Translations under genes and position numbers: made by a program
Notes under the pieces: generated by a model
Seen by the model: the letters and a program-made list of their open reading frames with translations, nothing else
Databases searched by the model: none
What the model was told of the DNA's origin: nothing
Part shown: positions 1 through 64,000 of the stretch, piece after piece
Layout of the letters: each line of letters starts with the position of its first letter
Numbering within the stretch: the first letter of the stretch is position 1
DNA from: Escherichia phage ECD7
DNA: 64,000 nt
Sequence record: NC_041936.1
Reading direction: 5' to 3' (one strand)

Positions 1-130
1 CACATCAAAAGTTGATCAGGAAGAACACCAGGTCATCAAGGGTGACGATTGGGGTAAAATGGCTGGACGTTCAGAAATGTCCTACATTTTAGGAATCGAA
101 CTGCCACCGCTTGAGATTGACAACGCTTAA

Positions 131-718
131 CTAAATATCTAACCAAGACAAGTCAGATCCGCCCAAGATTTTTTCGACGGCGGATCTATTTTCTTGATGA
201 TATAAGTTAAAACATGGTATCCCATGTCTACGGGCAACATAAACAGCAATTCGAGTTCCTCCCGAAACGATTCCATTAACTTCTTTCGCCCAAAATATCA
301 CACAATCTACAGGGTCATCAAGTGTCTCACCTAAGACTTGAGCAACATTTCTAGAAAACAGATTTTGCATGTATAACGGTATAGAACGAGGATTATCATA
401 AACGTGTTCTAATTCATCCATCGCCAGATTTTTTTGTTCTAAGGTTTGCCATGCAATCACATCATGACCGTTATGCTTGTGGTCATAAAACTTCCAATTT
501 GGAATGAAAATTTTTCTATAATCTGGATCGTAATACTTCATGAAAGCATTGTCCATACCGTAAGCCCCTCCAGAATGCGCTACAACGCGATTTTCTGACA
601 ATACCCTCCCAATGGTACTAGCCATTATCAAAATGTCGCTAGGCGCTTTTCTAGAGCCGATTAAAGCACATCTACGAAGTGGTTTTACTCCAAATAGATC
701 TTGTAACTGGTCAAACAT
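131..718 (-). CDS. hypothetical protein, SLOG/DprA-LOG-like Rossmann fold (tentative)
   Basis: 195-aa ORF with ATG start; glycine-rich loops HSGGAYGMD and VSGGTRIA resemble SLOG/DprA/LOG nucleotide-binding motifs. Confidence 0.5.
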   Translation of the reverse strand: MFDQLQDLFGVKPLRRCALIGSRKAPSDILIMASTIGRVLSENRVVAHSGGAYGMDNAFMKYYDPDYRKIFIPNWKFYDHKHNGHDVIAWQTLEQKNLAMDELEHVYDNPRSIPLYMQNLFSRNVAQVLGETLDDPVDCVIFWAKEVNGIVSGGTRIAVYVARRHGIPCFNLYHQENRSAVEKILGGSDLSWLDI

Positions 719-1100
719 AATATTTCCTCCATAGAAAGCAATATCATACTACAAGTTAATAACAAATACAAGTATCCGCGTAGCGGAAGCGAGCACAGCG
801 AGCAATAAAACACTTCCAGTAATTGATTAATAAATGTTCGAAACAAATTTTTATTATTCTATAAGATAAGTCTTCGTTTTGATCATAATTTAATCATACA
901 TGTAAAAACTACACAAAAGGATATCGCTTCGCGAACTCCTACGGAGTATAACATTTGTGTTACAATATGTAGTGATTAATAATTAACCAAAGATACATTT
1001 TCTATGTTCTAAAGATCTTTCTTCGTTTTGATCATAATTTAATCAAACAGTATTAATATTGTGCACATGTAAACTAAAATTATGTTAATAACAGATACAA

Positions 1101-1128
1101 AAAAGCCGCCCCAAAGGACGGCTAATGT
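1101..1128 (-). terminator. rho-independent terminator-like hairpin
   Basis: GC-rich imperfect hairpin GCCGCCCC..GGACGGC followed by T-run on minus strand, just downstream of ORF 1132-1569. Confidence 0.4.
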
Positions 1129-1131
1129 TAA

Positions 1132-1569
1132 TTATTTGTTGATAACGATCTGATTTCGGCGAATGGTAACATTACTCTTAGAGATGATCAGATCATCCGG
1201 CACTACGTTAGTTTTGTATGGTTGGAAGCGAACAAGCATCTGATTGCGTTTAGACCCTTCCTTAATCTTGATTTCCATCTGGATATTGTTGCCTACGTGA
1301 GCAACCGCAATTTCACCTTTATTCTCATAGACCCACTTGCTGGTAACGTCTCCAGCAAAAGCCTTAATAACTTGCAATGCTTCGTCGTATGCGGTAGAGC
1401 TGTGAACTTTCAGAAGGCCAGCCGTAGCAAGACGTGAGCAGGTGATCGCCGGAGATTGCCAAACATCAACATTAATTTGCTCAATCAGAGTAACACCGCC
1501 CTGATCAACTGCTTTGAATGCTTCGAACATTGCCTTTTTCATTGCTACGTGGTTTTTACGGAATTTCAT
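1132..1569 (-). CDS. hypothetical protein
   Basis: 145-aa ORF, ATG start, terminator-like hairpin immediately downstream (approx 1101-1128). Confidence 0.55.
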   Translation of the reverse strand: MKFRKNHVAMKKAMFEAFKAVDQGGVTLIEQINVDVWQSPAITCSRLATAGLLKVHSSTAYDEALQVIKAFAGDVTSKWVYENKGEIAVAHVGNNIQMEIKIKEGSKRNQMLVRFQPYKTNVVPDDLIISKSNVTIRRNQIVINK

Positions 1570-1615
1570 AATTAGTCACCTCTATTGATTAGTTATTCAG
1601 AATATTAATTACAAA

Positions 1616-1891
1616 TCAGGACATTGCCCGTTTGAATGCGTCCATTATAACAGTGTTATTTGGCATGTCAACACGTTTTTGAACTTTATTTTTAAATTTT
1701 TTGTTGATGTGGTGTTTACGATAAACAACCTTTTCACGGTTGGCGTAAGCCTCGCGTGCGTCTTTTACCATCAACCATGCCTTAGCCGCATCTTGTCCGC
1801 TGATCCCGCCAATCTTCTTAGCAATATCAACAAAATTAAGACCGTGGTCTTCGCGTAGCATGTAAACCATTAACGCTGTTTTCTTGTCCAT
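1616..1891 (-). CDS. hypothetical protein (possible HTH)
   Basis: internal ATG (MDKKT...) chosen because it overlaps the stop of the upstream ORF in an ATGA arrangement; track ORF extends to 1999. Confidence 0.4.
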   Translation of the reverse strand: MDKKTALMVYMLREDHGLNFVDIAKKIGGISGQDAAKAWLMVKDAREAYANREKVVYRKHHINKKFKNKVQKRVDMPNNTVIMDAFKRAMS

Positions 1892-2088
1892 CACTTCGCC
1901 CCATTGACGATTAACAGGATAGTGATTAGCACCGGAAACTGGATCATGATAGTGCCAATAAACCGGATAAATGCATTTTCTGACTTCCACACATGACATG
2001 CGACTAGCTGATAGACCATTGTTGAAACCAGAACTAGGATATAAACCGAAAGCGGTGTAACTTCGATTAGTCGGGAAATCTCATTCAT
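1891..2088 (-). CDS. hypothetical small membrane protein
   Basis: 65-aa ORF, hydrophobic stretch VYILVLVSTMVYQLVA and C-terminal PVLITILLIV. Confidence 0.4.
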   Translation of the reverse strand: MNEISRLIEVTPLSVYILVLVSTMVYQLVACHVWKSENAFIRFIGTIMIQFPVLITILLIVNGAK

Positions 2089-2250
2089 ACTTCACCTCAT
2101 ACATTCATAAACACAACAACGAATAATACAGTAACAGTTATCAACGCCATTTTCAACCCCATATTCATAATATGTTCTTCGCCTCACTATGGACAGTAGC
2201 ATGTCGATGCGTGCCATTATAGACATCTAAATCGCTCTGTCAAGCACAAA

Positions 2251-2279
2251 AACAAAAAAGCCACCCCGAAGGATGGCTG
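2251..2279 (-). terminator. rho-independent terminator downstream of hoc
   Basis: AGCCATCC-TTCG-GGGTGGCT hairpin followed by TTTTTTGTTTTT on minus strand. Confidence 0.6.
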
Positions 2280-2289
2280 ATAGATTTCA

Positions 2290-3504
2290 TTAAGCAGGAT
2301 GCGTTTCACGAATGCGTAGAACTCGCTCTAACGTATCTCGGTCCAGTTTATGTAACTCTTTGGAATGATACATGAAACCATTGCGAGATTCCATGCAAGT
2401 GCAATCACTATATTTTTCTTCCGCTGCCGCGATTGTCTCCAGATCTTTGGCGTACTTGCTGGTTGAATAAACTTCTCGATCACGCCACTCTAACCCAGAC
2501 TCATTGAATTTAACAATCTCGTCAAATACCCACCATCCAATGTAGATAAATGAAGTTTTGCGCCACGGGATCGGGTGTACGTAACGAAACATTTTAACAA
2601 CTTCCATTGAACATTTTCGGCTTGTACTTGCTGCAACTTCTACTGTTTCATCTTCGATCTGTTGATATAGTTTAGCAACACACCAGAATTTGGCTGTGTC
2701 ATCGTAAGTAGCACTCTCTTTGAACAGATGACCGTCTGGAGTGATAGAAAATCCTTCCAGTGCTTCGCCGACCTCACTACCGATCAGAGTCGGTGACATT
2801 TGCCCTTCGCGCTGCAAATACCAGTTATATTTGATCGTCAAATTAGGCATACCGCTAGAATCGCCTACAATGTCCTCTGACACAACATAATTAAGTGATA
2901 TCTCATTACCTAGTGCCACGGTCTTTGATTCCACCACATCCTGATCTACGTTCATTGTTGCCAGCATTATTTTAGTCGATGCGCTAGCGGCTGAATCTTC
3001 CGACTCGCCCCACACTTTTACAGTATACACGCCGTTTTTATCTGCTGTAAATTCTTGGATCGTAATATCCTTTTTTGTGTCTATAACGTCATCGCCCTTA
3101 CTCCAACTATAATGTAGTTCATAGTTGTCTGCTGGAGTCTTCCCACCAGAAAAATTTACTGTTGCATGTAATTCTACGTCTTTTTGTGATGATACGTAGA
3201 AATGCTGCGGTTCGGTGATATTTACGATTAATTCAGCTTCTTCCATGAGGAAAACTTCAGATTCTACTGATGTCATCGTATCGGTATCTTGTACCGTTAC
3301 TTTATAGCTACCCGCATTTTCACTTGTTGCGTCTGCTACAGTTAGCGTAGCTGTGCTATTTTCATGCGGTTGGTCGTCTTTTGTCCATGTATATGTCAAA
3401 TTGCTGGGTAATGGTTCGTCACCCGCTACAGTCGCCGTTAAGGTGAAACCATCTCCAGCAAGAAAACATCTTTTGTTAGATTGTATTGATACTGTGAAAG
3501 CCAT
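2290..3504 (-). CDS. hoc: Hoc-like outer capsid decoration protein with Ig-like repeats
   Basis: 404 aa; repeated Ig-like modules (..YTWTKDD.., ..YSWSKGDD..); position upstream of inh-uvsW as in T4; terminator downstream. Confidence 0.7.
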   Translation of the reverse strand: MAFTVSIQSNKRCFLAGDGFTLTATVAGDEPLPSNLTYTWTKDDQPHENSTATLTVADATSENAGSYKVTVQDTDTMTSVESEVFLMEEAELIVNITEPQHFYVSSQKDVELHATVNFSGGKTPADNYELHYSWSKGDDVIDTKKDITIQEFTADKNGVYTVKVWGESEDSAASASTKIMLATMNVDQDVVESKTVALGNEISLNYVVSEDIVGDSSGMPNLTIKYNWYLQREGQMSPTLIGSEVGEALEGFSITPDGHLFKESATYDDTAKFWCVAKLYQQIEDETVEVAASTSRKCSMEVVKMFRYVHPIPWRKTSFIYIGWWVFDEIVKFNESGLEWRDREVYSTSKYAKDLETIAAAEEKYSDCTCMESRNGFMYHSKELHKLDRDTLERVLRIRETHPA

Positions 3505-3843
3505 ATAAAGCCACTCCCATCGAAAATCCGAATTTAATTAATTGAAATAGTTGATTGTCATCAACCAGATAACCATTGCGAGATTCCAATACATGAGTAT
3601 TAGAATAGTGATGCAACGAGGCCGAAATAATATCGATCTCGTCTGGGTATTTGTTCTGCTATAAAGTCTGCTGTACTAACAACAATCTTTAACAGAAGTG
3701 GATGACCAACGGAGCCATAAACCGGACCTTCTGTTTGATGTAATACATTGATTTTGTTAGACATGTAGTCTCCCTTTTTAATTGCATAACGGAACTACAA
3801 TTAAAATTATAACAAATATTTCACAACTTTTATCACCCAAAAA

Positions 3844-4569
3844 TTACTTGAGTGTGTGGAATTGGCTATGTTTAGTCTCTCGCACCTTGACAGACCCATC
3901 GCGTTTGATATAATAGATCAGTGACTTGAGGGTGTCGTGTACATACGCGTGCGGGAAACGCTCTGGATACTTCTTCCAATCTGGAGTATTAACGATCCAG
4001 TCGAAAATCCACCACGGGCAGGAGTAGTAACCACGACCGCCACCGATCAAGCAAATGGTCGGACGGAAGCCAGTAAGATCGCAAAATGAATCAGTGTCAT
4101 TTGCTGGGGAACGATGTTCTGCTTCGTCAGAGAAAATGTTTGCTACCGGAGATTCCACTTTAACTTCCGGTGCTTCTTCAACATCTGACTTAACTTCTTC
4201 GACCACTGGTTCAACTGCTGGAGATTCTTCTTTTGTTTCTTCAATGACGATCTCAGGTTCTTTCATTGCTTCAACCAGAGACGGGTCAACTTCGTCGAAT
4301 ACCACTTTATCATCTGCGGTGTCTGCTGCCAGAATAAGATCGTTAATACTGGTTCCTTCTGCCGGAGTTTCTTCTTCCATTTCGGAAGCCAGTTTAGTTA
4401 ATTCGGTTTCTACGAACTCGATCATGTTCTCTAGTGATAAAGTCTTTTTGACCTTAATATCAAATTGTTTTGCGTAGTCAGCTAATTCTGTTTTAGCTGT
4501 TTTCTGTGCTTCTTTGTCGTCGGACGCCGCAATAGCGCGGAGTTCTTCGAAATATTCTTTATCAAACAT
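3844..4569 (-). CDS. inh: acidic protein, Inh-like (prohead protease inhibitor) by synteny
   Basis: 241 aa, highly acidic; lies between hoc and uvsW as T4 inh does; no sequence motif recognised. Confidence 0.45.
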   Translation of the reverse strand: MFDKEYFEELRAIAASDDKEAQKTAKTELADYAKQFDIKVKKTLSLENMIEFVETELTKLASEMEEETPAEGTSINDLILAADTADDKVVFDEVDPSLVEAMKEPEIVIEETKEESPAVEPVVEEVKSDVEEAPEVKVESPVANIFSDEAEHRSPANDTDSFCDLTGFRPTICLIGGGRGYYSCPWWIFDWIVNTPDWKKYPERFPHAYVHDTLKSLIYYIKRDGSVKVRETKHSQFHTLK

Positions 4570-4595
4570 GTTATTCTCCTGATTGGGGGTGTTTG

Positions 4596-4603
4596 TATAA
4601 ATA
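4596..4603 (+). promoter_or_regulatory. T4-type late promoter (TATAAATA) for uvsW
   Basis: exact TATAAATA about 37 nt upstream of uvsW ATG. Confidence 0.55.
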
Positions 4604-4639
4604 TTTGTATACTGTATTTATTGAGTGAGGCTATTCGCT

Positions 4640-6142
4640 ATGCAAGATATTAAAATTCACTTTCTGAACTATTCCCATGTTCAAATTGAATGTAGCGATT
4701 CAATTTTATTAGAAATGCGAGATTATTTTAGTTTTGAAGTCGAGGGAGCGCGGTTTCAAAAAAGATTTAAGTATGGTGGATGGGATGGGCGTATTCGTCT
4801 TTTAGATTACAACGGAAAGCTGCCAATCGGCCTAACTAAAACCGTGGGAATCTTCGCTAAAAATATGGGCTATAGCGTATGGGTAGATCCTCGCTTATTC
4901 GAAAAAGAACAAGTTACAGAAGAAGAAATTACAAAATGGTGTAATGACTTAGAATTATATTCCGGTGCTAACAGGATCACCCCGCATTGGTATCAATCAA
5001 AGGCTGTCTTTGAAGGTATTCATCATAAACGCCGTATGTTAGTTTTGCCTACGTCCGCTGGTAAATCTGCGATTGCTTGTATGTTGTCTCGCTGGTACTT
5101 AGAGAACTACGAAGGGAAAGTGTTGATCATCGTTCCTACCACGTCGCTAGTGCTGCAAATGCGTGATGATTTTGTTGATTATCGCCAGTTTCCTTATGAA
5201 GCAATTCATACTATCATGAGCGGTACTAGTAAACACGTAGGTGATCGCCTGATCGTTGTTAGTACGTGGCAATCTGCATGTAAACAACCTCGTGAGTGGT
5301 TCCAGCAATTTGGGATGGTTATTGTTGACGAATGTCACAAAGCCACTGCTAAAAACCTGCTAAACATCGTTACTGATATGGATCATTGCCAATTTAAGAT
5401 CGGCATGACTGGTTCCCCTCGTGACGGGAAAGCTAACATGATGCAGTATGTCGGGCTTTTCGGTGACATTTCCAAGATCGTGAGTATTGACCGCCTGATG
5501 GAAGAAGGCCAGGTGACAAAACTGAAAATTAACTGTCTTTTCCTTCGTTATACCGATGAGGAATGTAGCGCGGTTAAGGGTAGAGAATATGCGGAAGAGA
5601 TCAAGTATATTACGTCTAACCCACGACGTAATAAGTTTGCTTGTAATTTGGCGCTAAAACTCGCTAAGAAGGGCGAAAACGTATTCCTGATGTTCCGCAA
5701 TACTAAGCACGGAAAACTTATGTATGACGCGTTACAGAAGGTACACGACAAGGTTTATTATATTGACGGTGGAGTTAAGACAGAAGAACGTGATGAATTT
5801 AAGAAATTAGCGGAAGGGGAAACCGGGATCATTTGTGTTGCGTCTTATGGTGTGTTCTCTACTGGTGTTTCAATTAAGAATTTGCACCATGTTATTTTCG
5901 GTCATCCAGTGAAGGAATCAACTATCGTTCGTCAGAGTATCGGTCGTGCATTGCGTAAACATGGTTCGAAAGACATTGCAACGGTCTGGGATCTTATAGA
6001 TCATCTGGCGGTGAAGACAAAGAGCAAGAATGCTAAGAAACAGTTTAGTCACCTTAATTATGCTCTTAAACATGCCCTTGAAAGAATAAAAATTTACAAC
6101 ACCGACCGATTCGAATATGTCACGAAAACCATCGAGATTTAA
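4640..6142 (+). CDS. uvsW: UvsW DNA helicase (SF2)
   Basis: N-terminus MQDIKIHF..FSFEVEGARFQKRFKYGGWDGRIRLLDY matches recalled T4 UvsW; Walker A PTSAGKS, DEAH-like VDECH; start moved from track GTG (4625) to ATG 4640; late promoter TATAAATA upstream. Confidence 0.9.
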   Translation: MQDIKIHFLNYSHVQIECSDSILLEMRDYFSFEVEGARFQKRFKYGGWDGRIRLLDYNGKLPIGLTKTVGIFAKNMGYSVWVDPRLFEKEQVTEEEITKWCNDLELYSGANRITPHWYQSKAVFEGIHHKRRMLVLPTSAGKSAIACMLSRWYLENYEGKVLIIVPTTSLVLQMRDDFVDYRQFPYEAIHTIMSGTSKHVGDRLIVVSTWQSACKQPREWFQQFGMVIVDECHKATAKNLLNIVTDMDHCQFKIGMTGSPRDGKANMMQYVGLFGDISKIVSIDRLMEEGQVTKLKINCLFLRYTDEECSAVKGREYAEEIKYITSNPRRNKFACNLALKLAKKGENVFLMFRNTKHGKLMYDALQKVHDKVYYIDGGVKTEERDEFKKLAEGETGIICVASYGVFSTGVSIKNLHHVIFGHPVKESTIVRQSIGRALRKHGSKDIATVWDLIDHLAVKTKSKNAKKQFSHLNYALKHALERIKIYNTDRFEYVTKTIEI

Positions 6143-6147
6143 TAAAT

Positions 6148-6172
6148 AGGGGCTTTAATGCCCCTTTATTTC
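6148..6172 (+). terminator. rho-independent terminator downstream of uvsW
   Basis: AGGGGCTTTAATGCCCCT hairpin followed by TTATTT. Confidence 0.55.
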
Positions 6173-6186
6173 TACGGAGATTAAAA

Positions 6187-6423
6187 ATGATTAGCTTTAA
6201 ACGTTTTTTGGTTGAGGCCGCTATTGACGGTTTCATGCGTAAGATTTATTCTTGTAATACTATCGAGGGATTAAATGAACTTGAGGAATATTATGAGAAG
6301 CGCAAGAAAGAAACAGAATTGAAACCTGCTGATGATATTTCGATCCGTGATGCCATCGCTGGACGCCGTAAGCAATTGGAAGCGGACAACGAGCCAGAAG
6401 AGGAGCCGGAAGAGGATTTTTAA
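6187..6423 (+). CDS. UvsW.1-like small protein
   Basis: 78-aa ORF immediately after uvsW, acidic C-terminus; synteny with T4 uvsW.1. Confidence 0.55.
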   Translation: MISFKRFLVEAAIDGFMRKIYSCNTIEGLNELEEYYEKRKKETELKPADDISIRDAIAGRRKQLEADNEPEEEPEEDF

Positions 6424-6425
6424 GA

Positions 6426-6453
6426 TATAAAAAAGCCCCATCAATGATGGGGC
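6426..6453 (-). terminator. rho-independent terminator (minus strand), hairpin shared with uvsW.1 3-prime end
   Basis: GCCCCATCAATGATGGGGC hairpin, TTTTTTATAT after it on minus strand. Confidence 0.55.
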
Positions 6454-6486
6454 AAAATAAACCAATTAAAATCGGTTATCAACAAA

Positions 6487-6663
6487 TTACATTAACAGCA
6501 TTGTTTGCTCTACGAGTTGTTCTTGTTCTTCGCCGTTCGCATCTTCACTAATCGAACGTTCTGTTACTAGCTGTAAGCAGTAGCCAGTGTGAACAACGCC
6601 GTTTTCTGTCTGGACTGCTAACGCATCCTCGACAGGTTGTTTACAACAAATACAGATTTTCAT
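6487..6663 (-). CDS. small Cys-containing hypothetical protein (uvsY.-2 position)
   Basis: 58-aa ORF read by eye (MKICICCKQPVEDALAVQTENGVVHTGYC...), ATG start, terminator hairpin downstream (6435-6453); not in ORF track because under 60 aa. Confidence 0.4.
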   Translation of the reverse strand: MKICICCKQPVEDALAVQTENGVVHTGYCLQLVTERSISEDANGEEQEQLVEQTMLLM

Positions 6664-6684
6664 AAAAATTCCTCCTGCATGTAT

Positions 6685-7092
6685 TTAGCGACCAGATTCC
6701 AGCATACGCAATTCTATAGCATTCTTGATCGCAAATCCACGAGATTTAACGATATCAAGTGCGCGACCAGCAAAATCCATTACCATCTGGTAATATGCAA
6801 TTTTCGTATCAAGCGGTAAGATCTCGTCGTCTGCTGCCATGACAACTTTCAATTCTGATTTCTCATATTCAGCACGACACCAGTCATCACTACGGTTAGT
6901 GTAAAAGTCAAGACGATTTTTCATAGCCTTTTTCTTTTTAGCCTCAAGAGCAATCGTCTCTCTTTTCGCCTCGCTGTAAATCCTTAACCACTTTGAGTAT
7001 ACTACCGGATTATTCAGCGCCTCCCATTGCAACTTAGTCGCATCGATCTTCATGTCAGCTTCTAATTGTTCTTTCAAATCGTTTAGGTCCAT
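6685..7092 (-). CDS. uvsY: UvsY recombination mediator
   Basis: 135 aa; ..KLQWEALNN..YSKWL..KSRGFAIKN.. matches recalled T4 UvsY. Confidence 0.85.
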   Translation of the reverse strand: MDLNDLKEQLEADMKIDATKLQWEALNNPVVYSKWLRIYSEAKRETIALEAKKKKAMKNRLDFYTNRSDDWCRAEYEKSELKVVMAADDEILPLDTKIAYYQMVMDFAGRALDIVKSRGFAIKNAIELRMLESGR

Positions 7093-7139
7093 AATATCCC
7101 CTTATTCACACTAAGACCTATATCATATCACACACAAAA

Positions 7140-7526
7140 TCACTTTGCAAGTCTTATGCGTAGTTGTTCAAGATCATCTGGGTTATCTATTACTGAAAAG
7201 TAGATTGATACTATGATTGAGTTATCGTCGTACTGCGGAGTTACTTCTACTGTCAGGTTTCGGACCCGTGGTTCATAGTTTCGGATCGCCTCATTGATGT
7301 TTTTTGATAAGGTATCCACTGTCAGTGGGTTCATGTTCTCAAACAGTGATTTATTGAGATCGCATCCAAACAGTGGATCAAATGGACGAGATCCCTTGCG
7401 AGTAGTCACGATCAGTAGAATAGAATCCTTAACCGCTTTAATCCCTATGTTCTTTTTAACGTCGTTATTCCACGATCTGGATATATTGAGATCCAAATCA
7501 GTATACATCTGATTAATAGTTGCCAT
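7140..7526 (-). CDS. 25: baseplate wedge subunit gp25
   Basis: TTRKGSRPFDPLFGCDL..FSVIDNPDD matches T4 gp25; start set to ATG (MATINQ..) 12 nt inside track ORF. Confidence 0.85.
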   Translation of the reverse strand: MATINQMYTDLDLNISRSWNNDVKKNIGIKAVKDSILLIVTTRKGSRPFDPLFGCDLNKSLFENMNPLTVDTLSKNINEAIRNYEPRVRNLTVEVTPQYDDNSIIVSIYFSVIDNPDDLEQLRIRLAK

Positions 7527-7534
7527 GTTATACC

Positions 7535-8164
7535 TCAAAGAATTTTAAGGAAACTGGATAGACCTGATAATGAATATACACCAGATTCCCCGCATTCGCA
7601 CTTGATCGGTACTGCCAGCGTGATTTGATTTCTTGTTAGCTCGTCGATCACTTCTTCCACTTTATCCGTGGTAAGCATATCCAGCACGCGGTCAAAGTCC
7701 TGTGCGTTCAGGTCGTCTATATTGAATTGCTGATCGCCGATCACGATATATTCGATACATGCAATTACCATCTGCATAATATCAACATCTTCTGTAAACT
7801 TAGGTTGACGAAATTTTATTTTTACTTGCCCTAAGTCCAGAATATACGGTTCAACTTCTGGTATCTGTGTGCGTGAAACATCAAGAGAGTATACTTTCTC
7901 TTTATTGCATACACCACACACCCAAGTAGCATCAATTTTCATCTTATTGAGGCTGTGACACCATAAGAGAAGAAAAATATATTCTGCTTCGCATTTCTCT
8001 AGCTCTAATGCATTGATCCCCGTACATTCATGTATGATCTCTATAACAACCTCTGACAGCTTGCCAGTCTCTTTTGCTGCTACCAGTTTTTGAAATTCGC
8101 CGAAGGTGAAAGCACGGGCGTGTATCAACTTTTCGCCTAATTGGATCTTGAAAAAGTATTGCAT
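7535..8164 (-). CDS. 26: baseplate hub subunit gp26
   Basis: 209 aa, position between gp25 and gp51 as in T4. Confidence 0.75.
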   Translation of the reverse strand: MQYFFKIQLGEKLIHARAFTFGEFQKLVAAKETGKLSEVVIEIIHECTGINALELEKCEAEYIFLLLWCHSLNKMKIDATWVCGVCNKEKVYSLDVSRTQIPEVEPYILDLGQVKIKFRQPKFTEDVDIMQMVIACIEYIVIGDQQFNIDDLNAQDFDRVLDMLTTDKVEEVIDELTRNQITLAVPIKCECGESGVYSLSGLSSFLKIL

Positions 8165-8206
8165 AATAAAACACCCTTTATAAACACATAGAATTATTTA
8201 GTATTT

Positions 8207-8214
8207 TATAAATA
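8207..8214 (+). promoter_or_regulatory. T4-type late promoter (TATAAATA) for gene 51
   Basis: exact TATAAATA about 20 nt upstream of gp51 ATG. Confidence 0.55.
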
Positions 8215-8234
8215 CCCGAAAGGGGGATTATACC

Positions 8235-9005
8235 ATGAATATTATCAGAATAAAACTACCGGAAGGTGTGCAGAGATTTAAACCATTCACGGTAAAAGAT
8301 TATAGAGATTTCCTTCTGGTGTCAACTGAAATTAAGATGAATCCAGAAGAAGAACAAACGATTCTTGATGAGCTATTAGAAGAAATATATCCAGAAGTAG
8401 ATCCGGCATTTCGTGAATATATTTTCCTGAATGTCTTTACTAGTTCAATTGGTAAAACTAAAATACCGCTTTGTTTTACTTGCCCGACTTGCAACAAAGA
8501 AAGAAAAATGTTGCTTAACTTACAGGTTGAAGCACTAAAACCAATCGTTCTAGAGGCCGCAGGGCTTAAAATAACTTTCCGGTATGTTAAACCATCAACC
8601 GACTATGCAAAAACGTTTCTGGATGCGATAGAGCGTGTATCTGATGGTATTAATGATTATCTATGGACTGAATTACCGGAAGAAGTTAGAGAACAGGTTA
8701 TCGATTCAATCTCATTTGCTGAATTTGAAGAAGTTGTTAAGCAGATGCACACAATCAAGATCGAACAAAAGATATCTTGTTGTGAAAGTCATGACCTGAA
8801 ATACATAGGTCTTCTTCCATTATTCAAATTGTTGTTGAATCCAGATGAGTTATTCATCTTTTATCGAATAAACCATCTATTGGCAAAATCAAATTATTCT
8901 ATCAGTGATCTTATGGATATGTTACCGGTCGAGAGAAACATTGCACTGACACTGGTCGAGAAAGACGTAAAAGAGGCAAATAATGCAAAGAACGGGGTTT
9001 CCTAA
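8235..9005 (+). CDS. 51: baseplate hub assembly protein gp51
   Basis: 256 aa, divergent from gp26, CxxC..C motif, late promoter TATAAATA 8207-8214 upstream; synteny. Confidence 0.75.
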   Translation: MNIIRIKLPEGVQRFKPFTVKDYRDFLLVSTEIKMNPEEEQTILDELLEEIYPEVDPAFREYIFLNVFTSSIGKTKIPLCFTCPTCNKERKMLLNLQVEALKPIVLEAAGLKITFRYVKPSTDYAKTFLDAIERVSDGINDYLWTELPEEVREQVIDSISFAEFEEVVKQMHTIKIEQKISCCESHDLKYIGLLPLFKLLLNPDELFIFYRINHLLAKSNYSISDLMDMLPVERNIALTLVEKDVKEANNAKNGVS

Positions 9006-10092
9006 TGTCTCAATAAAACTTTATCAGGATTATGAGGCATTTCTAAATCATCGCTTTATAGAATTGGGTGCTACCTTTGTTACAATGACTCTGCGTGATT
9101 CTATTCGTGGGGTGAACGAAGGATTGTTGCAATTCTATGATAATAAGGCGATGCATACAAAATTAAACGGGAGAGAGATCATTCAGATTTCGCTATCAAC
9201 TGCTAATACAGATGAAGTGTTTAACCGAATCTATGGGATCTCTCATAGTAATGTAACAATTGACCAAAAATCCGACAACATTTTAACATTCCAGTTAAAG
9301 AGCTATCACGAAACACTAAACCTTAAATTTTCCCGCTCATTGACAAATAACGCTGTTAATAACGTAACTAGCATGATTGATGCCATCTATAAGGAAGTTC
9401 CTTTATGGAAACCTACTATAAAGGGTGATAACGTTGTTATTCCTCGTTGTCCGTGGGTTAGTACCATAAATGACTATATGGATTTTGTGAGGGCATACGG
9501 GCAAAGCGTAGAAACCGAGTCTTTCGTGTATTGCTGGGAAGATTTTGATGGTATAACGATCGCTGGACACGATACAATATTAAAAAATGAGCCAATACCA
9601 GCTATAATCTGTGAGCCTAGACTCATGGGGCAATTTATTGATATGTCGCCTAATCTGATGGTTTTTAATTTCGAGTGGCAGACTAAGAGCAATGCTAAAG
9701 TTAAAAATTCATTTAGCAATGTGACATACACAACTATTGATTTTGTTACTAAGCAGTATAATAAAATTATTGTTGGTAATGGGGATAATATTGCACACTT
9801 TGCTCATGGTGGAGCTTATGGTGATTTAACTTATAAGAATGCGTTTTTGGAAGGGTCTAAACTCGCCACAATAGAACAATATGATTCATATGCTACCGCC
9901 GTGTGTCACGGTAATTTTTCGTTGCGCCCCGGTATGGTTATTCGATTCTTTGATGAGAAGCAACAAGCACGCAATGATTTTATTGTTGACGAAGTGGTGC
10001 ATGAAATTAGCCGAGAGCAATCATTAACTCACCTGTATATGATCGGTAACAGCGAAGAATTACAGGAAGTCAAATTTGAAGGTAAGATATAA
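8983..10092 (+). CDS. 27: baseplate hub subunit gp27
   Basis: N-terminus MQRTGFPNVSIKLYQDYEAFLNHRFIELGATF..GLLQFYD matches recalled T4 gp27. Confidence 0.85.
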   Translation: MQRTGFPNVSIKLYQDYEAFLNHRFIELGATFVTMTLRDSIRGVNEGLLQFYDNKAMHTKLNGREIIQISLSTANTDEVFNRIYGISHSNVTIDQKSDNILTFQLKSYHETLNLKFSRSLTNNAVNNVTSMIDAIYKEVPLWKPTIKGDNVVIPRCPWVSTINDYMDFVRAYGQSVETESFVYCWEDFDGITIAGHDTILKNEPIPAIICEPRLMGQFIDMSPNLMVFNFEWQTKSNAKVKNSFSNVTYTTIDFVTKQYNKIIVGNGDNIAHFAHGGAYGDLTYKNAFLEGSKLATIEQYDSYATAVCHGNFSLRPGMVIRFFDEKQQARNDFIVDEVVHEISREQSLTHLYMIGNSEELQEVKFEGKI

Positions 10093-10610
10093 TGACAGAA
10101 ACTAAACCTATGTTAAAATTTGTTGTTCCTGTAAAAAAATTAGAGATAAACGGGAAACATATCAAGATCCCAAAAATGGGGATTAAGCAACATCGATTAT
10201 TAAAAGATGTTCGTAGCTGTGATGAAACATTAAAGATTCTTCTTGATTCAATCTGTCCTGGGTTAAACGCTGCCGAGTCTGAATTGGTTATGCTTAACCT
10301 TTGTGCGTTTAATGGTAAGTGTCTGGAAGAAAAAGACGGTCTTAAGCTGTCTGATGTGTATATTTGTACAGAGACTGAATTTACTTTAAATGGTAAAGTC
10401 TTTAAATTTAAAAATCCAATGTATACTTCTGACCCCATTATCGATGACGCTGATTTCTTGAGTCATCATTATCACGATCCTAGTGTAGACTTCCATGATT
10501 TCCCAGCTTTTATTATGGATTGGGCTACAGGATTAAGAAAAACTATTGCACTGGATACACCGGAAGGTACTATCTATGGTGGAATTAACATATTGGATCG
10601 CCTATCATGA
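10092..10610 (+). CDS. 28: baseplate hub distal subunit gp28
   Basis: 172 aa, ATGA overlap with gp27 stop, synteny. Confidence 0.75.
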   Translation: MTETKPMLKFVVPVKKLEINGKHIKIPKMGIKQHRLLKDVRSCDETLKILLDSICPGLNAAESELVMLNLCAFNGKCLEEKDGLKLSDVYICTETEFTLNGKVFKFKNPMYTSDPIIDDADFLSHHYHDPSVDFHDFPAFIMDWATGLRKTIALDTPEGTIYGGINILDRLS

Positions 10611-12340
10611 ATGACGCATTAACATCATTTCGCGGGATGCGCAAGGAAGCGGAAGAAAACCCGATTGATAAACTTAACAAATTAGATAAACTTGATTCTA
10701 TTGATAATTTGCAAGCCGCTACCGAATTGGTGGCGGAGACAGTAGAACAAAAATCTAATGAAGTTGTTGGTGCGGTAGAGGATAACACCGCAGCCAATGA
10801 ATTGACGGCAGAAAATACACAATCTACCGCTGGCAATACCAAAAAAACTTATGAAGAATTGCAAAAACTCAATAATTTCTCTTCTCAGATGAATGAGAAA
10901 TTACGTGGTTTTGGTGTTATGATGGAACGTAGATTTGGTGTTGTCAGTAAAATGGCTAGCGGTATTGGTGCGATTGAAGAAGCACTGAAAAAACCGGAAC
11001 AACCGCAAACAATGCCATCACCTCAGCCAGTTTTGCCTACTGTACCGGAACAGCCTAATAATGACAACTATCAAGGTCTTCCAAAGAAAAAACCAGATGT
11101 TGAGGAACGGAAGAAAAAGAACGCCACAGATAAGCGTAATGCCGATTCTATGGAAAATCTTCTTAAAGTTGTTCGTGGAGGATTTAAAGAAACCATAGGT
11201 ATCTCTAATAAGGTCTTAGGGATGTTATTTAAGATCACCTTGACCGCTATGGCAGAAGCCGCAAAATGGGGTGCTATTTTGATGGGTATTGTTTTTGTCA
11301 TTGATACCCTGATGGTTCATTTCAGATATTGGAGCGATTTATTCGAGACAAAATTCAGTGAATTTATGGATAAAGCCGGAGAATGGGCTGGACCAATTAG
11401 TGATATTCTAACAACTATTCGTCAAGTTCGAGATTATTGGTCTAAAGGCGAATATGGAGAGTTAATTAAATCTCTTGTTATGGGTATTGGTGATGCATTC
11501 TATAAAACCTTTATCCAACTTGATCGAATTATCACTACTGGTATTGCTAAAATTCTTCGCATGATCCCTGGTATGGGTGATTATGCCGATAAGTTAGAAT
11601 ACGGTGCTTTAAAGTCTGCTGTCGCTCAAGGCTATACGCCAAATGAAAGAGAACTCGAATTAATGGATAAGGTCGAGTCTGAACATGAAGAAGACAAATA
11701 TGGAGAGCGTACTGGTTGGACCGGAAAAGCCCGTGATATTGGCGAAGCTATTGGGGATTCTATTAAGGATAAAGTTAACGAAGGTCTTGTTAGTCTGGGC
11801 TGGCGAGATCAAAAGGATGTTGACGCAGAGAAACGACAAGAAGAATTAAAACGCGGGGAATATAAGTCTGTTTCTGCTGAACAACGATCTGCTAGTCGTA
11901 AACTTAGAATTAAAAGCGAGGGCGCGATCAATAATATTAATGAAGTTATGGAGAATTTGAGCGGTGACTATGACAAAGAAAGAATGGGAGAGTTGAAAAA
12001 GGATATTGATGTTTACCGTGAGCAAGTTCAAGATCCTACATTAGTTGAAAGTGATCGTTCTCAGTTAGAGCGTCTTATTGAAAAATTTGATGAGATGTAT
12101 GCTGATAAAACTAAGGGTGCGGTTCCAGCTAATCCTGTTCCTGCAACTGAAACGGAAACAGCAAAACAAGCGGAACGTACTGAACAAATGCAGAAACAAG
12201 CTGCAATCCAGCAACAAACGACAAATCAGACCTCAAACGTAAATAATACACAAATTGTAACAAACAATAGAACTGTTAAACAGGGTGCACCAACAACTAG
12301 AATTGATGCCCCCGGTACAATTAATATGGGGAACTTTTAA
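10607..12340 (+). CDS. 29: baseplate hub subunit / tail length determinator gp29
   Basis: 577 aa, coiled-coil rich, synteny between 28 and 48. Confidence 0.8.
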   Translation: MNDALTSFRGMRKEAEENPIDKLNKLDKLDSIDNLQAATELVAETVEQKSNEVVGAVEDNTAANELTAENTQSTAGNTKKTYEELQKLNNFSSQMNEKLRGFGVMMERRFGVVSKMASGIGAIEEALKKPEQPQTMPSPQPVLPTVPEQPNNDNYQGLPKKKPDVEERKKKNATDKRNADSMENLLKVVRGGFKETIGISNKVLGMLFKITLTAMAEAAKWGAILMGIVFVIDTLMVHFRYWSDLFETKFSEFMDKAGEWAGPISDILTTIRQVRDYWSKGEYGELIKSLVMGIGDAFYKTFIQLDRIITTGIAKILRMIPGMGDYADKLEYGALKSAVAQGYTPNERELELMDKVESEHEEDKYGERTGWTGKARDIGEAIGDSIKDKVNEGLVSLGWRDQKDVDAEKRQEELKRGEYKSVSAEQRSASRKLRIKSEGAINNINEVMENLSGDYDKERMGELKKDIDVYREQVQDPTLVESDRSQLERLIEKFDEMYADKTKGAVPANPVPATETETAKQAERTEQMQKQAAIQQQTTNQTSNVNNTQIVTNNRTVKQGAPTTRIDAPGTINMGNF

Positions 12341-13398
12341 TGAAAATTAGTGTTATCAATGATGCCGTTGATAGCTTTAAAGCGGGGGTTAAAACCTCCG
12401 CTGGTTTTACCTCAAAAAATAAAGGGAAAACATTAACCGCTCAATTCCCCGCTGAACGTGCTAGCGGTAATGATGCTAGCGGTTATTATATCAACGACTT
12501 ATATAATAATGGTCTGTTATTCACTGCATACGATTATACATCTCGTACTACTGGATCGTTGCGTGATTTCAGGAAAAAGAAAAATGTTGCTAGCGGTTTT
12601 GGCGGTAGCGTTAATATCGCTGGTTTTGATTTAAATTTGGGAGGGAGAAATGCTGCATTTGACCGCGAGGCAATTGCTAATATTCTTCTTCCTCGTAGTC
12701 AATCTGACGTTGACGCTGCTAGCCATAAGTTTAATGATGTTGGTGAATCTGTCATTTCTCGCGGCGGTGGTACTTTAGGCGGTGCTCTTTCTAATATGGC
12801 ATCTACTGCCGTTTTTGGTGGTATCGAAAGTATTACTGGTGGATACCTTGCCGATCACGGTGAACAGATTTATAATACTGCGCGAAGCATGTATGCTGGT
12901 GCTGACGCACGAACTAAAAACTACGTATGGCATTTAACCCCACGTAGTATTGAAGACCTTCGCAATATTCTGATCATATACGAAACGTTTTTAGAATTGT
13001 CTTATGGATCTAGTGGTATTTCCAGCACCGCAAAAGAATTAAAAGCGGAAGTTGATGCGTGGTATAAAAATACACTATTGAGAAAATCCACCCCAGAGGA
13101 AGCGAAGAGAAATGATACTCTGTTTGAAGGGATCACCGATTTTCTATCAAACGCAATTACTGTATCTAACCCGACAATATGGATGATCTCTAACTTCGGT
13201 AAGCGTACATCGTTTGAAGGGCGTAGCGATGCATTTGGTCCCGCTCAGATCTCAAGTGTACGTCTGGACAAGTCGCCGGATGGTAAGTTTAATGGCCTTG
13301 CTATTTCTCCTAACTTGCCGAGTACCTTTGTTCTGGAAGTATCATTTAGAGAGATCTTGACACTTTCCCGTGGTACTATATTTGGGAGTGCGGTATAA
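12340..13398 (+). CDS. 48: baseplate tail tube cap gp48
   Basis: 352 aa, synteny, overlapping start/stop with neighbours. Confidence 0.8.
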   Translation: MKISVINDAVDSFKAGVKTSAGFTSKNKGKTLTAQFPAERASGNDASGYYINDLYNNGLLFTAYDYTSRTTGSLRDFRKKKNVASGFGGSVNIAGFDLNLGGRNAAFDREAIANILLPRSQSDVDAASHKFNDVGESVISRGGGTLGGALSNMASTAVFGGIESITGGYLADHGEQIYNTARSMYAGADARTKNYVWHLTPRSIEDLRNILIIYETFLELSYGSSGISSTAKELKAEVDAWYKNTLLRKSTPEEAKRNDTLFEGITDFLSNAITVSNPTIWMISNFGKRTSFEGRSDAFGPAQISSVRLDKSPDGKFNGLAISPNLPSTFVLEVSFREILTLSRGTIFGSAV

Positions 13399-14330
13399 TG
13401 TTTGATTTAAATGATTTTAACGAACAAGCCGCTAACCTTGACTTTCAGCGATCCAACTTATTCAGCGTGGCATTTGCCACCACTCCAAGTAATAAGACAC
13501 AAGCGATCCTAGAAAGTATGGGCGGTGCGGTATATGATATTATACCAAATGCATTAAATGACTATTTCGGGATTACTCGTGGTGATTATACTGACGCATT
13601 AACAAATCTTGCTGTACAGGGTGTTAGGCGTGCTGTTGATTCATCCGGTGTCAAAAAGTATCTTTTAGGTGCAATGTCATCCCGCGTAGTTCAATCTCTT
13701 CTGGGGCAATTTGATGTTGGTACATATGCGCTTGACTGGTTCAATATGGCATATAAGACAAGCGGTCTTCTGGTGTATGCTGTTAAGGTTCCAGAAAACA
13801 GATTGAATTATGAAATGGACCGTAACCACAATGCACCAAACATTCGAATTACCGGACGTGATTTTGATCCGCTTGTGTTGAGCTTTAGAATGGACTCTAG
13901 CGCATCAAACTATAGAGCAATGCAAGATTGGGTTAACTCAGTAGAAGACCCCGTCACAGGGCTTCGTGCGCTTCCTGTTGACGTTGAAGCGGATATTCAG
14001 GTCAACTTACATAACCGAATGGGAGTCCCTCACACGATCATGATGTTTAATGGTTGTGTTCCTGTTGGTGTGAGTGCACCGGAATTAACCTATGAAAACA
14101 ACAACGAAATTACAACATTCGATGTTACTTTTGCGTATAGGACTATGCAAACTGGTGCTGTAGGAGAGCAAGCCGCGCGAGAATGGATTGAGGATAAGGC
14201 AATAAACGCAATAACAAACACTTTCGGCAATAATTTACTTGATAGTGGGTTATCTGCTGCTGGTAATGCTTTATCGCGTCTAAATGGCGTTGGTGGGCGT
14301 GTGGTGAATACTGTCACCAACTGGTTCTAA
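13398..14330 (+). CDS. 54: baseplate tail tube initiator gp54
   Basis: 310 aa, synteny, strong terminator hairpin downstream. Confidence 0.8.
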   Translation: MFDLNDFNEQAANLDFQRSNLFSVAFATTPSNKTQAILESMGGAVYDIIPNALNDYFGITRGDYTDALTNLAVQGVRRAVDSSGVKKYLLGAMSSRVVQSLLGQFDVGTYALDWFNMAYKTSGLLVYAVKVPENRLNYEMDRNHNAPNIRITGRDFDPLVLSFRMDSSASNYRAMQDWVNSVEDPVTGLRALPVDVEADIQVNLHNRMGVPHTIMMFNGCVPVGVSAPELTYENNNEITTFDVTFAYRTMQTGAVGEQAAREWIEDKAINAITNTFGNNLLDSGLSAAGNALSRLNGVGGRVVNTVTNWF

Positions 14331-14338
14331 TAAGCGAA

Positions 14339-14368
14339 AGGCGGGGATAATCCCCGCCTTTTTATTTT
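14339..14368 (+). terminator. rho-independent terminator downstream of gene 54
   Basis: AGGCGGGGATAATCCCCGCCT hairpin followed by TTTTTATTTT. Confidence 0.65.
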
Positions 14369-14847
14369 GCTAAATCATTGCAATATTTTAGTGCCTTAGT
14401 TTGAAATTCTGCGCTGTTAAGTTCTTCATAACGGTCATAATCACCGTTTAATGCTGCCTTTCTTGCTTCTTGCTCTATCTGCATGTCAGACATGATAATA
14501 CAGCGATCCCGCGCTTTCATCTTCTCAAGTTGTATAGACTCTTCTTTCTGCTTGCGCAATTCTTCTTGACGCTTCTTTTCTTCTTGTGCTTTCTCTTCCC
14601 GCGCTTCTTTGATTGCATCCTTGAACATCTGCGTTTGTGGTGCTAAACCAACTTTAACGCGATCCACGTCTCGACGTTCCATTTTAGAAATAAAGCATGA
14701 TTCGATCTGATCATCACTTGCATATGCTGCTTTACATTCACGAAGCAAGAAAACCGGATCTGATTTAGCATTCATCATAGCTTCCATGTTGGCACAACCA
14801 GTAAGCATGAATGCAGCCGCAAGACCAATCAGTTTAATCATTTTCAT
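14362..14847 (-). CDS. predicted lipoprotein
   Basis: signal peptide with lipobox (..FMLTGCANM..), charged coiled-coil body. Confidence 0.6.
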   Translation of the reverse strand: MKMIKLIGLAAAFMLTGCANMEAMMNAKSDPVFLLRECKAAYASDDQIESCFISKMERRDVDRVKVGLAPQTQMFKDAIKEAREEKAQEEKKRQEELRKQKEESIQLEKMKARDRCIIMSDMQIEQEARKAALNGDYDRYEELNSAEFQTKALKYCNDLAK

Positions 14848-15668
14848 TTAGTCACCTCACCGAAAATTGTAAATTGTCTACGATTCTCATCGCCGAAAGA
14901 TTCTACTACGTCGTTTACCTTGACGCAAGTCCCGCGCGGTAAAATTACTTCACATTCGCAAGGGTTCCATGCAATTGACCCAACAACAAAACCTTTATGA
15001 TCTTTTACGTCAATTACCCATGATACATTACAAGAATGTTGCATCTTTCCGGTCATTGATTCATATCGATTCTCGCAATAAAGGCTAGTGCTGTTTGATA
15101 GCCATCCTCCAAAGATGATTGGTGTCATGCTGGTTGACACAAAGTTTTTAAAGGTAAATTCCTTATCTTCAATAATACGCTCTATTGTCTGAATGTCAAG
15201 ATGTTGACCGCGATAAAGAGTACCGTTTAACTTTTCGGTTTTATCCATGACACAATCCATCAAATCAACAATCTCTGATATCTCATCGGTCATGTCTTCT
15301 TCCCCTAAGAGAGCACCATTTACCCATTCGTATTGTTCGGACACATAATCACAGATTGCATTATATTCTGCTGGGGTTATGTTGTTATGTTTGTAATGTT
15401 TGAATACATTATCTCCAAAGTCTTCGGAGTGTACTTCATACATCACATTAATGATTTTCTTGACAAATCCATAATCTTGTGTCTCACGCTCAAGGAAGCG
15501 GATAACCTTCACATAATCATCAAAGTTAATCTGATCGCTGATCATCTCAGTGATCATGTAACCATTAATCCCCTCAATGTCATATGTTTCGATGTAATTA
15601 TCCATACGTTCCATCATTGATTCGCGTGATTCTTCTGAAAGACGAAAATCCTGTAATTTCTTGAACAT
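14844..15668 (-). CDS. Alt-like ADP-ribosyltransferase paralog
   Basis: 274 aa; shares YRGQ.., FKNFVSTS.., GGW and ECEVILPRG motifs with the C-terminal region of the adjacent Alt ORF (R-S-E ART signature). Confidence 0.7.
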   Translation of the reverse strand: MFKKLQDFRLSEESRESMMERMDNYIETYDIEGINGYMITEMISDQINFDDYVKVIRFLERETQDYGFVKKIINVMYEVHSEDFGDNVFKHYKHNNITPAEYNAICDYVSEQYEWVNGALLGEEDMTDEISEIVDLMDCVMDKTEKLNGTLYRGQHLDIQTIERIIEDKEFTFKNFVSTSMTPIIFGGWLSNSTSLYCENRYESMTGKMQHSCNVSWVIDVKDHKGFVVGSIAWNPCECEVILPRGTCVKVNDVVESFGDENRRQFTIFGEVTK

Positions 15669-15680
15669 TTTAAACCTCCC

Positions 15681-15720
15681 ATATAACAGAAAACGGGGCT
15701 AGTATAAAACTAGTCCCCGT
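15681..15720 (-). terminator. terminator-like hairpin between alt and alt-like gene
   Basis: ACGGGGCTAGT..ACTAGTCCCCGT long hairpin followed by T-rich run on minus strand. Confidence 0.45.
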
Positions 15721-15746
15721 TTGAGTCAACCATTATTTCTTAAAAA

Positions 15747-17798
15747 TTACATTTTAAATTTATCTGGCATTGCGTCTACAGATACCAGATCAGCGATAAG
15801 CTGACGTAGAGTTGCCTTATCTGCTTTCTTACGTTCGGTTTTAGCTTCGCTAATGAAGCTGGAGAAAGACAGGTCAGAAGCAGGTTTAACAACACCCTCA
15901 CGGATGAATGCATCACCGTCCGCGATCATCTCACCAGATTCTTGTAATGCTGCCAGTTCACTTTTGTTCATAATATGTGCCTCAATGTAATAAGTTTCTT
16001 GTGAATCCGTCGATGCCGTAGCACGAGTTACCGTATCAAAGGATAACACAACACCGCGAGGAAGTAAAATCTCGCATTCTTTGTAAGCAAATGCTTTGTT
16101 ACCTACTGGCAATACAGGGATGTTTTCCGCGCCAGCGATAGAGAAAGCAACATTAGCGCCACCTTCACCGCGAGAGCCAGCCATAGAATCAACACCAGCA
16201 ACGGCACTAGCCACGTTTGCATTCCAGCCACCAAAAATATTAGGCGCAAGGGAAGTGCTCACATAGTTTTTAAAGTAAAACGCTTTTTGCTTACGTGCAG
16301 TTTCCCACATTTGCGACCGGAAGTCCATACCACGATACAGAATAGTACCCGGATCAAGTTTAACACCATAGTTAGAGAAGGCATTATCCAGTGCATCGCA
16401 CATCTTGACCAATTCTTCTGGATCTGCGATTCCCTCAAACTCTTCCAGCTTGCGATCAGTTAGGAAGTTGTTCATATTGATGTATGCTGCATCGGCATAT
16501 TCGCTCAACACAAAACCTTCCGCGCCCGGCAGATCAAGATCAATATCTGCCATCATTTCACCCATGTTGCTAGCAATTGCTTCAAACATACCGGACGCAA
16601 CATTACGAAGGGCATCGGTTTTAATCTGGGTGATATGACTACGCAGCATTTCAGCTTTTACATCTGCTGGCATAGACTGGTCTACTCGATCCATTGCCAG
16701 GGCGGTGATCTTGTTTTCGAATACTTCCTCGCTCATGATTTCTTTTAAGCGTTTGATTGAGGCTGCGATAACTTCCGCAGACAACGGATCATATTGATCC
16801 TGAACTTTTACCAGTTCGCTTACTGCGTATTTTGCATCGGCTTCGCTTTCAAAAATAGTACGCATGAAACCATAGCGAGTGATAATATCACTTGTCCAGT
16901 CATTCAGAGAACGGGCGGTTGAACGTTCTAAGGCTTGACGGTCAATCAGAGTATTAAACTGTTTCTTAGGTTCGGCTTCGGTGATATCTTCTTCCGGTTT
17001 AAGATTAATTTTTTCTGGATGATTCACGTAGTCGCTGTTATAGGTCGCTTGAGTTTTCAGCATTTCTTCTTTAGTCAAACGAGATTTAGCCGCTACGCGT
17101 TGTTCTGCTTCCGCGTTTCGTTCTTCTTCTGACACAAGACTAGCCGCATACGCCTCATCTTTAGTCAGAGATTCACCAGTAGCCTTAGATACCCAGCGAT
17201 CACCTAAATCACTTTCTACTTTAGTGAACAAGGATTCATCAAGTTTAATCCCTTTAATCTTATCAATCGCCATCCCGCGACGTTTGACAACAACTAAAGC
17301 GATCTTTTTGCTGGTCATTACTTCCTGCTGGAATACTTCAAACTTCGGTGTACGACGCACCAAACGCTCTATAACGCGCTTAACCAGTTCGGTCTTACCT
17401 TTCATGCGGGATACGTTAAAACGGAACATAACAGCGTCTAATTGCGCTTTACGGGCTGTTTCCATAACCACATCAAAAGCACTTGCCATAACTGCAATCG
17501 GGTTATCACCTAGACCATTTTTAAGCTGTACAATACGACCGCTTTTGTTCATTTCACACAGTACAACGTGTGCGGTCTTGTCACCCATACGAATAATTTT
17601 AGGTGTTTTGTTGGTGAAGTTGCAAAGACGGACAATCACATCTTTATCGCGTGTCTGTACTGCAAAAAGCTGTTTAGGATTCTGCTTAGGCTTTAAGCAT
17701 TGTACCGGAGCAATACTGCCAAAGTTTTCTTCCTCTTCCGTCAACAGCCATTTCTCGAAAGATTCAATCATTAGATCGTCGATTTCTAAGTTAAACAT
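15747..17798 (-). CDS. alt: Alt ADP-ribosyltransferase (internal head protein)
   Basis: 683 aa (T4 Alt about 682); LYRGMDF, FKNYVSTSLAPNIFGGW, ECEILLPRG; position between gene 54 and ligase. Confidence 0.85.
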   Translation of the reverse strand: MFNLEIDDLMIESFEKWLLTEEEENFGSIAPVQCLKPKQNPKQLFAVQTRDKDVIVRLCNFTNKTPKIIRMGDKTAHVVLCEMNKSGRIVQLKNGLGDNPIAVMASAFDVVMETARKAQLDAVMFRFNVSRMKGKTELVKRVIERLVRRTPKFEVFQQEVMTSKKIALVVVKRRGMAIDKIKGIKLDESLFTKVESDLGDRWVSKATGESLTKDEAYAASLVSEEERNAEAEQRVAAKSRLTKEEMLKTQATYNSDYVNHPEKINLKPEEDITEAEPKKQFNTLIDRQALERSTARSLNDWTSDIITRYGFMRTIFESEADAKYAVSELVKVQDQYDPLSAEVIAASIKRLKEIMSEEVFENKITALAMDRVDQSMPADVKAEMLRSHITQIKTDALRNVASGMFEAIASNMGEMMADIDLDLPGAEGFVLSEYADAAYINMNNFLTDRKLEEFEGIADPEELVKMCDALDNAFSNYGVKLDPGTILYRGMDFRSQMWETARKQKAFYFKNYVSTSLAPNIFGGWNANVASAVAGVDSMAGSRGEGGANVAFSIAGAENIPVLPVGNKAFAYKECEILLPRGVVLSFDTVTRATASTDSQETYYIEAHIMNKSELAALQESGEMIADGDAFIREGVVKPASDLSFSSFISEAKTERKKADKATLRQLIADLVSVDAMPDKFKM

Positions 17799-17840
17799 TT
17801 TATATCCTCTAGTTGATAACCTATAAACCTATATTTATGA

Positions 17841-17862
17841 AAAAGGGGCTTAACGCCCCCTT
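17841..17862 (-). terminator. terminator-like hairpin upstream of alt
   Basis: AGGGGCTTAACGCCCC hairpin flanked by A- and T-runs, possibly bidirectional. Confidence 0.45.
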
Positions 17863-17865
17863 TTA

Positions 17866-18077
17866 TTATAATGCACCATCAAGCAATTGCTCTAAGGTGT
17901 ATCCTGAATAGTCTTTTTCAATCAGGATATATTTTCCTACTCGTTTAATCCAACCGCGCATTTCAACGTATTCTGCGTAGTTGATGGTGCGAGTTGTTCC
18001 ATCTTCCAGTAATGCAGTACCGATTTCGTTGATGCGGTCATAAGTTACGTCGGTAATGATGATTTCGATGTTAGCCA
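17866..18077 (-). CDS. hypothetical small early protein
   Basis: start set to ATG (MANIEI..) directly downstream of promoter cassette; track ORF extends into the promoter. Confidence 0.5.
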
Positions 18078-18143
18078 TTTGATACTCATTAGTAGTTCGT
18101 TTCGGTATGTGTGCATTATAGGGGATCACCGATCCCTTGTCAA
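18078..18143 (-). promoter_or_regulatory. early promoter cassette (PeSL-like) 1
   Basis: minus strand: TTGACA, 17-bp spacer containing inverted repeat GGGATCGGTGATCCCC, TATAAT, conserved leader ..CCGAAACGAAC.., then ATG. Confidence 0.6.
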
Positions 18144-18151
18144 CAACTTTT

Positions 18152-18670
18152 TTAGTTATTTTTTAATTGCTCATCTTGCAATAGGGCAATCACATGCTGG
18201 CGATGTTCTTCCGATTGAGGCACACCGAAAAAGTTTGTTTTGTAGAAATACTCTAATCGGTCTTCTCGTGTGCTCTCTTCCATCATGATCGCGGGTAGTC
18301 CGAGATTTCGGAAACGTCGCTTTTCTGCTGGCGTAAAATCACTGTAATACAGCATATAATCATCATTACCAGCAATGCTAAACTCATCCTTCATGAAAGA
18401 GAATATTGCGTTTAAACGCTGTTTACCGTCCACGATTTCGATTTCATAGCGAGAGCCATCATCAATCTTAGCCATTGCGATAGCACCAACCGGAAAATCA
18501 TTAATCAGGTTTTCGATAAACATACGTTTGTTTTCTGTGTCCCATACCAAAGGACGCTGATAATCTGGGTTCATGTTGATATAGCCATCTTCTAACCATG
18601 CTTCGTAAACAGAGATGACAAAGTTTTTAGTATTGGTATAGTAACGGCGTTTAGGCGTTAAACGGTTCAT
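18152..18670 (-). CDS. DUF262 (ParB/Srx-like nuclease/NTPase domain) protein
   Basis: motifs NPDYQRPLVW and DGKQRL are the DUF262 signature; start set to ATG (MNRLT..) with AGGAG SD, 1 nt after upstream stop. Confidence 0.6.
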   Translation of the reverse strand: MNRLTPKRRYYTNTKNFVISVYEAWLEDGYINMNPDYQRPLVWDTENKRMFIENLINDFPVGAIAMAKIDDGSRYEIEIVDGKQRLNAIFSFMKDEFSIAGNDDYMLYYSDFTPAEKRRFRNLGLPAIMMEESTREDRLEYFYKTNFFGVPQSEEHRQHVIALLQDEQLKNN

Positions 18671-18671
18671 A

Positions 18672-19001
18672 TTATAGTCTCCTGAATGGATCATCACGTA
18701 AATCAATATCTTTTAAGAACTCATCCCATGAATGGCGGATATTGTTCTTAATTCTCCAGATAAGCGCAGGGATTGAACGCTCTCCCATCTGGAAGTAAGG
18801 ATCATATGATCCGTATGCCCAATATGCTACTACAATTCCACAATCAGCGCAATAGTATTCTATTTCACTTGCTGGCGACCAAAGTCCATCAATATGATCA
18901 GTGATCTTGCTTTCGATGTTATGGCTATGACAATCAGGGCAACGGATGCAATGACCTTGTTTATCGTAATTTGACGTTAGAGAATACTTAAACAATCTCA
19001 T
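18672..19001 (-). CDS. zinc-ribbon-like hypothetical protein
   Basis: 109 aa, CIRCPDC...CADCG cysteine pairs. Confidence 0.5.
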   Translation of the reverse strand: MRLFKYSLTSNYDKQGHCIRCPDCHSHNIESKITDHIDGLWSPASEIEYYCADCGIVVAYWAYGSYDPYFQMGERSIPALIWRIKNNIRHSWDEFLKDIDLRDDPFRRL

Positions 19002-19717
19002 TATAGATCCTTATTGGCTTCAAATACTGCCTTTGCGAATCCTCGCGGCGTAAGTGACCTGATAGTCTTTGTTCTGGTTCCTTTCCCGCCTAGCTTAGAA
19101 TGCTGTTTGCTGTACCCTTTATTAATCTGCAACGGTTTCTTTTCTGGCATTATAAAGCCTTGTCCGGTCCATAAGCAAGTCTTTTTCGGGTACATATCAC
19201 GGGCGGCAATATACTCAGGAAACGTAGGATGCTTATCATCTTCCGGCAAATAACCGCCATATTCCCACGGATGGAACATGTAATCAGGCTTACGCCACAT
19301 ACTAGAGATAACGCTTACAGGATTCTCTATCATATAGGGAACTCCTAGCCATTCACCCAAATAAGCGGTTATTTTAGCTGCCCGTACATCATGAACTTGA
19401 ATCAATGGTCCTTGTTCTCGTTTCTTTCGTTCAAAGTGTGCAGCGCCACTAACAGCTAAATTGGTGCACGGTGGGAATGCAAATATAATATCCGGTTTCC
19501 CCCATTCAAGGTCCATTGCTCTTTCCAGCCAGTTCAAATCAATCCAGGTGTTTACATAGGTAATGTTTGGATGTTCAAATCTGGTATTATACTTTTTGTA
19601 TGTACCGTGGTCGGCGTCATCCGCATTAAAGCAGACTACCTTATGACCTGCTTTAGCCCATTCTAGCCCCATTATCCCCGATCCGTCAAAGTTGCAGAAT
19701 ATTAATTTTTGTTTCAT
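19001..19717 (-). CDS. compact C5-cytosine methyltransferase-like protein
   Basis: 238 aa; FCNFDGSGIMG (motif I-like FxGxG), DIIFAFPPCTNLAVSG (motif IV PC-like), MIENPVS (motif VI ENV-like); no obvious target-recognition domain. Confidence 0.55.
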   Translation of the reverse strand: MKQKLIFCNFDGSGIMGLEWAKAGHKVVCFNADDADHGTYKKYNTRFEHPNITYVNTWIDLNWLERAMDLEWGKPDIIFAFPPCTNLAVSGAAHFERKKREQGPLIQVHDVRAAKITAYLGEWLGVPYMIENPVSVISSMWRKPDYMFHPWEYGGYLPEDDKHPTFPEYIAARDMYPKKTCLWTGQGFIMPEKKPLQINKGYSKQHSKLGGKGTRTKTIRSLTPRGFAKAVFEANKDL

Positions 19718-19959
19718 ATACGACCCTTTAACCCAGCACAGATTTTAGTCGGTTCTTTACCGTGCCACATTAAGTAAAGTCCGTTAGTGCGGCCTTGTTT
19801 TGTATATGATTCTTTTCTGATCTTCTTATAGTATCGTGCTTCCTCAGCCGATTGTTTAGAATGCCGATCATAAAGGAAGAGGAACAAAGGCCAACCATTA
19901 GCGGCCTTAATGCAGTTATTAAGAAATTCCTTATTGCGTTTAATTAATTTTCTTTTCAC
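19714..19959 (-). CDS. hypothetical basic protein
   Basis: 81-aa ORF, overlapping stop/start with neighbours in the same operon. Confidence 0.5.
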   Translation of the reverse strand: MKRKLIKRNKEFLNNCIKAANGWPLFLFLYDRHSKQSAEEARYYKKIRKESYTKQGRTNGLYLMWHGKEPTKICAGLKGRI

Positions 19960-20207
19960 GCTGCCCCCATTGGTTTGATAGTAACAGAATCTAAAAGACC
20001 TTTGTTAGCCAGTTCGCGGCAAGTTTTCAGATCCGTAACTTCCCAGCCAGCCGCAATCAGGTTATCAATGAGGCTGTTAGCAACTTCCTCGCTCATGAAA
20101 GAGCACTGTTTGCCGATGGTGTAGCGCACACGCTGTAATTTCAGTTTACGGAAGCCTTTAACGTTCAGGTCTTTAGCGATTTTCTTTGCGGTTTCGATGT
20201 TAGCCAT
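19956..20207 (-). CDS. hypothetical small early protein
   Basis: 83 aa, first gene after promoter cassette at 20208-20276. Confidence 0.5.
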   Translation of the reverse strand: MANIETAKKIAKDLNVKGFRKLKLQRVRYTIGKQCSFMSEEVANSLIDNLIAAGWEVTDLKTCRELANKGLLDSVTIKPMGAA

Positions 20208-20276
20208 TGTTTGATTCTCCTAAGTGGTATCTCGTCTTGATGGTTGTATTGTAGGGGAGTTATCCTCCCCTGTCAA
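20208..20276 (-). promoter_or_regulatory. early promoter cassette (PeSL-like) 2
   Basis: TTGACA, 17-bp spacer with palindrome GGGGAGGATAACTCCCC, TACAAT, leader, GGAGAATCAAACAATG. Confidence 0.55.
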
Positions 20277-20290
20277 CACTTTTTATAAAA

Positions 20291-20458
20291 TTATTTGTTA
20301 ATTTCTGGTGCGTTGCTCGGATAGTAACCTTCTTTAACGCCCAGGTATTTCGCAACCATCCCTACAATCTTCTGTGCTACTACAATGTCAAATTTCAGAT
20401 AATCTTCGCCGTGGGTTTCAATGATATATGCTTCACATGCTGCTTTAGTCTCGAACAT
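20291..20458 (-). CDS. hypothetical 55-aa protein (copy 1 of duplicated gene)
   Basis: read by eye: MFETKAACEAYIIETHGEDYLKFDIVVAQKIVGMVAKYLGVKEGYYPSNAPEINK; near-identical paralog at 23549-23716; own promoter cassette. Confidence 0.5.
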   Translation of the reverse strand: MFETKAACEAYIIETHGEDYLKFDIVVAQKIVGMVAKYLGVKEGYYPSNAPEINK

Positions 20459-20520
20459 TTTGATTCTCCTATTTCGTTTCGGTATGGGTGTATTATAGGG
20501 GATCTCCCGATCCCCGTCAA
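20459..20520 (-). promoter_or_regulatory. early promoter cassette (PeSL-like) 3
   Basis: TTGACG, spacer GGGGATCGGGAGATCCCC, TATAAT, leader CCGAAACGAAAT, GGAGAATCAAAATG. Confidence 0.6.
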
Positions 20521-20534
20521 CAACTTTTTTAAAA

Positions 20535-20816
20535 TTATTCGTGATTAGTTTCGATGTTGTGCATTTTGCACCAGTTCAGCCAATCGCCCAGATCTTGATA
20601 GTTGATGCTTTTATCTGCTGCCATCGTTTTTGTCTTGATACCCATATGTGCGTTATGAGTAAGCATTTTTACAGTGAACTCAATTTTATCGCCTTTAGCT
20701 TTAACATCAACCAGTTTGGTCCACTGGCTACCAGCGCCGCGAATGTTCATGCCAACGATGTTTCCGATGTATGCTTCTTTGTTTTTCAGGATTTCGGTTG
20801 CTTTGATGAATTTCAT
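20535..20816 (-). CDS. hypothetical small early protein
   Basis: 93 aa, promoter cassette upstream. Confidence 0.55.
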   Translation of the reverse strand: MKFIKATEILKNKEAYIGNIVGMNIRGAGSQWTKLVDVKAKGDKIEFTVKMLTHNAHMGIKTKTMAADKSINYQDLGDWLNWCKMHNIETNHE

Positions 20817-20878
20817 TTTTGATTCTCCAGTTCGTTTCGGTATGGGTGTATTATGCTATGTTCTTACTTTGGTGTCAA
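20817..20878 (-). promoter_or_regulatory. early promoter cassette 4
   Basis: TTGACA, 17 bp, CATAAT, conserved leader and GGAGAATCAAAA ATG; spacer not palindromic here. Confidence 0.55.
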
Positions 20879-20885
20879 CAACTTT

Positions 20886-21155
20886 TTAGATATTTTCAGA
20901 AATAAATTTTAAAACTTGACGTAAATGTTTCTCATCTTTGATAGTCGCCGGAAGTTCTTCTTTTACTTCCTGTGCAAGATAGATATTTCCGTTCCAAGTG
21001 AAAGATCCGTCTTCGTTTACGCGATAGCTGAACATCCACTCGCAATCATTTTCGATTTCATATACACACAGAAGGGTGTAATCGTTAAAGCTATTGATTT
21101 CAAGGTCGAAGCCGTGACGTTTTGCAAAGTTGGTAGTGGTTTTAGTCAGTGCCAT
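20886..21155 (-). CDS. hypothetical small early protein
   Basis: 89 aa, promoter cassette upstream. Confidence 0.55.
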   Translation of the reverse strand: MALTKTTTNFAKRHGFDLEINSFNDYTLLCVYEIENDCEWMFSYRVNEDGSFTWNGNIYLAQEVKEELPATIKDEKHLRQVLKFISENI

Positions 21156-21224
21156 TGTTTGATTCTCCTAAGTGGTATCTAGTTTCGATGGGTGTATTAT
21201 GCTATACACAGGATCTGGTGTCAA
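21156..21224 (-). promoter_or_regulatory. early promoter cassette 5
   Basis: TTGACA, 17 bp, CATAAT, leader CATCGAAAC.., GGAGAATCAAACAATG. Confidence 0.55.
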
Positions 21225-21248
21225 TGCCTTTTTTAAAATTTTATGCAA

Positions 21249-21274
21249 TAAAAAAGCCGACGCTATGGTCGGCT
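21249..21274 (-). terminator. rho-independent terminator
   Basis: AGCCGACCATAGCGTCGGCT hairpin followed by TTTTTTATT on minus strand. Confidence 0.6.
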
Positions 21275-21281
21275 AATAAAA

Positions 21282-21590
21282 TCATTTAGACAAATAATCA
21301 TTCTGTGCAATCCGGTCGGCGTATGCTGGTGTTATGTCAATCGCCAGCACTTTAACGCGTGCTTTCTTGCGACCTGGGTTTTCTCGTAACCAGTGCTCAT
21401 GACCGTGAATATTTTTATACTGCGATGCTTCTTCGAAGGTACGGATCGGACCTGGGTAATCAGCGTAAAGGATCTCTAGATCTTCGGTGATGTAAAAATA
21501 TACATCGTAATTGCTGTTCTCTAGCTTAAGCAGAGACTTTCGGAACATTGGGAGATTTTCGCGGGTAAATTCAAAGATATTATCTTTCAT
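21282..21590 (-). CDS. HxHW-family small protein (paralog 1)
   Basis: 102 aa; ..YFYITEDLEILY..HGHEHW..VKVLAIDI..; terminator downstream. Confidence 0.55.
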   Translation of the reverse strand: MKDNIFEFTRENLPMFRKSLLKLENSNYDVYFYITEDLEILYADYPGPIRTFEEASQYKNIHGHEHWLRENPGRKKARVKVLAIDITPAYADRIAQNDYLSK

Positions 21591-21613
21591 AGTATTATCC
21601 TCAATAGTTGGAT

Positions 21614-21636
21614 GAAAAGGGGCGTTAACGCCCCCA
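21614..21636 (-). terminator. rho-independent terminator
   Basis: GGGGCGTTAACGCCCC hairpin then TTTTCAT on minus strand. Confidence 0.5.
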
Positions 21637-21640
21637 TATA

Positions 21641-21928
21641 TTAAAACAGTCCTTCCTGTACACCGTAGTAGAGTTCGTCGCTGATAATTTCATTAATGCG
21701 ACGGTGTGCATATTCCTGATTTGCGAAGTTGTCAGCAAGTTCTACTTTAGTTTCGCCGTCATGAGTCCATTTAGTGATAACTTTACCATCTGCAAATTTG
21801 AAGTTGAACTCTTTAGCTACTGCATCGCGTACCAGACGTGCAAACTTATTGTTGCGGATTGCATTGTCGGTTTCGTGTGCAGCGTGAGCAAATTTGTTAA
21901 CTTTCAGAGTGATAGTGATGTATGCCAT
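21641..21928 (-). CDS. hypothetical small early protein (VAKEFN family)
   Basis: 95 aa; shares VAKEFNFK block with ORF 24934-25245; promoter cassette upstream, terminator downstream. Confidence 0.55.
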   Translation of the reverse strand: MAYITITLKVNKFAHAAHETDNAIRNNKFARLVRDAVAKEFNFKFADGKVITKWTHDGETKVELADNFANQEYAHRRINEIISDELYYGVQEGLF

Positions 21929-22003
21929 AATTTGATTCTCCTAGTTAGAAAGTGTATCTCGTTTCGATGGGGATATTATGCTATACCCCCGATCTGGTGT
22001 CAA
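21929..22003 (-). promoter_or_regulatory. early promoter cassette 6
   Basis: TTGACA, 17 bp, CATAAT, leader ..CATCGAAACGAGATAC.., GGAGAATCAAATTATG. Confidence 0.55.
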
Positions 22004-22009
22004 CACTTT

Positions 22010-22288
22010 TTATAAAATAATTTTTTGATATTTTTCTATGATGTTCGTGTAAGTCACATCAACCGCTAGCACCGTTGCTTCGAATCCACCGTTTAGCCAA
22101 TGGCTATGATCATGGTCGTGAAAGAAACCTAGTCCAGTACGAAGACCTTCTTTATATTCTGCGCGTACATTCAGTTTGTCGTCGATAAACAGATAAAACC
22201 ATGAATTTTTACTAGGATTGATGATACAACCTTTCAGATTAGGGAGAATATCACGACTAAGAATAAATTTATCACCTACTTTGAACAT
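22010..22288 (-). CDS. HxHW-family small protein (paralog 2)
   Basis: start set to ATG (MFKVGDK..) with GAGGA SD; ..FYLFIDDKLNV..HDHSHW..TVLAVDV.. Confidence 0.55.
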   Translation of the reverse strand: MFKVGDKFILSRDILPNLKGCIINPSKNSWFYLFIDDKLNVRAEYKEGLRTGLGFFHDHDHSHWLNGGFEATVLAVDVTYTNIIEKYQKIIL

Positions 22289-22292
22289 AATA

Positions 22293-22613
22293 TTAGTCCT
22301 CACTTATAAGGTCAAACCAATTGTTTTTCGCATAATGCTTAATGCGTGCTTGATCTGCTTCCGCTGGTGATAGATTCCATGCAACCACTACAACTTCTGA
22401 CGCATCGTCATCAGTTTCTGATACCCAATGATTGTGATTCATACAGTTATTTGCTATCGAGTGAGCAAATGATTTCATCACTGGAGACGTATAATCATAG
22501 TAACGGATTTTCAGATTTTCATCAACATACAAATAGATCGTATAAGGTTTATATTCAGTAACCAGTAACAGACAGTTACGCAATTCTGGGAAAATCTTTT
22601 TAGTTAATTTCAT
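22293..22613 (-). CDS. HxHW-family small protein (paralog 3)
   Basis: 106 aa; ..YLYVDENLKIRY..NHNHW.. Confidence 0.5.
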   Translation of the reverse strand: MKLTKKIFPELRNCLLLVTEYKPYTIYLYVDENLKIRYYDYTSPVMKSFAHSIANNCMNHNHWVSETDDDASEVVVVAWNLSPAEADQARIKHYAKNNWFDLISED

Positions 22614-22815
22614 ATTCTAGTTCTCCGTAATACACAGTAATCCATTTTTCTTCATACTTTGTATCTTTCCAGCACACAACCCCGTTTACTGTGCAATCTT
22701 TGGAATTGACGAATGATTCATATTGTTCTGCATCTTCCATCATTTCATGAGCGGTCTTTTCATCGAATATATCGCAGATCGCTTTATATGCTCGATAATC
22801 TTTAAATTTGCTCAT
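22600..22815 (-). CDS. hypothetical small protein (MSKFKDY tandem paralog a)
   Basis: start set to ATG MSKFKDYRAYK; paralogous to next ORF. Confidence 0.5.
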   Translation of the reverse strand: MSKFKDYRAYKAICDIFDEKTAHEMMEDAEQYESFVNSKDCTVNGVVCWKDTKYEEKWITVYYGELEYEIN

Positions 22816-22817
22816 AA

Positions 22818-23027
22818 TTAACACCACTCAAGAGTTTTTGAAAACACATCTATCCATTGTTGAGTATATGCGGTTTCTTTCCATGATACAATACCAGTCG
22901 AATAATGGTTTTTGTTTCCAGAAAAGGACGGGCATTTTGATGCATCTTCCATCATCTTTTCGGCGAACTCTGGTGCGTATACTCGCAAGATCTGTTGATA
23001 TGCTTTGTAGTCTTTAAATTTGCTCAT
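22818..23027 (-). CDS. hypothetical small protein (MSKFKDY tandem paralog b)
   Basis: 69 aa MSKFKDYKAYQQ...; tandem duplicate of 22600-22815. Confidence 0.5.
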   Translation of the reverse strand: MSKFKDYKAYQQILRVYAPEFAEKMMEDASKCPSFSGNKNHYSTGIVSWKETAYTQQWIDVFSKTLEWC

Positions 23028-23292
23028 AATCGTTAACTACCTTATCAGCTTCTTTTATTGTTTTTACATCAACTGCGATAATACGTAAAGGTTCGTCGAA
23101 GGTCCACCAATGATCGTGAATATCAGCTTGTGATTTATCACCAAAGGAATCACGAATATCATTTTTACATTTATAGCTAATGTGACCGTTATAGTCAACA
23201 TAAAGGTAATTATCGAAAATCGGCGTTTTTAAGATCATACCGAAAAATCTTTCTTTGTGTGTCTTATCCAGCGTTGCAGTAATTCGCATCAT
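23014..23292 (-). CDS. HxHW-family small protein (paralog 4)
   Basis: 92 aa; ..YLYVDYNGHISY..HDHWW..RIIAVDV.. Confidence 0.55.
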   Translation of the reverse strand: MMRITATLDKTHKERFFGMILKTPIFDNYLYVDYNGHISYKCKNDIRDSFGDKSQADIHDHWWTFDEPLRIIAVDVKTIKEADKVVNDYEQI

Positions 23293-23304
23293 AATATATT
23301 CCTC

Positions 23305-23484
23305 TTAGAAAGGGATGGTCATTTCTTGAGCTTGTACATTCTCGTTAGGATTAAACTTCATCCAACCGATATTGTCTACCAGCATATACACATTTTTATC
23401 ATATCCTACGTGAGTAGTCAACACTAAATGTGCTTTACCTTCAACGATGATTTCCATGTACTTCTGAACTTCGATAGCTTTCAT
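23305..23484 (-). CDS. hypothetical 59-aa protein
   Basis: read by eye (MKAIEVQKYMEII...), ATG directly after promoter cassette; under 60 aa so absent from track. Confidence 0.45.
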   Translation of the reverse strand: MKAIEVQKYMEIIVEGKAHLVLTTHVGYDKNVYMLVDNIGWMKFNPNENVQAQEMTIPF

Positions 23485-23545
23485 TTTGATTCTCCGTTTG
23501 TTGTCTTGATGGGAGTATCTTACTACTCCCTTTAATCATTGTCAA
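23485..23545 (-). promoter_or_regulatory. early promoter cassette (PeSL-like) 7
   Basis: TTGACA, spacer then inverted repeat GGGAGTAGTAAGATACTCCC overlapping a TAAGAT -10, leader, GGAGAATCAAAATG. Confidence 0.5.
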
Positions 23546-23548
23546 CGA

Positions 23549-23716
23549 TTATTTGTTAATTTCCGGTGCGTTGCTTGGATAGTAACCTTCTTTAACACCC
23601 AGATATTTTGCAACCATTCCGGTGATCTTCTGTGCCACTACGATATCGAATTTCAGGTAGTCTTCACCGTGGGTTGCTACAATGTATGCTTCGCATTCTG
23701 CTTTAGTCTGGAACAT
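23549..23716 (-). CDS. hypothetical 55-aa protein (copy 2 of duplicated gene)
   Basis: MFQTKAECEAYIVATHGEDYLKFDIVVAQKITGMVAKYLGVKEGYYPSNAPEINK; roughly 85-90 percent nt identity by eye to 20291-20458. Confidence 0.5.
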   Translation of the reverse strand: MFQTKAECEAYIVATHGEDYLKFDIVVAQKITGMVAKYLGVKEGYYPSNAPEINK

Positions 23717-23778
23717 TTTGATTCTCCTTTATCTCGTTGGTATGTGTGCATTATAGGGGATCACCGATCCCCTGTCAA
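23717..23778 (-). promoter_or_regulatory. early promoter cassette (PeSL-like) 8
   Basis: TTGACA, GGGGATCGGTGATCCCC, TATAAT, leader, GGAGAATCAAAATG; duplicated with cassette 3 together with its gene. Confidence 0.6.
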
Positions 23779-23783
23779 CAACT

Positions 23784-24079
23784 TTATAATGCTTTATATG
23801 CGTATTTCATAAATTTGTCTGCCACTTCATTGGCATGTTCAGATTCTACGCCTGATTCGAGAACAATAGCTAGGTCGGTTTCGTCATTCCCGCCGTACCA
23901 ATGATTTGATGTTCGATTTTTTTCAATTGGAAATTGGTCACTTTTATCTGTGCGACAAAATACATCTAAATGCTCGTCGATGTAAAAGATCCAATCTTCA
24001 TAAAGAATAACGGTATTAGCCAGATTTTTATTGCCTTCAACGAAAGGTTCGGCTACAAACAAATTAGTATGTTCCATAG
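23784..24079 (-). CDS. HxHW-family small protein (paralog 5)
   Basis: start set to ATG MEHTNLFV.. (SD GAGGAAAT); ..ILYEDWIFYIDEHLDV..SNHW..LAIVLE. Confidence 0.5.
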
Positions 24080-24093
24080 TAATTTCCTCAAAA

Positions 24094-24285
24094 TTATACA
24101 GCTTCGTAAACTTCCCAATGTCCAACACCAGCACGCTTAACGAAAAGGTTTTCTTTGATGTTATTCATAAACGTCTGGATGGATTTAATGCGGTTTGAAG
24201 GTTTCCATTCTTCGTTGGCATTGCGTCGATACATCATAACATTACCAGTTCGCTTATATTCAGCAACCATTTTAAGACCACACAT
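24094..24285 (-). CDS. hypothetical small protein
   Basis: 63-aa ORF in same transcription unit. Confidence 0.45.
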   Translation of the reverse strand: MCGLKMVAEYKRTGNVMMYRRNANEEWKPSNRIKSIQTFMNNIKENLFVKRAGVGHWEVYEAV

Positions 24286-24342
24286 AATATTATCCTCAAT
24301 TTGCGGGAGAGTATTACCCCTCCCAATGATTGTTATGTTATA

Positions 24343-24663
24343 TCACACAAAATGGCGTGTCAATGCTTCTTTTGCGGTTCCGCTAAGACTTTCGATCTCG
24401 CCTGGCATAACATCAACCGCCAGAACTTCTACAACATCCTCGGACCCTAACCAGTGAGTATGGCCTTTGTAGAACTTGATAACCAGACTACCTTCCTCGT
24501 CCCATTTAACGCTATCGCTAGCCCACCACACATCACCGTCGATAAAGTTGATGTAAAGCACACTACGCAACATTGAATTAATTACTTTCAATACTGCGCC
24601 TTTCATCTCTTCCACGGTATGGTCTTCCATTTTGAAGACCATACCTACCTGAACTTTTGCCAT
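24343..24663 (-). CDS. HxHW-family small protein (paralog 6)
   Basis: 106 aa; ..LYINFIDGDVWW..KGHTHWLGSEDVVEVLAVDV.. Confidence 0.55.
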   Translation of the reverse strand: MAKVQVGMVFKMEDHTVEEMKGAVLKVINSMLRSVLYINFIDGDVWWASDSVKWDEEGSLVIKFYKGHTHWLGSEDVVEVLAVDVMPGEIESLSGTAKEALTRHFV

Positions 24664-24680
24664 TTAGTCACCTCTCTTTA

Positions 24681-24860
24681 TTACATAACAATCACGCCAG
24701 CCGTTGAAAGTTGATGTTTCAACTGAGCATTTTCTGCTACCGTCAAATCAATGATTTCTTGTGACGCTGCAATCATATATCCATTGGTGATATTGTTTTG
24801 CATCAGTTCAATGGTTTCTTCGTTGTAGCGGATTTTAGCGATGATTTCGTTGAAGTTCAT
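24681..24860 (-). CDS. hypothetical 59-aa protein
   Basis: read by eye (MNFNEIIAKIRYNEETIELMQ...), ATG directly after promoter cassette. Confidence 0.45.
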   Translation of the reverse strand: MNFNEIIAKIRYNEETIELMQNNITNGYMIAASQEIIDLTVAENAQLKHQLSTAGVIVM

Positions 24861-24924
24861 GATTGATTCTCCTAGTTCGTTTCGGTATGTGTGTAGTATA
24901 GGGGATCTCCCGATCCCCTGTCAA
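24861..24924 (-). promoter_or_regulatory. early promoter cassette (PeSL-like) 9
   Basis: TTGACA, GGGGATCGGGAGATCCCC, TATACT, leader ..CCGAAACGAAC.., GGAGAATCAATCATG. Confidence 0.6.
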
Positions 24925-24933
24925 CAACTTTTT

Positions 24934-25245
24934 TTAAAGTTTTTCCATGATAACGGTCATAATTACATCTTCTGCGCGAGCGGTCAGATTATCAGCGTCA
25001 GCATGTGGGCGGTTGGTTGTTACAGAGATAACACCGTTGCGCACTGGTTTGATATTGATATCAAGATGATCCGCGAAACGTTCGCCAGTTACAGAATGAA
25101 TTTTGGTGTTAAATTCTTTTGCCAGTGCCTTGCGAACTTCACGAATCAGGGTAGCGTTTTTCAGTTGGTTCTCCGCGCTCATGGTCTTCTGGGTGTTCAT
25201 GGTTCCGTCGAAGTCAATCATTGGCAGCGTTACGATGTATTTCAT
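24934..25245 (-). CDS. hypothetical small early protein (VAKEFN family)
   Basis: 103 aa; LAKEFNTK block shared with 21641-21928; promoter cassette upstream. Confidence 0.55.
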   Translation of the reverse strand: MKYIVTLPMIDFDGTMNTQKTMSAENQLKNATLIREVRKALAKEFNTKIHSVTGERFADHLDINIKPVRNGVISVTTNRPHADADNLTARAEDVIMTVIMEKL

Positions 25246-25319
25246 TTTTGATTCTCCGTTTAAGAAAGTGTGTTTCGTTTTGATGTGTGTAGTATAGGGG
25301 ATACGTGATCCCCTGTCAA
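25246..25319 (-). promoter_or_regulatory. early promoter cassette (PeSL-like) 10
   Basis: TTGACA, GGGGATCACGTATCCCC, TATACT, leader, GGAGAATCAAAAATG. Confidence 0.6.
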
Positions 25320-25332
25320 CAACTTTTTTGAA

Positions 25333-25809
25333 TTATTTTTCTTGATGCTCGCGCTCGTACTTTTCGAAATAAAATTCTACTGGCTGGTCATGAATTGACA
25401 GCAAGCCAAAGCGTTTAGCCGCTCGCAATCCCATATTGCGCTGAATGTACTTCTGGAAGTTCTCGCGTATACACTTACGCCAGTATTCTAAGCCCATACA
25501 GCTTTTATAAAGATTGCATTGTACACACGCCGGATTCATGTTATCAAGTATATCATGTTCCGGTTTATGCATTCCTACAACCTTATACTTCCACGACCCA
25601 TCATCATTACGGGCAATTCGTCCATTTTCATCATAGACTACCTTTGAGCGTCGCAATACTGGTTTGATATGGTCTGCGTGCCAGCGATCCCCTAGTTCCT
25701 CGCCACAATAGGCACAACGCCCACCGTATTTCATTTTCAGGATCTGGCGTTGCTCTTTCTTTGACAATTTTTTAGGTTTAGGGGCTTTCGCCCCTTCATT
25801 ATCACACAT
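25333..25809 (-). CDS. HNH endonuclease (free-standing, homing-type)
   Basis: CAYCG..DRWHADHIKP..N..CVQCN: HNH motif with paired CxxC zinc knuckles; start overlaps ligase stop. Confidence 0.7.
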   Translation of the reverse strand: MCDNEGAKAPKPKKLSKKEQRQILKMKYGGRCAYCGEELGDRWHADHIKPVLRRSKVVYDENGRIARNDDGSWKYKVVGMHKPEHDILDNMNPACVQCNLYKSCMGLEYWRKCIRENFQKYIQRNMGLRAAKRFGLLSIHDQPVEFYFEKYEREHQEK

Positions 25810-27298
25810 CGAATACCTCTTTTACTGTATTTGCAGTGGTCTTGTCGTAGCGAATACGTTTGATGATTGGGAGAAATAAAGAGAACTCCGGTTCATCTTC
25901 TTTACGTGATTTGCTGCGGATATACCCGTTGCATGTCATCTCAATGACTTTTCCAATCAGGTTATGACGGTCAGTCCATAACATTTCTCGGTCGAGTTCA
26001 TTTCGACGATCGAACGGAATTACACGTTCAGTACCATCATCACCTTTTTCGGTTGTAGTGTCGGTTAATCCCGATCCGGTGTTAGTCATCATTCGTCCGC
26101 ACGCACTACGGACAGTAAAACCGCCTACCTTATTGGGGTCTTTACTATGCGGATATACATCAACAATTTCCGCGTCGAAGTCAATCACTTCTTTAAATTT
26201 AACCTGATCTTTACTACGGCGATCTTCAAATACACCATGTAAATTTTTAAGGATAATACCTTCTAAGCCCATGTTTACATAGCGATGATATACTTCGCGA
26301 GCTTCATCGATATTGTTAACTACAGTGTTTTCGATTATCTGAACACGAGGATCGTTAAGTTCTTCAACAATCTGTTTTAGCTCTTCGAATCGATCTTTAT
26401 ATTGCTTCGTTGCTTTCTCGTTTCCGTAATACACATCACGGTCGATAACATCCCAGACAGTGTAAACAATACATTGGGCTTCTTCTTTTGGAATAGTTCC
26501 TTTCAGTGATTTGTTGAGGATACCATTTCCGGTCTGACGATCTGCAACAACGGATTCTTTCACCGCTTCCGCTACTGGCGTTAATGGCATTTCCTCTTCT
26601 TCAAATATCCATGACAGAGTACCATCATAAACGCTCTCAACGAAGTTCTGCGCTGGTGTTTGCGAAAGGGTAGGCATATATACCAATTCGCCATCTAGAA
26701 CAATTCCACGGCCTCGTAGACTCTCTAAAACCGCAAACAAATCATCAAGCCCTTGATAGGTATTACCTGAACGGGTATAGATTGCTAATGTTTCCCCGTC
26801 AATATCAGCCATACCACGAGCGCCATCGCTTTTAAGTTGTGCATACGCCGGATATTTGATATTGGCAATGGTCTTATCAGAACATGACGATGCAAGGTGG
26901 CACGGCTGCTGGGGGATCAGTTTCTTCCATACCTTGTTTGCAGTGGTAGCGGAACAACCGCATTCCAGGTCACGATTCAGGACCATCATTGCAACTTTAG
27001 CATCATCTTCTGACAAGCAAGTCAGAGTATCGGTAACTAGCTGTAATGCTGCATTACCAGTTACTTGACGTGTGGCAAGTTTATTTTTAAAGACTTGTAA
27101 TGCACCGGATAAAGACAATACAGACGAATAGCGCGATGGTTTATCGTATTTCTTTACGCCAAACGTAACCTGTTTGCAATATGCCAGATAAAAGCATTCT
27201 TTCAGTGTTTCATTGCTTGCAGATTCTTTCAGGATCTTTTCTTTCAGCGATGTTTTGTCTGTTGCTGCAAGCTGATTAATGATATTAAGAATTGACAT
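25802..27298 (-). CDS. 30: ATP-dependent DNA ligase gp30
   Basis: ..KYPAYAQLKSDGARG.. (adenylation motif I KxDG), LTGNAA.., DLECG.. match recalled T4 ligase; start moved from track GTG to ATG (MSILNI..). Confidence 0.9.
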   Translation of the reverse strand: MSILNIINQLAATDKTSLKEKILKESASNETLKECFYLAYCKQVTFGVKKYDKPSRYSSVLSLSGALQVFKNKLATRQVTGNAALQLVTDTLTCLSEDDAKVAMMVLNRDLECGCSATTANKVWKKLIPQQPCHLASSCSDKTIANIKYPAYAQLKSDGARGMADIDGETLAIYTRSGNTYQGLDDLFAVLESLRGRGIVLDGELVYMPTLSQTPAQNFVESVYDGTLSWIFEEEEMPLTPVAEAVKESVVADRQTGNGILNKSLKGTIPKEEAQCIVYTVWDVIDRDVYYGNEKATKQYKDRFEELKQIVEELNDPRVQIIENTVVNNIDEAREVYHRYVNMGLEGIILKNLHGVFEDRRSKDQVKFKEVIDFDAEIVDVYPHSKDPNKVGGFTVRSACGRMMTNTGSGLTDTTTEKGDDGTERVIPFDRRNELDREMLWTDRHNLIGKVIEMTCNGYIRSKSRKEDEPEFSLFLPIIKRIRYDKTTANTVKEVFDV

Positions 27299-27764
27299 TT
27301 TCACCTCGTTTTGTTAAACGTTCACGAATATCATTGAGGATACTACAAAATTCTGATTCGGTCAATATGGTCTTTAACGGATCAGTTCCACCTATACTAT
27401 GACGTAATTTCTTATTTCCGGTAGCGAGTAATGCTTTACAAAATTCTGGGTTATTCCGTGCCATCGTAACAAATGCCAGGTGCACCAGTCTGTAATAATG
27501 CTCACTCATTCGATGAATCGGGCGACCCTGAAAATATAGCATGTGATTCTCAATCTTTTCAGTCCTTCCGGTTCTTTTTGCCTTGCCACCGTGCATCAAA
27601 AAGATTTCTCTTTGCTTTTCTGGATTCTTGAATCTTAATCCCTGTAAAAATCCTTCTGTGCTGTTAATATCGCAACCAAATAGACGGAATGGTCTTTTAT
27701 TGAAGTTGCTCAATTCACCCGATGGATAAGGTCCACCCGCATAGATATCAATTTCAGAAGTCAT
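27285..27764 (-). CDS. NADAR (YbiA/DUF1768)-like protein
   Basis: pattern ..IYAGGPYPSGELSNF..STEGFLQGLRF..KALLATGNKKLRH resembles recalled E. coli YbiA/NADAR family; assignment by pattern only. Confidence 0.5.
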   Translation of the reverse strand: MTSEIDIYAGGPYPSGELSNFNKRPFRLFGCDINSTEGFLQGLRFKNPEKQREIFLMHGGKAKRTGRTEKIENHMLYFQGRPIHRMSEHYYRLVHLAFVTMARNNPEFCKALLATGNKKLRHSIGGTDPLKTILTESEFCSILNDIRERLTKRGENVNS

Positions 27765-27918
27765 TGAAACTAATCTCGCTAATCATAGAGAACGGATCAT
27801 AATCGTCATGAGGAATATCGATAGTAATCGAATGAGGATTTACCCATACACCAAACTGGTCTTCTTCGGTGAATACTTCGGTATGGATTTCTTGGATGTT
27901 TACATTCATAGTTTTCAT
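27754..27918 (-). CDS. hypothetical 54-aa acidic protein
   Basis: read by eye (MKTMNVNIQEIHTEVF...), stop overlaps start of NADAR-like gene; weak. Confidence 0.3.
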   Translation of the reverse strand: MKTMNVNIQEIHTEVFTEEDQFGVWVNPHSITIDIPHDDYDPFSMISEISFNDF

Positions 27919-28000
27919 AATAAAAATTCCTTAATAATCAATAACTTACAAAATCATATAGCCAAAATATAGCGGGATTATTACCCGCCGTTTAAAATCA

Positions 28001-28324
28001 TTAACCGTAAACTACCACAATATTCTGTTTGTGCGTTACAGTCCATTTCAGGTCGATCTCTTCTTCCTTCTTAACGCCGTTAATAACGTCTGGATGAGGA
28101 ACTTTATTAAGTTTCCCATGAGGAAGCAATACAGTCTTGCCCAGCAATTCTTTATCAACGTTATCACCGATATCAATAATCTTACCGACTAAAGGAATCT
28201 CTCCCATAGTTCGTTTTTGCTCGATGATAATACCAAAATCGCTCTTTACTTCGGTCCCTGCGCTTTCCGCTTTAGCTTCAATGATCACATAGTCACCAAG
28301 TGCTTTAGGAGTTTTAACGGTCAT
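28001..28324 (-). CDS. 31: co-chaperonin gp31 (GroES-like)
   Basis: 107 aa; ..LGDYVIIE..GIIIEQKR..GKIIDIG.. GroES/gp31-like pattern; position between ligase and cd. Confidence 0.7.
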   Translation of the reverse strand: MTVKTPKALGDYVIIEAKAESAGTEVKSDFGIIIEQKRTMGEIPLVGKIIDIGDNVDKELLGKTVLLPHGKLNKVPHPDVINGVKKEEEIDLKWTVTHKQNIVVVYG

Positions 28325-28360
28325 AATTTTCTTACCTCTTCAATTCATCTCAATAGTAAA

Positions 28361-28972
28361 TTATTTATATTTCGCGACCTTTGGATTTCGCCGCAGACCG
28401 GAATGTATTTGCGCTATACAACAATAAGAAACATTAAACATATCAGCTATAATTTGCTTCTTAACTTTTCCTTTAAGCCGCATTATTTCTTCGACTTGCG
28501 CATTTGTCAGTTTTGCCCGTGAGTGGTTTTCACCGACATTGTTATTGAGTCCAGTTCTAAATGAATGTCTCATATTTTCTAGTAAGGTTACTATTTCTAG
28601 ATTCCACACATAATTGCAGGTTTTTACACCATTGATGTGATTAACCTCAAGTCCGGTAACGTCTCCTAGAAATGCATTTGCTACAAGTCGATGTATCTTT
28701 TCGGCTTTAACTGAGATTTTACCATTGTCTTTTTGTTTTGACAATGTTGAATAATAATATCCATATCGGTCTAAAATTGGTTTTATTATTTTACCAGCCC
28801 GTTTTTGTTTTACGAGCTTAATATTACCGGGAGAAACTTCTCTATAAAATTCGATACTTCGGTCAATAGATCTCAATCTACCATAATTAGAGATTTCATA
28901 CCACGGATAACCTACAGCTTGTCTCCATTCTTCCGGCGCTGGTAATACGATATTATCATCTTTTGTTTCCAT
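28361..28972 (-). CDS. HNH homing endonuclease with NUMOD4-like N-terminus
   Basis: WYEISNYGRLRS (NUMOD4-like), EVNHINGVKTCN (HNH), GENHSRAKLT; start set to ATG two codons inside the track TTG start. Confidence 0.7.
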   Translation of the reverse strand: METKDDNIVLPAPEEWRQAVGYPWYEISNYGRLRSIDRSIEFYREVSPGNIKLVKQKRAGKIIKPILDRYGYYYSTLSKQKDNGKISVKAEKIHRLVANAFLGDVTGLEVNHINGVKTCNYVWNLEIVTLLENMRHSFRTGLNNNVGENHSRAKLTNAQVEEIMRLKGKVKKQIIADMFNVSYCCIAQIHSGLRRNPKVAKYK

Positions 28973-28974
28973 TG

Positions 28975-29301
28975 TCAACTGCCACCGTAAATTTCAACGA
29001 TCTGCGCTGGAGTCAGCCCGTCTACATTAATCAGACTATCAAGCCCAATACTACGGAAACCTTCAACTGCAATTTCATATACTGGCAAAGATGTTTCTGA
29101 TTCTTTACGCGGTTTTTCAACATTAGGAACTAACCACTTTTCGTATGTTTCGAAAGGCATCAGTGCCGGATCTCGCGTAGCGATCATATCTCGGACAGTA
29201 CCATCTTTCTTAGTAAACTGCAAAGAGTGAGTACCGACAGAAAACATTTTCTTTAGTGCTTCACGAAGTGCGATATTATCAATTTGTTCAGTCATTATCA
29301 A
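28975..29301 (-). CDS. hypothetical protein
   Basis: 108-aa ORF between HNH gene and cd. Confidence 0.5.
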   Translation of the reverse strand: MIMTEQIDNIALREALKKMFSVGTHSLQFTKKDGTVRDMIATRDPALMPFETYEKWLVPNVEKPRKESETSLPVYEIAVEGFRSIGLDSLINVDGLTPAQIVEIYGGS

Positions 29302-29794
29302 TACCCTTCAAATCAGTCAATAATGCTTTTGGAATACGCGTAACCGTAATGTCGGCTTTATCCAAAATATCAGCCCAATCACACCCACCATTTCGATCAT
29401 ATGTGTCGCAATAGTATAGATGTTTAATTCCACTGTTTGCAATTGCTTTAGCGCAATCTGGACACGGTGAAGCAGTACACCACATACTAGCGCCTTCAAT
29501 CGATACACCGCTACGGGCAGCAAACAAAATAGCATTTAATTCAGCATGGATCTCGTTTTTCTGTGACCATGCACTATGTTCTGGTCGTTTTTCTGGGATC
29601 ATTTTGCCGTCATCATCCAGCCAACCGCTTTTATGTGCATGACAGCTACAATTTACTTGCCCTGCTGGAGTGCCGTTAAATCCAGTAGAAATGATTCGCC
29701 CGTCTTTTTCGATCAGTGCGCCTACCTTCCACGAAACGCATTTAGAGTTCTTTGCGATTAGATAGGCGATCTGCATGTAAGTTTGTGACAACAT
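29288..29794 (-). CDS. cd: dCMP deaminase
   Basis: zinc-binding deaminase motifs HAELNAI and PCPDCAKAI; GALIEKDGRIISTGFNGTPAG matches recalled T4 Cd. Confidence 0.85.
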   Translation of the reverse strand: MLSQTYMQIAYLIAKNSKCVSWKVGALIEKDGRIISTGFNGTPAGQVNCSCHAHKSGWLDDDGKMIPEKRPEHSAWSQKNEIHAELNAILFAARSGVSIEGASMWCTASPCPDCAKAIANSGIKHLYYCDTYDRNGGCDWADILDKADITVTRIPKALLTDLKGIDND

Positions 29795-29815
29795 AATATA
29801 ATCCTCACATATTAA

Positions 29816-30019
29816 TTAACCGTATACGCGAAAGTATTCTACCGATCCGTCACTATACTGTTTTACATTGAATGTATTCACACCATGATCATTGCTCATA
29901 ATGACATATACACTGCGACGCTCATCACCAAACGGGTTAACTGGTGCGGGTTCAATTTCAACATTAAAACCACGTTTAGCAAGTGCTTCGCCTAATTGCT
30001 TGAGTTTATCGGTAAACAT
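29816..30019 (-). CDS. hypothetical small protein
   Basis: 67-aa ORF, ATGA-type junction with pseT. Confidence 0.5.
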   Translation of the reverse strand: MFTDKLKQLGEALAKRGFNVEIEPAPVNPFGDERRSVYVIMSNDHGVNTFNVKQYSDGSVEYFRVYG

Positions 30020-30897
30020 TAAAAGTCTCCGTAGTTAACCTGAAAACATTCTACACCAATTGAGCGGTACATGTCAACCACTTGATCACGGTCATCTACT
30101 GCCAAAACAACATGATAACGCGGTGCAATTTCAGAGAAGAAAATCTCTTTCTTTACTTCATGATCAGGACGACGATCATTAGTTTCACGTTGAAAGTGAT
30201 CACTAGGTTCGATACCTTGTTCACGCAACCATTGCAGAGTATCTTCTTCGCAAACATCCTCACGTCCTGAGCATGTAATGATACGATAACCATTATCACG
30301 ATACAGTTTAAGCATTTCGATCACTTGCGGACGCGGTTTATCTTCTTTGACCTTTGTCCAGTCAAACGGATGACGACCGCCCTTATCCGCTAATGTCCCA
30401 TCAATATCAAAGATCACTGCCTTTGGCAGCATGGTATTCGGTTTGTATACTTCTTGACCCATATATTCCTGCATCAGATAAAATTGGTTACGCAAATGAG
30501 ATAGCGGAATTGCTTTCTCTCCGCGATAGAAATTACGTTTCTTTAGTGTCTCAAATGATTCATTGAACACTTGCTCAGTATACACCGCGTTAAATTCTTT
30601 TGCAAGTTCTTTATAGAATACACGATGTTTTTCTTTCAGGTTAGTATCAGAGATAATGATACTTAATCCGCGTGATAGAGTCTCGCGAGCAATCATTCTC
30701 TGAATAGACTCTACCAGCTTTTCTTTTTCCTTAGTATACTTGTATTTCAAAAGTGAGTCAACACCAAACAACATAAGACGAAGATCATCACGATTCACAT
30801 TACGATAATTACTAAACCGTTTACATGTTTCCATAGCCCATGTAGTTTTACCGGACCCAGAACAACCAACGGTTAAAATCACTTCACATTTCGGCAT
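30019..30897 (-). CDS. pseT: polynucleotide 5-prime kinase / 3-prime phosphatase
   Basis: P-loop GCSGSGKTTW; HAD phosphatase motif AVIFDIDGTLA; C-terminus ..IGVECFQVNYGDF matches T4 Pnk; start set to ATG (MPKCEV..) with AAGGAG SD. Confidence 0.85.
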   Translation of the reverse strand: MPKCEVILTVGCSGSGKTTWAMETCKRFSNYRNVNRDDLRLMLFGVDSLLKYKYTKEKEKLVESIQRMIARETLSRGLSIIISDTNLKEKHRVFYKELAKEFNAVYTEQVFNESFETLKKRNFYRGEKAIPLSHLRNQFYLMQEYMGQEVYKPNTMLPKAVIFDIDGTLADKGGRHPFDWTKVKEDKPRPQVIEMLKLYRDNGYRIITCSGREDVCEEDTLQWLREQGIEPSDHFQRETNDRRPDHEVKKEIFFSEIAPRYHVVLAVDDRDQVVDMYRSIGVECFQVNYGDF

Positions 30898-31349
30898 TAT
30901 TTCTCCTTCGGTTTGCACCGTTCCTCATTAAGTTCTTTGCGATAATAACACATGATCAACTTACTTTCAAGTGTATATCTCTTAATATCCGCAAGCCAGA
31001 CTCTGAATTTTTGGGAGTCCTCCCACGACATAGAAACTCTAGGTTTACCGTCTATTGTATCCACTTTCAGGTCAATGTCAACTTTTTCTATTGGTGCTGG
31101 TAGTGGAGGATGTAATTTCGGTTCCTGTGAATAATGGTCCATTGTACACGAAGAAAGAGCAAATACAATAGGTACAGCGAAGACATGGATTATGGCGGTC
31201 TGAAAATTCTTATGTGCTTTCTTAAACATCCAGTGTATCACGAAAATTGAAAACACCATCAGGATAATAATGCTTGCACCTATCCCCAGATAATCAACCA
31301 GATTAAAATTGCTTATCTGCTCTTGCGTAGGCAATATTTCTATGCTCAT
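30897..31349 (-). CDS. hypothetical membrane protein
   Basis: 150 aa with two hydrophobic helices; TAATG overlap with pseT. Confidence 0.55.
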   Translation of the reverse strand: MSIEILPTQEQISNFNLVDYLGIGASIIILMVFSIFVIHWMFKKAHKNFQTAIIHVFAVPIVFALSSCTMDHYSQEPKLHPPLPAPIEKVDIDLKVDTIDGKPRVSMSWEDSQKFRVWLADIKRYTLESKLIMCYYRKELNEERCKPKEK

Positions 31350-31669
31350 TTAGTAGCCTCCTTTAATTCTTCGGTAAACTCCTTAAATGAATCATTAAGC
31401 TGTTTCTCTACCAACTTGGGTTTTTGTGCTACTACATAGCCTCGTGTAGCGTCTTTCATTGCTTTGTTTTGTTCTTCTGCAAACTTAGTTCTTATTCCGT
31501 ACATCTCCTTTTGTAGTGAGTCTACAACCTTCATCTTTTCATCTGTCTTTTTCTTATACTCTGTAAATTCCTGATTCAGTCGATCTACCTCCTTTTTATT
31601 TTCCCACCACATATTGCCACCTACCCCCAGCAACACAGATATGATAACAATGTATATCAGCTTTGACAT
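31346..31669 (-). CDS. hypothetical membrane-anchored coiled-coil protein
   Basis: start set to ATG MSKLIYIVIISVLL (N-terminal TM), charged coiled-coil tail. Confidence 0.5.
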   Translation of the reverse strand: MSKLIYIVIISVLLGVGGNMWWENKKEVDRLNQEFTEYKKKTDEKMKVVDSLQKEMYGIRTKFAEEQNKAMKDATRGYVVAQKPKLVEKQLNDSFKEFTEELKEATK

Positions 31670-31713
31670 ATTACCCCCAACGACAAAAGGCGGGGAACTA
31701 GCCCCGCTTATTA

Positions 31714-32883
31714 TTACCAATCAATCTTATCAGCCGGAATCAGTTTCTTATAATTCCGTAGATAGTAAGTTTTCATTGAAGCCAGAATACGGTCATAATC
31801 AAGACCATCAAATGCAATCATCAGACACATGAAAATATATGATTGTGCATCACCATGTTTACGTGATTCGATAGTCGCATTGGATGCATATGTCTTTCTG
31901 TCTTCTCCCGCGTGTGCGTTATAAAATTCTGTTGCTGTCGTAAAGGCATTGCGAAGAATGGACCTGAATGCTTCCTCGAATAGCTCGATTCGTTCCAGTG
32001 CTTCCGGTTCGCCTTCATATGCAGCACGCAAATCATCGGTTTCGCTTTCTACGACATAGTAGATCAGGTTATTAGGAAACATCGATGTGTTTTTAATGTT
32101 ATGCACACCAATATACCATTCACTCTTCACCTTGAACATTTGACCGTCTTTAGTGCGTGCAACAATTCCTTCGATACCTTCTGCGGTCCGAACTTCATCA
32201 AGAATATTGCTAAAACGCGCTGAATCAACCTGTAACGCATTTACCAGATGAGGACGTAGGATTGCGTCAGAAAATAGCATTTGATGCGGTACGTACTCTC
32301 CTGTGACGTTATGGCGTACATTCAGAAGTGTTAGCGACGGTTCAGAATATTCTACAACAATTCGGTTGCTGGGTGCTGTATATTCAAAGTTGAAAGTATA
32401 ATCAGATCCAATATCGGCGATCTTAGCGCGTAGATCCGCATACTTCTCTGAATACAGAAGACCGTTTGCTCTCTCTGCCTGGCTTGAGTACAAGGCCGCT
32501 TTAGACTTCAACTGAACATAGCCGTTATCAATGTATGTGCTTACTAGACTACCGTCCATTTTGTCCATGACCATTTCCACATCTTCCGGCTTAAAGCGAG
32601 CGCGATCATTCTCACCTAAATTAAAAAACTTCTCCATAGGACGAGATGCAATGCGGACAGGTCGGTCTTTATCATCGATTTCAAACATGATCCCGCGACA
32701 CTCTAACGCATCTGGTTTATTCCACATTTCCGGTTTGCTCAAGTACAGATAACTAAAAATGCGCATACGGGTTTGCATCGCCGTAATTTCATCTTTGTAA
32801 TAGAACGTATCAGATCCGTCACATAGTGTCATCAGATTTTTGAACAATGCTAAAACTTTTTTGTTGTTTTCTTTTGTTGACAT
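31714..32883 (-). CDS. rnlA: RNA ligase 1
   Basis: ..PDALECRGIMFE..RPVRIASRPMEKFFNL..DKMDGSLVSTY.. matches recalled T4 Rnl1 including the nucleotidyltransferase lysine motif. Confidence 0.85.
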   Translation of the reverse strand: MSTKENNKKVLALFKNLMTLCDGSDTFYYKDEITAMQTRMRIFSYLYLSKPEMWNKPDALECRGIMFEIDDKDRPVRIASRPMEKFFNLGENDRARFKPEDVEMVMDKMDGSLVSTYIDNGYVQLKSKAALYSSQAERANGLLYSEKYADLRAKIADIGSDYTFNFEYTAPSNRIVVEYSEPSLTLLNVRHNVTGEYVPHQMLFSDAILRPHLVNALQVDSARFSNILDEVRTAEGIEGIVARTKDGQMFKVKSEWYIGVHNIKNTSMFPNNLIYYVVESETDDLRAAYEGEPEALERIELFEEAFRSILRNAFTTATEFYNAHAGEDRKTYASNATIESRKHGDAQSYIFMCLMIAFDGLDYDRILASMKTYYLRNYKKLIPADKIDW

Positions 32884-33280
32884 AATTTGTGTTCCACTCT
32901 GGTTTAAATTTGGTGATCAAAACAGGTTCTTCGATATCGGCAGTGCTTATAATATCCTTACCTGTTGGATTTTCTATGTACAACTCAAAGCACTGGCGGT
33001 AATAGAATGTTACTGTCTTCCCTTCCTCTAGCGCCTTATGAATATTCTTACTCTTGCGAGTATCCGCCGTTGGTGTCTGTCTGTTAATGCTAGTCCGGTA
33101 ATAATTGATCCGCTTTCTGAGATTAACAGTCTGACCAATGTATACCAGTTCATCATCAACCGCAATAGCGTAAAGAACATTTAAACGGTTCTTCTGAGGC
33201 GGTAGAATCACATCACCATCTTTACACTCTAAACATGAATATTTAACGAATCCATAGTTTTCTATTAGCTCATTAATCAT
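32819..33280 (-). CDS. denA: endonuclease II (GIY-YIG)
   Basis: ..NVLYAIAVDDELVYIGQTVNLRKRINYYRT.. GIY-YIG motif; matches recalled T4 DenA; follows rnlA as in T4. Confidence 0.75.
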   Translation of the reverse strand: MINELIENYGFVKYSCLECKDGDVILPPQKNRLNVLYAIAVDDELVYIGQTVNLRKRINYYRTSINRQTPTADTRKSKNIHKALEEGKTVTFYYRQCFELYIENPTGKDIISTADIEEPVLITKFKPEWNTNYVNKRKQQKSFSIVQKSDDTM

Positions 33281-33300
33281 TATCCTTTCCTCACGTCACA

Positions 33301-33324
33301 ACAAAGGCGGGATTTCTCCCGCCC
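33301..33324 (-). terminator. rho-independent terminator
   Basis: GGCGGGAGAAATCCCGCC hairpin then TTTGTTGT on minus strand. Confidence 0.5.
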
Positions 33325-33330
33325 ACCTTA

Positions 33331-33729
33331 TTAACTTTCCAGAATATCGCGAGCTTCGTTACGCTCCTTGATGATTTTCAGGACAAATTCCAGTTTTTCT
33401 TTGTTCAGTGTTCCGTTTTCCATTGCTTCTTTGACGGTAAACACTCCGCCACCTTGCCCGTATACAGTGACAGTGATTTCACCTAACATCGTGGTATGAA
33501 AACCGCCAATTTTCGGTGATTCGAACGAAACAATCACCTCGCGGACAGTATTACCGTCGTTGATTTCTGAGAGGGTAATGTCGTTTTTGTAGGCGGTTGC
33601 CTTAACCATACGGATCAGCATAGTCTGATCTGGGGAGATGGTCATTTTGTCCATTGCATGTTGCAATGCAGCGTAACCGAAAACTTTAACGAAGTCCAGA
33701 ACGTCTTTGCGAGTTTGAAATTTAATCAT
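33331..33729 (-). CDS. hypothetical early protein
   Basis: 132 aa, promoter cassette upstream, terminator downstream. Confidence 0.55.
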   Translation of the reverse strand: MIKFQTRKDVLDFVKVFGYAALQHAMDKMTISPDQTMLIRMVKATAYKNDITLSEINDGNTVREVIVSFESPKIGGFHTTMLGEITVTVYGQGGGVFTVKEAMENGTLNKEKLEFVLKIIKERNEARDILES

Positions 33730-33799
33730 CTTGATACTCCTTAGTAAGTTAGTTTCGTTTCGATGGGGGTATATTACTACCCCCGTTCCATGCTGTCAA
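33730..33799 (-). promoter_or_regulatory. early promoter cassette (PeSL-like) 11
   Basis: TTGACA, spacer, GGGGGTAGTAATATACCCCC inverted repeat overlapping -10, leader CATCGAAACGAAAC. Confidence 0.5.
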
Positions 33800-34018
33800 C
33801 TACTTTTTAATGACAAGTTCGAATTTTGCTACCTTGCGTCCTCGTTTATTGAAAGCAACCCACGGACGGGTTTCAATGTAGAACAATTCTTCACCAATAA
33901 TGAATACTGGCTGATTGTAAAGGCGACCCATCAGGTCACGCTGGCGAATGGTAGTAGATTCGTATACTTCGCCTACTACAAAGTGTTTGCTGATAGAGTC
34001 GGTGCAGATAAATTTCAT
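33800..34018 (-). CDS. hypothetical small early protein
   Basis: 72 aa, promoter cassette upstream. Confidence 0.5.
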   Translation of the reverse strand: MKFICTDSISKHFVVGEVYESTTIRQRDLMGRLYNQPVFIIGEELFYIETRPWVAFNKRGRKVAKFELVIKK

Positions 34019-34080
34019 TTTGATTCTCCTTTGTTTCGTTTCGATGGGAGTATCTTACTACCCCCGTTATTCAGTGTCAA
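34019..34080 (-). promoter_or_regulatory. early promoter cassette (PeSL-like) 12
   Basis: TTGACA, GGGGGTAGTAAGATACTCCC, leader CATCGAAACGAAAC, GGAGAATCAAAATG. Confidence 0.5.
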
Positions 34081-34088
34081 CTACTTTT

Positions 34089-34307
34089 TTACTTGTTGTA
34101 TTCATTCCACCATTGGGTGAGCTTATCAATTATTTTTGTGTTTCTATCCAACTTATCCCACCGTTTTCGAGGGTTTATCAACCGGAATAGGTAAGGTGTA
34201 CTTGTTAAGTGGACTCGGTCAATATAGTGATTGATGTACTGTTTTTCGATTCTAAGTTTCATCTTTTTACGATGAAAATATGCAATAACTTGTTCTTCTG
34301 TTTCCAT
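34089..34307 (-). CDS. hypothetical small early protein
   Basis: 72 aa, promoter cassette upstream. Confidence 0.5.
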   Translation of the reverse strand: METEEQVIAYFHRKKMKLRIEKQYINHYIDRVHLTSTPYLFRLINPRKRWDKLDRNTKIIDKLTQWWNEYNK

Positions 34308-34360
34308 ATGTTCCTCCGTTTCGATGTGCGTATTATGCTATGGCAAGATCCGATTGTCAA
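34308..34360 (-). promoter_or_regulatory. early promoter cassette 13
   Basis: TTGACA, 17 bp, CATAAT, leader ..CATCGAAACGGAGGAACATATG. Confidence 0.5.
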
Positions 34361-34370
34361 CGCCCAATAA

Positions 34371-34396
34371 CAAAAAAGTCGCCACTATGGGCGACT
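34371..34396 (-). terminator. rho-independent terminator
   Basis: AGTCGCCCATAGTGGCGACT hairpin then TTTTTTGTTATT on minus strand. Confidence 0.6.
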
Positions 34397-34407
34397 TTGA
34401 ACAAACA

Positions 34408-34884
34408 TTAATCATGACCGTGATTGGCAATGTCCGCGCGTGTCTTATCTTTGTGATTTCCTACGTCAAAGACACGATAGCCGTTTTCTCTAAGAACTTT
34501 AATCACTTCTGGGTTATCCTCAAAGACTCCGACAACTTCATCTTTATCAAAGGATTTAATTACCTCTAATTTGATGTGATAGTCTTTACGGGAATCATTG
34601 CGACCTCTCATAAAGATTTTATCGAAACACACATCATTAGCGATCAGCCATTCCACCGTTTCTATGTAAGCATGTGAACTTCGTCCGGTGAGGATGTAAA
34701 TCAAATGCCCGTTGTCGGAAAGAGCATTAATAACACGGATTACATCGTAAATGGGGGAATCTCCCCCACATGCCTTGTTATATTCGATCCATGACTCGAC
34801 TTTATCAAGATTTTCGGTTGGCATCTTTGCTAGTCGATGTGTTGGATCTGTGATCGTAAAATCTAAATCGACAAAATATATCAT
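34408..34884 (-). CDS. HAD-superfamily phosphatase-like protein
   Basis: DxDxT motif (IYFVDLDFTITD) and ..YILTGRS.. resemble HAD motifs I and II. Confidence 0.55.
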   Translation of the reverse strand: MIYFVDLDFTITDPTHRLAKMPTENLDKVESWIEYNKACGGDSPIYDVIRVINALSDNGHLIYILTGRSSHAYIETVEWLIANDVCFDKIFMRGRNDSRKDYHIKLEVIKSFDKDEVVGVFEDNPEVIKVLRENGYRVFDVGNHKDKTRADIANHGHD

Positions 34885-36041
34885 AGATATTTCCCGAATC
34901 GGTTGTAGTCATCGTCTGTTAAATCGGTATTAACCTGAGATACCAGATACATAATCTCTACTTCTTGCGCCGCGTTTTGAACTTCGTCAGAGTTTAACCA
35001 CTTACGCATCCACGGTAAAGGATGACGACGAACACTAAACGGGCTTTTCAGTCCGGCAGCACGCATACGGGAATCTGCCAGGTATTCTACATAGGTTTTC
35101 AGAATTTCCGGTGACAGGTTAGGAATTGCCCCCATTGCGAATAAGTGGTCTACCCATTCTTTTTCTTGCTCGACAACATCCAGAAAGATTTTCGTTGCTT
35201 CGTCTTCAAGTTCTTCCGCAATCTGTTTCCACTCATCACCGTCAGCCCCCGTTTGCCATTGACGAATAATGTATTGTGTGCCTTTTAAGTGAAGTTGTTC
35301 ATCACGCGCAATAAATTTCATGATCTTCGCGTTACCTTCAAGTAAACCACGTTCGGCAAAGCTGAAAGTACATGCAAAGGAAACATAGAAACGGATTGCT
35401 TCCAGTGCATTAACGCAGTGTGCACACAGATAAATCGAAGCCATCAGATCTCGTTTTGTATCTTCAAAAAATCTTCTTGCATCATCTAATGCTGTCTGGT
35501 CGTCTCGTTCTTCCCAATAGCGGAGATCTTCTTTTGCATTCTCATACTTACGAATCCAATAAAGAACATCGTCATAGTATTGCCCGATAGATTCCGCTCG
35601 CTTCATGATAGCAGGGTTATCGATGATCTGGTCAAACTCACTAGCCGGATCAATAAAACAGTTACGCATAATGTGAGTATAACTGCGGCTATGAATTGTC
35701 TCGCTGAATGTCCATGTTTGCAACCATGTATCGAGAGTCGGATCAGATACAATTGGACCAAATGCTGCGGACGGTGCGCGACCTTGAATAGAATCAAGCA
35801 ATGTCTGATACTTCAAGTTTTCTGTAAAGAAACGTTTTTCAACATCGCCCATATTCAGATATTGAATGCGGTCGGTTGCAAGTGAAATCTCTTCTGGACG
35901 CCAGAAAAATGACAATTGCTTTTCGATCAGTTCTTCAAATACTTGATGACGCTGAATATCATAGCGAGCGATACCCAACCCACTACCCAGAAACATCGGT
36001 TCGTTCATAATATCAACATGTTCGCGGTTAAATACGCTCAT
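34881..36041 (-). CDS. nrdB: ribonucleotide reductase small subunit
   Basis: 386 aa; ferritin-like diiron pattern (..EAIRFYVSFA.., ..ARDEQLHL..); adjacent to nrdA. Confidence 0.9.
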   Translation of the reverse strand: MSVFNREHVDIMNEPMFLGSGLGIARYDIQRHQVFEELIEKQLSFFWRPEEISLATDRIQYLNMGDVEKRFFTENLKYQTLLDSIQGRAPSAAFGPIVSDPTLDTWLQTWTFSETIHSRSYTHIMRNCFIDPASEFDQIIDNPAIMKRAESIGQYYDDVLYWIRKYENAKEDLRYWEERDDQTALDDARRFFEDTKRDLMASIYLCAHCVNALEAIRFYVSFACTFSFAERGLLEGNAKIMKFIARDEQLHLKGTQYIIRQWQTGADGDEWKQIAEELEDEATKIFLDVVEQEKEWVDHLFAMGAIPNLSPEILKTYVEYLADSRMRAAGLKSPFSVRRHPLPWMRKWLNSDEVQNAAQEVEIMYLVSQVNTDLTDDDYNRFGKYL

Positions 36042-36056
36042 TAATTCACCTCACTA

Positions 36057-36224
36057 TCACTTTTTAACACAAAAGAACTTAGTATTTCTGTTTATTTCGA
36101 TATCCTGTTGCAACTCCTGCACGGCTTCAAAACAACTTTGATGTGATGAAAACTCTACGCTGGTAACAGTTCCTTTATTATATGACCCGACACTAACGGA
36201 AAGCAATAACCATAATGTAGCCAT
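36057..36224 (-). CDS. hypothetical 55-aa protein (tandem paralog a)
   Basis: read by eye: MATLWLLLSVSVGSYNKGTVTSVEFSSHQSCFEAVQELQQ...; TAATG overlap with paralog b. Confidence 0.4.
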   Translation of the reverse strand: MATLWLLLSVSVGSYNKGTVTSVEFSSHQSCFEAVQELQQDIEINRNTKFFCVKK

Positions 36225-36397
36225 TAGTTCACCTTCTGCTTTTCAATGCAATACAGATTCATAAAGCGTTTATTGTCTTCGCGTATAATCTCGCGAGCTT
36301 TAACGCAATCCTGCTTTGTTGCAAATTCAATGCTTGACATATTTCCGTAATTATACATTGAATTGCTTATTGCAATCAATAACCATACAGTAGCCAT
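36224..36397 (-). CDS. hypothetical 57-aa protein (tandem paralog b)
   Basis: read by eye: MATVWLLIAISNSMYNYGNMSSIEFATKQDCVKAREII... Confidence 0.4.
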   Translation of the reverse strand: MATVWLLIAISNSMYNYGNMSSIEFATKQDCVKAREIIREDNKRFMNLYCIEKQKVN

Positions 36398-36564
36398 TAT
36401 CCGACAACCTCAAAACATTTATCATCAGGAAGAATAGCCCATTCTACGCCGTATTCATCCTTAACGTAGTAGCAAGTCCCATCATGTCGAGCATCATATT
36501 CATCACCGACAACAAAGCTATCAGCTAGTTCAAAATCTACAGCAACACATTTTAATTTGGTCAT
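36397..36564 (-). CDS. hypothetical small early protein
   Basis: start set to ATG MTKLKCVAV.. just downstream of promoter cassette. Confidence 0.45.
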   Translation of the reverse strand: MTKLKCVAVDFELADSFVVGDEYDARHDGTCYYVKDEYGVEWAILPDDKCFEVVG

Positions 36565-36624
36565 AATAAAATCCTCACTTGTTTTTGATGGTTGTATTAT
36601 AGCGGGGATTTCTCCCCGCGTCAA
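36565..36624 (-). promoter_or_regulatory. early promoter cassette (PeSL-like) 14
   Basis: TTGACG, spacer with GCGGGGAGAAATCCCCGC palindrome, TATAAT, between nrdA and small genes. Confidence 0.5.
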
Positions 36625-36632
36625 CACTTATT

Positions 36633-38876
36633 TTACAGCTTGCAAGATGAGCACTCGCTAGCGTCTTCCGTACCATCAGCACCATCACGCACGTTAGCGT
36701 AATACAGTGTCTTGAGGCCGTAATATTGAGCAAACAACATATCATCTAATACATCAGCAATATCGACTTTACCAGTCTTATAAGTGCTTGGATCGTAGGA
36801 TGTGTTGGAACTAATCGCCTGATCTACAAACTTCTGCATGATCGCTGCCAGTGTCAGATAAGGCTTGTTACCTTTCTTGATCAGTGTCCAAAGCAGGTCA
36901 ATAACATCAGCATTATTCTCTACGTTCGGAATAACCTGATTAAATTGCCCTTCTTTCGATCCTTTAACCGATACAATCCCGCGAGGCGGTTCAATACCGT
37001 TTGTGCTGTTAGACACCTGAGAGGACGACTCACAAGGCATCAGCGCCGAAAGCGTACTGTTACGAATGCCATATTTTTTCAGGTCTTCGCGAAGTTCTTC
37101 CCAATCCATCTCATACACAGGATCAACCAGTTCATCTACTGTCTTTTTGTACCAGTCGATAGGCAGTTCACCGCGACCATAACGTGTTTCGTGCATCAGT
37201 TCGCAAGCACCCTTCTCTTTAGCCAGTTGTACACTAGCCTTAATCAGAGCATATTGCAAGCGTTCAAACGTTTTATGCGTAAACTCGTTAGCGTCTTCAT
37301 ATGTGAAGAAATTATCCGCCAGATATGATGCAAAGTTAGTCACACCAACACCCAGAGAGCGACGTTTTTTGGCTGTCAGAGCTTGTTCTACAGGATAATC
37401 CTGGTAATCTAACAGGTTGTCAAGTGCACGCACCATAACCATAGCAATGCGTTCTACTTCTTCCATATTTTCGATATCAAAGTTTCCTAAAACATATGCT
37501 GCCAAAGTACATAGGCTGATCTCTGAATCATCACGACCCATCGGTTTTGTTGGCAGAGCAATTTCACAACACAGGTTAGATTGTTTAATCGGTGCTACAT
37601 TACGAATAAACGCCCCGTGATTGTTCATGTTGTCTGTGAACGCTGGATAGATTCGACCAGTGTTAAAACGTTCAATTGCCACCGCTAAAAACAGGTCTTC
37701 GGCTTTAACACGAGTTTTACGAACACTCGGATCTTTTTCCAGTTTTTCGTAAAGCTGGCGGAAACCTTCCTCATCTCGGAAGTACAGATCCCACAACAAG
37801 CCACCTGCAACATCTGGACTAAACAGAGTAATGTAATCCCGTTTGAGGAATCGCTCTACCATCAGGTTATTAATCTGTACGCCGTAATCAAGATGACGAA
37901 TGCGGTTATCTTCTACCCCTTTGTTGTTCTTCAACACAATCAGACTTTCAAACTCTAAATGCCACATTGGGTAATAGAGAGTCGCCGCCCCGCCACGAAT
38001 ACCGCCTTGTGAACATGACTTAACGGCAGTCTGAAAATGTTTCCAGAATGGGATAACGCCAGTATGACGAACTTCACCATGCCCGATCTTAGATCCTTCC
38101 GCACGAATCATGCCAGCGTTGATACCGATGCCAGCACGCTTGCTAATATACTTGATGATTGCATTTGCGGTTTCATTAATACCCTGCAATGAATCATCAG
38201 ATTCGATCACCACACACGAACTAAATTGGCGTGTTGGGGTACGCACACCAGCCATAATCGGAGTAGGCAGAGAAATTTGCTTATTAGCAACAGCATTATA
38301 AAAATCAATCACATGTTCAAGTCGATTTTCTGTCTCTTCTTGATGTAAGCACATACCGATCAGCATATACGCAAATTGCGGTGTTTCAATGATTTTCTTA
38401 GTGCTGCGATCCTGAACAAGATATTTCTCTTTTAACTGCATCGCACCAGCATAGGTCATTTTAAAATCAAGTTTATGGTCGATGAATTTCTCCAGATATT
38501 CCACTTCTTCACGGGAATACTTTTGCAGAATTTCGCGATCATATTTTCCGGTTGCAATATTACGCTCAATATGGCTATAAAAATCAATAGGTTGGAATTG
38601 ACCGTATACTGATTTACGAAGCGCGAACATTGCAAGGTTACTTGCTACATATTGATAATCAGGTGTTTCTACAGTAATGTTATCTGCGGCGACCTTAATC
38701 AATACTTTCTGGATATCATTGGTAGACATACCTTCTGTCAGAAGTGGTTCAACCATATCAAATAATTCATATGGGTCAACGTTATGACCTTCGGCTGCCG
38801 CTTCCAGAATTTTCATTACTTTTTCTTTTTCAAACGGAACAGTCAGACCGGAAGACTTAACAACATTTTTAATCAT
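36633..38876 (-). CDS. nrdA: ribonucleotide reductase large subunit
   Basis: 747 aa; N-terminal ATP-cone-like region, catalytic ..NLCCEIALP.. and C-terminal ..CSSCKL redox tail. Confidence 0.9.
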   Translation of the reverse strand: MIKNVVKSSGLTVPFEKEKVMKILEAAAEGHNVDPYELFDMVEPLLTEGMSTNDIQKVLIKVAADNITVETPDYQYVASNLAMFALRKSVYGQFQPIDFYSHIERNIATGKYDREILQKYSREEVEYLEKFIDHKLDFKMTYAGAMQLKEKYLVQDRSTKKIIETPQFAYMLIGMCLHQEETENRLEHVIDFYNAVANKQISLPTPIMAGVRTPTRQFSSCVVIESDDSLQGINETANAIIKYISKRAGIGINAGMIRAEGSKIGHGEVRHTGVIPFWKHFQTAVKSCSQGGIRGGAATLYYPMWHLEFESLIVLKNNKGVEDNRIRHLDYGVQINNLMVERFLKRDYITLFSPDVAGGLLWDLYFRDEEGFRQLYEKLEKDPSVRKTRVKAEDLFLAVAIERFNTGRIYPAFTDNMNNHGAFIRNVAPIKQSNLCCEIALPTKPMGRDDSEISLCTLAAYVLGNFDIENMEEVERIAMVMVRALDNLLDYQDYPVEQALTAKKRRSLGVGVTNFASYLADNFFTYEDANEFTHKTFERLQYALIKASVQLAKEKGACELMHETRYGRGELPIDWYKKTVDELVDPVYEMDWEELREDLKKYGIRNSTLSALMPCESSSQVSNSTNGIEPPRGIVSVKGSKEGQFNQVIPNVENNADVIDLLWTLIKKGNKPYLTLAAIMQKFVDQAISSNTSYDPSTYKTGKVDIADVLDDMLFAQYYGLKTLYYANVRDGADGTEDASECSSCKL

Positions 38877-38943
38877 ATTACCTCACTTCATATTTTAGCA
38901 GGAACAAGTTTATCCTCCATAACGGGGCTTTCGCCCCCTTTGT

Positions 38944-40176
38944 TTATACTGCCATTTGAGCGGTGATCGCTGGATGGCTTTGATAGTTGTGAATTTTAAA
39001 GTCTTTCGGAGTCTTTGTCAATACCTCATCTAAAGATTTAAATTCCGGCAACTCAATTGTTGGTTTATCAAACGGAACACGGTTTAACTGTTCCATAACT
39101 TGATCAAAATGGTTTTTGTAAATGTGAGTATCTCCGCCGGAGAAAATCAGTTCACCAACTTCAAGGTCGCACATTTTCGCTATGATGTGAGTTAACAGCG
39201 CATAGCTGGCGACGTTAAAGGGCAAGCCCAAAAAGCTGTCTACGCTTCTCTGAAACCACATGCAAGATAGTTTACCTTCATTGACGTAGAATTGCACGAA
39301 AGGATGACATACACCTAATACAGCATTATGTGTTCCTTGTACGTTCCATGAGTCAATAATGATCCGGCGATCCGTTGGATTGTTTTTAATTTGTTCAATC
39401 ACGTTTTGTAACTGGTCTTCCCAAATCTTCGGGCGATAGACATATTCTTCATCGTCTTTAGTGCTCGATGTGTCTACGTCCATACTAGCAAAGATCGTGG
39501 TATCTGGTGCTAAAATATCCCCACCCAGATAATCACTATCAAGCAGATAACCGAAATAACCATCATCTACCCATTCCTGGAATCCCCACAAGCAATATGC
39601 ATCATTAACAAAATTAGATTGAGTCTTCCAGTGGTCTGCTACTAAGAATAGATTATATTCAGAATCAAACTCTTCATAACGCATACCACGCCAGATAGCA
39701 CATAAACGGTCTTCTGTTTCATTGGTTGGCGTAAAGTCTTCTACCCACGGGTGCTTAAATGTATGTGTATATTTGCTCTTAACGCGCTTAATTTTGACTT
39801 CCCCGTGTGGATGAATCGGTTTGCGTCGCCACGCCATACCATACATATTGCCAACATTATAGCCGTTGAATCGTAGCGGATTCTTTTCTTTCATATCAAG
39901 ACAGTTGCCGCGCCAAATGTCGAAGGCTTCTTCGTCAAACCGACCGCGTGTAATTTCCTGTAAGCGACGGCGGTCAAGTGATCCCTCCATAAACCATAGC
40001 AACTCGCCAATTACAGAGGCTGTAGCCATCTTTTTAGTGGTCAGTAATGGGAAACCCTTGCTTAAATCAATTCGCATCTCTGCGCCGAATTTAGAGAGCG
40101 TACCTACCCCCGTGCGGTCTTCACGAGGCCAGCCATTATCAAGAACATCACGCAACAGTTTCAAATATTCTTTCAT
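38944..40176 (-). CDS. td: thymidylate synthase with a large internal insertion
   Basis: DRTGVGTLS, PLLTTKK, ELLWFM, ..VCHPFVQFYV.. (active-site Cys), FLGLPFNVASYALL; about 115-125 extra residues between WRR and DQLQNV relative to ThyA. Confidence 0.8.
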   Translation of the reverse strand: MKEYLKLLRDVLDNGWPREDRTGVGTLSKFGAEMRIDLSKGFPLLTTKKMATASVIGELLWFMEGSLDRRRLQEITRGRFDEEAFDIWRGNCLDMKEKNPLRFNGYNVGNMYGMAWRRKPIHPHGEVKIKRVKSKYTHTFKHPWVEDFTPTNETEDRLCAIWRGMRYEEFDSEYNLFLVADHWKTQSNFVNDAYCLWGFQEWVDDGYFGYLLDSDYLGGDILAPDTTIFASMDVDTSSTKDDEEYVYRPKIWEDQLQNVIEQIKNNPTDRRIIIDSWNVQGTHNAVLGVCHPFVQFYVNEGKLSCMWFQRSVDSFLGLPFNVASYALLTHIIAKMCDLEVGELIFSGGDTHIYKNHFDQVMEQLNRVPFDKPTIELPEFKSLDEVLTKTPKDFKIHNYQSHPAITAQMAV

Positions 40177-40417
40177 CCCACATCACCTTTTTCTTGTTGA
40201 TTGCTTTCTTACGCAGTTTTGCTACTGTCTCGTCAATATTGATAAAGACAACGCCCGGATCGAATACAGTAACAGGTCTTGAAATATCGCTATTTTCCTG
40301 TACTGGAAGCCATGATGCTTTAGCTTCATCATAGAGATATTGTAAACCGTAATAATCTACGGCTACTGCGTAGTTTTCACTGGTAGCCGTCCATAATTGA
40401 ATAATACCGACTTTCAT
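40148..40417 (-). CDS. hypothetical small protein
   Basis: start set to ATG MKVGIIQL..; overlaps td start. Confidence 0.45.
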   Translation of the reverse strand: MKVGIIQLWTATSENYAVAVDYYGLQYLYDEAKASWLPVQENSDISRPVTVFDPGVVFINIDETVAKLRKKAINKKKVMWDERIFETVA

Positions 40418-40509
40418 TATTGTTCCCGTCCGCAATGTAAACACCGACTACCAGCAAACATCAAAGATTCACCACAATGTTTGCACTCATAATCTGTCAG
40501 AATTTTCAT
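40417..40509 (-). CDS. tiny zinc-ribbon ORF (30 aa)
   Basis: read by eye MKILTDYECKHCGESLMFAGSRCLHCGREQ; CxxC..CxxC; tightly packed between frd and next gene with TAATG overlap. Confidence 0.3.
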   Translation of the reverse strand: MKILTDYECKHCGESLMFAGSRCLHCGREQ

Positions 40510-40510
40510 G

Positions 40511-41092
40511 TTACGCCTTCTTACGTTCTAAAATTTGTTCGCTGATCAGGTAATTATCAAGGAAGTAATTATGTTCTTCTTTTGTTGCAAAGTCAAAATA
40601 TAATTCCTGAATCATTTCCTTAGAGATACCAACATCATATTCAAATGGATCGTTGACCCCTGAACGTTGAACATACGTTAACACAATACGGTCCGCAAAG
40701 TCAACTGCTTTTTCAATCAGGGAAGGTCCACCGATAACACTTACCAAACCTTGCGTTTTCTCCAGGACTTTTAACAGATCCTTTAATTCGTCATCATTAG
40801 TAATTGCGGTATACACATCTGGTTGGTCGCCGTTTTTTGTTTTCGGTTCTGGCTTGCTGGTATCGGTGCTAACAACCACATTCAAACGTCCCCAAAGTGC
40901 TTTAGGCAGACTTTCAAAGGTGTTACGTCCCATTACTACCGCAGCAAAATCAACATCGCCAATAGTGCGGATTTTAAAGTTTTCCATATCCTTTTTGATT
41001 GGACGATCCCACGGTAAACCGCCTTTAAAACCAAACGCCCAATTTTCATCTGACATTTTAGTGTTGCCAATCGCAAATACACATTGAATCAT
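40511..41092 (-). CDS. frd: dihydrofolate reductase
   Basis: ..IQCVFAIG..GFKGGLPW.. DHFR N-terminal pattern; start set to ATG with GGAG SD; adjacent to td. Confidence 0.8.
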   Translation of the reverse strand: MIQCVFAIGNTKMSDENWAFGFKGGLPWDRPIKKDMENFKIRTIGDVDFAAVVMGRNTFESLPKALWGRLNVVVSTDTSKPEPKTKNGDQPDVYTAITNDDELKDLLKVLEKTQGLVSVIGGPSLIEKAVDFADRIVLTYVQRSGVNDPFEYDVGISKEMIQELYFDFATKEEHNYFLDNYLISEQILERKKA

Positions 41093-41106
41093 AATATAAT
41101 CTCCTA

Positions 41107-41436
41107 TCAAATCAGTTTGAAATAGTTGTCTTGCACGTTTTCTTCTGTGATTGCCGTTTTAAATTCTTGACCGTTATCCGGTGTTATGACATAGCGGTCT
41201 GAATAATCACGCCATCTTTTCAGCATACTGACGCCAACATTAACACCATTTTCCCAGAAACGGAAGGTAATCATTTTTGTTTCATATCGGTAATCACTTT
41301 GAATCAAGCTACCATCACCGCGACGTGATTCATAAACCGTAATACATTCACGGTTAGCGGCTTTAAGGCATTCTTCAATAGTGCCACACGAGACAATTTC
41401 TGTTGAGTCATCTACGATTTGTTCTACAGTCCACAT
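41107..41436 (-). CDS. hypothetical early protein
   Basis: 109 aa, promoter cassette upstream. Confidence 0.5.
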   Translation of the reverse strand: MWTVEQIVDDSTEIVSCGTIEECLKAANRECITVYESRRGDGSLIQSDYRYETKMITFRFWENGVNVGVSMLKRWRDYSDRYVITPDNGQEFKTAITEENVQDNYFKLI

Positions 41437-41485
41437 AATATAATTCTCTCTTCGTTTCGATGTTTGTATTATACATCATCTGTAT
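41437..41485 (-). promoter_or_regulatory. early promoter cassette 15
   Basis: TTGACA, 17 bp, TATAAT-like (ATAATACAAAC), leader CATCGAAACGAAGAG. Confidence 0.5.
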
Positions 41486-41491
41486 TCGGTG

Positions 41492-41821
41492 TCAACCTTT
41501 TTGTTCCATGAAAAGCGGTGCTGTTTCTTCTTTCAGTTTAATAACTAGCGCGGAAACTTCATCAAGAAAATCTTTTTCCATATGAGCAAGCATTGATTTA
41601 GAATCTTTGATGACTTTCAAAGAATATTCACTTAGATTTCCTTTTCCTAACAATAATGCAGGATACACACTATGTGGGATCTCGATTTCATGATATTCGC
41701 TCATAGTATAATATTTGTGAATTTTTAAATCTATATTTCTTCGTTGTACGTCTACATCAGCAATGACATACAGAAGTTCAATTTTATCACTTTTCTGGGA
41801 AAGGGTAGCATTCAAAAACAT
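41492..41821 (-). CDS. hypothetical early protein
   Basis: 109 aa, promoter cassette upstream. Confidence 0.5.
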   Translation of the reverse strand: MFLNATLSQKSDKIELLYVIADVDVQRRNIDLKIHKYYTMSEYHEIEIPHSVYPALLLGKGNLSEYSLKVIKDSKSMLAHMEKDFLDEVSALVIKLKEETAPLFMEQKG

Positions 41822-41878
41822 TGTTAATCCTCCGTTGTTTCGATGCTTGTATTATACAACCTCATCTCAGCATGTCAA
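41822..41878 (-). promoter_or_regulatory. early promoter cassette 16
   Basis: TTGACA, 17 bp, TATAAT, leader CATCGAAACAACGGAGGATTAACAATG. Confidence 0.5.
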
Positions 41879-41903
41879 CACCTTTTTCATAAAATTTTAG
41901 GCA

Positions 41904-41930
41904 ATAAAAAAGCCTCCCCGAAGGGAGGCT
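41904..41930 (-). terminator. rho-independent terminator downstream of gene 32
   Basis: AGCCTCCCTTCGGGGAGGCT hairpin then TTTTTTATT on minus strand. Confidence 0.65.
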
Positions 41931-41940
41931 GTAAAATTCA

Positions 41941-42165
41941 TTACATCGCTAACAGAGAGTCCAGGTCATCCAGATCAGAAGCGGAGGAAGTACCGCCACC
42001 CAGGTCCAGAGATGCCATCAGATCATCAGCGGAAGAATCTGACGCTGTGCTAGTTGCGGTAGTACCAGCGTCGAATGCATTCATCTGTGCATCGAAATCA
42101 TCAAGCTGGCTGTTAATCGCTGCCGCAGCACCAGAAGCCGCAGTACCAGCTACCAGCTTACGCCT
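41941..42165 (-). other. 32: gp32 C-terminal acidic domain encoded out of frame
   Basis: minus-strand frame shifted relative to 42150-42887 translates ..[44 protein letters not shown], typical of the gp32 acidic tail; no start codon of its own. Confidence 0.6.
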
Positions 42166-42887
42166 TTAACTTTCTTAAATTTAGCATCCAGTTCCTCGAA
42201 AGATTTAAACTGGTCTTTTGCTACGATAACATCAATATCTACCATGTTTTCGAACAGATATTTCTGGAATGCTTCATCTTCGATGTTCGGAATCGCTGAT
42301 TGCTGCATGAAACGTGAATCATCGTAGTTCAGGAATTTATCTACTTTCTTAGCTTTCAGAAGGAAGTTAGCGCCTTCGAACGGACATACGATGTTTACAG
42401 GTTTTTCGCCCAATTCCGTGTTTACGTTGCTCATTGCCAGAATCTTGTCATAAATTTTCTTACCGAAGCGGAATTTAAATACTTTACCTTCGTTTTCCGG
42501 CGCTTTCGGATCTTTCATGACCAGAATGTTTGCGAAGTAAGAAGATTTACGCTTAACATCTTGATATTCTTTATTGTTGGTGTTGTACAGGTCATTTTCG
42601 CTAATGTATTTGCACACAGGGCAAGAATCAAAATCACCGTGGGTGCTAGGGCAGTTTTCCCAATAATACTTACCATTTACTTTGAAAGAATGGTTTACAA
42701 GGTTGATGATCGGTAAACCGTCTTCGGTGCGTGCCGGAAGAAAACGAATCACCGCTTCACCGTTACCCGCCGCGTCAGTTTTAATCTTCCACTCTTTCGG
42801 ATCTTCTTTGGAGAAGCCGTTGCTACCTTTCAGTGCTGCCAGTTGAGCTTGCAGTTTGGAAGAATCTTGACGACGAAAAATGTTCAT
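42150..42887 (-). CDS. 32: ssDNA-binding protein gp32, N-terminal and core domains (ORF ends prematurely)
   Basis: ..[32 protein letters not shown].., ..[12 protein letters not shown].., ..[15 protein letters not shown].., ..[14 protein letters not shown].. match recalled T4 gp32; start set to ATG MNIFRRQ..; ORF stops at TAG 42150-42152 before the acidic tail. Confidence 0.8.
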
Positions 42888-42953
42888 AATTATACCTCTT
42901 TTATACATTAACTATTAATTTGCTAGATTATTATACAGATTTAAATTTACTTG

Positions 42954-43634
42954 TCAACTATTTGTTTCGGCTTTTAATTGAGATATTTCTTTACACTCTT
43001 TAACTACTTTAACAAATAATGCTCTTGCTTTTGCGGCGTCAATAACAAGTAGTTTCTTGTACGCCTTCATTTTAACACTATAAGTTTGCCAAATCAAGTC
43101 TTTGGCTACCTTGTCGTGTTCGTCGATTATATTTAGAAAGCTATCTAACAACATAAACGACTCAAACGATATAATCCGATTTTGCAGTAGTTTAAAAATA
43201 CCGCTTGTTTCGGTTGCGGGATTATATGTAATTAGCTCTTTAAGAGTAACCCCGCGTTTCTCTGAGAAGTATACCAGACTTTTAATGTCATCGTCAAATC
43301 GTGTTGCAGCATCAGTGATCTTACCGATATACTCCATGTAAAATCCGTATGCGTCAACATCAGTGATTTCACCTACCCATGCATCGGTATTAGCTACCAG
43401 ATTGCTTAGGAATAGGAAGTATAATTCTCTTAGATTGTACTTTTCCGCTAATTTTGCGAAATAATACTTATCTCTGCGTTTATTGAATGCGGCATCAGAC
43501 AACCGCATCCTCCAATTGTATTTTACGCAATCATAACGCCCGTTCATGTGAGCTTTCATCATGCAATATAACATATACACAGATTTAGCATTAATTCGCA
43601 TATCTGGATCTGGAGGAAGACGGTTTCTGATCAT
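42954..43634 (-). CDS. 59: helicase loader gp59
   Basis: ..AKSVYMLYCMMKAHMNGRYDCVKYNWRMRLSDAAFNKRRDKYYF.. matches recalled T4 gp59. Confidence 0.8.
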   Translation of the reverse strand: MIRNRLPPDPDMRINAKSVYMLYCMMKAHMNGRYDCVKYNWRMRLSDAAFNKRRDKYYFAKLAEKYNLRELYFLFLSNLVANTDAWVGEITDVDAYGFYMEYIGKITDAATRFDDDIKSLVYFSEKRGVTLKELITYNPATETSGIFKLLQNRIISFESFMLLDSFLNIIDEHDKVAKDLIWQTYSVKMKAYKKLLVIDAAKARALFVKVVKECKEISQLKAETNS

Positions 43635-43643
43635 ACATACCCC

Positions 43644-43898
43644 TTAAATATCGAGAGTGTTGGTCGGTTCGTCGATCACTCCCTTCCTGAGCGTTCTATT
43701 TACTATACATTCTTGTGTGATCTTGTCAATAATGGACACAGGAATATACTTCTGATAGTGACCATATTCGATAGAGTTTTCCTCTACAAACTGCGTTGTC
43801 GCTTCAAGATAAGTCAATCCCTCTTCAACAACCAGTTTTTCGATTGCAAGACCGTTTGCTGTTTTGTTCGCGGCTTTTACCGCATGTTCATTAAGCAT
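43644..43898 (-). CDS. 33: late transcription co-activator gp33-like (by synteny)
   Basis: small acidic protein between 59 and dsbA; start set to internal ATG (MLNEHAV..). Confidence 0.5.
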   Translation of the reverse strand: MLNEHAVKAANKTANGLAIEKLVVEEGLTYLEATTQFVEENSIEYGHYQKYIPVSIIDKITQECIVNRTLRKGVIDEPTNTLDI

Positions 43899-44166
43899 TG
43901 AACACCCGATCATAGAGTTCTACCGCTTCGTCGCGTTCTGCTTCGAAGGTTTCGCGCTGTTGCTGGTGATACAGTTTAAACAGAATGCCCCACATTTTAC
44001 CATCTACGCCTAATTCTTCTTTAGCACGCTGCTTGATCTCTTTGATCTTATCGCCATATGCTTCTTGAATGGTTTTCTGATCGCTGGCTTCTTTAATCAG
44101 TTGTGCCAGGGTATTTCCGTGCACTGCTTCGTCGAATACTACTTTTTCTTTTTTCTGTTCAGTCAT
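43891..44166 (-). CDS. dsbA: DsbA-like dsDNA-binding protein (by synteny)
   Basis: 91-aa charged protein at the T4 dsbA position. Confidence 0.55.
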   Translation of the reverse strand: MTEQKKEKVVFDEAVHGNTLAQLIKEASDQKTIQEAYGDKIKEIKQRAKEELGVDGKMWGILFKLYHQQQRETFEAERDEAVELYDRVFNA

Positions 44167-44170
44167 AATA

Positions 44171-44776
44171 TTAACCCTCTTTCGTCATTAATTGAAAACC
44201 ACGTTCAGCTTTTGAGATTTCGCTAGGACGTAAATCGTCACCCACATATTCTAGCATCATTTCTCGGATAATGTCAAGTGCTTTTTCATCACCTGATTTT
44301 AACTCGAACTCAAGTTCATAATGAGCAGTGTCGCCCATTCCTTCGCCTACTTTGCCATAATAGAAAGTGTCTTTGCACATTTCCACTATACCGCAACCCA
44401 GATCTAGAGTCAATGACTTGCGATATGTCATTACTTGCATTATTGTAGTGATATAGTCTGAGTTTACCCCTAGACTATCAATAAAATGGACGAACTCATC
44501 CCAATTTGAAAATGTCATTTCCTCGCGGTTGAATAGTCCAGATTCATTATCACCCATTTTGACCATGATCTCTGATTTTCTACAGTCAAGTCGTGCATAA
44601 ATTCCTTTTTGACGTAGCGCATGGTCTTCGGTATCATAATAAAATTCGTGTTTTAATATGTTATCTCGGTCTACGATATTATAACCGTCATACATTGCTA
44701 CCCACAAATCACAGATGGTTTCGACGCCAATTTGTGAGTGTGCATAGTATTTTAATTCAAGTTCTTTCATAGTCAA
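44171..44776 (-). CDS. CYTH-like (triphosphate tunnel metalloenzyme) domain protein
   Basis: N-terminal ExExK signature (MKELELKYY) and C-terminal ..HYELEFELK..; inserted between dsbA and rnh, absent from T4. Confidence 0.5.
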   Translation of the reverse strand: MTMKELELKYYAHSQIGVETICDLWVAMYDGYNIVDRDNILKHEFYYDTEDHALRQKGIYARLDCRKSEIMVKMGDNESGLFNREEMTFSNWDEFVHFIDSLGVNSDYITTIMQVMTYRKSLTLDLGCGIVEMCKDTFYYGKVGEGMGDTAHYELEFELKSGDEKALDIIREMMLEYVGDDLRPSEISKAERGFQLMTKEG

Positions 44777-44779
44777 CCC

Positions 44780-45727
44780 TTAGAACTCACCAATTTTCTG
44801 CAACATTTTAACTAACGCATTTGTTACAAAATAATTATAAATTTTACCGCGTGGTGCTGGTTTAGATTTCTCCCATGCCAACAAAATTTCATATTCGATG
44901 TTATCAGGAATAAATTCAAAATCAATAAGTTCGCGGTTTTCGTCAAAGCGTCGTGCTTCTTCCTCTGTCATCAAAGACTTTGGATCTTCGGCATCGAAAA
45001 TTTGCTCTAACCATTTGGTTGCAATTGGTTTAGCTCGTTCCCCTTCCAGTCGTGAGATAATGAAATCACTACGGCACTTGATAGAAGCTACACCGTCTTT
45101 TGCGTCACCCTTAACACATTTTACCATAAGGTCTTTGTAAGGGCTACCATATTTGCATTTCTTCCATGCTTTCTGTACTGGCGCCCACTGTTTCACATTT
45201 TTGTATTTGTGCAACTGTGTGTAGTCACCATCGCCGGAGTTGATTAGCACCTGGCGACCTTCTACAGAAAACTTTTTAGTTAACACAGCTATTATATCAT
45301 CCGCTTCAACTTTGTCAACCTTAATAACGTGATAAGGCATATTCTCTTTAAACTCTTCGGTGATCTTATTGATCGCAGCAAAGATCATCTCCCAATCACG
45401 CGGATCTGCGTCTCGTTTTTCCTTACGGTTGCGTTTATAGTAAGGGGCGATATCACGTCGCCAGTAACCTTTGCTTGAATCAAAAGCAAGTACCGTAATA
45501 GGGTATTGCTCTTTGAATTTTGTCATATTATAACGCATGGTGTCAAGAATAAGATGACGGATCATGCCTTCATTAATAGGATCTTCCGGTTTAAAGGTAT
45601 GCGAGATAGTAGCAATCATAAGCTGCGACATATCAATCAAATGCACACCCTCCGGCAGTTTATCTTCTGGATCATCGAAGAAATCATTAAGTGTAGCGGT
45701 AGTTTTTGTAAACGGGTTATACGTCAT
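44780..45727 (-). CDS. rnh: RNase H / flap endonuclease
   Basis: ..MPYHVIKVDKVEADDIIAVLTKKFSVEGRQVLINSGDGDYTQLHKYKNVKQW.. matches recalled T4 RNase H. Confidence 0.85.
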   Translation of the reverse strand: MTYNPFTKTTATLNDFFDDPEDKLPEGVHLIDMSQLMIATISHTFKPEDPINEGMIRHLILDTMRYNMTKFKEQYPITVLAFDSSKGYWRRDIAPYYKRNRKEKRDADPRDWEMIFAAINKITEEFKENMPYHVIKVDKVEADDIIAVLTKKFSVEGRQVLINSGDGDYTQLHKYKNVKQWAPVQKAWKKCKYGSPYKDLMVKCVKGDAKDGVASIKCRSDFIISRLEGERAKPIATKWLEQIFDAEDPKSLMTEEEARRFDENRELIDFEFIPDNIEYEILLAWEKSKPAPRGKIYNYFVTNALVKMLQKIGEF

Positions 45728-45729
45728 AA

Positions 45730-45915
45730 TTAAGTTCTCTCCACTCTCACAACAACATATTCGCCAAACGAGTTAGATACTTCACGATCATACCCATATT
45801 TCTCCATAACTCGCAGAATTGCATTGTTTAATTCGGCGCGGAAATAATTGTAATCCTTATCAGGGATTCTGTCAACTACCCATTTTGCACCTTCTGACAA
45901 ATCAACTTTAACCAT
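45730..45915 (-). CDS. hypothetical small protein
   Basis: 61-aa ORF upstream of rnh, same strand. Confidence 0.5.
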   Translation of the reverse strand: MVKVDLSEGAKWVVDRIPDKDYNYFRAELNNAILRVMEKYGYDREVSNSFGEYVVVRVERT

Positions 45916-45953
45916 AATATATCATCCTCTTTTGTTTCTATCAAGCCTCATTT

Positions 45954-45961
45954 TATAAATA
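45954..45961 (+). promoter_or_regulatory. T4-type late promoter (TATAAATA) for gene 34
   Basis: exact TATAAATA about 29 nt upstream of gp34 ATG. Confidence 0.6.
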
Positions 45962-45989
45962 TGAACATACTATAAAAGGAGACCCAATA

Positions 45990-48900
45990 ATGGCAGATTT
46001 TTCTCAACATTTCAAGGCCACATTTGGCTTTGACGCTGGTAATGAAAAGGTCGTCAATGTAGCATTGGCTGATAAGAATGTCAACACCGATGCGGTCAAC
46101 GTTGAATTTTTCAATTACCATAATGGTATTACTCAGTATGACACAACTCGCGGTTATGATCAATACGGAACTACAATCTATCAAAACCGTCCGTATTATG
46201 CAAAAGAAGATATCACAAAGCCAGCAGGTGATTTTGACCCGACTAAATGGCAAGCACTGCGCACGGACCCACGTTGGGATTATATTGCAGCAACTTCCGG
46301 TGATACTCCTTTACAGTCTGGTGATTATATCGCAGCAGATGGTCAATTTGCAAACTTGACTTTCTCTATGCCAACTAAACCAGCAGAGGGAGACACTATA
46401 ACAGTAAAAGATATCGGTGGCAAGTGTGGTGTTAACGAATTATCGTTCTTGAGTTCAGGACATGAGTTTTACCATAACGGTAATGTGTATAACCGAAAAT
46501 GGTATTGCACTACCCCGTATGCAATGAACTATTTCATCTTTGTTCGTAATCGTTGGCATGTTTATCAGACAGGAACAGAGCCACGCGGGGTGTACGCACA
46601 GCCAGCGATTGATGCTATTCAAATGCAGAATGGTGATCAGGTCTTTCGTCGTAGTTCGTTGGGTAATATTACCTTAGTGCTTCCTAAGTTTGCCAACAAT
46701 GGCGACATGATCCAGACTACAGACCTTGACGGATTAACCGCAACCAACCACGTTACGGTTAAAGTTCATGAGCACGCAGAAGAACAATCAATTGGCACGT
46801 CCGGTCTAAAAGAGATTATCGGTAAGCGTAGCGGTCATGGTGTATTCATCTTTGACAAGACGGAAAACTTATGGCGTTTGTGGGATGGTGATCAGTCTGT
46901 TCGTCTTAAACCGATCATCGATGACACTCGCTTGCAACCTAATAGCTATGTTGCCGTATTTGGTGATCGTGATGTTACTCTGACGCTGCCGACCAATGTC
47001 GAGCCGGGTGATCGTATTCAAGTTTCTATGCAGTATATGCACGGAAACCAGACTTGCCGAATCATTACCTCAGAAGAGGATACAAAAATCCTTATGCAGA
47101 AAAACATGGTTCAGTTTCCTAAGCGTAGCGAGTACCCATTCAATGGGACCGATACATGGACGGGAGTTTCTGAATTGTCTTTCAACGCTGCAAATGATTA
47201 TGTACCTTATCTGGAGTTCTCTTATTCAGAAGGTGATGATGGTAAGAAATACTGGTTGGTGGCACATGCTCACCCGATTGTAGAACGAGTAGATCCGACT
47301 CGTAAAGACCGTGTTGGTGTAATTGCACTGGCTACCCAGACTGAAACGAATAAAAACCATGAAGAGAATCCTAGCGACGAAGTTGCAGTAACACCAAAAA
47401 TGCTGGCTAATAAAACCGCCAACGAAACTCGACGCGGTATTGCTCGAATTGCAACTCAAGCGGAAACGCATCAAGATACTGGTTCCAACTTCCTGGATGA
47501 TGTTATCGTTACGCCTAAAAAGTTAAATGACTGTGTTGCTACCGAAGCCCGTCGTGGTGTGATGGAAATTGCAACCCAGCACGAAACCAATGAAGGTTTA
47601 GACGATACCCGCGCTATTACTCCTAAGAAATTAGAAGAACGTCGCGCTTCCGAAGATCTCGCTGGTATTGCTGAAATTGTTCAGGTTGGCGGTAGTGCTG
47701 CCGCTCGACGTGGCGAAGCTGGTACAGGGATCTATAACATCAACGACCATGCTAAAATTGTTACGCCAAAAAACATCAACGAGGTCAAGGCGACCGAAAC
47801 TTCCCGTGGTGTTGGCTATCTGGCAACTGACGCGGAAGTGCAAGGGGCTACAGAATCAACCCCGCAAGATGCTTTACTAATCACGACTCGCACGCTAACG
47901 AAACGTACTGCTACCGAATCGCGCACTGGTATCGCTGAAATTGCAACACAGGAAGAAACAAACTTAGGTCAAAGTGATAACCATATCATCACGCCTAAAA
48001 AGCTGCATACTCGCCGCGCAACGGAAACTTTACACGGTTTAGCAGAAATTGCAACTCAGCCGGAATTTGACGCAGGTCTTGACGATGCTCGCATTTCTAC
48101 CCCATTGAAGATTAAAACCTTCTTTGAGAATGCACAGCGTTTGAAAGTAGATCCGACTCAGGGGCTTAACCTTACTGGTGATTTGTGGCAAGGTATCATG
48201 ATCCGCGGTCTGGACGCAACCGAAGACACAAAAGGTGTCGCTAAAGTTGCTACTACTCAGCTTACGGATGCTGGTCAAGATGATACTACAATCATCACGC
48301 CTAAAAAGCTGCAAGGCAAAAAGGCCACAGAAGGTAAAGAAGGTATTATCCGAGTTGGTACTCAAGCCGAAACCGTGGCTGGTACACTGGCTAATGTAGC
48401 AATTTCTCCGAAGAACTTCAAATATGTTGTTCAGACAGAGGATACATGGAAAGCAACCGAAGCGCGTCGTGGTTTCTTGAAAGTTGCCACTCAGGAAAAC
48501 TGTTTTGTTGGTGATAATCTGCAAGGTTCTACTCAAGAACTAGGAAACTACCAGCATGACGGAATTGCTGTTACCCCGAAAGGATTAAACTACGCACTTG
48601 CTAATTTCTTACCTAAGATGGCAACCGCTCAGAATAGTTTGAAATTAGGTAACGTAGAGGCCGCTAAATGGGCGCGTAGAGACATTGACCAGACCATAGA
48701 GAGCAATTACACGTTTAATAAAAACGTTAACGTGAAGGGCGATTTAGAGTGCTTAAAATCAGGTTCCTTTGAAACTCTGTATGTGACTAAGAACTCTACT
48801 GATGATCCGAGTAATGGTCATCTGGTGTTGGGTGAGCGTGGAGTTGACGGTCACACCGGAATTACTCTGCATGGCACAACCGCATCGGAAGGCATGAAAA

Positions 48901-49730
48901 ACTCCTGGTCTATTATCGTTGGTGGTACTGGAACGGCGCAAGCAGTTAATAGTGGCGCTATCGCTTTCGGTCAAATCAATGATGGTGGAGTCGTCGAGCA
49001 TTACGCCTTTGCTATGGAACACACTGGCGACGCGACAGCATATAGAAACTTAATGGCAGGTCGTAACCTGTATGCAAAACAAGGCGGTTTATACATTGTT
49101 GACCTGTCTAATCCGGCAATGACTCGTTCCTCAGATGGTATGCTGAATATCGGTCACGGTGGAAGTGTTAACATCAAGGCAGGTCATCAAACGTTAACTA
49201 CAGAGATCGCCGGACAGAAATATCAGATCGTACACGCAGGAAACGCCGACGAAGTTCTTAACCGTCGGTTTGTTAAGAATGCTGGCGATACAATGGTCGG
49301 TAAGCTGACTATGGATAATGCGCCTATTGTTTCTGTTAAGCATGAAGCTAGCGCGGCAACCGCTCCGGCAATCGGTAACATCGGTTTCTGGAATATGCGA
49401 GTTACTACCCAGAACATCAAAGAAACTTATCCAGAGAAGAAAAACGGTACTCTGATGCAATGGGGTACTGACGCGGACGGGCTTACCCAGCTTTGGTCCC
49501 CTGATGGTACTCATAAACATTATATCCGTTCCGGTACTGGTGGTCAATGGACCGCATGGGGTGAAATTTACACCAAACAGAATAAGCCTACCGCTCAGGA
49601 AATCGGGGCAGTTGTTGCAGAAGGTGGTTTAATGAACTCTATGACGGTTCGTGATTGGATCAAAGTTGGTAATGTTAAAATCATCGCCAATAATCTGACT
49701 CGTACCGTAGACTTTATCTGGGAAGACTAA
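45990..49730 (+). CDS. 34: long tail fibre proximal subunit gp34
   Basis: 1246 aa; N-terminus MADFSQHF..FDAGNEKVVNVALADKNVNTDAVNVEF..TRGY matches T4 gp34; internal ~30-aa repeats (..TPKKL..ATE..G.AEIATQ.E..); late promoter TATAAATA 45954-45961. Confidence 0.9.
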   Translation: MADFSQHFKATFGFDAGNEKVVNVALADKNVNTDAVNVEFFNYHNGITQYDTTRGYDQYGTTIYQNRPYYAKEDITKPAGDFDPTKWQALRTDPRWDYIAATSGDTPLQSGDYIAADGQFANLTFSMPTKPAEGDTITVKDIGGKCGVNELSFLSSGHEFYHNGNVYNRKWYCTTPYAMNYFIFVRNRWHVYQTGTEPRGVYAQPAIDAIQMQNGDQVFRRSSLGNITLVLPKFANNGDMIQTTDLDGLTATNHVTVKVHEHAEEQSIGTSGLKEIIGKRSGHGVFIFDKTENLWRLWDGDQSVRLKPIIDDTRLQPNSYVAVFGDRDVTLTLPTNVEPGDRIQVSMQYMHGNQTCRIITSEEDTKILMQKNMVQFPKRSEYPFNGTDTWTGVSELSFNAANDYVPYLEFSYSEGDDGKKYWLVAHAHPIVERVDPTRKDRVGVIALATQTETNKNHEENPSDEVAVTPKMLANKTANETRRGIARIATQAETHQDTGSNFLDDVIVTPKKLNDCVATEARRGVMEIATQHETNEGLDDTRAITPKKLEERRASEDLAGIAEIVQVGGSAAARRGEAGTGIYNINDHAKIVTPKNINEVKATETSRGVGYLATDAEVQGATESTPQDALLITTRTLTKRTATESRTGIAEIATQEETNLGQSDNHIITPKKLHTRRATETLHGLAEIATQPEFDAGLDDARISTPLKIKTFFENAQRLKVDPTQGLNLTGDLWQGIMIRGLDATEDTKGVAKVATTQLTDAGQDDTTIITPKKLQGKKATEGKEGIIRVGTQAETVAGTLANVAISPKNFKYVVQTEDTWKATEARRGFLKVATQENCFVGDNLQGSTQELGNYQHDGIAVTPKGLNYALANFLPKMATAQNSLKLGNVEAAKWARRDIDQTIESNYTFNKNVNVKGDLECLKSGSFETLYVTKNSTDDPSNGHLVLGERGVDGHTGITLHGTTASEGMKNSWSIIVGGTGTAQAVNSGAIAFGQINDGGVVEHYAFAMEHTGDATAYRNLMAGRNLYAKQGGLYIVDLSNPAMTRSSDGMLNIGHGGSVNIKAGHQTLTTEIAGQKYQIVHAGNADEVLNRRFVKNAGDTMVGKLTMDNAPIVSVKHEASAATAPAIGNIGFWNMRVTTQNIKETYPEKKNGTLMQWGTDADGLTQLWSPDGTHKHYIRSGTGGQWTAWGEIYTKQNKPTAQEIGAVVAEGGLMNSMTVRDWIKVGNVKIIANNLTRTVDFIWED

Positions 49731-49762
49731 TTAAAGGGGGCGAAAGCCCCTATGGGGTTATT

Positions 49763-50902
49763 ATGACACAAGATATAGAATTACGCAATACTGGAATTAG
49801 GTTTGCGCATTTCGACGAAGACTCTGCGACATTTACCAGCATTTCAGAAAATAACTCTGTGATGTATAAGCTGGAAGTGCGCGGATCTAATGCGGATTCT
49901 ACCAAACCAGCAAGGATTAGATTTAATGGAGTGGAGATCGTTGGCACTGGCTATGAAAATGGCCTAAATTTTAAAGTTCTTACTCCAACTGGACAACTAC
50001 ACGAAGAAAAGGTATTCTATGGTCGCGGTGCTGTTTTGGCAATGCGTGATTATCTTTCTTTGCTGAAAGGTGACTATATCATTGCGATGGCAACGCATGG
50101 AGAATTGTTTGCAGATCCGATAAGTGATGATGTATTTTCTAAGCTGGGATCTGTATCATTCCCGAATCACATTTTGTTACAGCAAATGCCTCGTGTATCA
50201 TATGCAGCAATTTATTCTACTAAAATGGGTAAAATTGTGTGCGAAGGTATGCAAGCGACCCACGGGGAAGGACAAGATTCATCTATACAAATTGAGAAAG
50301 TCTATGATACTATAGATGATCTTGCTATAACAGGAACACCACAACGATTTTTAGATTATCCGGTTGAGTATGTTAGCGAAGATGCCGAACATTTCGAGCT
50401 AATACAATGGCCTCACGATGAGATCAGCGCCCCACTTGAGGATTTTAACATAAAGGCAGGTGACAAACTATCAATATCCTTTGAATTGTTCCGTGATAGT
50501 GCCGCAGCCGCAGCCAACGTAACAGCGCGTTTCTATCACAACTACTTCACCGATGGACAATATCAAACTGGTGTTCGATACAATGCCAGCAAAAAAGACC
50601 AATGGGAAAAGTTTGAAGCCGTCTATACCGTACCGGAAGGAGTTGATAGTGTAGTAACTGGTTGTATCAGATATCCAACCAACTCAAGTGAAGGTATTGT
50701 TAAAATTAGAAACATACTAATAACGCCGATCAGTGGAGTCGTCAAAACTACTGGTCCTACTTCATTTGGTGTTAATGGTGTTAGAACAACTCATATTCAG
50801 GATAACGGTGATTTTACTAACCCTGTAATGAGTCTTCTTAAACTGCCTAGAGATAATAAACACATCACATCCAACAACTTTAAAGAGTTCGATGTTGATT
50901 AA
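49763..50902 (+). CDS. 35: tail fibre hinge gp35
   Basis: 379 aa, synteny between 34 and 36, terminator downstream. Confidence 0.75.
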   Translation: MTQDIELRNTGIRFAHFDEDSATFTSISENNSVMYKLEVRGSNADSTKPARIRFNGVEIVGTGYENGLNFKVLTPTGQLHEEKVFYGRGAVLAMRDYLSLLKGDYIIAMATHGELFADPISDDVFSKLGSVSFPNHILLQQMPRVSYAAIYSTKMGKIVCEGMQATHGEGQDSSIQIEKVYDTIDDLAITGTPQRFLDYPVEYVSEDAEHFELIQWPHDEISAPLEDFNIKAGDKLSISFELFRDSAAAAANVTARFYHNYFTDGQYQTGVRYNASKKDQWEKFEAVYTVPEGVDSVVTGCIRYPTNSSEGIVKIRNILITPISGVVKTTGPTSFGVNGVRTTHIQDNGDFTNPVMSLLKLPRDNKHITSNNFKEFDVD

Positions 50903-50913
50903 CATTTTTAACA

Positions 50914-50944
50914 AGCCGATCCTCGTGGTCGGCTTTATTTTTAT
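50914..50944 (+). terminator. rho-independent terminator downstream of gene 35
   Basis: AGCCGATCCTCGTGGTCGGCT hairpin followed by TTATTTTTAT. Confidence 0.6.
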
Positions 50945-51062
50945 ACAGTTGGTTAAATTATAACCAAAACGAAGAAAGATCTTTAGAATATAGAAAAGTT
51001 TGTTTCGGTTAAAAATTAGTCAGTGCCTACGGCACGTCGCGAAGCGATATTTTGTTAACATT

Positions 51063-51070
51063 CTATAAAT
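51063..51070 (+). promoter_or_regulatory. T4-type late promoter (TATAAATA) for gene 36
   Basis: exact TATAAATA about 35 nt upstream of gp36 ATG. Confidence 0.6.
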
Positions 51071-51104
51071 ACTCGGAACTATAACTAATTTTTGAGGTTA
51101 CTTT

Positions 51105-52595
51105 ATGGCAGATTTGAAATATGGATCTACTGTAGGTGGATCTCCCATTTGGACGCAAGGAAACTTGACGATCCAGCCAGCGGGGGATCAGCTTTTCTAC
51201 AAAGGTCATAAAATCTATACCGCTTTTGATAGACCTTCGGCTACCGATTTTGATGCTGTTAGTGCATCCGAAGGTGGAACATTTCAAAAGCAAGTTCATT
51301 TCGAGGAAGGTTTAAGCGTAGGTAGCGCATCGGCTGGAGAAACCAAAAAGAATGGTATCTTTAAAGGTCAGAGTGACGCTGCTAATTTTGACGGCGTAAG
51401 CTGGGGTTTGCATTCATGGAAGTCAATCGGCTTTGTTAATGCCCGTGATGGCGTTATTATGGCGTATATTGACACCACAACGGGCGAATTTAAGTCTAAA
51501 GGGACTATCGAAGGGACAACCATTAAAGACACAGGTCAACGCGTCTATAGCCCTGTTAATAAACCAACGAATAATGATTTAGATTTGGTGTCTCGTCGCG
51601 GTGATACTCTCACAGGAACATATAATTTAAACACTGTCACTGTTAAACTATCGGTTGATTCGAAATTAATTGCAAGGGAACGTGATTTAATTAATTTTGA
51701 TGCGACTAAGATCTATTATGGTAACGTTCTTGATACGTTGGTCTTCCGAAGTAAAGATGAGCCTACCATTTTTGTTAATGGCAAAGAAGGTCGTTTTTAT
51801 CACACCAACAATAAACCAACTAAAGCCGATGTTGGACTAGGAAATGTCACCAATGATGCACAGGTTAAACGTGCTGGTGATATTATGGAAGGTAACTTGC
51901 AAGCGCCTAGAATGTTGGCGACAAACGATCCTGCTGGTCCTAATGAATTGGTTCGTTTGAGCTACTTTGAGAGAAAATCAATGGTAGCAAATCCAACCAT
52001 CATAGGAAACGTTGATTGGAACACTCTTATTAATCGCGGTATCTATCGTGTGGAAAATGCTGGGTCGGGTACTAATAAACCGTCTGATAGCTATTATAAC
52101 GGCGTTTTGATGGTATATCGCCCAGAAGATGCGGTCGGCACTCGTCGAATTGTTCAGGTGTATTATCCTGAATCTATTGACCATCCGATGTGCTGGCGTT
52201 CTTGTTCTAATGAATCATGGACTGCATGGAACTATGTAGATCACCGTAAATTAGCCGATATTCGCTATGTTAACGTAACTGGCGATACCATGACAGGACC
52301 GTTAACTGTTCCGGCTGCAAACGGTGTTAGAACGGCTAAAACTAACTATAACGGGGATAACTGTTATGCGGCGTTAAGCGGTGCTGATGGTACTGCTATG
52401 ATTCACCGCATTAGTGATATTAAAGGGACCGAAAAGCTGGGGATCACCCACGACTCAAAGGTCGTGTTTTTCCGTTCTAGAAACAATACTCAAACCGTGG
52501 ACCGCTATCAGCTTTATCATGAAGGCAATAAGCCTACTCCGGCTGATGTTGGAGCGGTTCCACTTAATGCGGTGATTGATTTTGGTACTTTCTAA
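51105..52595 (+). CDS. 36: long tail fibre distal subunit gp36
   Basis: N-terminus MADLKYGSTVGGSPIWTQGN.. matches T4 gp36 N-terminus; late promoter TATAAATA 51063-51070; longer than the T4 protein as I recall it. Confidence 0.8.
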   Translation: MADLKYGSTVGGSPIWTQGNLTIQPAGDQLFYKGHKIYTAFDRPSATDFDAVSASEGGTFQKQVHFEEGLSVGSASAGETKKNGIFKGQSDAANFDGVSWGLHSWKSIGFVNARDGVIMAYIDTTTGEFKSKGTIEGTTIKDTGQRVYSPVNKPTNNDLDLVSRRGDTLTGTYNLNTVTVKLSVDSKLIARERDLINFDATKIYYGNVLDTLVFRSKDEPTIFVNGKEGRFYHTNNKPTKADVGLGNVTNDAQVKRAGDIMEGNLQAPRMLATNDPAGPNELVRLSYFERKSMVANPTIIGNVDWNTLINRGIYRVENAGSGTNKPSDSYYNGVLMVYRPEDAVGTRRIVQVYYPESIDHPMCWRSCSNESWTAWNYVDHRKLADIRYVNVTGDTMTGPLTVPAANGVRTAKTNYNGDNCYAALSGADGTAMIHRISDIKGTEKLGITHDSKVVFFRSRNNTQTVDRYQLYHEGNKPTPADVGAVPLNAVIDFGTF

Positions 52596-52599
52596 TTTT

Positions 52600-52625
52600 A
52601 GCGGGGATTATCTCCCCGCTTTTCT
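52600..52625 (+). terminator. rho-independent terminator downstream of gene 36
   Basis: AGCGGGGATTATCTCCCCGCT hairpin followed by TTTCT. Confidence 0.5.
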
Positions 52626-52665
52626 AAATAATATTATTCTAATAACCGTTTAAGGATTTTATAAA

Positions 52666-55608
52666 ATGGCAGATTTAAGCAGAATCCAATTTAAACGCAC
52701 TAGCACTAAAGGTCGTAAACCTGATGCTAGTACGATGAATCCGGGGGAATTGGCAATCAACCTTGCGGATCAATATCTTCTTACTAAAAATGATTCCGGT
52801 GCTATTATCAATTTAAGTTGTCCTCCGGTGTATGACCGCGATGTTACAATGGCGGGTAAGGTTAAAGGTAATAATTATATCTTAAGTAAAACCGCCAACT
52901 ATTTGGAAGACCAGACAGCGAGAGATCTTAACTACTTTGGCGCTTTCTGTACCAATGGTCTTGATGGTCTTCTCGAACTCACGCTAAACGTTCCTCACTC
53001 TTCCGGTGTCCAACATGGTCGAGGATTTACTTTCCAGTATGGGCACACTGGATCGCGCGTAGAAACTTATGGATATAATGCACAAGGACAAAAAGCATTT
53101 AGCTATAAAATGTATCACGAAGGTGATAAACCAACTCCAGGAGAATTGAACGTTTATAGCAAACAAGAAGTTGACCGTATGTTTGTTAAAACCGTTAAAC
53201 TTGCTACAGTTCCTGTTGATATAGTTGACGGTTATTTTAAATTAGCGACTGCGATGATTCCGCAAAACGGTCGTAGCGTATTTTTCCGTATTCATGGTGG
53301 TAACGGATATAACGTTACTGCATACGATCAAGTTGATATTGTAGAAATTGTTATTCGCAGTGGAAATAATCGTCCTAAAGGTGTTAACGTTATTGCATAC
53401 CGCCGAAATACAAACAAAGCATTTGATGTTTTGGCTGTTAATACTTCTGGTGATAACTATGATATCTACGTGAAATATCAGCGTTACACTGATAACGTTA
53501 TTGTTGAATTTGGTAAAAGTGTTGATGTTGATCTGGTAGTCCATGACGTTCCAGATTTTGTTGTTGATCGTCCTGTTGGCGATAATGTTATTGGCGGTCG
53601 CGCGGTAACTCTTTTCAACACCGAAAACAAACGAGGTGTGTTGAGTTTTGACGACAACACACAAAATAGTTATGATATTGTTCACTTGAGTAATGATAGG
53701 GGTACTGGACGGAAATATATTCGTAAATTCCGTAGCAACTATAACGAAATGATCTGGCATGAGACGGTTCAAGGTTCTACTTATCGACTCGCCACGGGTA
53801 GTACAGATGCCCAGGAGATTCTATCCGTTGAATCTAGTAGCTCTATTGCTGGGACTCATAAAGGTAATATTCTTTCTGGTCGAATGATGTTGGGTGGCGG
53901 TAGTAATGTTATTACCTTGCGGCGTCCTGCTGGTCAATCCAACCATATTACGTTTCAAGATAATCGGACTGGATCTATTACCCGTCAAGGGTGGATCGGT
54001 TATGGTAATGCTGATACTAACGTTTTTGAATGGTATAGTGATGTAGGTGGTACTTCTATTCGTCACCACATCGACGGACAGATCGAACTTGCAACCGGTA
54101 ACACAAAACGAGTTTATACTAACGCTCAATTCATCTCAATGAATAGCAACGCCTACCGTATGCTATACGGTAATTATGGTGCATTCTGGCGTAATGACGG
54201 CGTTAAAGTTTATCTTCTTTCTACTGCCGAAAATGATAAATTGGGTGGATGGAATAGCTATCGTCCATTCATTTATGATTTAACTTCCGGTAACGTTCAA
54301 TTAGGCGGTGATGGTAACGAAGATGCATTAACGTTAGAACTTGCTTCTCGTGCCGCTCGCTTTAGTAATGACGTTTACATTAAGAAAGGGCATTTGACTT
54401 TCGACGCTGGGCGCTCTGGATCTCGCGATTACTTCCGGTTTAACCATTGGGGTGATAGCAATAATGCCCGTGATAACATTCTATATCTAGAAGACAGTAA
54501 AGGTCGACATTTTAGCACCGAGCGTAATATGGCAACGGGTGCATTAAAAGCCGACTTCTTAGGCGATCTTGAAGTTGGTGGTAAGTTGACATGGGGTAAA
54601 AATACAGCTACATCTAGCTTTAATATTCGTGCATGGGGTAGTGATTCTCGTAAGCAAGTATTAGAATGCGCGGATGAAAGTGGTTGGCATTGGTATACCC
54701 AACGTGCTGGCGGTCCAGGTACTGAATTAATCGATTTTGCCATTAATGGTACTGTTAAGCCTAAAGCAATTCACACTGGCGGTAATATTACCCTGAACGG
54801 TCCTGATATTGAGTTTAAACGCGCTGGCAATAAGCACATCTGGTTTAGAGATCCAGACGGTTTAGAGTTAGGCTTGATGTACTGCGATGATGCTGGTGCT
54901 ATTCGATTCCGTGGTCAGAAACAAGCCCAAGCGTGGAAATTTGCAGATAAAATGATCCAGTTGGAATCTGGTACTGTAACCGGTGGCGGTAATGGCCTGA
55001 TTCGTGGTGAAGTTGCTGGCGGTAGTTGGGCTAGCTGGCGTGACCGTGCTGCTGGCCTTATGGTTGGGTGTCCTCAATCCACCAACTCGGCACATAACGT
55101 ATGGAAAGCGACGCATTGGGGTAAATATCACATTGCAGCAATGGCTGTACATGTTCCTGATGGTACTATTACCAATGCTTTAGCTCGCCTAAACGTTCAT
55201 GACGCCAACTTTGACTTTAGCGCATCCGGTGACTTGTCGGCAGGTCGTAACGGTTCGTTTAACGATGTGTATATTCGTTCTGATGCTCGCCTTAAAATCA
55301 ATAAGGAAGAGTATAAGGAGAATGCCACCGATAAAGTTAATCGCTTGACGGTATACACCTATGACAAGGTTAAATCTTTAACCGACCGTACTGTCATTGC
55401 TCATGAAGTTGGTATTATTGCTCAGGATCTTGAAAAAGAATTGCCGGAAGCCGTAACAACTTCTAAGATCGGCGACCCAGATAATCCAGAAGAGATCTTA
55501 ACAATTTCTAACTCTGCTGTCAACGCTCTTTTAATTAAGGCGTTTCAGGAAATGAGCAAAGAATTGAAAGCCGTTAAAGCTGAACTAGCAGAACTTAAAA
55601 AGAATTAA
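52666..55608 (+). CDS. 37: long tail fibre distal subunit gp37 with C-terminal intramolecular chaperone domain
   Basis: N-terminus ..IQFKRTSTKGRKPDASTMNPGELAINL.. matches T4 gp37; C-terminus ..YIRSDARLKINKEE.. to end resembles peptidase S74 autoproteolytic chaperone domains. Confidence 0.85.
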   Translation: MADLSRIQFKRTSTKGRKPDASTMNPGELAINLADQYLLTKNDSGAIINLSCPPVYDRDVTMAGKVKGNNYILSKTANYLEDQTARDLNYFGAFCTNGLDGLLELTLNVPHSSGVQHGRGFTFQYGHTGSRVETYGYNAQGQKAFSYKMYHEGDKPTPGELNVYSKQEVDRMFVKTVKLATVPVDIVDGYFKLATAMIPQNGRSVFFRIHGGNGYNVTAYDQVDIVEIVIRSGNNRPKGVNVIAYRRNTNKAFDVLAVNTSGDNYDIYVKYQRYTDNVIVEFGKSVDVDLVVHDVPDFVVDRPVGDNVIGGRAVTLFNTENKRGVLSFDDNTQNSYDIVHLSNDRGTGRKYIRKFRSNYNEMIWHETVQGSTYRLATGSTDAQEILSVESSSSIAGTHKGNILSGRMMLGGGSNVITLRRPAGQSNHITFQDNRTGSITRQGWIGYGNADTNVFEWYSDVGGTSIRHHIDGQIELATGNTKRVYTNAQFISMNSNAYRMLYGNYGAFWRNDGVKVYLLSTAENDKLGGWNSYRPFIYDLTSGNVQLGGDGNEDALTLELASRAARFSNDVYIKKGHLTFDAGRSGSRDYFRFNHWGDSNNARDNILYLEDSKGRHFSTERNMATGALKADFLGDLEVGGKLTWGKNTATSSFNIRAWGSDSRKQVLECADESGWHWYTQRAGGPGTELIDFAINGTVKPKAIHTGGNITLNGPDIEFKRAGNKHIWFRDPDGLELGLMYCDDAGAIRFRGQKQAQAWKFADKMIQLESGTVTGGGNGLIRGEVAGGSWASWRDRAAGLMVGCPQSTNSAHNVWKATHWGKYHIAAMAVHVPDGTITNALARLNVHDANFDFSASGDLSAGRNGSFNDVYIRSDARLKINKEEYKENATDKVNRLTVYTYDKVKSLTDRTVIAHEVGIIAQDLEKELPEAVTTSKIGDPDNPEEILTISNSAVNALLIKAFQEMSKELKAVKAELAELKKN

Positions 55609-55650
55609 GGAAAATTCCCAGGGAAGGGAAACTACTAAGGAGAAACGGCT

Positions 55651-55890
55651 GTGGTCTATAATATCATCATTGGTGCTTTGTCTAATTTCGGAATGAAATT
55701 ATTGTCAAAGTTAATTAGTGAAAAGATGCTCACTAAAATTTTCTTCTACTGCGCTCGTCGTCTTGCGGCTTATACCAATACGCCAATTGATGATCGTTTT
55801 GTGGAAGAACTTTATAAGGAGTTTAATAAAGATCAGTCAGAAGATAGTAACGAGCAAGATAAACCTAGTGATAGTCAAGTACCTAAATAA
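55651..55890 (+). CDS. hypothetical small protein (GTG start)
   Basis: 79 aa, AAGGAG SD 8 nt upstream of GTG; hydrophobic N-terminus, acidic tail; occupies the gp38 position but is not gp38-like. Confidence 0.4.
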   Translation: MVYNIIIGALSNFGMKLLSKLISEKMLTKIFFYCARRLAAYTNTPIDDRFVEELYKEFNKDQSEDSNEQDKPSDSQVPK

Positions 55891-55923
55891 GAGTACACTG
55901 TCATAGTTATCTTAGGGCATTAT

Positions 55924-56580
55924 ATGCAAGTTTCTGAAAAAGAGAAAGACTTTGCTATCTCAAATGTCCTGCGCGCTATTTTCACAACTAAAAGCACGGA
56001 GTTGCTCGTACTTCGTGTTTTTGCTGCCGTCGTGTTGTCCATATTGGCATTTGTCGTTTATAGTAAAAACGAGTTATTTGCGCTTTATAAAGAGACTCGT
56101 TATGAGACTTATGCTCACATTCTCCAGGTAGAGAAAGACCGCAATTTTGATAATGCAGCACAGGAGCAGTTACAGATAGTTCATGTGTCGGCTGATGCCG
56201 ATTTTTCTGCTGTTTTTAGTTTTCGTCCGAAAAACCTAAACTATTTTGTTGATTTGGTGGCATATGAAGGAAAGCTACCGCACACAATCGATGAAAAAAA
56301 TTTAGGCGGATTCCCTATCAATAAAACGAGTGAAGAATATCGTAGGCATCTTTTAGGTAAATCATATTTTACCGATAAAGATTTCCAGTATATTCCATCA
56401 AGAGAAAAGAAATTAGAGAATATCGATATAGGTTTCATGTATTCTTGTCCTATATTCAATCTCGATAATGTCTATTCTGGTAGTATCGCCATTTCATGGA
56501 AGAATAAACCGGATATTGACATTGAGAATTTAGATACTCTTTGCAATCAATCTGCCAGAATCCTCGGAAGGATTAGATAA
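55924..56580 (+). CDS. t: holin T
   Basis: 218 aa; ..YETYAHILQVEKDRNFDNAAQEQLQIVHVSADADFSAVFSFRPKNLNYFVDLVAYEGKLP..ARILGR matches recalled T4 holin T. Confidence 0.85.
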   Translation: MQVSEKEKDFAISNVLRAIFTTKSTELLVLRVFAAVVLSILAFVVYSKNELFALYKETRYETYAHILQVEKDRNFDNAAQEQLQIVHVSADADFSAVFSFRPKNLNYFVDLVAYEGKLPHTIDEKNLGGFPINKTSEEYRRHLLGKSYFTDKDFQYIPSREKKLENIDIGFMYSCPIFNLDNVYSGSIAISWKNKPDIDIENLDTLCNQSARILGRIR

Positions 56581-56585
56581 CTTAA

Positions 56586-56617
56586 AGGGGAAGCCTTTCG
56601 GCCTCCCCTTCTTTTTA
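56586..56617 (+). terminator. rho-independent terminator downstream of holin t
   Basis: GGGGAAGCCTTTCGGCCTCCCC hairpin followed by TTCTTTTTATT. Confidence 0.65.
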
Positions 56618-56863
56618 TTGGCGCATAGAAGCCCCTGAATCACATTTTGACGCTGTATGATGAAAACAGGTAGCGTACCAGTCATCGGCTTGTTTGTCTT
56701 CGTCAGAAAACGCGTAATTGCGTTGTATGCCGTTTTCTACTTTGACCAGTGCAATAGCTGTTTCTGGAAGATCAATCAATCGGACAAAATCGCCATCTTC
56801 CCATTCTACACGAGCAATATCATAACCCATCTCAAAGTATACAATCGCTTGTTCTAATTTCAT
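56615..56863 (-). CDS. DUF2829-like (Tad2-like) small protein, tentative
   Basis: 82 aa; ..LEQAIVYFEMGYDIARVEWEDG.. and C-terminal ..DKQADDWY.. follow the pattern I associate with DUF2829; pattern-level only. Confidence 0.45.
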   Translation of the reverse strand: MKLEQAIVYFEMGYDIARVEWEDGDFVRLIDLPETAIALVKVENGIQRNYAFSDEDKQADDWYATCFHHTASKCDSGASMRQ

Positions 56864-57192
56864 TCTGGAAACTTCCCGTAAATGTTCTCTGCCAACATAC
56901 GCGCATCGCTAATGATATCTTTCATGCTATGACCGTAGTGTTCAGCCATTGAGTTGACACAATCAACAAAGAAATTATAACGGCGACGGTTTAAGATTTC
57001 TTCTCTGCTATAGTTTTCATATTTGACGGTCGAGTGTGCTTTCTCGATTGCCTTGATTGCTATATTGACTTCATTGATAATGGTTTTAGCATTGTATGCG
57101 CCACGACGGATCAGGATATTTGTCAATTCTCTTGCAATATCTTGCAATTCTTCATATTCATGTTCAAACATAATCAACCTCTCAAAATACAA
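56860..57192 (-). CDS. hypothetical early protein
   Basis: 110-aa ORF. Confidence 0.5.
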   Translation of the reverse strand: MYFERLIMFEHEYEELQDIARELTNILIRRGAYNAKTIINEVNIAIKAIEKAHSTVKYENYSREEILNRRRYNFFVDCVNSMAEHYGHSMKDIISDARMLAENIYGKFPE

Positions 57193-57195
57193 TCC

Positions 57196-57540
57196 TTACA
57201 GATGAAAACCTGTTACGATCACCGCATCGATCTTACCGCTAGGAATAAACGGTTCGCCCTCTTTTATTTCAACTTTGAATTGATGCCATTTCGCTAATAC
57301 TTCTTCCGGTACACCCAGCGATTCGGCGTCTGCTTTAGTTTCATCCATAATCCAACTAGGCTGCATGAGAGCATAGTTTACATAGTCCATTTCTGGGGTC
57401 ATGTCATCAATGTTAATATATTTGCAGTTGACGCGTTTCAGAATTTCAAATTCTTTATTGTCAACCTGTACCATGTATAATTCAGTAGTTTCTGGAATCA
57501 GTTCCCACACAATCAGTACATTTTTCATAGTTCGCCTCAC
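57196..57540 (-). CDS. hypothetical early protein
   Basis: 114-aa ORF. Confidence 0.5.
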   Translation of the reverse strand: MRRTMKNVLIVWELIPETTELYMVQVDNKEFEILKRVNCKYINIDDMTPEMDYVNYALMQPSWIMDETKADAESLGVPEEVLAKWHQFKVEIKEGEPFIPSGKIDAVIVTGFHL

Positions 57541-57905
57541 TTAACAAACATTTTCTTTAATGCTTTCAGGATCGTTGCTTCCGGCGCTTCTTCCGGTGGA
57601 GGAAGCAATTCTACCACTTCCTCTTCCAACTCGATATAGTCTACCAGATATTCTACATAGAATGCAAGTGCTTCCATGAAATTAAATGCTACATCCGATT
57701 CACCACAAGCGCCTACATGCATTGTATAAACATCACTGCGATCAAGTTTGTGGATGCTTCCCAGATAGTTTCGGTTATACCAGACTTCCCACACTTTCAG
57801 CTTTCCGGTTTTGGTTGCTGTTTTATAATCGGTTTCGTAATGATGCAATTGACGTTGCAAATCATTGATAATAACACATTTTTCGTAATTGTTTTGAATT
57901 TCCAT
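57537..57905 (-). CDS. hypothetical early protein
   Basis: 122-aa ORF with acidic tail. Confidence 0.5.
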   Translation of the reverse strand: MEIQNNYEKCVIINDLQRQLHHYETDYKTATKTGKLKVWEVWYNRNYLGSIHKLDRSDVYTMHVGACGESDVAFNFMEALAFYVEYLVDYIELEEEVVELLPPPEEAPEATILKALKKMFVK

Positions 57906-57915
57906 GATGTAATCC

Positions 57916-58107
57916 TCACTTATCGTTAAGAAGTTCTAAAACTTTCTGTCGTACTTTGTCAATATTAGTTGATTCAAAAACTGTACGGTATCCCCAGCTT
58001 TGACCGTATGAGCGGTTGCAATCTCCATATCCCCATTGTTCAACCTGGTAGTATTCAAGGAATGGATGCTGCCGAACTATGATACCATCGCGATTAAAAA
58101 TTACCAT
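57916..58107 (-). CDS. hypothetical small protein
   Basis: 63-aa ORF. Confidence 0.45.
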   Translation of the reverse strand: MVIFNRDGIIVRQHPFLEYYQVEQWGYGDCNRSYGQSWGYRTVFESTNIDKVRQKVLELLNDK

Positions 58108-58130
58108 AATATAATCCTCACGTCAACAAC

Positions 58131-58418
58131 TTATTTTCGGTTGTGGTCACGATATGTTTTAAAATATCCCTCGTACCACGGTAAAATATCTGGATTTTTA
58201 CCACTATACAGACTTTTAACCATCATGTCAATAAGGCCATCTGGTGTTTGATAGTTTCCAGCTTTTATAAGCTCTCTGATTAAAATCTCTCTGTATATGT
58301 CTTTCGGATCTTCGTAATCAACTTGTATTGTGGTTGTGGTCTCATTCAATTTTGTTTCTGGAGTATCTCGCATTGCATCCCACCAATCTTTTGTGACCTT
58401 AATGTTATTGAATTGCAT
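58131..58418 (-). CDS. hypothetical early protein
   Basis: 95-aa ORF. Confidence 0.5.
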   Translation of the reverse strand: MQFNNIKVTKDWWDAMRDTPETKLNETTTTIQVDYEDPKDIYREILIRELIKAGNYQTPDGLIDMMVKSLYSGKNPDILPWYEGYFKTYRDHNRK

Positions 58419-58429
58419 AATTTAACCTC

Positions 58430-59188
58430 TTACTTGCAAACGTATTGATCTACATCAATTGCGCCACCGAATGTGGGATGACGTTTTTCAAATCGAATAG
58501 TTCCGTCGTTTGGTTCGAAAACGGAGTATTCATATAGATCTTTCTTGCCAACATTCTTATAAAACCCACCTTTAGTCATAACGGTTTCTTGTACGTTTGC
58601 TTTGTGTACGTTGTATTCGTCAATGTATACAAAATCAACCATCTTCCCATTTTTAATGGTTACTTTAAGATCTCCTGGCTGGTTTCCATATTTTGCATAC
58701 AGTGGAGCCTCTTTAATTTTTGTGGAAATTCCATCTTTCATACTCCACTCATAACGAACGGTGCATTGATAGGTAAAAGTTTCGACCTTCGGTTCTTCTA
58801 CCACTTTTGCTTCCTGTTTCGGTTGTTCTTCTTCAACCTTCGCAGAAGTCTCTGAATCTCTCTCTGACTCGGTTTCTTCTTTAGGTAATACATTCATCAA
58901 GTTTTGGATTTGAGCGTTATATACAACCTCCAGTGGCTGAATCTGCCCGATATTGATCATTGTATCACGAACAGTTTTATTCCAGTTGCGTTGCTCTTGT
59001 TTAAGAGACGGATCAATCTTAACAGCCTTAACATATACCTCATGAAGTTTCGAATCCAGTGCGGAGATTGACTCATTAGCACAAATAAACTTCTCTGATT
59101 TGGTAGTGGCTTTAGCGCAATCAAAGGACGCAGCATTAGCACCGAAAGCAGTAGCGGAAAGAACGATAGCAGCGATAATGTTTTTCAT
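58430..59188 (-). CDS. secreted protein with DUF1311 (LprI-like) N-terminal domain, tentative
   Basis: cleavable signal peptide MKNIIAAIVLSATAFGANAAS; ..FDCAKA..FICANE..LD..L..Y......QRNW..RD.. pattern; promoter cassette upstream. Confidence 0.55.
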   Translation of the reverse strand: MKNIIAAIVLSATAFGANAASFDCAKATTKSEKFICANESISALDSKLHEVYVKAVKIDPSLKQEQRNWNKTVRDTMINIGQIQPLEVVYNAQIQNLMNVLPKEETESERDSETSAKVEEEQPKQEAKVVEEPKVETFTYQCTVRYEWSMKDGISTKIKEAPLYAKYGNQPGDLKVTIKNGKMVDFVYIDEYNVHKANVQETVMTKGGFYKNVGKKDLYEYSVFEPNDGTIRFEKRHPTFGGAIDVDQYVCK

Positions 59189-59251
59189 AATATATTCCTC
59201 AATGTTTTGTCTTGATGGGAGTATCTTACTACTCCCTTAATCCGGTGTCAA
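59189..59251 (-). promoter_or_regulatory. early promoter cassette (PeSL-like) 17
   Basis: TTGACA, CCGGATTAAGGGAGTAG, TAAGAT with GGGAGTAGTAAGATACTCCC inverted repeat, leader CATCAAGACAAAAC. Confidence 0.5.
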
Positions 59252-59258
59252 CTACTTT

Positions 59259-59414
59259 TTAAATTTCTTCTACAGTAAAGTCTTCAATGTTGTTGTGCTC
59301 GGAGAACGTTGCCAGACCAGCATTCCATGCATCATCCTCAGAGAAGAATACACCGTAACGTTCATATCCTTTAGCGCCTTCAAATTTAACCATTAATTTG
59401 TGAGTATGTTTCAT
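59259..59414 (-). CDS. hypothetical small early protein
   Basis: start set to ATG MKHTHKL.. downstream of promoter cassette. Confidence 0.45.
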   Translation of the reverse strand: MKHTHKLMVKFEGAKGYERYGVFFSEDDAWNAGLATFSEHNNIEDFTVEEI

Positions 59415-59473
59415 TTTGATTCTCCTTCGTTGTCTTGATGGGTTTAGTATAGGGGATCGCCGATCCCCTGTCA
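59415..59473 (-). promoter_or_regulatory. early promoter cassette (PeSL-like) 18
   Basis: TTGACA, GGGGATCGGCGATCCCC, TATACT, leader, GGAGAATCAAAATG. Confidence 0.6.
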
Positions 59474-59484
59474 ACAACTATTTT

Positions 59485-59697
59485 TTAATTTTTACCCGCT
59501 CGTGCATTAATACGCATTTTCTGCATAGCCATGATCTGGCTTACTGCTTCTTCTTTACGTTCTTGCGTGATAACGTGACCAGATTCAGCAAACTCTCCCG
59601 CAACTTCTTCTACGATCTCGCGAACTTGAGAACGTCCAAAGATGCGGTTTCCTTCGTAGCTCATAAATTCAGTCACTACTTGCTCAATAGATTTCAT
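59485..59697 (-). CDS. hypothetical small early protein
   Basis: 70 aa, promoter cassette upstream. Confidence 0.5.
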   Translation of the reverse strand: MKSIEQVVTEFMSYEGNRIFGRSQVREIVEEVAGEFAESGHVITQERKEEAVSQIMAMQKMRINARAGKN

Positions 59698-59755
59698 GTG
59701 ATTCTCCTTTTGTTTGGTATTTGTGTATTATGCAATGATGGATTATGGAAGTCAA
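59698..59755 (-). promoter_or_regulatory. early promoter cassette 19
   Basis: TTGACT, 17 bp, CATAAT, leader, GGAGAATCACATG. Confidence 0.45.
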
Positions 59756-59767
59756 CAACTTTTAAAA

Positions 59768-59794
59768 TAAAAAAGCCGACCACAAGGATCGGCT
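59768..59794 (-). terminator. rho-independent terminator
   Basis: AGCCGATCCTTGTGGTCGGCT hairpin then TTTTTTATTTT on minus strand. Confidence 0.6.
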
Positions 59795-59804
59795 TAATAA
59801 TCAG

Positions 59805-60200
59805 TTACTTACTAAATTTCTTTTTGGCTTCGTCTACTGCATGAGATGCTAGTACCGCTGCCGCATGTGCACTTTTATCTGTGTTGCAGAGAACACCCAG
59901 ATAAACATCACGCCAAAGTTTAATCATCTCATAGATCATATCAATATCATTTTCTTGTTTGTTGGCGATGCTATTCGTTGTTATCTGGTAAGGTAACGGC
60001 TTAATCTGTACTGGTTCCGCCATAGGGCTAATCGGTTTCGGATCAGTCATAATAGGTGCTGTTGTGGGTGGTGTTTTCCATACACCATTATTCCACGGTT
60101 TAATCGTTGTGTCGTAAAGTTTATAAGGATTTTTGTCTGGGTCAACCATCCATGCATGATGAGTACCCAAACCATTTGAAGTGATGCGTCGTTCAGTCAT
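59805..60200 (-). CDS. hypothetical protein
   Basis: 131 aa, terminator hairpin downstream. Confidence 0.5.
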   Translation of the reverse strand: MTERRITSNGLGTHHAWMVDPDKNPYKLYDTTIKPWNNGVWKTPPTTAPIMTDPKPISPMAEPVQIKPLPYQITTNSIANKQENDIDMIYEMIKLWRDVYLGVLCNTDKSAHAAAVLASHAVDEAKKKFSK

Positions 60201-60203
60201 AAT

Positions 60204-60407
60204 TTATTTCCTCTCTGAAAATTCTTTCATCAAGCTGTCGATCTTTGCTCTGTGTTCTGGTGTGTTTGTCATCTCTGCTAATTTGCTCAGAGATTCAATA
60301 GTGATCCGGTTGGCTTCTTCCATAGTCTCAACGACCATTGGCACAATCTTTTTATTGTTGTACACAAATGCAATATAACCGCCTTCTGGATATTCTTTCA
60401 TAATCAA
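60204..60407 (-). CDS. hypothetical small protein
   Basis: 67-aa ORF immediately downstream of gene 52. Confidence 0.5.
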   Translation of the reverse strand: MIMKEYPEGGYIAFVYNNKKIVPMVVETMEEANRITIESLSKLAEMTNTPEHRAKIDSLMKEFSERK

Positions 60408-61765
60408 CCCTTCTTAAGTTCTTTAAGATCTTTCTTATATTCCTTCATTGCGGTCGTCTTTGTCCAATACTCATATTCACTATGATGTTTATCGGCATCT
60501 TTGACCAGTCGATCATACTCTTCTTGAGTAACGCTATACAATGGCATAGAAACTAGCTTATCGGCGTATGGACGCAGTTTTTCATGTCCATTGATGGATT
60601 GCATTACCTCGGCCTTTTTCTTTCCCTGTAGCTCGATTTCGCCCTTAATTACAAGGTCGATAAATTCGGCTTTAGCCATTGCATAATTGTATGCTTCCAG
60701 CGTTTCCGCTTGCATCAATTCAATGCGTTTATCGACATACCCTAATCGGATTTCGACGAATCGACGGATCAGATCACTAGCTTTATCGAATACTTCAACT
60801 AGACCACGTTCGTTAACTACTACGATATTCTGGGCTACTAACTGCGTTAGTTTAAAATCCTTCATGATTTGCTCATGTCGAGCGGATTCATCTTCGCTTT
60901 TGAAATAATCACGTTTCAGTGTTACTTCAAATCTGAATCCGTCCTTAGAGCAACGGTCATTATATGAGACAATCAGATCTTTTTCTTCCAGTGCATCCAG
61001 TACCGCTACATATTCTTCACGGTCGAACTTATAAGGAACTTCTGATATTGTCAGTTTAGTCTTGCCGTTTAGTTCATATATACCCTCAAGAATAACACCA
61101 TCGCGATCATCTCGCGGGATAACTTTACCCGTGAATTTTGGGAATTGAACACTAGGTTCTTTATCCAGTTTTCCGGCAAGTGCTAGCTCTGTGCATTCAA
61201 TGAGGCTTTCCAGTGAATGCGGTAAAATGTCAGTTTTATACCCTGAAGCAATACCACTAATACCATTAGCCAATACCATTGGCACAACTGGCAAGTAGAA
61301 CGCTGGCGGGATGTGTTCCAGATCTTCGTGCTTAGGTGCGCAATTCATATCTTTATAGATTTTAAAGAAGTTTTCATGTACACGAGCAAAGATATAACGT
61401 GCCGCACCTGCTTTCTGGACTAAACGCGATCCGAAGTTACCTTGACCGTCAAGCAGTGGAGTATTATTGCTCCATGTATTCGCCATGAGTGATCCGGCTT
61501 CTACGGCATTAGTTTCGCCGTGGTGATACCCCAACTCAGCGACACCAGATCCAATATCTGCCATCTTACGGAATTTCTTACGGTCGCCTTTACTCTTTTG
61601 CAAAGCACATTCCATAACAAAGCGTTGCACTGGTTTAAGCCCATCCACTAATTGAGGAATCCCGCGTTCCTCGGCAGAATAGATCGCATATTCCTTAGCT
61701 TCATTATGTACAATGCTTTCAAGGCTGCGGTAAGTAACTGATTTATTCATCTTCACCTCATACAC
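60404..61765 (-). CDS. 52: DNA topoisomerase II medium subunit gp52 (GyrA-like)
   Basis: ..DGLKPVQRFV.. GyrA/ParC N-terminal signature; 453 aa (T4 gp52 about 440). Confidence 0.85.
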   Translation of the reverse strand: MYEVKMNKSVTYRSLESIVHNEAKEYAIYSAEERGIPQLVDGLKPVQRFVMECALQKSKGDRKKFRKMADIGSGVAELGYHHGETNAVEAGSLMANTWSNNTPLLDGQGNFGSRLVQKAGAARYIFARVHENFFKIYKDMNCAPKHEDLEHIPPAFYLPVVPMVLANGISGIASGYKTDILPHSLESLIECTELALAGKLDKEPSVQFPKFTGKVIPRDDRDGVILEGIYELNGKTKLTISEVPYKFDREEYVAVLDALEEKDLIVSYNDRCSKDGFRFEVTLKRDYFKSEDESARHEQIMKDFKLTQLVAQNIVVVNERGLVEVFDKASDLIRRFVEIRLGYVDKRIELMQAETLEAYNYAMAKAEFIDLVIKGEIELQGKKKAEVMQSINGHEKLRPYADKLVSMPLYSVTQEEYDRLVKDADKHHSEYEYWTKTTAMKEYKKDLKELKKG

Positions 61766-62120
61766 GCTTACAAATCACATTCTTTACTTTATCAGATTTA
61801 TCAGCCCAATCCAATAGCCATTTTAACGGAAGGATTGAAACAATAAACGGGGCAGCAATCAAAGCAAACATGATACACCGGATAATCAGGAAAGCGCAAG
61901 TAACAAAGCTAGCGATAGCGATCCCGACAAAACAAAATACCATAGAAAACAGAGTAATGATATAGAAAGGCCAGAATACCCACTCCCGCATCTTAACGCC
62001 TTTGTATTCTCTGAATTGCTTAAAATCTACAAACAACTCTCGGATAGACGCGTACAGGACCGAAAAATCATCTTTCATTGCTCTGAATGAGCAATCTTCT
62101 ATTTTAGAATGACCTAGCAT
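61758..62120 (-). CDS. hypothetical membrane protein
   Basis: 120 aa with two hydrophobic helices. Confidence 0.5.
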   Translation of the reverse strand: MLGHSKIEDCSFRAMKDDFSVLYASIRELFVDFKQFREYKGVKMREWVFWPFYIITLFSMVFCFVGIAIASFVTCAFLIIRCIMFALIAAPFIVSILPLKWLLDWADKSDKVKNVICKRV

Positions 62121-62122
62121 TA

Positions 62123-62416
62123 TTAACCGCCTTTCATCATTGATACTGGAATTGTTTTCTGATTTGTGTATAATTGGCCTACTTCAATTTTTTCTTGAAT
62201 CACCACGACGTTACAATATCCACTGTCTTTAAGTTTTCTGATAATAACTCGCTTTTGTTCGTCGGTGATAGGATTGACTGTTCTCACCAATTCACCGCAA
62301 ATAATAGCACCATCTTTACAATTACCAGTAACTTTCATGCTACGACCGTGAACAACAACCACATCACCGCAAATCACATTTTCGTCGTCGTATTTGGTAA
62401 TAACCGTGACCGTCAT
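62123..62416 (-). CDS. hypothetical protein
   Basis: 97-aa ORF. Confidence 0.5.
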   Translation of the reverse strand: MTVTVITKYDDENVICGDVVVVHGRSMKVTGNCKDGAIICGELVRTVNPITDEQKRVIIRKLKDSGYCNVVVIQEKIEVGQLYTNQKTIPVSMMKGG

Positions 62417-62430
62417 AATGTATTCCCTCT

Positions 62431-62454
62431 AAGAAAGGCCGCGCAAAGCGGCCT
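62431..62454 (-). terminator. terminator-like hairpin
   Basis: AGGCCGCTTTGCGCGGCCT hairpin, short T-run. Confidence 0.35.
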
Positions 62455-62461
62455 ATGTTGA

Positions 62462-62788
62462 TTATTGTTCTACAGTATAACCGTTGTTTTCAAGCCATAC
62501 AATAACAATCTTTTCACCAATTTCATCGAGCATTTCATCAGAGCCATATTCTTTGATGAAAATCGATGGATCGTTATTGCTTACTACGTGCTGGATCACA
62601 ACATGTTCAGGAATTGCGTCTAGCAGTTCGCTATGATCATACTCATTAACGATATCTTCAACACTAACATTATTAACCAAATCAACATCATCCATAGTCA
62701 CAGTAACGCGACCGGACGGACGCAATGAATATTGGCTACTTTCAACTTCAACATGTGCACTTTCGCAAGTAACTTTCATATCAACCAT
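62462..62788 (-). CDS. hypothetical acidic protein
   Basis: 108-aa ORF, terminator-like hairpin downstream. Confidence 0.5.
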   Translation of the reverse strand: MVDMKVTCESAHVEVESSQYSLRPSGRVTVTMDDVDLVNNVSVEDIVNEYDHSELLDAIPEHVVIQHVVSNNDPSIFIKEYGSDEMLDEIGEKIVIVWLENNGYTVEQ

Positions 62789-62802
62789 AATTAATTCCTC
62801 TG

Positions 62803-63804
62803 TTAGTAATGGCTAAACCCTTCGGTTACATCTTCAACCACATAGTAACGATGGCAGCGCATTTTGGCATTCGCATAATCTTTCGGGATACTTACAACGT
62901 GACGAGGATCAACTTTGCATTTAATGATTCGGCCTCGTCCACCTCCATAGTGCGGAATATAGTGTTTCGCTGCAACGTGGAGGCCATTAGAGCAAGTGCG
63001 ATCATCATCTGGGTCCACGTCTTTACGCTTCATTTTAACCGTGCGCCCTGGGCTATTATCAAACGTATGCGTAAAGAAATCTTTATAATCAACATCAACA
63101 CGTTTCCATGCATAGAAACATCCATCTTCCCCGATCTCAATGTCGTTGTGCTCTAAGAAGTCAAACAGACGATCTACCGCCTTACGGCTAGGATTCTTCT
63201 TGCACTTCTCAAAGAAGTTCAGATAGTGCGTATATGGCTTATTCTCTTTAATAGACTCAACAACTCGACGAGTCAGATTATTATCAAGAACAATATTATG
63301 ATAATACACAATACCATTTTCGATACGGAAAGCGCCGTGATAATATACTTCAACCGCTTTCTTAATGTCAATCAGCGTAATTGCTTTAATAAAATCATTC
63401 TGCTTAACTGCTTCCAGTGCTTCCTTAAAGTTAACATGTGATGGATCAGCAGTATAAACAATGTCACCGCATGTAATAGTAATAAACTTAGTTGAGGCTA
63501 TGGCTACGATTTTTGAGGTAGTAGTCACGGGCTTTTTTGCGCGTTCACCGCCTTTTCCTTTACTGGTTTTACGGCGTGCTTTACGTTTTTCTAGTGCCTT
63601 GCGACCTTCCGCTACTGCGTCTTTCTGAATCAGTAATACACGGGAGGCAGTACGACGAGATACCCCAAATGCTGCCGCAAGTGCTTCGCGGGTAGTAAAC
63701 TTACCTTCGCCCCACTGTTTAGCCAGTTTGATTTGTTTTTCAGAATCCAGGCATTGAACGTTACGGTCAGAGACGGTGATTTTTGCTTTAGTCATAGTAT
63801 TCAT
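62803..63804 (-). CDS. rIIB: rIIB lysis-inhibition / membrane integrity protein
   Basis: ..KAVDRLFDFLEHNDIEIGEDGCFYAWKRV..FTHTFDNSPGRTVKM..CSNGLHV..VVSIPKDYANAKMRCHRYYVVEDVTE.. matches recalled T4 rIIB. Confidence 0.8.
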   Translation of the reverse strand: MNTMTKAKITVSDRNVQCLDSEKQIKLAKQWGEGKFTTREALAAAFGVSRRTASRVLLIQKDAVAEGRKALEKRKARRKTSKGKGGERAKKPVTTTSKIVAIASTKFITITCGDIVYTADPSHVNFKEALEAVKQNDFIKAITLIDIKKAVEVYYHGAFRIENGIVYYHNIVLDNNLTRRVVESIKENKPYTHYLNFFEKCKKNPSRKAVDRLFDFLEHNDIEIGEDGCFYAWKRVDVDYKDFFTHTFDNSPGRTVKMKRKDVDPDDDRTCSNGLHVAAKHYIPHYGGGRGRIIKCKVDPRHVVSIPKDYANAKMRCHRYYVVEDVTEGFSHY

Positions 63805-63857
63805 TCCTCTATTAGTTGGGCGACTATCGCCGCCCGATTCACAACATTATACCAGAA

Positions 63858-63989
63858 TTATTTTGCTTCGACAACCTTGCGGATTGTGCGGTCTGATACA
63901 TTATAGATTCGTGCCAGTTCACCTTTAGTCAAGCCGCGAGCGTATTGTTTACGGATGGTTTCTTTCTGGATAGCGGTCAGTTTAGTCAT
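63858..63989 (-). CDS. small HTH-like ORF (43 aa)
   Basis: read by eye MTKLTAIQKETIRKQYARGLTKGELARIYNVSDRTIRKVVEAK; helix-turn-helix-like; window ends shortly after. Confidence 0.3.
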   Translation of the reverse strand: MTKLTAIQKETIRKQYARGLTKGELARIYNVSDRTIRKVVEAK

Positions 63990-64000
63990 AATATCACCTC

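Follow-up and report, generated by a model that had tools for sequence, protein, structure and literature searches.

In the 64,000-nucleotide stretch of Escherichia phage ECD7 (NC_041936.1) analysed here, which we call the window, a gene lying between rnh and dsbA encodes a protein that, on sequence and model evidence, is a member of the CYTH/triphosphate-tunnel (TTM) family with a predicted eight-stranded antiparallel β-barrel fold. The CYTH domain assignment is not new and was noted in 2003–2006. Our additions are that the locus is kept in relatives of 30–50% identity and, principally, that codons 10–150 form a hypervariable cassette that appears to recombine. By analogy with other TTM enzymes, we estimate a probability of about 70% that the protein is a metal-dependent terminal phosphohydrolase with a triphosphate compound as its substrate.

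Gene, start codon and neighbourhood

The list of open reading frames in the window contains a minus-strand frame at 44171..44776, which gives 201 aa from a mechanically assigned TTG start. The initial annotation took the frame at this length. It is a real gene and not a chance ORF, as indicated by its Pfam and PHROG matches, its presence throughout Krischvirus, a dN/dS below 1 and a confident AlphaFold model. The true start is almost certainly the ATG at 44770, two codons after the TTG, giving a product of 199 aa and not 201 that begins MKELELKYY, because this ATG is used in every homologue and in every GenBank annotation. Directly preceding the ATG is TAAGGGTTGACT, in which TAA is the stop codon of rnh and AAGGG a Shine-Dalgarno-like site. 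The overlap of the two (TAAGGG) suggests that the CYTH gene, whose ATG lies 10 nt downstream of rnh, is translationally coupled to it. The gene and its immediate surroundings comprise:

44171..44770, minus strand: CYTH/TTM coding sequence (Pfam PF01928), 199 aa plus stop, with the ATG start common to homologues
44777..44782, minus strand: TAAGGG, in which the rnh stop and a Shine-Dalgarno-like site overlap 6 nt ahead of the ATG, read from the sequence
44780..45727, minus strand: rnh (T4 RNase H / 5'-3' exonuclease), upstream neighbour transcribed in the same direction
43891..44166, minus strand: dsbA, downstream neighbour, its own Shine-Dalgarno site (GAGGG) lying within the last CYTH codons

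Beyond dsbA the minus strand continues with genes 33, 59 and 32. Gene 34 is divergent: it runs on the plus strand from 45990, and a late promoter of the T4 type, TATAAATA, is located at 45954. T4 itself has just 8 bp between neighbouring dsbA and rnh, in agreement with the earlier statement that T4 has no gene at this position.

The placement of the CYTH gene suggests expression together with the early/middle replication cluster. A scan for a promoter or terminator of the gene's own returned only consensus-like sites without support (for example, TTGACT-16-TAAAAT across the start codon and TTGACA-18-TAGAAT at 44277..44248). The annotated promoters of RB49 lie elsewhere, with none between gene 34 and gene 59, and sigma70-like sites are present in the intergenic region 45916–46084. 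Two perfect (12/12) sigma70 consensus sites, TTGACA-16-TATAAT, were also seen on the minus strand of the window: one at 45318–45291, inside rnh and with an extended −10 TG, and one at 42957–42930, ahead of gene 32, at a place where an early promoter is annotated in RB49.

Family assignment and predicted fold

A search with the Pfam CYTH profile (PF01928) matched residues 23–191 to positions 21–178 of 179, at 30.7 bits against a gathering score of 23.2 (E = 3.4e-7). This is a modest score, and for several alleles Pfam lists no precomputed match. Profile–profile comparison with 24 cellular YgiF-like CYTH proteins gave a probability of 99.8% (E = 1.6e-28), and the protein matches PHROG 14893 at 1e-133. 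No match was obtained in a scan of NCBIfam.

The AlphaFold2 model, built from an 18-sequence alignment (pLDDT 92.6, pTM 0.86), has eight long strands and a C-terminal helix. Foldseek against the PDB ranked YgiF of E. coli highest (E = 2.4e-12, TM 0.77 on the query), and the other strong matches were all TTM enzymes. Both the family and the tunnel-like barrel proposed in the initial annotation are thus upheld, by a Pfam score above the gathering score and by model and fold matches, respectively. The two motifs on which that proposal rested, ExExK within MKELELKYY and a second glutamate strand near the C-terminus, are also present as described (E3-L-E5-L-K7 and E152-L-E154-F-E156-L-K158). In a single-sequence PDB search the 87-aa TriTu immunity protein was weakly matched (E = 0.028, 17 bits), with YgiF at E = 0.13. 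We take the TriTu match as chance because the profile search retained only YgiF.

Predicted active site

Residues were mapped onto YgiF, with functional roles taken from Martinez et al. 2015 (PMC4641920). The principal elements are:

44750..44764, minus strand: β1, E3-L-E5-L-K7, with ExExK invariant in all homologues
44651..44653, minus strand: K40, a clade-specific, inward-facing β2 lysine (L, Q or M in generic CYTH proteins)
44585..44599, minus strand: β3, Y58-A-R60-L-D62, an altered W/YxRxR-RxR motif as placed by hhalign, MAFFT and DSSP of the hairpin
44297..44317, minus strand: β8, E152-L-E154-F-E156-L-K158, read from the sequence and mapped on YgiF
44198..44215, minus strand: C-terminal plug-helix motif S186-K187-A-E-R190-G191, common to YgiF (SKAARG)

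E3 and E5 correspond to the YgiF metal 2 ligands E4 and E6, and K7 corresponds to K8. K71 is the equivalent of K69, which is described as binding substrate and orienting E4 for metal 2. R82 and E84 (YgiF R81 and E83) and R117 (R126) are conserved in all CYTH sequences aligned. E154 matches E160, a metal 1 ligand given as invariant in all TTMs, and E156 matches E162, assigned to metal 2. All of these residues, together with S186-K187 and R190-G191, are invariant across the phage family.

Strand β3 reads G56-I-Y58-A-R60-L-D62 and contains one arginine alone, so the basic RxR motif is not present. In hhalign and two MAFFT alignments, R60 falls on the first, catalytic arginine (YgiF R56, AtTTM3 R52), D62 on the second (YgiF R58) and Y58 on the small-residue position, at which ThTPase carries W53. 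A gapless HMMER alignment to YgiF gives the opposite register, with Y58 on R56 and R60 on R58. This register is less likely: besides hhalign and both MAFFT runs, it has against it the metagenomic homologue P0043, which aligns gaplessly to the archaeal CYTH protein P0046 in the hhalign/MAFFT register, a one-residue deletion within the β3–β4 hairpin loop of both P0042 and P0043, and DSSP of two models, in which a 3–4-residue loop (63–66 and 62–65) leaves the β4 lysine opposite Y58. Judged on alignments and models, we favour R60 as the catalytic arginine by odds of roughly four to one. Mutation of the catalytic arginine abolishes activity in YgiF (R56) and AtTTM3, and mutation of the second RxR arginine had little effect in AtTTM3, according to PMC4641920. 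If the HMMER register were right, the lost arginine would be the catalytic one and the protein could be weakly active or inactive.

K40 may compensate for the lost arginine. Five inward positions (9, 58, 80, 136 and 138) are aromatic, namely Y9, Y58, F80, F136 and Y138, where YgiF has I, G, H, G and V; D62, K40 and the aromatics were placed in the tunnel by strand parity alone.

Comparison with characterized TTM proteins

The closest similarity is to the tunnel domain of YgiF, the E. coli specific inorganic triphosphatase, and includes the SKxxRG plug helix. Identity to this N-terminal TTM domain (PDB 5A60/5A61) is just 22–23%. YgiF is a 433-aa protein with a CHAD domain, whereas the phage protein has 199 aa and no CHAD match; R58 of YgiF is replaced by aspartate in the phage protein, which adds K40 and the five inward aromatics, and in the preferred alignment its β3–β4 hairpin is two residues shorter. 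D62, K40 and the aromatics argue against assuming a YgiF-like specificity for PPPi. A recent capture of host ygiF was rejected because of the low identity. On the host side, a ygiF mutant of Pseudomonas aeruginosa is resistant to four phages (PMC12406683); the authors speculate on an effect on LPS and Psl, and there is no established link to phage TTM genes.

Similarity to the mammalian 25-kDa thiamine triphosphatase is below that to YgiF overall. The W/YxRxR motif of that enzyme is represented by Y-x-R-x-D in the phage protein, and in P0044 and P0045, the remotest members of the clade, position 58 holds V or I. Cet1-type viral and fungal RNA triphosphatases have in common with the phage protein the tunnel fold, two glutamate-rich strands and metal-dependent γ-phosphate hydrolysis, the last being a predicted activity of the phage protein.

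The class IV adenylyl cyclases (CyaB, YpAC-IV) also have the CYTH fold and ExExK. Three rules separate them from hydrolases (Vogt et al. 2021, PMC8233210): an HFxxxxExExK motif, a small residue in place of the first RxR arginine, and alanine in place of the second glutamate of ExE. The phage protein lacks the HF expected four residues ahead of ExExK, as just M1-K2 precede E3. The second glutamate is kept (E156, invariant), where cyclases have alanine. The first RxR position holds R60 in the hhalign/MAFFT register and tyrosine in the HMMER register, neither of them small (V/C/L). Since there is no room for HF, E156 is kept and, in the preferred register, so is the arginine, the protein appears to be of the hydrolase type and the cyclase labels in GenBank wrong. 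Of the two enzyme types put forward in the initial annotation, the triphosphatase fits, and a CyaB-type adenylyl cyclase is contradicted by these signatures. “Adenylate cyclase,” as given for the orthologue in OR352938 (AV108), OR525698 (KMB43) and MK573636 (PHB13), is very probably a misannotation, probably carried over from the name of the CYTH family.

Distribution, synteny and earlier records

The window is 90–98% identical at the nucleotide level to 57 Krischvirus records, including RB49, Phi1 and JSE. All 57 carry the CYTH gene, and the family was found nowhere else among 50,697 phage records. An exhaustive HMM search of 1.84 billion representatives returned three clusters alone below 1e-30, beyond which there is a sharp drop to generic cellular CYTH proteins at 1e-15 and weaker. 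The cellular relatives sampled are mostly stand-alone proteins of ~200 aa with some CYTH–CHAD fusions, a CHAD domain being present in 1 of 24.

Three metagenomic homologues, P0043 (50% identity), P0044 (39%) and P0045 (about 30%), all lie directly upstream of dsbA-33, and P0043 is also directly downstream of rnh. As the locus is kept in relatives of 30–50% identity, the CYTH gene is an old, stably placed component of the Krischvirus lineage and its uncultured relatives. It evolves much faster than its neighbours, because in the P0045 phage the dsbA-33 DNA is 74% identical to that of Krischvirus while the CYTH protein is about 31% identical.

Among the closest cellular relatives is a stand-alone archaeal CYTH protein, P0046 (L009/L010, 6001–6606). 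Its gene is directly downstream of a PRK-family (uridine kinase-like) gene, with an RNA ligase gene and a NUDIX gene adjoining. The kinase–CYTH arrangement recalls the kinase–TTM fusion of plant TTM1/2.

RB49p245, RB49ORF244c and phi1p245 (PHROG 14893) belong to the same gene family, with 85–98% identity at the same locus, and differ from it only as alleles do. The RefSeq record of RB49 describes RB49p245 as “similar to P45267, P30871, HI1598, ygiF,” and Nolan et al. 2006 (PMC1524935) list “RB49ORF244c CYTH domain 0.0026.” Most records label the product “hypothetical protein,” a few “inorganic triphosphatase” or “adenylate cyclase,” and PHROG 14893 is given as “unknown function.” Literature searches found no functional study of any phage CYTH/TTM protein, and nothing functional on Krischvirus in connection with cyclases or triphosphatases or on CYTH proteins in anti-defence. 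A comparative study (PMC7824862) proposes that in jumbo phages unmodified NTPs might be broken down by the CYTH and MazG triphosphatases.

A hypervariable cassette within a conserved locus

Comparison with relatives delimits one further feature, with sharp bounds in nucleotide identity:

44321..44743, minus strand: hypervariable cassette, codons 10–150 of the CYTH gene

Within the cassette, nucleotide identity is 53–54% to Skers and the metagenome contig L004 and ~84% to RB49, JSE, GEC-3S and MIZ4. In the same phages rnh, dsbA, 33 and 59 are 96–100% identical to the window, and the two parts of the CYTH gene outside the cassette, 30 nt at its start and 150 nt at its end, are 95–99% identical. 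In the core, dS amounts to 0.24–0.50 for alleles of the RB49 type and reaches saturation, at ~3, for those of the Skers and P0042 types; the flanking genes, like the 3' end of the CYTH gene, give 0.035–0.196. At least four core allele classes occur on Krischvirus-type sequence, two of which were seen on near-identical backbones. Their cores are 39–59% identical to one another at the amino acid level, as diverged as from P0043 of another phage lineage, and their C-terminal 49 residues are 86–100% identical.

Ranked by divergence, the gene is 3rd of 94 ORFs shared with Skers, after the distal tail-fibre gene 37 and a 54-aa ORF, and 4th of 69 shared with RB49, exceeded only by tail-fibre gene 37 and small ORFs. 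In the comparison of the window with Skers, the CYTH cassette is the longest island that is fully aligned yet diverged. T4-type phages are known for local mosaic exchange. Since core dS is far above that of the flanks, the alleles appear to be old, kept and swapped, the simplest reading being homologous recombination anchored in the conserved gene ends. Between Phi1 and RB49, Arbiol et al. 2010 reported 23 genes with <90% identity, nine of them in core regions; the CYTH ORF is not named in the text of that paper.

The core has a dN/dS of 0.24–0.43 (rnh, at most 0.13; dsbA, at most 0.18), values because of which gene-wide positive selection is unsupported. Conservation within the cassette is 71–77% at inward strand positions and 36–51% at outward and loop positions. 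The simplest reading is that the tunnel is under purifying selection and that selection on the exterior is relaxed or diversifying. Such a pattern fits a protein that touches variable host factors, without proving it.

Several local irregularities were observed alongside the cassette. In Escherichia phage vB_EcoM_G2494 (L016, 1501–2096), annotation divides the CYTH gene between two CDSs, 1501..1701 and 1704..2096. A frameshift, a nonsense disruption or an error of sequencing may lie behind the split; if it is real, the phage can propagate without the intact gene, at least in the laboratory. A 3' patch of rnh (44861–44980), a short way upstream of the CYTH gene, is 68–85% identical to RB49, Skers and GEC-3S at the nucleotide level, with the remaining rnh at 93–100%, and looks like a second small mosaic patch. 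Gene 32 (42150–42908) encodes a gp32 that shares 78–80% of its amino acids with those of RB49 and Skers and thus ranks with the most diverged of the proteins in common. Between 59 and 32 (near 42908–42954), Skers, MIZ4, G2494 and Cognac have an HNH endonuclease gene that the window does not have, and T4 has segG at this junction. Two minus-strand ORFs, 3600–3764 (54 aa) and 22600–22815 (71 aa), show 54% and 61–63% amino acid identity in comparisons with RB49/Skers and are as divergent as the CYTH gene, or nearly so.

Proposed function and alternatives

We propose that the product is a stand-alone, catalytically competent TTM of the YgiF-like CYTH branch, and a hydrolase rather than a cyclase. 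If it works like YgiF, AtTTM3 and ThTPase, the barrel would bind a triphosphate through K7, R60, K71, R82, R117 and the plug-helix residues K187 and R190. E154 would hold metal 1, and E3, E5 and E156 would hold metal 2, which would activate the water that removes the terminal phosphate. The tunnel appears remodelled relative to that of PPPi-specific YgiF, with D62 for the second arginine, the new K40 and the extra inward Y9, Y58, F80, F136 and Y138. Because of this remodelling, the preferred substrate is probably an organic, nucleotide-like triphosphate and not plain PPPi. The gene would be co-transcribed within a putative early/middle unit, the replication cluster rnh-CYTH-dsbA-33-59-32, and purifying selection would maintain the tunnel lining of the protein, whose exterior is swapped among phages in the form of deeply diverged alleles. 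Counting against a phosphohydrolase are the loss of one RxR arginine and the hypervariability, a trait not usual in housekeeping enzymes of metabolism.

Counter-defence, a more specific form of the phosphohydrolase reading, is in our estimate unlikely: the tunnel would hydrolyse a triphosphate immune signal or toxic nucleotide produced by a host defence system, such as an NTP analogue that terminates chains or serves as a signal, or a compound resembling an alarmone, and the surface would vary because the protein escapes sensors or inhibitors of the host. The divergence ranks of the cassette, the exchange of old alleles suggested by core dS, the conservation of catalytic residues throughout and the restriction of the family to one phage lineage are in keeping with this, as is the altered, more aromatic tunnel, which suggests a substrate other than PPPi. 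However, PADLOC models of known defence and counter-defence systems gave no match at E up to 10, and we found no known anti-defence family with a TTM fold and no literature link. The neighbours form a replication/late-transcription cluster with no defence-related gene, dN/dS is below 1 gene-wide, and mosaic exchange alone can make such islands in T4-like phages (Arbiol 2010). A narrower formulation is more doubtful still: a counter-defence or host-manipulating enzyme with a remodelled tunnel (YxRxD, K40, aromatics), whose surface would be kept hypervariable by frequency-dependent selection and cassette exchange. Equally doubtful is the target it would imply, a nucleotide-like triphosphate made during infection, for instance an immune signal or toxic NTP analogue.

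It is unlikely that the protein is an RNA 5'-triphosphatase removing the γ-phosphate from 5'-ppp RNA ends, either of the pppRNA primers that RNase H must remove or of host or phage transcripts in decay or repair. The RNA triphosphatases of Cet1, mimivirus and baculovirus type are TTM enzymes and among the fold matches, and the short distance to rnh, with probable translational coupling, would suit such a role. The RNA repair genes pseT and rnlA are not neighbours of the CYTH gene and lie 12–15 kb off in RB49. Neither role put forward in the initial annotation, processing of RNA 5'-triphosphates alongside these genes or manipulation of nucleotide second messengers, gained specific support.

A catalytically dead or weak ligand binder, acting as a sponge or sensor for phosphorylated ligands or as a protein–protein module on a TTM scaffold, is very unlikely. 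One RxR arginine is lost, the surface is hypervariable, and non-catalytic TTM-like folds exist (Mediator Med18/20, among the fold matches). This reading is nevertheless hard to hold, because alleles down to 30% identity keep every metal-binding glutamate and all the remaining basic residues unchanged, and such invariance is hard to explain without catalysis or metal–triphosphate binding. A class IV (CyaB-type) adenylyl or nucleotidyl cyclase, making cAMP or another cNMP and manipulating host signalling, is extremely improbable in view of the contrary sequence signatures, despite the CYTH fold, the class IV cyclase structures among the fold matches and the labels of the AV108, KMB43 and PHB13 records.

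Significance

The immediate practical value of a phosphohydrolase assignment lies in annotation, where “adenylate cyclase” is very probably wrong. Genes for CYTH/TTM proteins are scattered through T4-like and jumbo phages, and a substrate or role has been assigned to none of them. The present case is tractable, being a small, soluble-looking and well-modelled protein in easily grown coliphages (RB49, Phi1 and JSE), whose near-isogenic backbones carry natural alleles with cores 39–59% identical, and with a single split allele in a natural isolate. Should a counter-defence role prove true, this would give a phage TTM its first function and place a TTM in phage–host conflict for the first time. 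If the cassette reflects an arms race, the gene would point to a new host–phage interaction; otherwise, the protein would be one more accessory nucleotide or phosphate hydrolase.

What the first reader, a model, noticed from the sequence alone, without database searches (positions are those of the whole stretch)
55279..55608. gp37 ends in an intramolecular chaperone (S74-like) domain and no gp38 homolog follows
The last 109 residues of gp37 (..VYIRSDARLKINKEEY.. to the end) match the self-cleaving chaperone domains of endosialidase and T5-type fibres, with the expected cleavage-site serine in RSDARLK. T4 instead uses the separate gp38. Here the gp38 position holds only a 79-aa ORF (55651-55890). 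So the mature receptor-binding tip would be the region just upstream of about residue 872, with a different fibre assembly mechanism from T4.
Basis: partly seen in the sequence, partly recalled or inferred. Interest (0 to 1): 0.5.

Follow-up and report, generated by a model that had tools for sequence, protein, structure and literature searches.

The report
Self-cleaving chaperone on RB49-type gp37
The long tail fibre protein of this RB49/Phi1-like coliphage does end in a self-cleaving folding domain, but this is the known T2/S16-type arrangement: a separate gp38 adhesin, encoded far away in related genomes, caps the cut fibre tip and binds the receptor.

Summary
gp37 (52666-55608, 980 aa) ends in a Peptidase_S74 intramolecular chaperone domain (aa 872-980). 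The Pfam match is E 1.3e-11, 45 bits against a cut-off of 22. The Ser872/Lys877 pair is invariant in 28 homologues, and the predicted fold matches solved chaperone domains. No gp38 of either kind is in the window. The slot before holin t holds a 79-aa ORF.

The window is a Krischvirus (94.6% identical to Phi1). In RB49, Phi1 and the other close relatives checked, a T2-type gp38 adhesin lies about 106 kb from g37, outside this window. Another Krischvirus, G2494, has g37(IMC)-g38-ORF79-t, so the 79-aa ORF coexists with g38 and does not replace it.

The strand before the cut (DVYIR|SD) is invariant in the genus. Published alignments with phage S16 place the gp38 docking face there. RB49 host-range mutations map to gp38. 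So the receptor binder is most likely gp38, not the gp37 tip.

Both the displaced g38 and the self-cleaving domain are already published (Trojet 2011; Efimov 2022). The finding is real but ordinary. The only open item is the 79-aa ORF family, which often sits beside lysis genes.

The parts
52666..55608 (+). gene 37, long tail fibre distal subunit precursor (980 aa plus stop)
   Evidence: ORF. phrog_1699, E 3.8e-197. 93% protein identity to Phi1 and Makalu_001 gp37.
54007..54276 (+). Gp34_trimer-like domain in the gp37 shaft (aa 448-537)
   Evidence: Pfam PF21446, E 9.7e-24. PDB sequence hits to T4 gp34 (4uxe, 5nxf) and Mu fibre protein S (5yvq).
54946..55278 (+). distal tip of mature gp37 (aa 761-871), inferred to carry the gp38 docking face
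   Evidence: 64-94% identical to nine other Krischvirus gp37. This is moderately variable, not the most variable part. The docking role is inferred from phage S16 (PMC7917993).
55264..55278 (+). DVYIR strand (aa 867-871), the last residues of mature gp37
   Evidence: Invariant in 10 Krischvirus gp37. The same pentapeptide precedes the predicted cut DVYIR^SDGRLKI in gp38-bearing fPS phages, and it aligns to the S16 cut DLNVS^SDRRIKK (PMC7917993).
55279..55281 (+). Ser872 codon: predicted nucleophile and first residue of the released chaperone (cut R871|S872)
   Evidence: First position of the Pfam S74 match. Invariant in 28 homologues.
55294..55296 (+). Lys877 codon: predicted general base of the Ser-Lys dyad, five residues after Ser872
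   Evidence: Invariant in 28 homologues. The dyad role is taken from what I know of endosialidase, T5 and MyRF chaperone domains.
55279..55605 (+). intramolecular chaperone (Peptidase_S74) domain, aa 872-980
   Evidence: Pfam E 1.3e-11. 95-99% identical across Krischvirus. Fold matches 7dc3, 3gud and 3gw6. Sequence match to S16 gp37 in 6f45_A, E 8.6e-6.
55651..55890 (+). 79-aa ORF of unknown function (RB49 ORF252 homologue, phrog_402). Not a gp38 substitute.
   Evidence: phrog_402, E 4.6e-20. Coexists with g38 in Krischvirus G2494 and in L018. No similarity to either gp38 type.
55924..56580 (+). gene t, T-type holin (218 aa)
   Evidence: Pfam Phage_holin_T, E 5.3e-61.
51064..51071 (+). T4-type late promoter motif TATAAATA upstream of g36, the likely start of a g36-g37-ORF79-t late transcript (inferred)
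   Evidence: Exact motif matches at 45954 (before g34) and 51064 (before g36), none between g37 and t. The window-wide count equals chance, so only the positions are suggestive.

Best explanation
This is the T2/T6/S16-type long tail fibre tip in its RB49 (Krischvirus) layout. gp37 is made as a 980-aa precursor. Its last 109 residues are an S74-type intramolecular chaperone that helps the three chains fold into the trimeric fibre. The chaperone then cuts itself off between Arg871 and Ser872, using a Ser872/Lys877 dyad. The cut exposes a flat tip formed by three copies of the DVYIR strand. One copy of the gp38 adhesin docks there through its N-terminal tryptophan-bearing attachment domain. The glycine-rich C-terminal domain of gp38 binds the receptor (OmpA or certain O antigens in RB49-like phages). 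In this lineage g38 is not next to g37. It lies about 106 kb away, outside the window. The 79-aa ORF between g37 and t is an unrelated resident gene. Shown here: the domain, the catalytic residues, the fold, the absence of g38 from the window, and its presence in the relatives examined. Inferred: the cleavage itself, gp38 docking, and the presence of g38 in the unseen part of this genome.
For: The S74 match is above the curated cut-off. Ser872, Asp873 and Lys877 are invariant in 28 homologues. The predicted fold matches the solved chaperone domains 7dc3, 3gud and 3gw6. The C-terminus matches the S16 gp37 construct 6f45_A, aligning DVYIRSDARLK with DLNVSSDRRIK. [quoted passage not shown] It predicts the same for the motif DVYIR^SD. 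The chaperone domain is 95-99% identical across 10 Krischvirus gp37, and the last residues before the cut, NDVYIR (aa 866-871), are invariant. RB49p079 is a GP38 plus Gp38_N protein. Homologues are present in 24 of the 30 close relatives listed, including Phi1 at 44992-45765. Krischvirus G2494 and IMG/VR contig L018 carry g37(IMC)-g38-ORF79-t in one block. The RB49-type site in G2494 is empty, which gives one g38 per genome in the two layouts examined. Literature: displaced g38 in RB49 (PMC3157838); self-cleaving domain followed by a gp38 monomer, and gp38 E230K host-range mutants (PMC9569957); Krischvirus gp38 variants determine OmpA, Tsx or OmpF use (PMC12032242).
Against: The g38 gene of this particular phage was not seen. 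It is absent from the 64-kb window, and the exact gp37 protein is not on record in the contig index. Its presence is therefore an extrapolation from relatives that are 74-93% identical in gp37. No cleavage or virion data for a Krischvirus gp37 were found in the searchable literature. Processing is inferred from S16 and T2. The structure model is a monomer of a domain that works as a trimer, and confidence is low for aa 761-796.
Confidence: 0.9

Rival explanations
1. First reader's model (T5 pb1-like). After the chaperone is removed, the gp37 tip itself (the region just upstream of residue 872) binds the receptor, and this phage has no gp38 adhesin.
For: No gp38 of either type is in the window. 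T5-type fibres with an S74 chaperone bind receptors with their own tip (my knowledge; PMC11990801 describes such T5-like receptor-binding domains with an attached chaperone). The tip aa 761-871 does vary, 64-94% among relatives.
Against: The Krischvirus genomes examined encode one GP38-family adhesin each. RB49 host-range mutations map to gp38 (PMC9569957). The residues next to the cut are invariant, as expected for a docking face rather than a receptor-binding loop. The most variable part of gp37 is the shaft, aa 381-480, not the tip.
Confidence: 0.04
2. The 79-aa ORF in the g38 slot is a novel fibre chaperone or adhesin that takes over a gp38 function.
For: It sits directly after g37, with a good ribosome-binding site. 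In Ounavirinae a homologue also follows a tail fibre gene. For the small ORFs that follow the duplicated g37 genes of Aeh1, which were not shown here to be related to ORF79, Trojet et al. raised the chaperone or adhesin possibility (PMC3157838). It shares the heptapeptide EELYKEF with T4 gp38.
Against: It coexists with g38 in G2494 and L018. The Ounavirinae fibre next to its homologue has a T4-type gp37_C tip and no S74 domain. Other homologues sit directly after endolysins, or in capsid and packaging modules with no fibre nearby. The comparison with the T4 gp38 family profile is null (hhalign probability 0.45%, E 0.13), and the heptapeptide is not conserved in that family.
Confidence: 0.05
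3. The S74-like domain is a non-cleaving relic, and gp37 keeps its full C-terminus in the virion.
For: Cleavage was not observed here, and no Krischvirus virion proteomics was found.
Against: The Ser and Lys residues are invariant. The whole domain is nearly 100% conserved within the genus while the rest of gp37 is mosaic, which points to strong functional constraint. An uncut chaperone would cover the gp38 docking face described for S16 (PMC7917993).
Confidence: 0.02

Closest known systems
RB49 / Phi1 gp37 (Krischvirus long tail fibre distal subunit) with g38 displaced
   Same: Same gene order, g36-g37-small ORF-t. gp37 is 93% identical to Phi1 gp37 and 76% to RB49 gp37. The chaperone domain is 96-99% identical and the cut motif is the same.
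   Different: Only allelic mosaic differences in the shaft (aa 381-480 and 620-720). The g38 locus of this phage lies outside the window and was not seen.
Salmonella phage S16 gp37-gp38 tip (PDB 6F45) and T2/T6 gp37/gp38
   Same: A C-terminal chaperone of about 110 residues (113 in S16) is removed by self-cleavage before an SD..K motif. A monomeric gp38 adhesin with GP38 and Gp38_N domains caps the tip (PMC7917993; PMC3157838).
   Different: In S16, T2 and T6, g38 lies directly after g37. Here the adjacent slot holds an unrelated 79-aa ORF, and in relatives g38 is about 106 kb away. The residue before the cut is Arg here (DVYIR|S), whereas S16 has Ser (DLNVS|S).
Endosialidase (K1F endoNF), GA-1 neck appendage and MyRF intramolecular chaperone domains (Peptidase_S74; PDB 3GW6, 3GUD, 7DC3)
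   Same: Same Pfam family, the same Ser-x4-Lys motif at the domain start, and the same predicted fold ending in a long C-terminal helix.
   Different: The upstream passenger here is a T-even fibre tip that must later accept an adhesin, not a tailspike enzyme or a transcription factor. Sequence identity is only 12-21%.
T4 gp37 plus gp38 chaperone
   Same: Same position in the fibre and a homologous N-terminal and shaft region. A Gp34_trimer-like domain is present in both.
   Different: T4 gp37 ends in Collar and fibre-repeat needle domains with no S74 match. It needs the separate 183-aa gp38 chaperone, which has no counterpart in the window.
T5 L-shaped tail fibre pb1
   Same: A fibre with a C-terminal S74 chaperone that is cleaved off.
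   Different: In T5 the exposed tip itself binds the receptor. Here the relatives encode a separate adhesin. The structural match to the T5 tip (4uw7) is insignificant (E 1.9).

Membership tests
Peptidase_S74 / intramolecular chaperone (IMC, ICA) domain | Profile match above the curated family threshold | tested here: met
   PF13884, E 1.3e-11, 45 bits against a cut-off of 22, covering aa 872-931 and profile positions 1-58 of 58.
Peptidase_S74 / intramolecular chaperone (IMC, ICA) domain | Ser nucleophile at the domain start with Lys five residues downstream (S-x4-K dyad) | tested here: met
   S872-D-A-R-L-K877. Ser, Asp and Lys are invariant in 28 homologues and in 10 Krischvirus gp37.
Peptidase_S74 / intramolecular chaperone (IMC, ICA) domain | Located at the extreme C-terminus of a trimeric fibre or spike protein | tested here: met
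   aa 872-980 of 980, downstream of a tail-fibre shaft.
Peptidase_S74 / intramolecular chaperone (IMC, ICA) domain | Characteristic fold, as in 3GW6, 3GUD and 7DC3 | tested here: met
   AF2 model with pLDDT 85-95 over most of the domain. Foldseek hits: 7dc3 E 5e-5, probability 1.0, TM (target) 0.64-0.68; 3gud probability 0.99-1.0; 3gw6 probability 0.5-0.8.
Peptidase_S74 / intramolecular chaperone (IMC, ICA) domain | Autoproteolytic release after trimerisation | not testable with these tools
   Needs virion SDS-PAGE or mass spectrometry, or expression of wild-type against S872A protein.
T2/T6/S16-type fibre tip (processed gp37 capped by gp38 adhesin) | gp37 with a cleavable C-terminal chaperone and a conserved strand before the cut | tested here: met
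   DVYIR|SDARLK. Identical to the DVYIR^SD motif of gp38-bearing fPS phages and aligned to the S16 cut (PMC7917993).
T2/T6/S16-type fibre tip (processed gp37 capped by gp38 adhesin) | A GP38-family adhesin gene (Gp38_N attachment domain plus glycine-rich domain) in the same genome | tested here: inconclusive
   Absent from the 64-kb window (best tblastn E 16). Present in the close relatives checked, either at a site that maps outside the window or next to g37. The rest of this genome was not available.
T2/T6/S16-type fibre tip (processed gp37 capped by gp38 adhesin) | g38 immediately downstream of g37 (the usual layout, not essential to the mechanism) | tested here: not met
   The 79-aa ORF and then t follow g37. 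This is the known RB49 layout (PMC3157838).
T4-type fibre tip (gp37 needle tip plus gp38 chaperone) | gp37 C-terminal Collar/needle (or gp37_C-type) receptor-binding domains | tested here: not met
   No Collar, gp37_C or Phage_fiber match in this gp37. T4 gp37 has Collar and Phage_fiber domains.
T4-type fibre tip (gp37 needle tip plus gp38 chaperone) | T4-type gp38 assembly chaperone gene | tested here: not met
   tblastn of T4 gp38 against the window: best E 0.67. hhalign of the ORF79 family against the T4 gp38 family: probability 0.45%.
T5 pb1-type fibre (chaperone-bearing fibre whose own tip is the receptor binder) | No separate adhesin; receptor specificity maps to the fibre tip | tested here: not met
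   Tested on relatives only. They encode gp38, and RB49 host-range mutants map to gp38 (PMC9569957).

The most novel reading that the evidence does not exclude
The 79-aa ORF between g37 and t (phrog_402; precomputed Pfam PF26925) belongs to an uncharacterised family of small three-helix proteins that is part of phage lysis modules, for example a holin partner or regulator, or a membrane-active helper. In Krischvirus it sits directly before holin t. In three unrelated lineages it sits directly after an endolysin. In one T7-like layout it sits directly before the small terminase gene, which is the holin slot of T7. A second, much less likely novel reading (about 0.03) is that this phage lacks gp38 altogether and binds its receptor with the processed gp37 tip.
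Probability: 0.25. Interest if true: 0.35.

Novelty: already known. Interest (0 to 1): 0.1.

Why it matters
Which protein sits at the fibre tip decides how host range should be predicted or engineered. For this phage the target is gp38, encoded elsewhere in the genome, not the end of gp37. The case also shows a limit of reading a single window: 'no gene follows' does not mean 'no gene exists'. In Krischvirus the adhesin gene is found at one of two places, next to g37 or about 106 kb away. Nothing here changes current understanding of T-even fibre assembly.

Tried and rejected
1. I looked for gp38 inside the window. ORFs of 200-310 aa were scanned with Pfam and two unassigned ones were translated. 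RB49 gp38 was then run by tblastn against the window. Nothing was found.

2. I looked for a T4-type gp38 chaperone in the window by tblastn. Nothing was found.

3. ORF79 aa 40-59 and T4 gp38 aa 105-124 share EELYKEF (pairwise blastp E 0.001). I tested whether ORF79 is a remnant of T4-type g38. The motif is not conserved in 11 T4-type gp38 proteins, and the profile-profile comparison is null (probability 0.45%, E 0.13). I rejected this as chance.

4. I tried to find the source genome through an exact-protein look-up of gp37. It is not on record.

5. The structure prediction of ORF79 was too weak to use (pLDDT 59.5), so no fold search was run on it. NCBIfam and the local Pfam copy give no family for it. 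PF26925 appears only as a precomputed label and in no searchable paper.

6. The first idea that ORF79 always travels with lysis genes was weakened by Grimontviridae and L053, where it lies among capsid, tail and adaptor genes.

7. Desplats et al. 2002 (PMC135041) could not be read because it is not held.
Full report
**What is there**

The window is a Krischvirus (RB49/Phi1-like, family Straboviridae). The 3.9-kb stretch 52666-56600 is 94.6% identical to phage Phi1 and 93% to the Makalu phages and RB49-type isolates. All have the same annotated order: g37, a hypothetical protein, holin t.

gp37 is the 980-aa ORF 52666..55608 (phrog_1699, E 3.8e-197). Pfam finds two domains in it. One is a Gp34_trimer-like domain at aa 448-537. 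The other is Peptidase_S74 ('chaperone of endosialidase') at aa 872-931, with E 1.3e-11 and 45 bits against a curated cut-off of 22.

Base 55279, the start of the finding, is the first base of the Ser872 codon. The sequence reads ...N-D-V-Y-I-R | S872-D-A-R-L-K877.

**Is it a genuine intramolecular chaperone domain?**

A search with aa 761-980 returned 40 proteins, and every one is labelled PF13884. In an alignment of 28 of them, Ser872, Asp873 and Lys877 are invariant.

An AlphaFold2 model of aa 761-980 has mean pLDDT 76, and 85-95 over most of the chaperone part. Its best matches among solved structures are:
- the MyRF ICA domain 7dc3 (E 5e-5, probability 1.0);
- the GA-1 chaperone 3gud (probability 0.99-1.0);
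- the endosialidase chaperone 3gw6.

By sequence, the C-terminus also matches chain A of 6F45, the gp37 tip construct of Salmonella phage S16 (E 8.6e-6). That alignment places DVYIRSDARLK on DLNVSSDRRIK.

Every family-defining feature I could test is met. Only the cleavage itself is untestable here.

**Where the interpretation goes wrong**

The window indeed holds no gp38 of either kind. tblastn with the RB49 gp38 adhesin gives a best E of 16, and with the T4 gp38 chaperone 0.67.

The lineage does have an adhesin, however. RB49p079 (NC_005066 45367-46143, minus strand) is a 258-aa protein with Pfam GP38 (E 7e-72) and Gp38_N (E 6e-18). Homologues at 81-100% identity occur in Phi1 (44992-45765), JSE, Makalu_001/002/003, E26, Sf20, GEC-3S, 011D4 and others, always far from g37.

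gp37 starts at Phi1 position 151643 and at window position 52666. The window therefore corresponds to roughly Phi1 99-163 kb, and the adhesin gene falls outside it.

This layout is published:
- Trojet et al. [quoted passage not shown]
- Efimov et al. [quoted passage not shown] They isolated RB49 host-range mutants with gp38 E230K (PMC9569957).
- A 2025 study ties Krischvirus gp38 variants to OmpA, Tsx and OmpF use (PMC12032242).

**Further tests made here**

1. *Variation along gp37.* If the region before residue 872 bound the receptor, it should be the hypervariable part. In 10 Krischvirus gp37 it is not. The most variable stretch is the shaft, aa 381-480 (mean pairwise identity 0.37-0.56). 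The tip, aa 761-860, is at 0.65-0.73. The residues next to the cut, NDVYIR (aa 866-871), are invariant, and the chaperone domain is 95-99% identical.
   Salem et al. [quoted passage not shown] They predict the same cut at DVYIR^SDGRLKI in gp38-bearing phages (PMC7917993). The pentapeptide here is identical.

2. *Coexistence of g38 and ORF79.* Krischvirus vB_EcoM_G2494 (and IMG/VR contig L018) has the order g37, g38, ORF79 homologue, t. Its g37 has an S74 domain and the cut motif ...FSDVYIR|SDSRLK. Its g38 is 266 aa, with GP38 E 1.1e-65 and Gp38_N E 6e-20.
   In G2494 the RB49-type site is empty. Only 61 bp separate the homologues of RB49p078 and RB49p080.
   So in the genomes examined the genus carries one g38 in one of two places. 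The chaperone-bearing gp37 and gp38 go together, and the 79-aa ORF is a resident neighbour of t, not a replacement for g38.

3. *General fibre chaperone.* RB49 also encodes a gp57A-type tail fibre chaperone (RB49p127), again outside the region matching this window.

**Mechanism, with shown and inferred steps**

- Shown: the S74 domain, the conserved Ser/Lys pair, the chaperone-like fold, the invariant pre-cut strand, no g38 in the window, and g38 in the relatives examined.
- Inferred from S16, T2 and endosialidase work: the domain drives trimer folding and is then cut off at R871|S872. Three DVYIR strands form the docking face. One gp38 docks through its N-terminal domain (RB49 gp38 starts MAIKAGWVGSSAVSETGQRW...). 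The glycine-rich domain of gp38 then binds the receptor.
- Inferred from motif positions: g36, g37, ORF79 and t are probably read from the late promoter motif at 51064, since no TATAAATA lies between g37 and t.

I put the confidence in this explanation at 0.9. The main gap is that the g38 gene of this exact phage was not seen.

**The 79-aa ORF**

ORF79 belongs to phrog_402 (E 4.6e-20). It carries a precomputed label, PF26925, that is not in the local Pfam copy. It has homologues in 386 phage records.

Conserved features are an N-terminal weakly hydrophobic helix, an FF pair and a T-x-T-x-x-D-D-x-F motif. The Kyte-Doolittle 19-residue maximum is 1.3-1.6, compared with 2.9 for the holin T membrane helix. 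The structure model is poor (pLDDT 59.5, three helices).

Its neighbours vary by lineage:

| Lineage or locus | Position of the ORF79 homologue |
|---|---|
| Krischvirus | directly before holin t |
| Ounavirinae | between a T4-type tail fibre without S74 and a 124-aa single-TM coiled-coil protein annotated as holin (phrog_4038, unknown function) |
| L004, L057 | directly after a GH108 plus PG_binding_3 endolysin |
| L054 | directly after a Phage_lysozyme endolysin |
| L056 | directly before a T7 gp18-like small terminase gene, which is the holin slot in T7 |
| Grimontviridae, L053 | among capsid, tail and adaptor genes |

A lysis-related role is the best guess, but it is not established.

A shared heptapeptide with T4 gp38 (EELYKEF) was tested and rejected as chance.

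**Verdict**

The arrangement is already described for RB49-like phages, so novelty is nil and interest is low.

Noticed in passing
window 55651-55890 (+); L003 3992-4189; L004 4004-4213; L054 1021-1230; L056 2992-3183; L057 3001-3150: The 79-aa ORF family (phrog_402, precomputed PF26925) has a conserved FF pair and a T-x-T-x-x-D-D-x-F motif. It recurs directly before holin t (Krischvirus), directly after endolysins in three unrelated lineages, and directly before a T7 gp18-like small terminase gene (the T7 holin slot). It also occurs among capsid and tail genes in Grimontviridae. The function is unknown; a lysis-module role is plausible.
   Followed up: partly
L059 (MK327935.1 154661-161558) and L060 (43000-51000); L018 144-3930: The position of g38 is polymorphic within Krischvirus. 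G2494, G5211 and L018 carry g38 between g37 and the 79-aa ORF, and in G2494 the RB49-type distant site is empty. RB49, Phi1 and others have the reverse. The g37-end plus g38 module in L018 (the G2494-type block) is about 88-91% identical in DNA to several other T-even-type coliphages such as vB_EcoM_WL-3 and MLP2, whose genera were not checked. This suggests the tip module was acquired by exchange.
   Followed up: partly
window 52666-55608, especially 53806-54105 (aa 381-480) and about 54520-54830 (aa 620-720): gp37 is strongly mosaic among Krischvirus. Shaft segment aa 381-480 drops to 31-40% identity against RB49, JSE, 011D4, W115 and Delraymugoa, while the flanks stay above 75%. GEC-3S gp37 is 58 aa shorter. 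The shaft also holds a Gp34_trimer-like domain shared with T4 gp34 and Mu protein S.
   Followed up: partly
protein P0021 (303 aa, E. coli record, 25.7-kb contig, alignment): One ORF joins a gp38 N-terminal attachment domain and part of the glycine-rich domain to a gp37 pre-cut strand and a complete S74 chaperone (precomputed PF21721, PF05268 and PF13884). It could be a recombinant, a frameshifted call or a misassembly.
   Followed up: no
window 58430-59188 (-): A 252-aa ORF among the early genes downstream of t matches Pfam LprI (lysozyme inhibitor), with E 1.1e-5 and 26 bits against a cut-off of 22, over aa 24-76. This is an unusual domain for a phage early gene.
   Followed up: no
window 51105-52595 (+): gp36 is 496 aa here, whereas T4-type gp36 is about 220 aa (PMC3157838). 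Its match to Pfam Phage_T4_gp36 is below threshold (21 bits against 26). Its first 40-80 residues resemble the N-termini of several gp37-type fibre families in PHROGs.
   Followed up: no
window 14844-15668 (-) and 15747-17798 (-): A 274-aa ORF with an ADP-ribosyltransferase exoenzyme domain (E 4.3e-16) lies next to a 683-aa ORF. By position the larger one may be the Alt ADP-ribosyltransferase homologue, but I did not scan it. Together they may be a tandem pair of ADP-ribosyltransferase genes.
   Followed up: no

Follow-up and report, generated by a model that had tools for sequence, protein, structure and literature searches.

A divergent, minimal Tad2-like protein encoded next to the holin gene of RB49-like phages is a candidate immune-signal sponge

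In this study, we analysed a window of 64,000 nt from Escherichia phage ECD7 (NC_041936.1), which corresponds roughly to positions 99-163 kb of the RB49 genome. The source phage belongs to the genus Krischvirus, the RB49-like, T4-type coliphages. The features around the gene of interest are as follows.

55924..56580, plus strand: holin gene t (PF11031, 206 bits; PHROG 860), a synteny anchor outside the putative anti-defence function
56584..56611, no strand assigned: G+C-rich hairpin with a 12-bp stem, between the convergent t and Tad2-like ORFs (RNA fold -23.6 kcal/mol, z -4.76 against shuffles)
56615..56863, minus strand: CDS of 82 aa, a divergent minimal Tad2-like (DUF2829) protein (ORF list, PF11195, PHROG 1048, RB49p255 identity, purifying selection)
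56860..58107, minus strand: four small co-directional ORFs (110, 114, 122 and 63 aa), packed or overlapping, immediately upstream (ORF list)
58203..58231, minus strand: nearest upstream sigma70-type promoter match, TTGACA-17-TATAGT, 11/12 (consensus scan, pattern only)
59223..59251, minus strand: sigma70-type promoter match TTGACA-17-TAAGAT, 10/12, 35 nt upstream of a 252-aa ORF (consensus scan)

The original prediction placed an 82-aa ORF at 56615..56863 on the minus strand and quoted from it the motifs ..AI..F..G..IAR..WEDG.. and ..DDWY. The ORF list contains this ORF exactly as described, with an ATG start and the stop codon included, and both motifs occur in its product, MKLEQAIVYFEMGYDIARVEWEDGDFVRLIDLPETAIALVKVENGIQRNYAFSDEDKQADDWYATCFHHTASKCDSGASMRQ. 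Direct reading of the sequence revealed that the start codon shares nucleotides with the stop codon of the 110-aa ORF upstream (ATGA). The identity to RB49p255 (NP_891826.1) is 100%, and that protein bears no annotation other than 'hypothetical protein'. The 2.9-kb region around the gene is 98.7% identical to that of Escherichia phage vB_ESM-pEJ01 and matched 57 phage records; in 55 of these, the match spans 80% or more of the region. All 57 region-matching Krischvirus records carry the gene, with a protein identity of 97.6-100%; isolates obtained in many countries and on many hosts thus share a near-identical 82-aa protein. More distant orthologues, P0004 (59% identity) and P0005 (49%), are found on two metagenomic T4-like contigs, each at the same site, where the gene closes a series of small co-directional ORFs and is convergent with the holin gene t; in one of these two phages, a gp38-type adhesin takes the place of the RB49-type fibre. 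Comparison of the orthologues gave a pS of 0.83-0.87 (saturated) against a pN of 0.35-0.39. These data demonstrate that 56615..56863 is a real gene and not a chance ORF, that it is conserved in Krischvirus phages, and that it is under strong purifying selection across 40-50% protein divergence.

The predicted adjacency to the holin gene was also borne out, t being convergent with the Tad2-like gene, and the hairpin between the two is probably a bidirectional terminator. The four upstream ORFs, which matched PHROGs 9457 and 4658 (no assigned function) and no Pfam family, occur in the same order in RB49 and in the syntenic L005, and probably share one transcription unit with the Tad2-like gene. 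The nearest promoter match falls inside the 3' end of a 95-aa ORF, and the match at 59223..59251 is, from its sequence, a candidate start of an early transcription unit. Near-consensus sigma70-type matches are found upstream on the same strand at 58231, 59251, 59474 and 59755. Promoter-like sites are not enriched overall (16 found in the consensus scan against 18.8 expected), so only the near-consensus ones are cited here, and as matches. The hyperplastic regions of RB49 are known to carry cassettes of strong sigma70-like early promoters and stem-loops that flank ORFans (PMC2839356). Taken together, the promoter matches and these cassettes make early expression likely, and the context suggests that the gene lies within an early-gene block.

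Several other features of this neighbourhood were observed. A terminator-like G+C stem-loop at 59795-59773 lies directly before the sigma70-like match at 59755-59727 on the minus strand, and this arrangement (59727-59795) is that described for the PeSL cassettes of RB49 (PMC2839356). The 252-aa ORF (58430-59188, minus strand), which belongs to the same early-looking run, has an N-terminal hydrophobic, signal-like segment, and its residues 24-76 matched PF07007 'Lysozyme inhibitor LprI' with 26.1 bits (cutoff 22), while the remainder matched nothing; a secreted or periplasmic LprI-like protein would be unusual in a T4-like phage. On the other side of the holin gene, a 79-aa ORF (55651-55890, plus strand) lies between the distal long-tail-fibre gene and t; its counterparts in RB49 are RB49p252 and the overlapping Dc5, and it matched PHROG 402 (E 5e-20; no assigned function), and the syntenic L005 ORF is tagged PF26925.

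The 82-aa protein had been proposed to be DUF2829-like on its residue pattern, and the profile search agreed: it matched PF11195 ('Tad2-like', formerly DUF2829) with 27.9 bits and an E-value of 3.4e-6, a narrow margin over the curated gathering cutoff of 25 bits. Residues 1-63 aligned with profile positions 1-71 of 73. The scores of its relatives were 26.1 (P0004), 25.5 (P0005) and 21.0 bits (a Klebsiella phage homologue), and the alignment was full-length (1-71 of 73) in all four proteins. PF11195 is the sole Pfam match of the protein, with which the stored record for P0001 was already tagged; PHROG 1048 (no assigned function) also matched (E 5e-19), and NCBIfam gave no match. The predicted structure matched solved Tad2 structures and essentially nothing else (Foldseek against SPO1 Tad2: probability 1.0, TM 0.57-0.62), and the model has the elements that define the Tad2 fold, namely an N-terminal helix alpha1, a five-stranded antiparallel sheet and a short alpha3 before beta5. 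The reference protein, SPO1 Tad2, was identified as gp34.65 (PF11195, 85.8 bits). For a canonical set, 201 homologues of gp34.65 were collected and 110 aligned; hhalign of the Krischvirus subfamily against these 110 sequences gave 66 columns from end to end (E 5e-4). This register, which agrees with the predicted secondary structure, was used for the residue mapping. When the Klebsiella sequence was added in a second hhalign run, the alignment became local and covered fewer columns (23; E 9e-5), and it was not used for mapping. BLASTP of the 82-aa protein against SPO1 Tad2 gave no alignment, and nothing was found among all PDB chains at E<=10 by phmmer of the protein, by an hmmsearch profile built from four members of the subfamily or by phmmer of the Klebsiella homologue. 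Given that no direct sequence match to a solved Tad2 was found, the link to Tad2 rests on profiles and fold. We consider with high confidence that the protein is homologous to Tad2. It is, however, not a canonical Tad2 but a divergent, minimal and unusually small member of a known family, at the edge of PF11195. Regarding other sponge types, neither PF24729 (the Acb2/Tad1 hairpin sponges) nor similarity to T4 Vs.3 (TadIV-1) was detected in the protein or the window by Pfam search and tblastn.

Relatives of the protein are few. A word-indexed homologue search returned only two to four clusters, and an exhaustive phmmer search over 1.84 billion representative proteins gave eight hits, about five of them real relatives. 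P0003, P0007 and P0008 (570-3246 aa; E 1e-14 to 1e-6) are spurious repeat proteins whose scores sum six to eight weak stretches, P0007 and P0008 being tandem repeats of unrelated sequence, and P0006 is a fragment. P0002 matches the Tad2-like protein over residues 1-60 but ends in 23 residues (KITVFPFYTSNIITHLKINNRLF) that correspond to the translated antisense ORF at 56657-56857 on the plus strand; it seems to be an assembly chimera across an inverted repeat and not a variant protein. The Klebsiella homologue (68 aa; 33.4 bits with the subfamily HMM) occurs in two N4-like phages, which are the only cultured-phage relatives outside Krischvirus. In these phages, the gene (ON602749.1, 8420-8626, in Klebsiella phage VLCpiP4a; L002 1453-1659) is wedged between two tail-protein genes, and its product lacks the C-terminal tail; this late, moron-like setting differs from the early one in RB49.

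The domain layout of the protein and the residues that correspond to functional positions of SPO1 Tad2 are as follows.

56675..56863, minus strand: Tad2-like domain, residues 1-63
56618..56674, minus strand: C-terminal tail, residues 64-82 (pLDDT, alignments)
SPO1 W25: W21, invariant in the subfamily
SPO1 N26: replaced by E22; E, D or V in relatives
SPO1 K28: lost, no equivalent
SPO1 W73: replaced by Y50, invariant in the subfamily
SPO1 S76: S53; S or T across the subfamily
SPO1 T78: replaced by E55; E or S across the subfamily
SPO1 D79: D56, invariant in the subfamily
SPO1 V80: replaced by K57, invariant in the subfamily and seen in no tested Tad2
SPO1 D84-W85: D61-W62, kept

The predicted elements are alpha1 (residues 3-11), beta1 (14-19), beta2 (26-32), beta3 (36-43), beta4 (46-50), alpha3 (54-58) and beta5 (63-67), and the residues at pocket positions are W21, E22, Y50, S53, E55, D56 and K57. 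In SPO1 Tad2, the main contacts with 1''-3' gcADPR are made by W25, W73, N26 and D79 from both protomers, N26 being a phosphate contact. Binding of gcADPR by HgmTad2 is markedly reduced by W21A/N22A and lost in S90A/T92A/D93A. All seven solved Tad2 sequences keep the GWNGK loop together with the W..S.[TS]D motif; in the window protein, the canonical GWNGK loop is EWEDG, and N26, which is invariant in the 110 canonical sequences, is Glu. The architecture is also reduced. The beta2-beta3 insertion with alpha2 (SPO1 residues 36-59) is missing and replaced by a three-residue turn (residues 33-35), and the span from the loop Trp to the second aromatic residue is 29 residues; in tested homologues it is 33-67, or 43-60 if the loop is the canonical GWNG. 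Since this insertion builds a second pocket, for cyclic dinucleotides or cUMP, in HgmTad2, SptTad2 and MoTad2, its reduction to a turn means that a second pocket cannot exist in the window protein. Half of the V-shaped dimer interface of SPO1 Tad2 is contributed by helix alpha2 within the insertion, and a tetramer of the window protein is therefore not assured, although helix alpha1, the tetramerisation element, is present and conserved. Twenty residues follow the anchor Trp, compared with three to seven in the other proteins compared, and neither canonical Tad2 nor the Klebsiella homologue has such a tail. This tail is confined to the T4-like members and poorly conserved; its first few residues end beta5, and residues 69-82 are predicted to be disordered (pLDDT <50). 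The protein has a net charge of -8 and a pI of 4.5, compared with a net charge of -3 for SPO1 Tad2.

The largest published screen of Tad2 homologues (10.1101/2025.08.24.671296) provides a functional background for these changes. Its Table S2 scores seven systems (type I, II and IV Thoeris, two CBASS and two Pycsar), and the part used here covers at least 15 test homologues; we are confident in the assignment of its columns because the control rows read as expected. Most tested Tad2 homologues inhibit type I Thoeris, among them two with non-canonical loops. Tad2_72 (AWPKN; G76, A78) inhibits type I Thoeris, and Tad2_79 (KWSKD; T76, I78, E79) inhibits type I and type IV Thoeris and one CBASS, which indicates, for the entries covered, that non-canonical beta1-beta2 loops are compatible with Tad2 activity and that active homologues tolerate some pocket changes individually; the combination seen in the window protein does not occur among these entries. 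Tad2_69, Tad2_80 and Tad2_81 are scored as inhibiting none of the seven systems. Tad2_80 is a minimal protein of 73 aa with an 'RLEWPDDG' loop, a span of 27 and Leu at position 73, while Tad2_81 is the sole homologue among those covered with Tyr at position 73 and has no loop Trp. Counting the non-canonical homologues covered, three of six are inactive, about one third inhibit some Thoeris and about half inhibit any system (10.1101/2025.08.24.671296). None of the tested homologues in this part belongs to the Krischvirus subfamily, the best scoring about 10 bits with the subfamily HMM, and the 82-aa protein was not found in the supplement tables as far as these were covered. Our literature search found no paper linking RB49 or Krischvirus to Tad2 or Thoeris.

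[quoted passage not shown] TIR-based signalling is a relevant threat to T4-like coliphages. A tblastn search with T4 Vs.3 and Vs.4 (Acb2) revealed no homologue in RB49 1-80 kb or in the window. Thus, the Tad2-like protein may be the only sponge-type candidate of the genus, a weak argument, given that sponge proteins can become too divergent for tblastn to recognise. RB49 does encode Acb1 (57B; PF23474, 174 bits), and its vs/regB region, where T4 has Vs.3 and Vs.4, holds three unrelated ORFans (111, 86 and 64 aa) without a Pfam match, which could be further replacement counter-defence genes. Together, these genes occupy RB49 51983-52812 and 60725-61189 (L009 1983-2812 and 10725-11189), outside the window.

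Taking these data together, the explanation that we favour is a signal sponge. The Tad2-like gene would close an operon of small early ORFs, and its product would appear early in infection and oligomerise through helix alpha1. A putative inter-protomer pocket lined by W21 and Y50, with S53, D56 and K57, would capture an immune signal derived from a nucleotide and thereby keep the host effector from being activated. Precedent in the family points to an ADP-ribose-derived Thoeris/TIR signal as the most likely ligand, but the pocket is changed enough to make the identity of the ligand uncertain. For an immune-signal sponge of any specificity, we regard the case as evenly balanced. It is favoured by the selection acting on the gene, by its fixed site beside t, by the subfamily-invariant positions, which include the equivalents of the main SPO1 ligand contacts W25, W73 and D79, by the S or T retained at S76, by the threat that TIR-based signalling poses to T4-like coliphages, and by the activity scored for Tad2_72 and Tad2_79 despite their non-canonical pockets. 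Doubt comes from the substitutions at the pocket (E at N26 and T78, Y at W73, loss of K28), from the missing alpha2 insertion, from the weak sequence-level link to Tad2 and from the scores of the Tyr-73 protein Tad2_81 and the minimal 'EWPDDG' protein Tad2_80, which inhibit none of the seven systems in the part of the table covered. In addition, a net charge of -8 disfavours the binding of an anionic diphosphate, if neither K57 nor a metal ion offsets it.

The narrowest form of a sponge, a canonical Tad2 homotetramer that sequesters 3'cADPR (1''-3' gcADPR) and blocks type I Thoeris like SPO1 gp34.65, shares family and fold with the protein and agrees with the retained equivalents of W25, S76 and D79, as well as with the inhibition of type I Thoeris by most tested homologues, two with non-canonical loops included. 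The changes N26 to E, T78 to E and W73 to Y, the loss of K28 and the absence of the alpha2 dimerisation element speak against it, and no Tad2 with Tyr 73 or an EW..D loop is active among the entries covered; inhibition of type I Thoeris via 3'cADPR is accordingly doubtful, although within reach. We think it unlikely, too, that the fold now serves a purpose other than sequestering small molecules, for example as a very acidic early inhibitor of a host protein or a nucleic-acid mimic; the conserved W, Y and D residues would then have a structural role. Such a role would fit the pI of 4.5, the charge of -8 against -3 in SPO1 Tad2, the acidic residues in place of phosphate-contacting ones, a T4-like-specific 20-aa tail that could be an interaction peptide, and the several divergent homologues that are inactive against signalling systems in the part of the screen covered. 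It would also agree with the t-motA neighbourhood of T4, which harbours early regulators that bind proteins, such as AsiA and Arn. However, the positions conserved in the subfamily are not scattered over the surface but fall at the ligand pocket of solved Tad2, the tail is missing in the Klebsiella-phage homologue, and no member of the Tad2 family is known to act by protein binding; for the anti-Cas9 claim made for AcrIIA7, Cas9 binding was never shown (10.1101/2023.05.01.538930).

That the gene is a conserved but dispensable early ORFan without an anti-defence role, or a decayed sponge in a hyperplastic region, appears very improbable. It is surrounded by ORFans in an RB49 region rich in shuffled cassettes, and its subfamily is very small, with only about five real relatives among the 1.84 billion representatives; on the other hand, strong purifying selection at this divergence, a fixed site beside t and near-identity in 57 isolates speak against this reading. 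Returning to the signal sponge, a more specific and quite unlikely version is that the Krischvirus subfamily constitutes a new functional class of Tad2, a sponge for an enterobacterial signal outside the known Tad2 specificities. Its signature would be EW[ED]D...Y-x-[FP]-[ST]-x-[ES]-D-K...DW in a minimal dimer or tetramer without the alpha2 insertion, and the acidified pocket and the invariant Lys57 would recognise the signal, possibly an ADPR derivative that is cationic or conjugated to an amino acid, or else a molecule made by an as yet uncharacterised TIR system of E. coli.

If active, the protein would give the T4-like coliphages their first described Tad2-type sponge, and its architecture, the smallest known to work, would set the minimum that signal sequestration requires. 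Since RB49-like phages are widely isolated for use against E. coli and Shigella in therapy and biocontrol, a counter-defence gene in their core genome bears on the prediction of host range. The altered pocket could make the protein a cheap bait for the signal used by E. coli TIR-type systems against RB49-like phages; a precedent for such ligand fishing is ModTad2, which served to fish out His-ADPR. If inactive, it would be a useful negative example, indicating that a PF11195 match just above threshold should not be annotated 'anti-Thoeris'. It is a cheap and well-defined experimental target, and one that Pfam-based pipelines already tag.

Among the known systems, SPO1 Tad2 (gp34.65; PDB 8SME/8SMF/8SMG/8WJE) belongs to the same Pfam family, with 85.8 bits compared with 27.9 here. 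Both proteins are small, phage-encoded and located among small genes without assigned function, and the equivalent of SPO1 R22 is kept in the window protein. SPO1 is, however, a Bacillus phage, whereas the window protein comes from a T4-like phage of a Gram-negative host and has an extra 20-aa tail. ModTad2 (Myroides odoratus prophage; PDB 8V3E/9EIB) and HgmTad2/AcrIIA7 (PDB 8KBI and others) keep the canonical GWNGK and W..S.[TS]D motifs, and both have the long beta2-beta3 insertion that makes the second pocket, which is impossible in the window protein. According to the part of the screen covered, Tad2_72, Tad2_79, Tad2_80 and Tad2_81 resemble the window protein in their non-canonical beta1-beta2 loops; Tad2_72 and Tad2_79 retain W73 where the window protein has Tyr, Tad2_80 is similarly minimal but has Leu at this position, and Tad2_81 shares the Tyr. 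None of the four has the Y..[ST].[ES]DK signature or comes from a T4-like phage. Although unrelated to the window protein in sequence and fold, TadIV-1 (Vs.3) and Acb2 (Vs.4) of T4 are its analogues, small early sponges that sequester N7-cADPR or CBASS signals.
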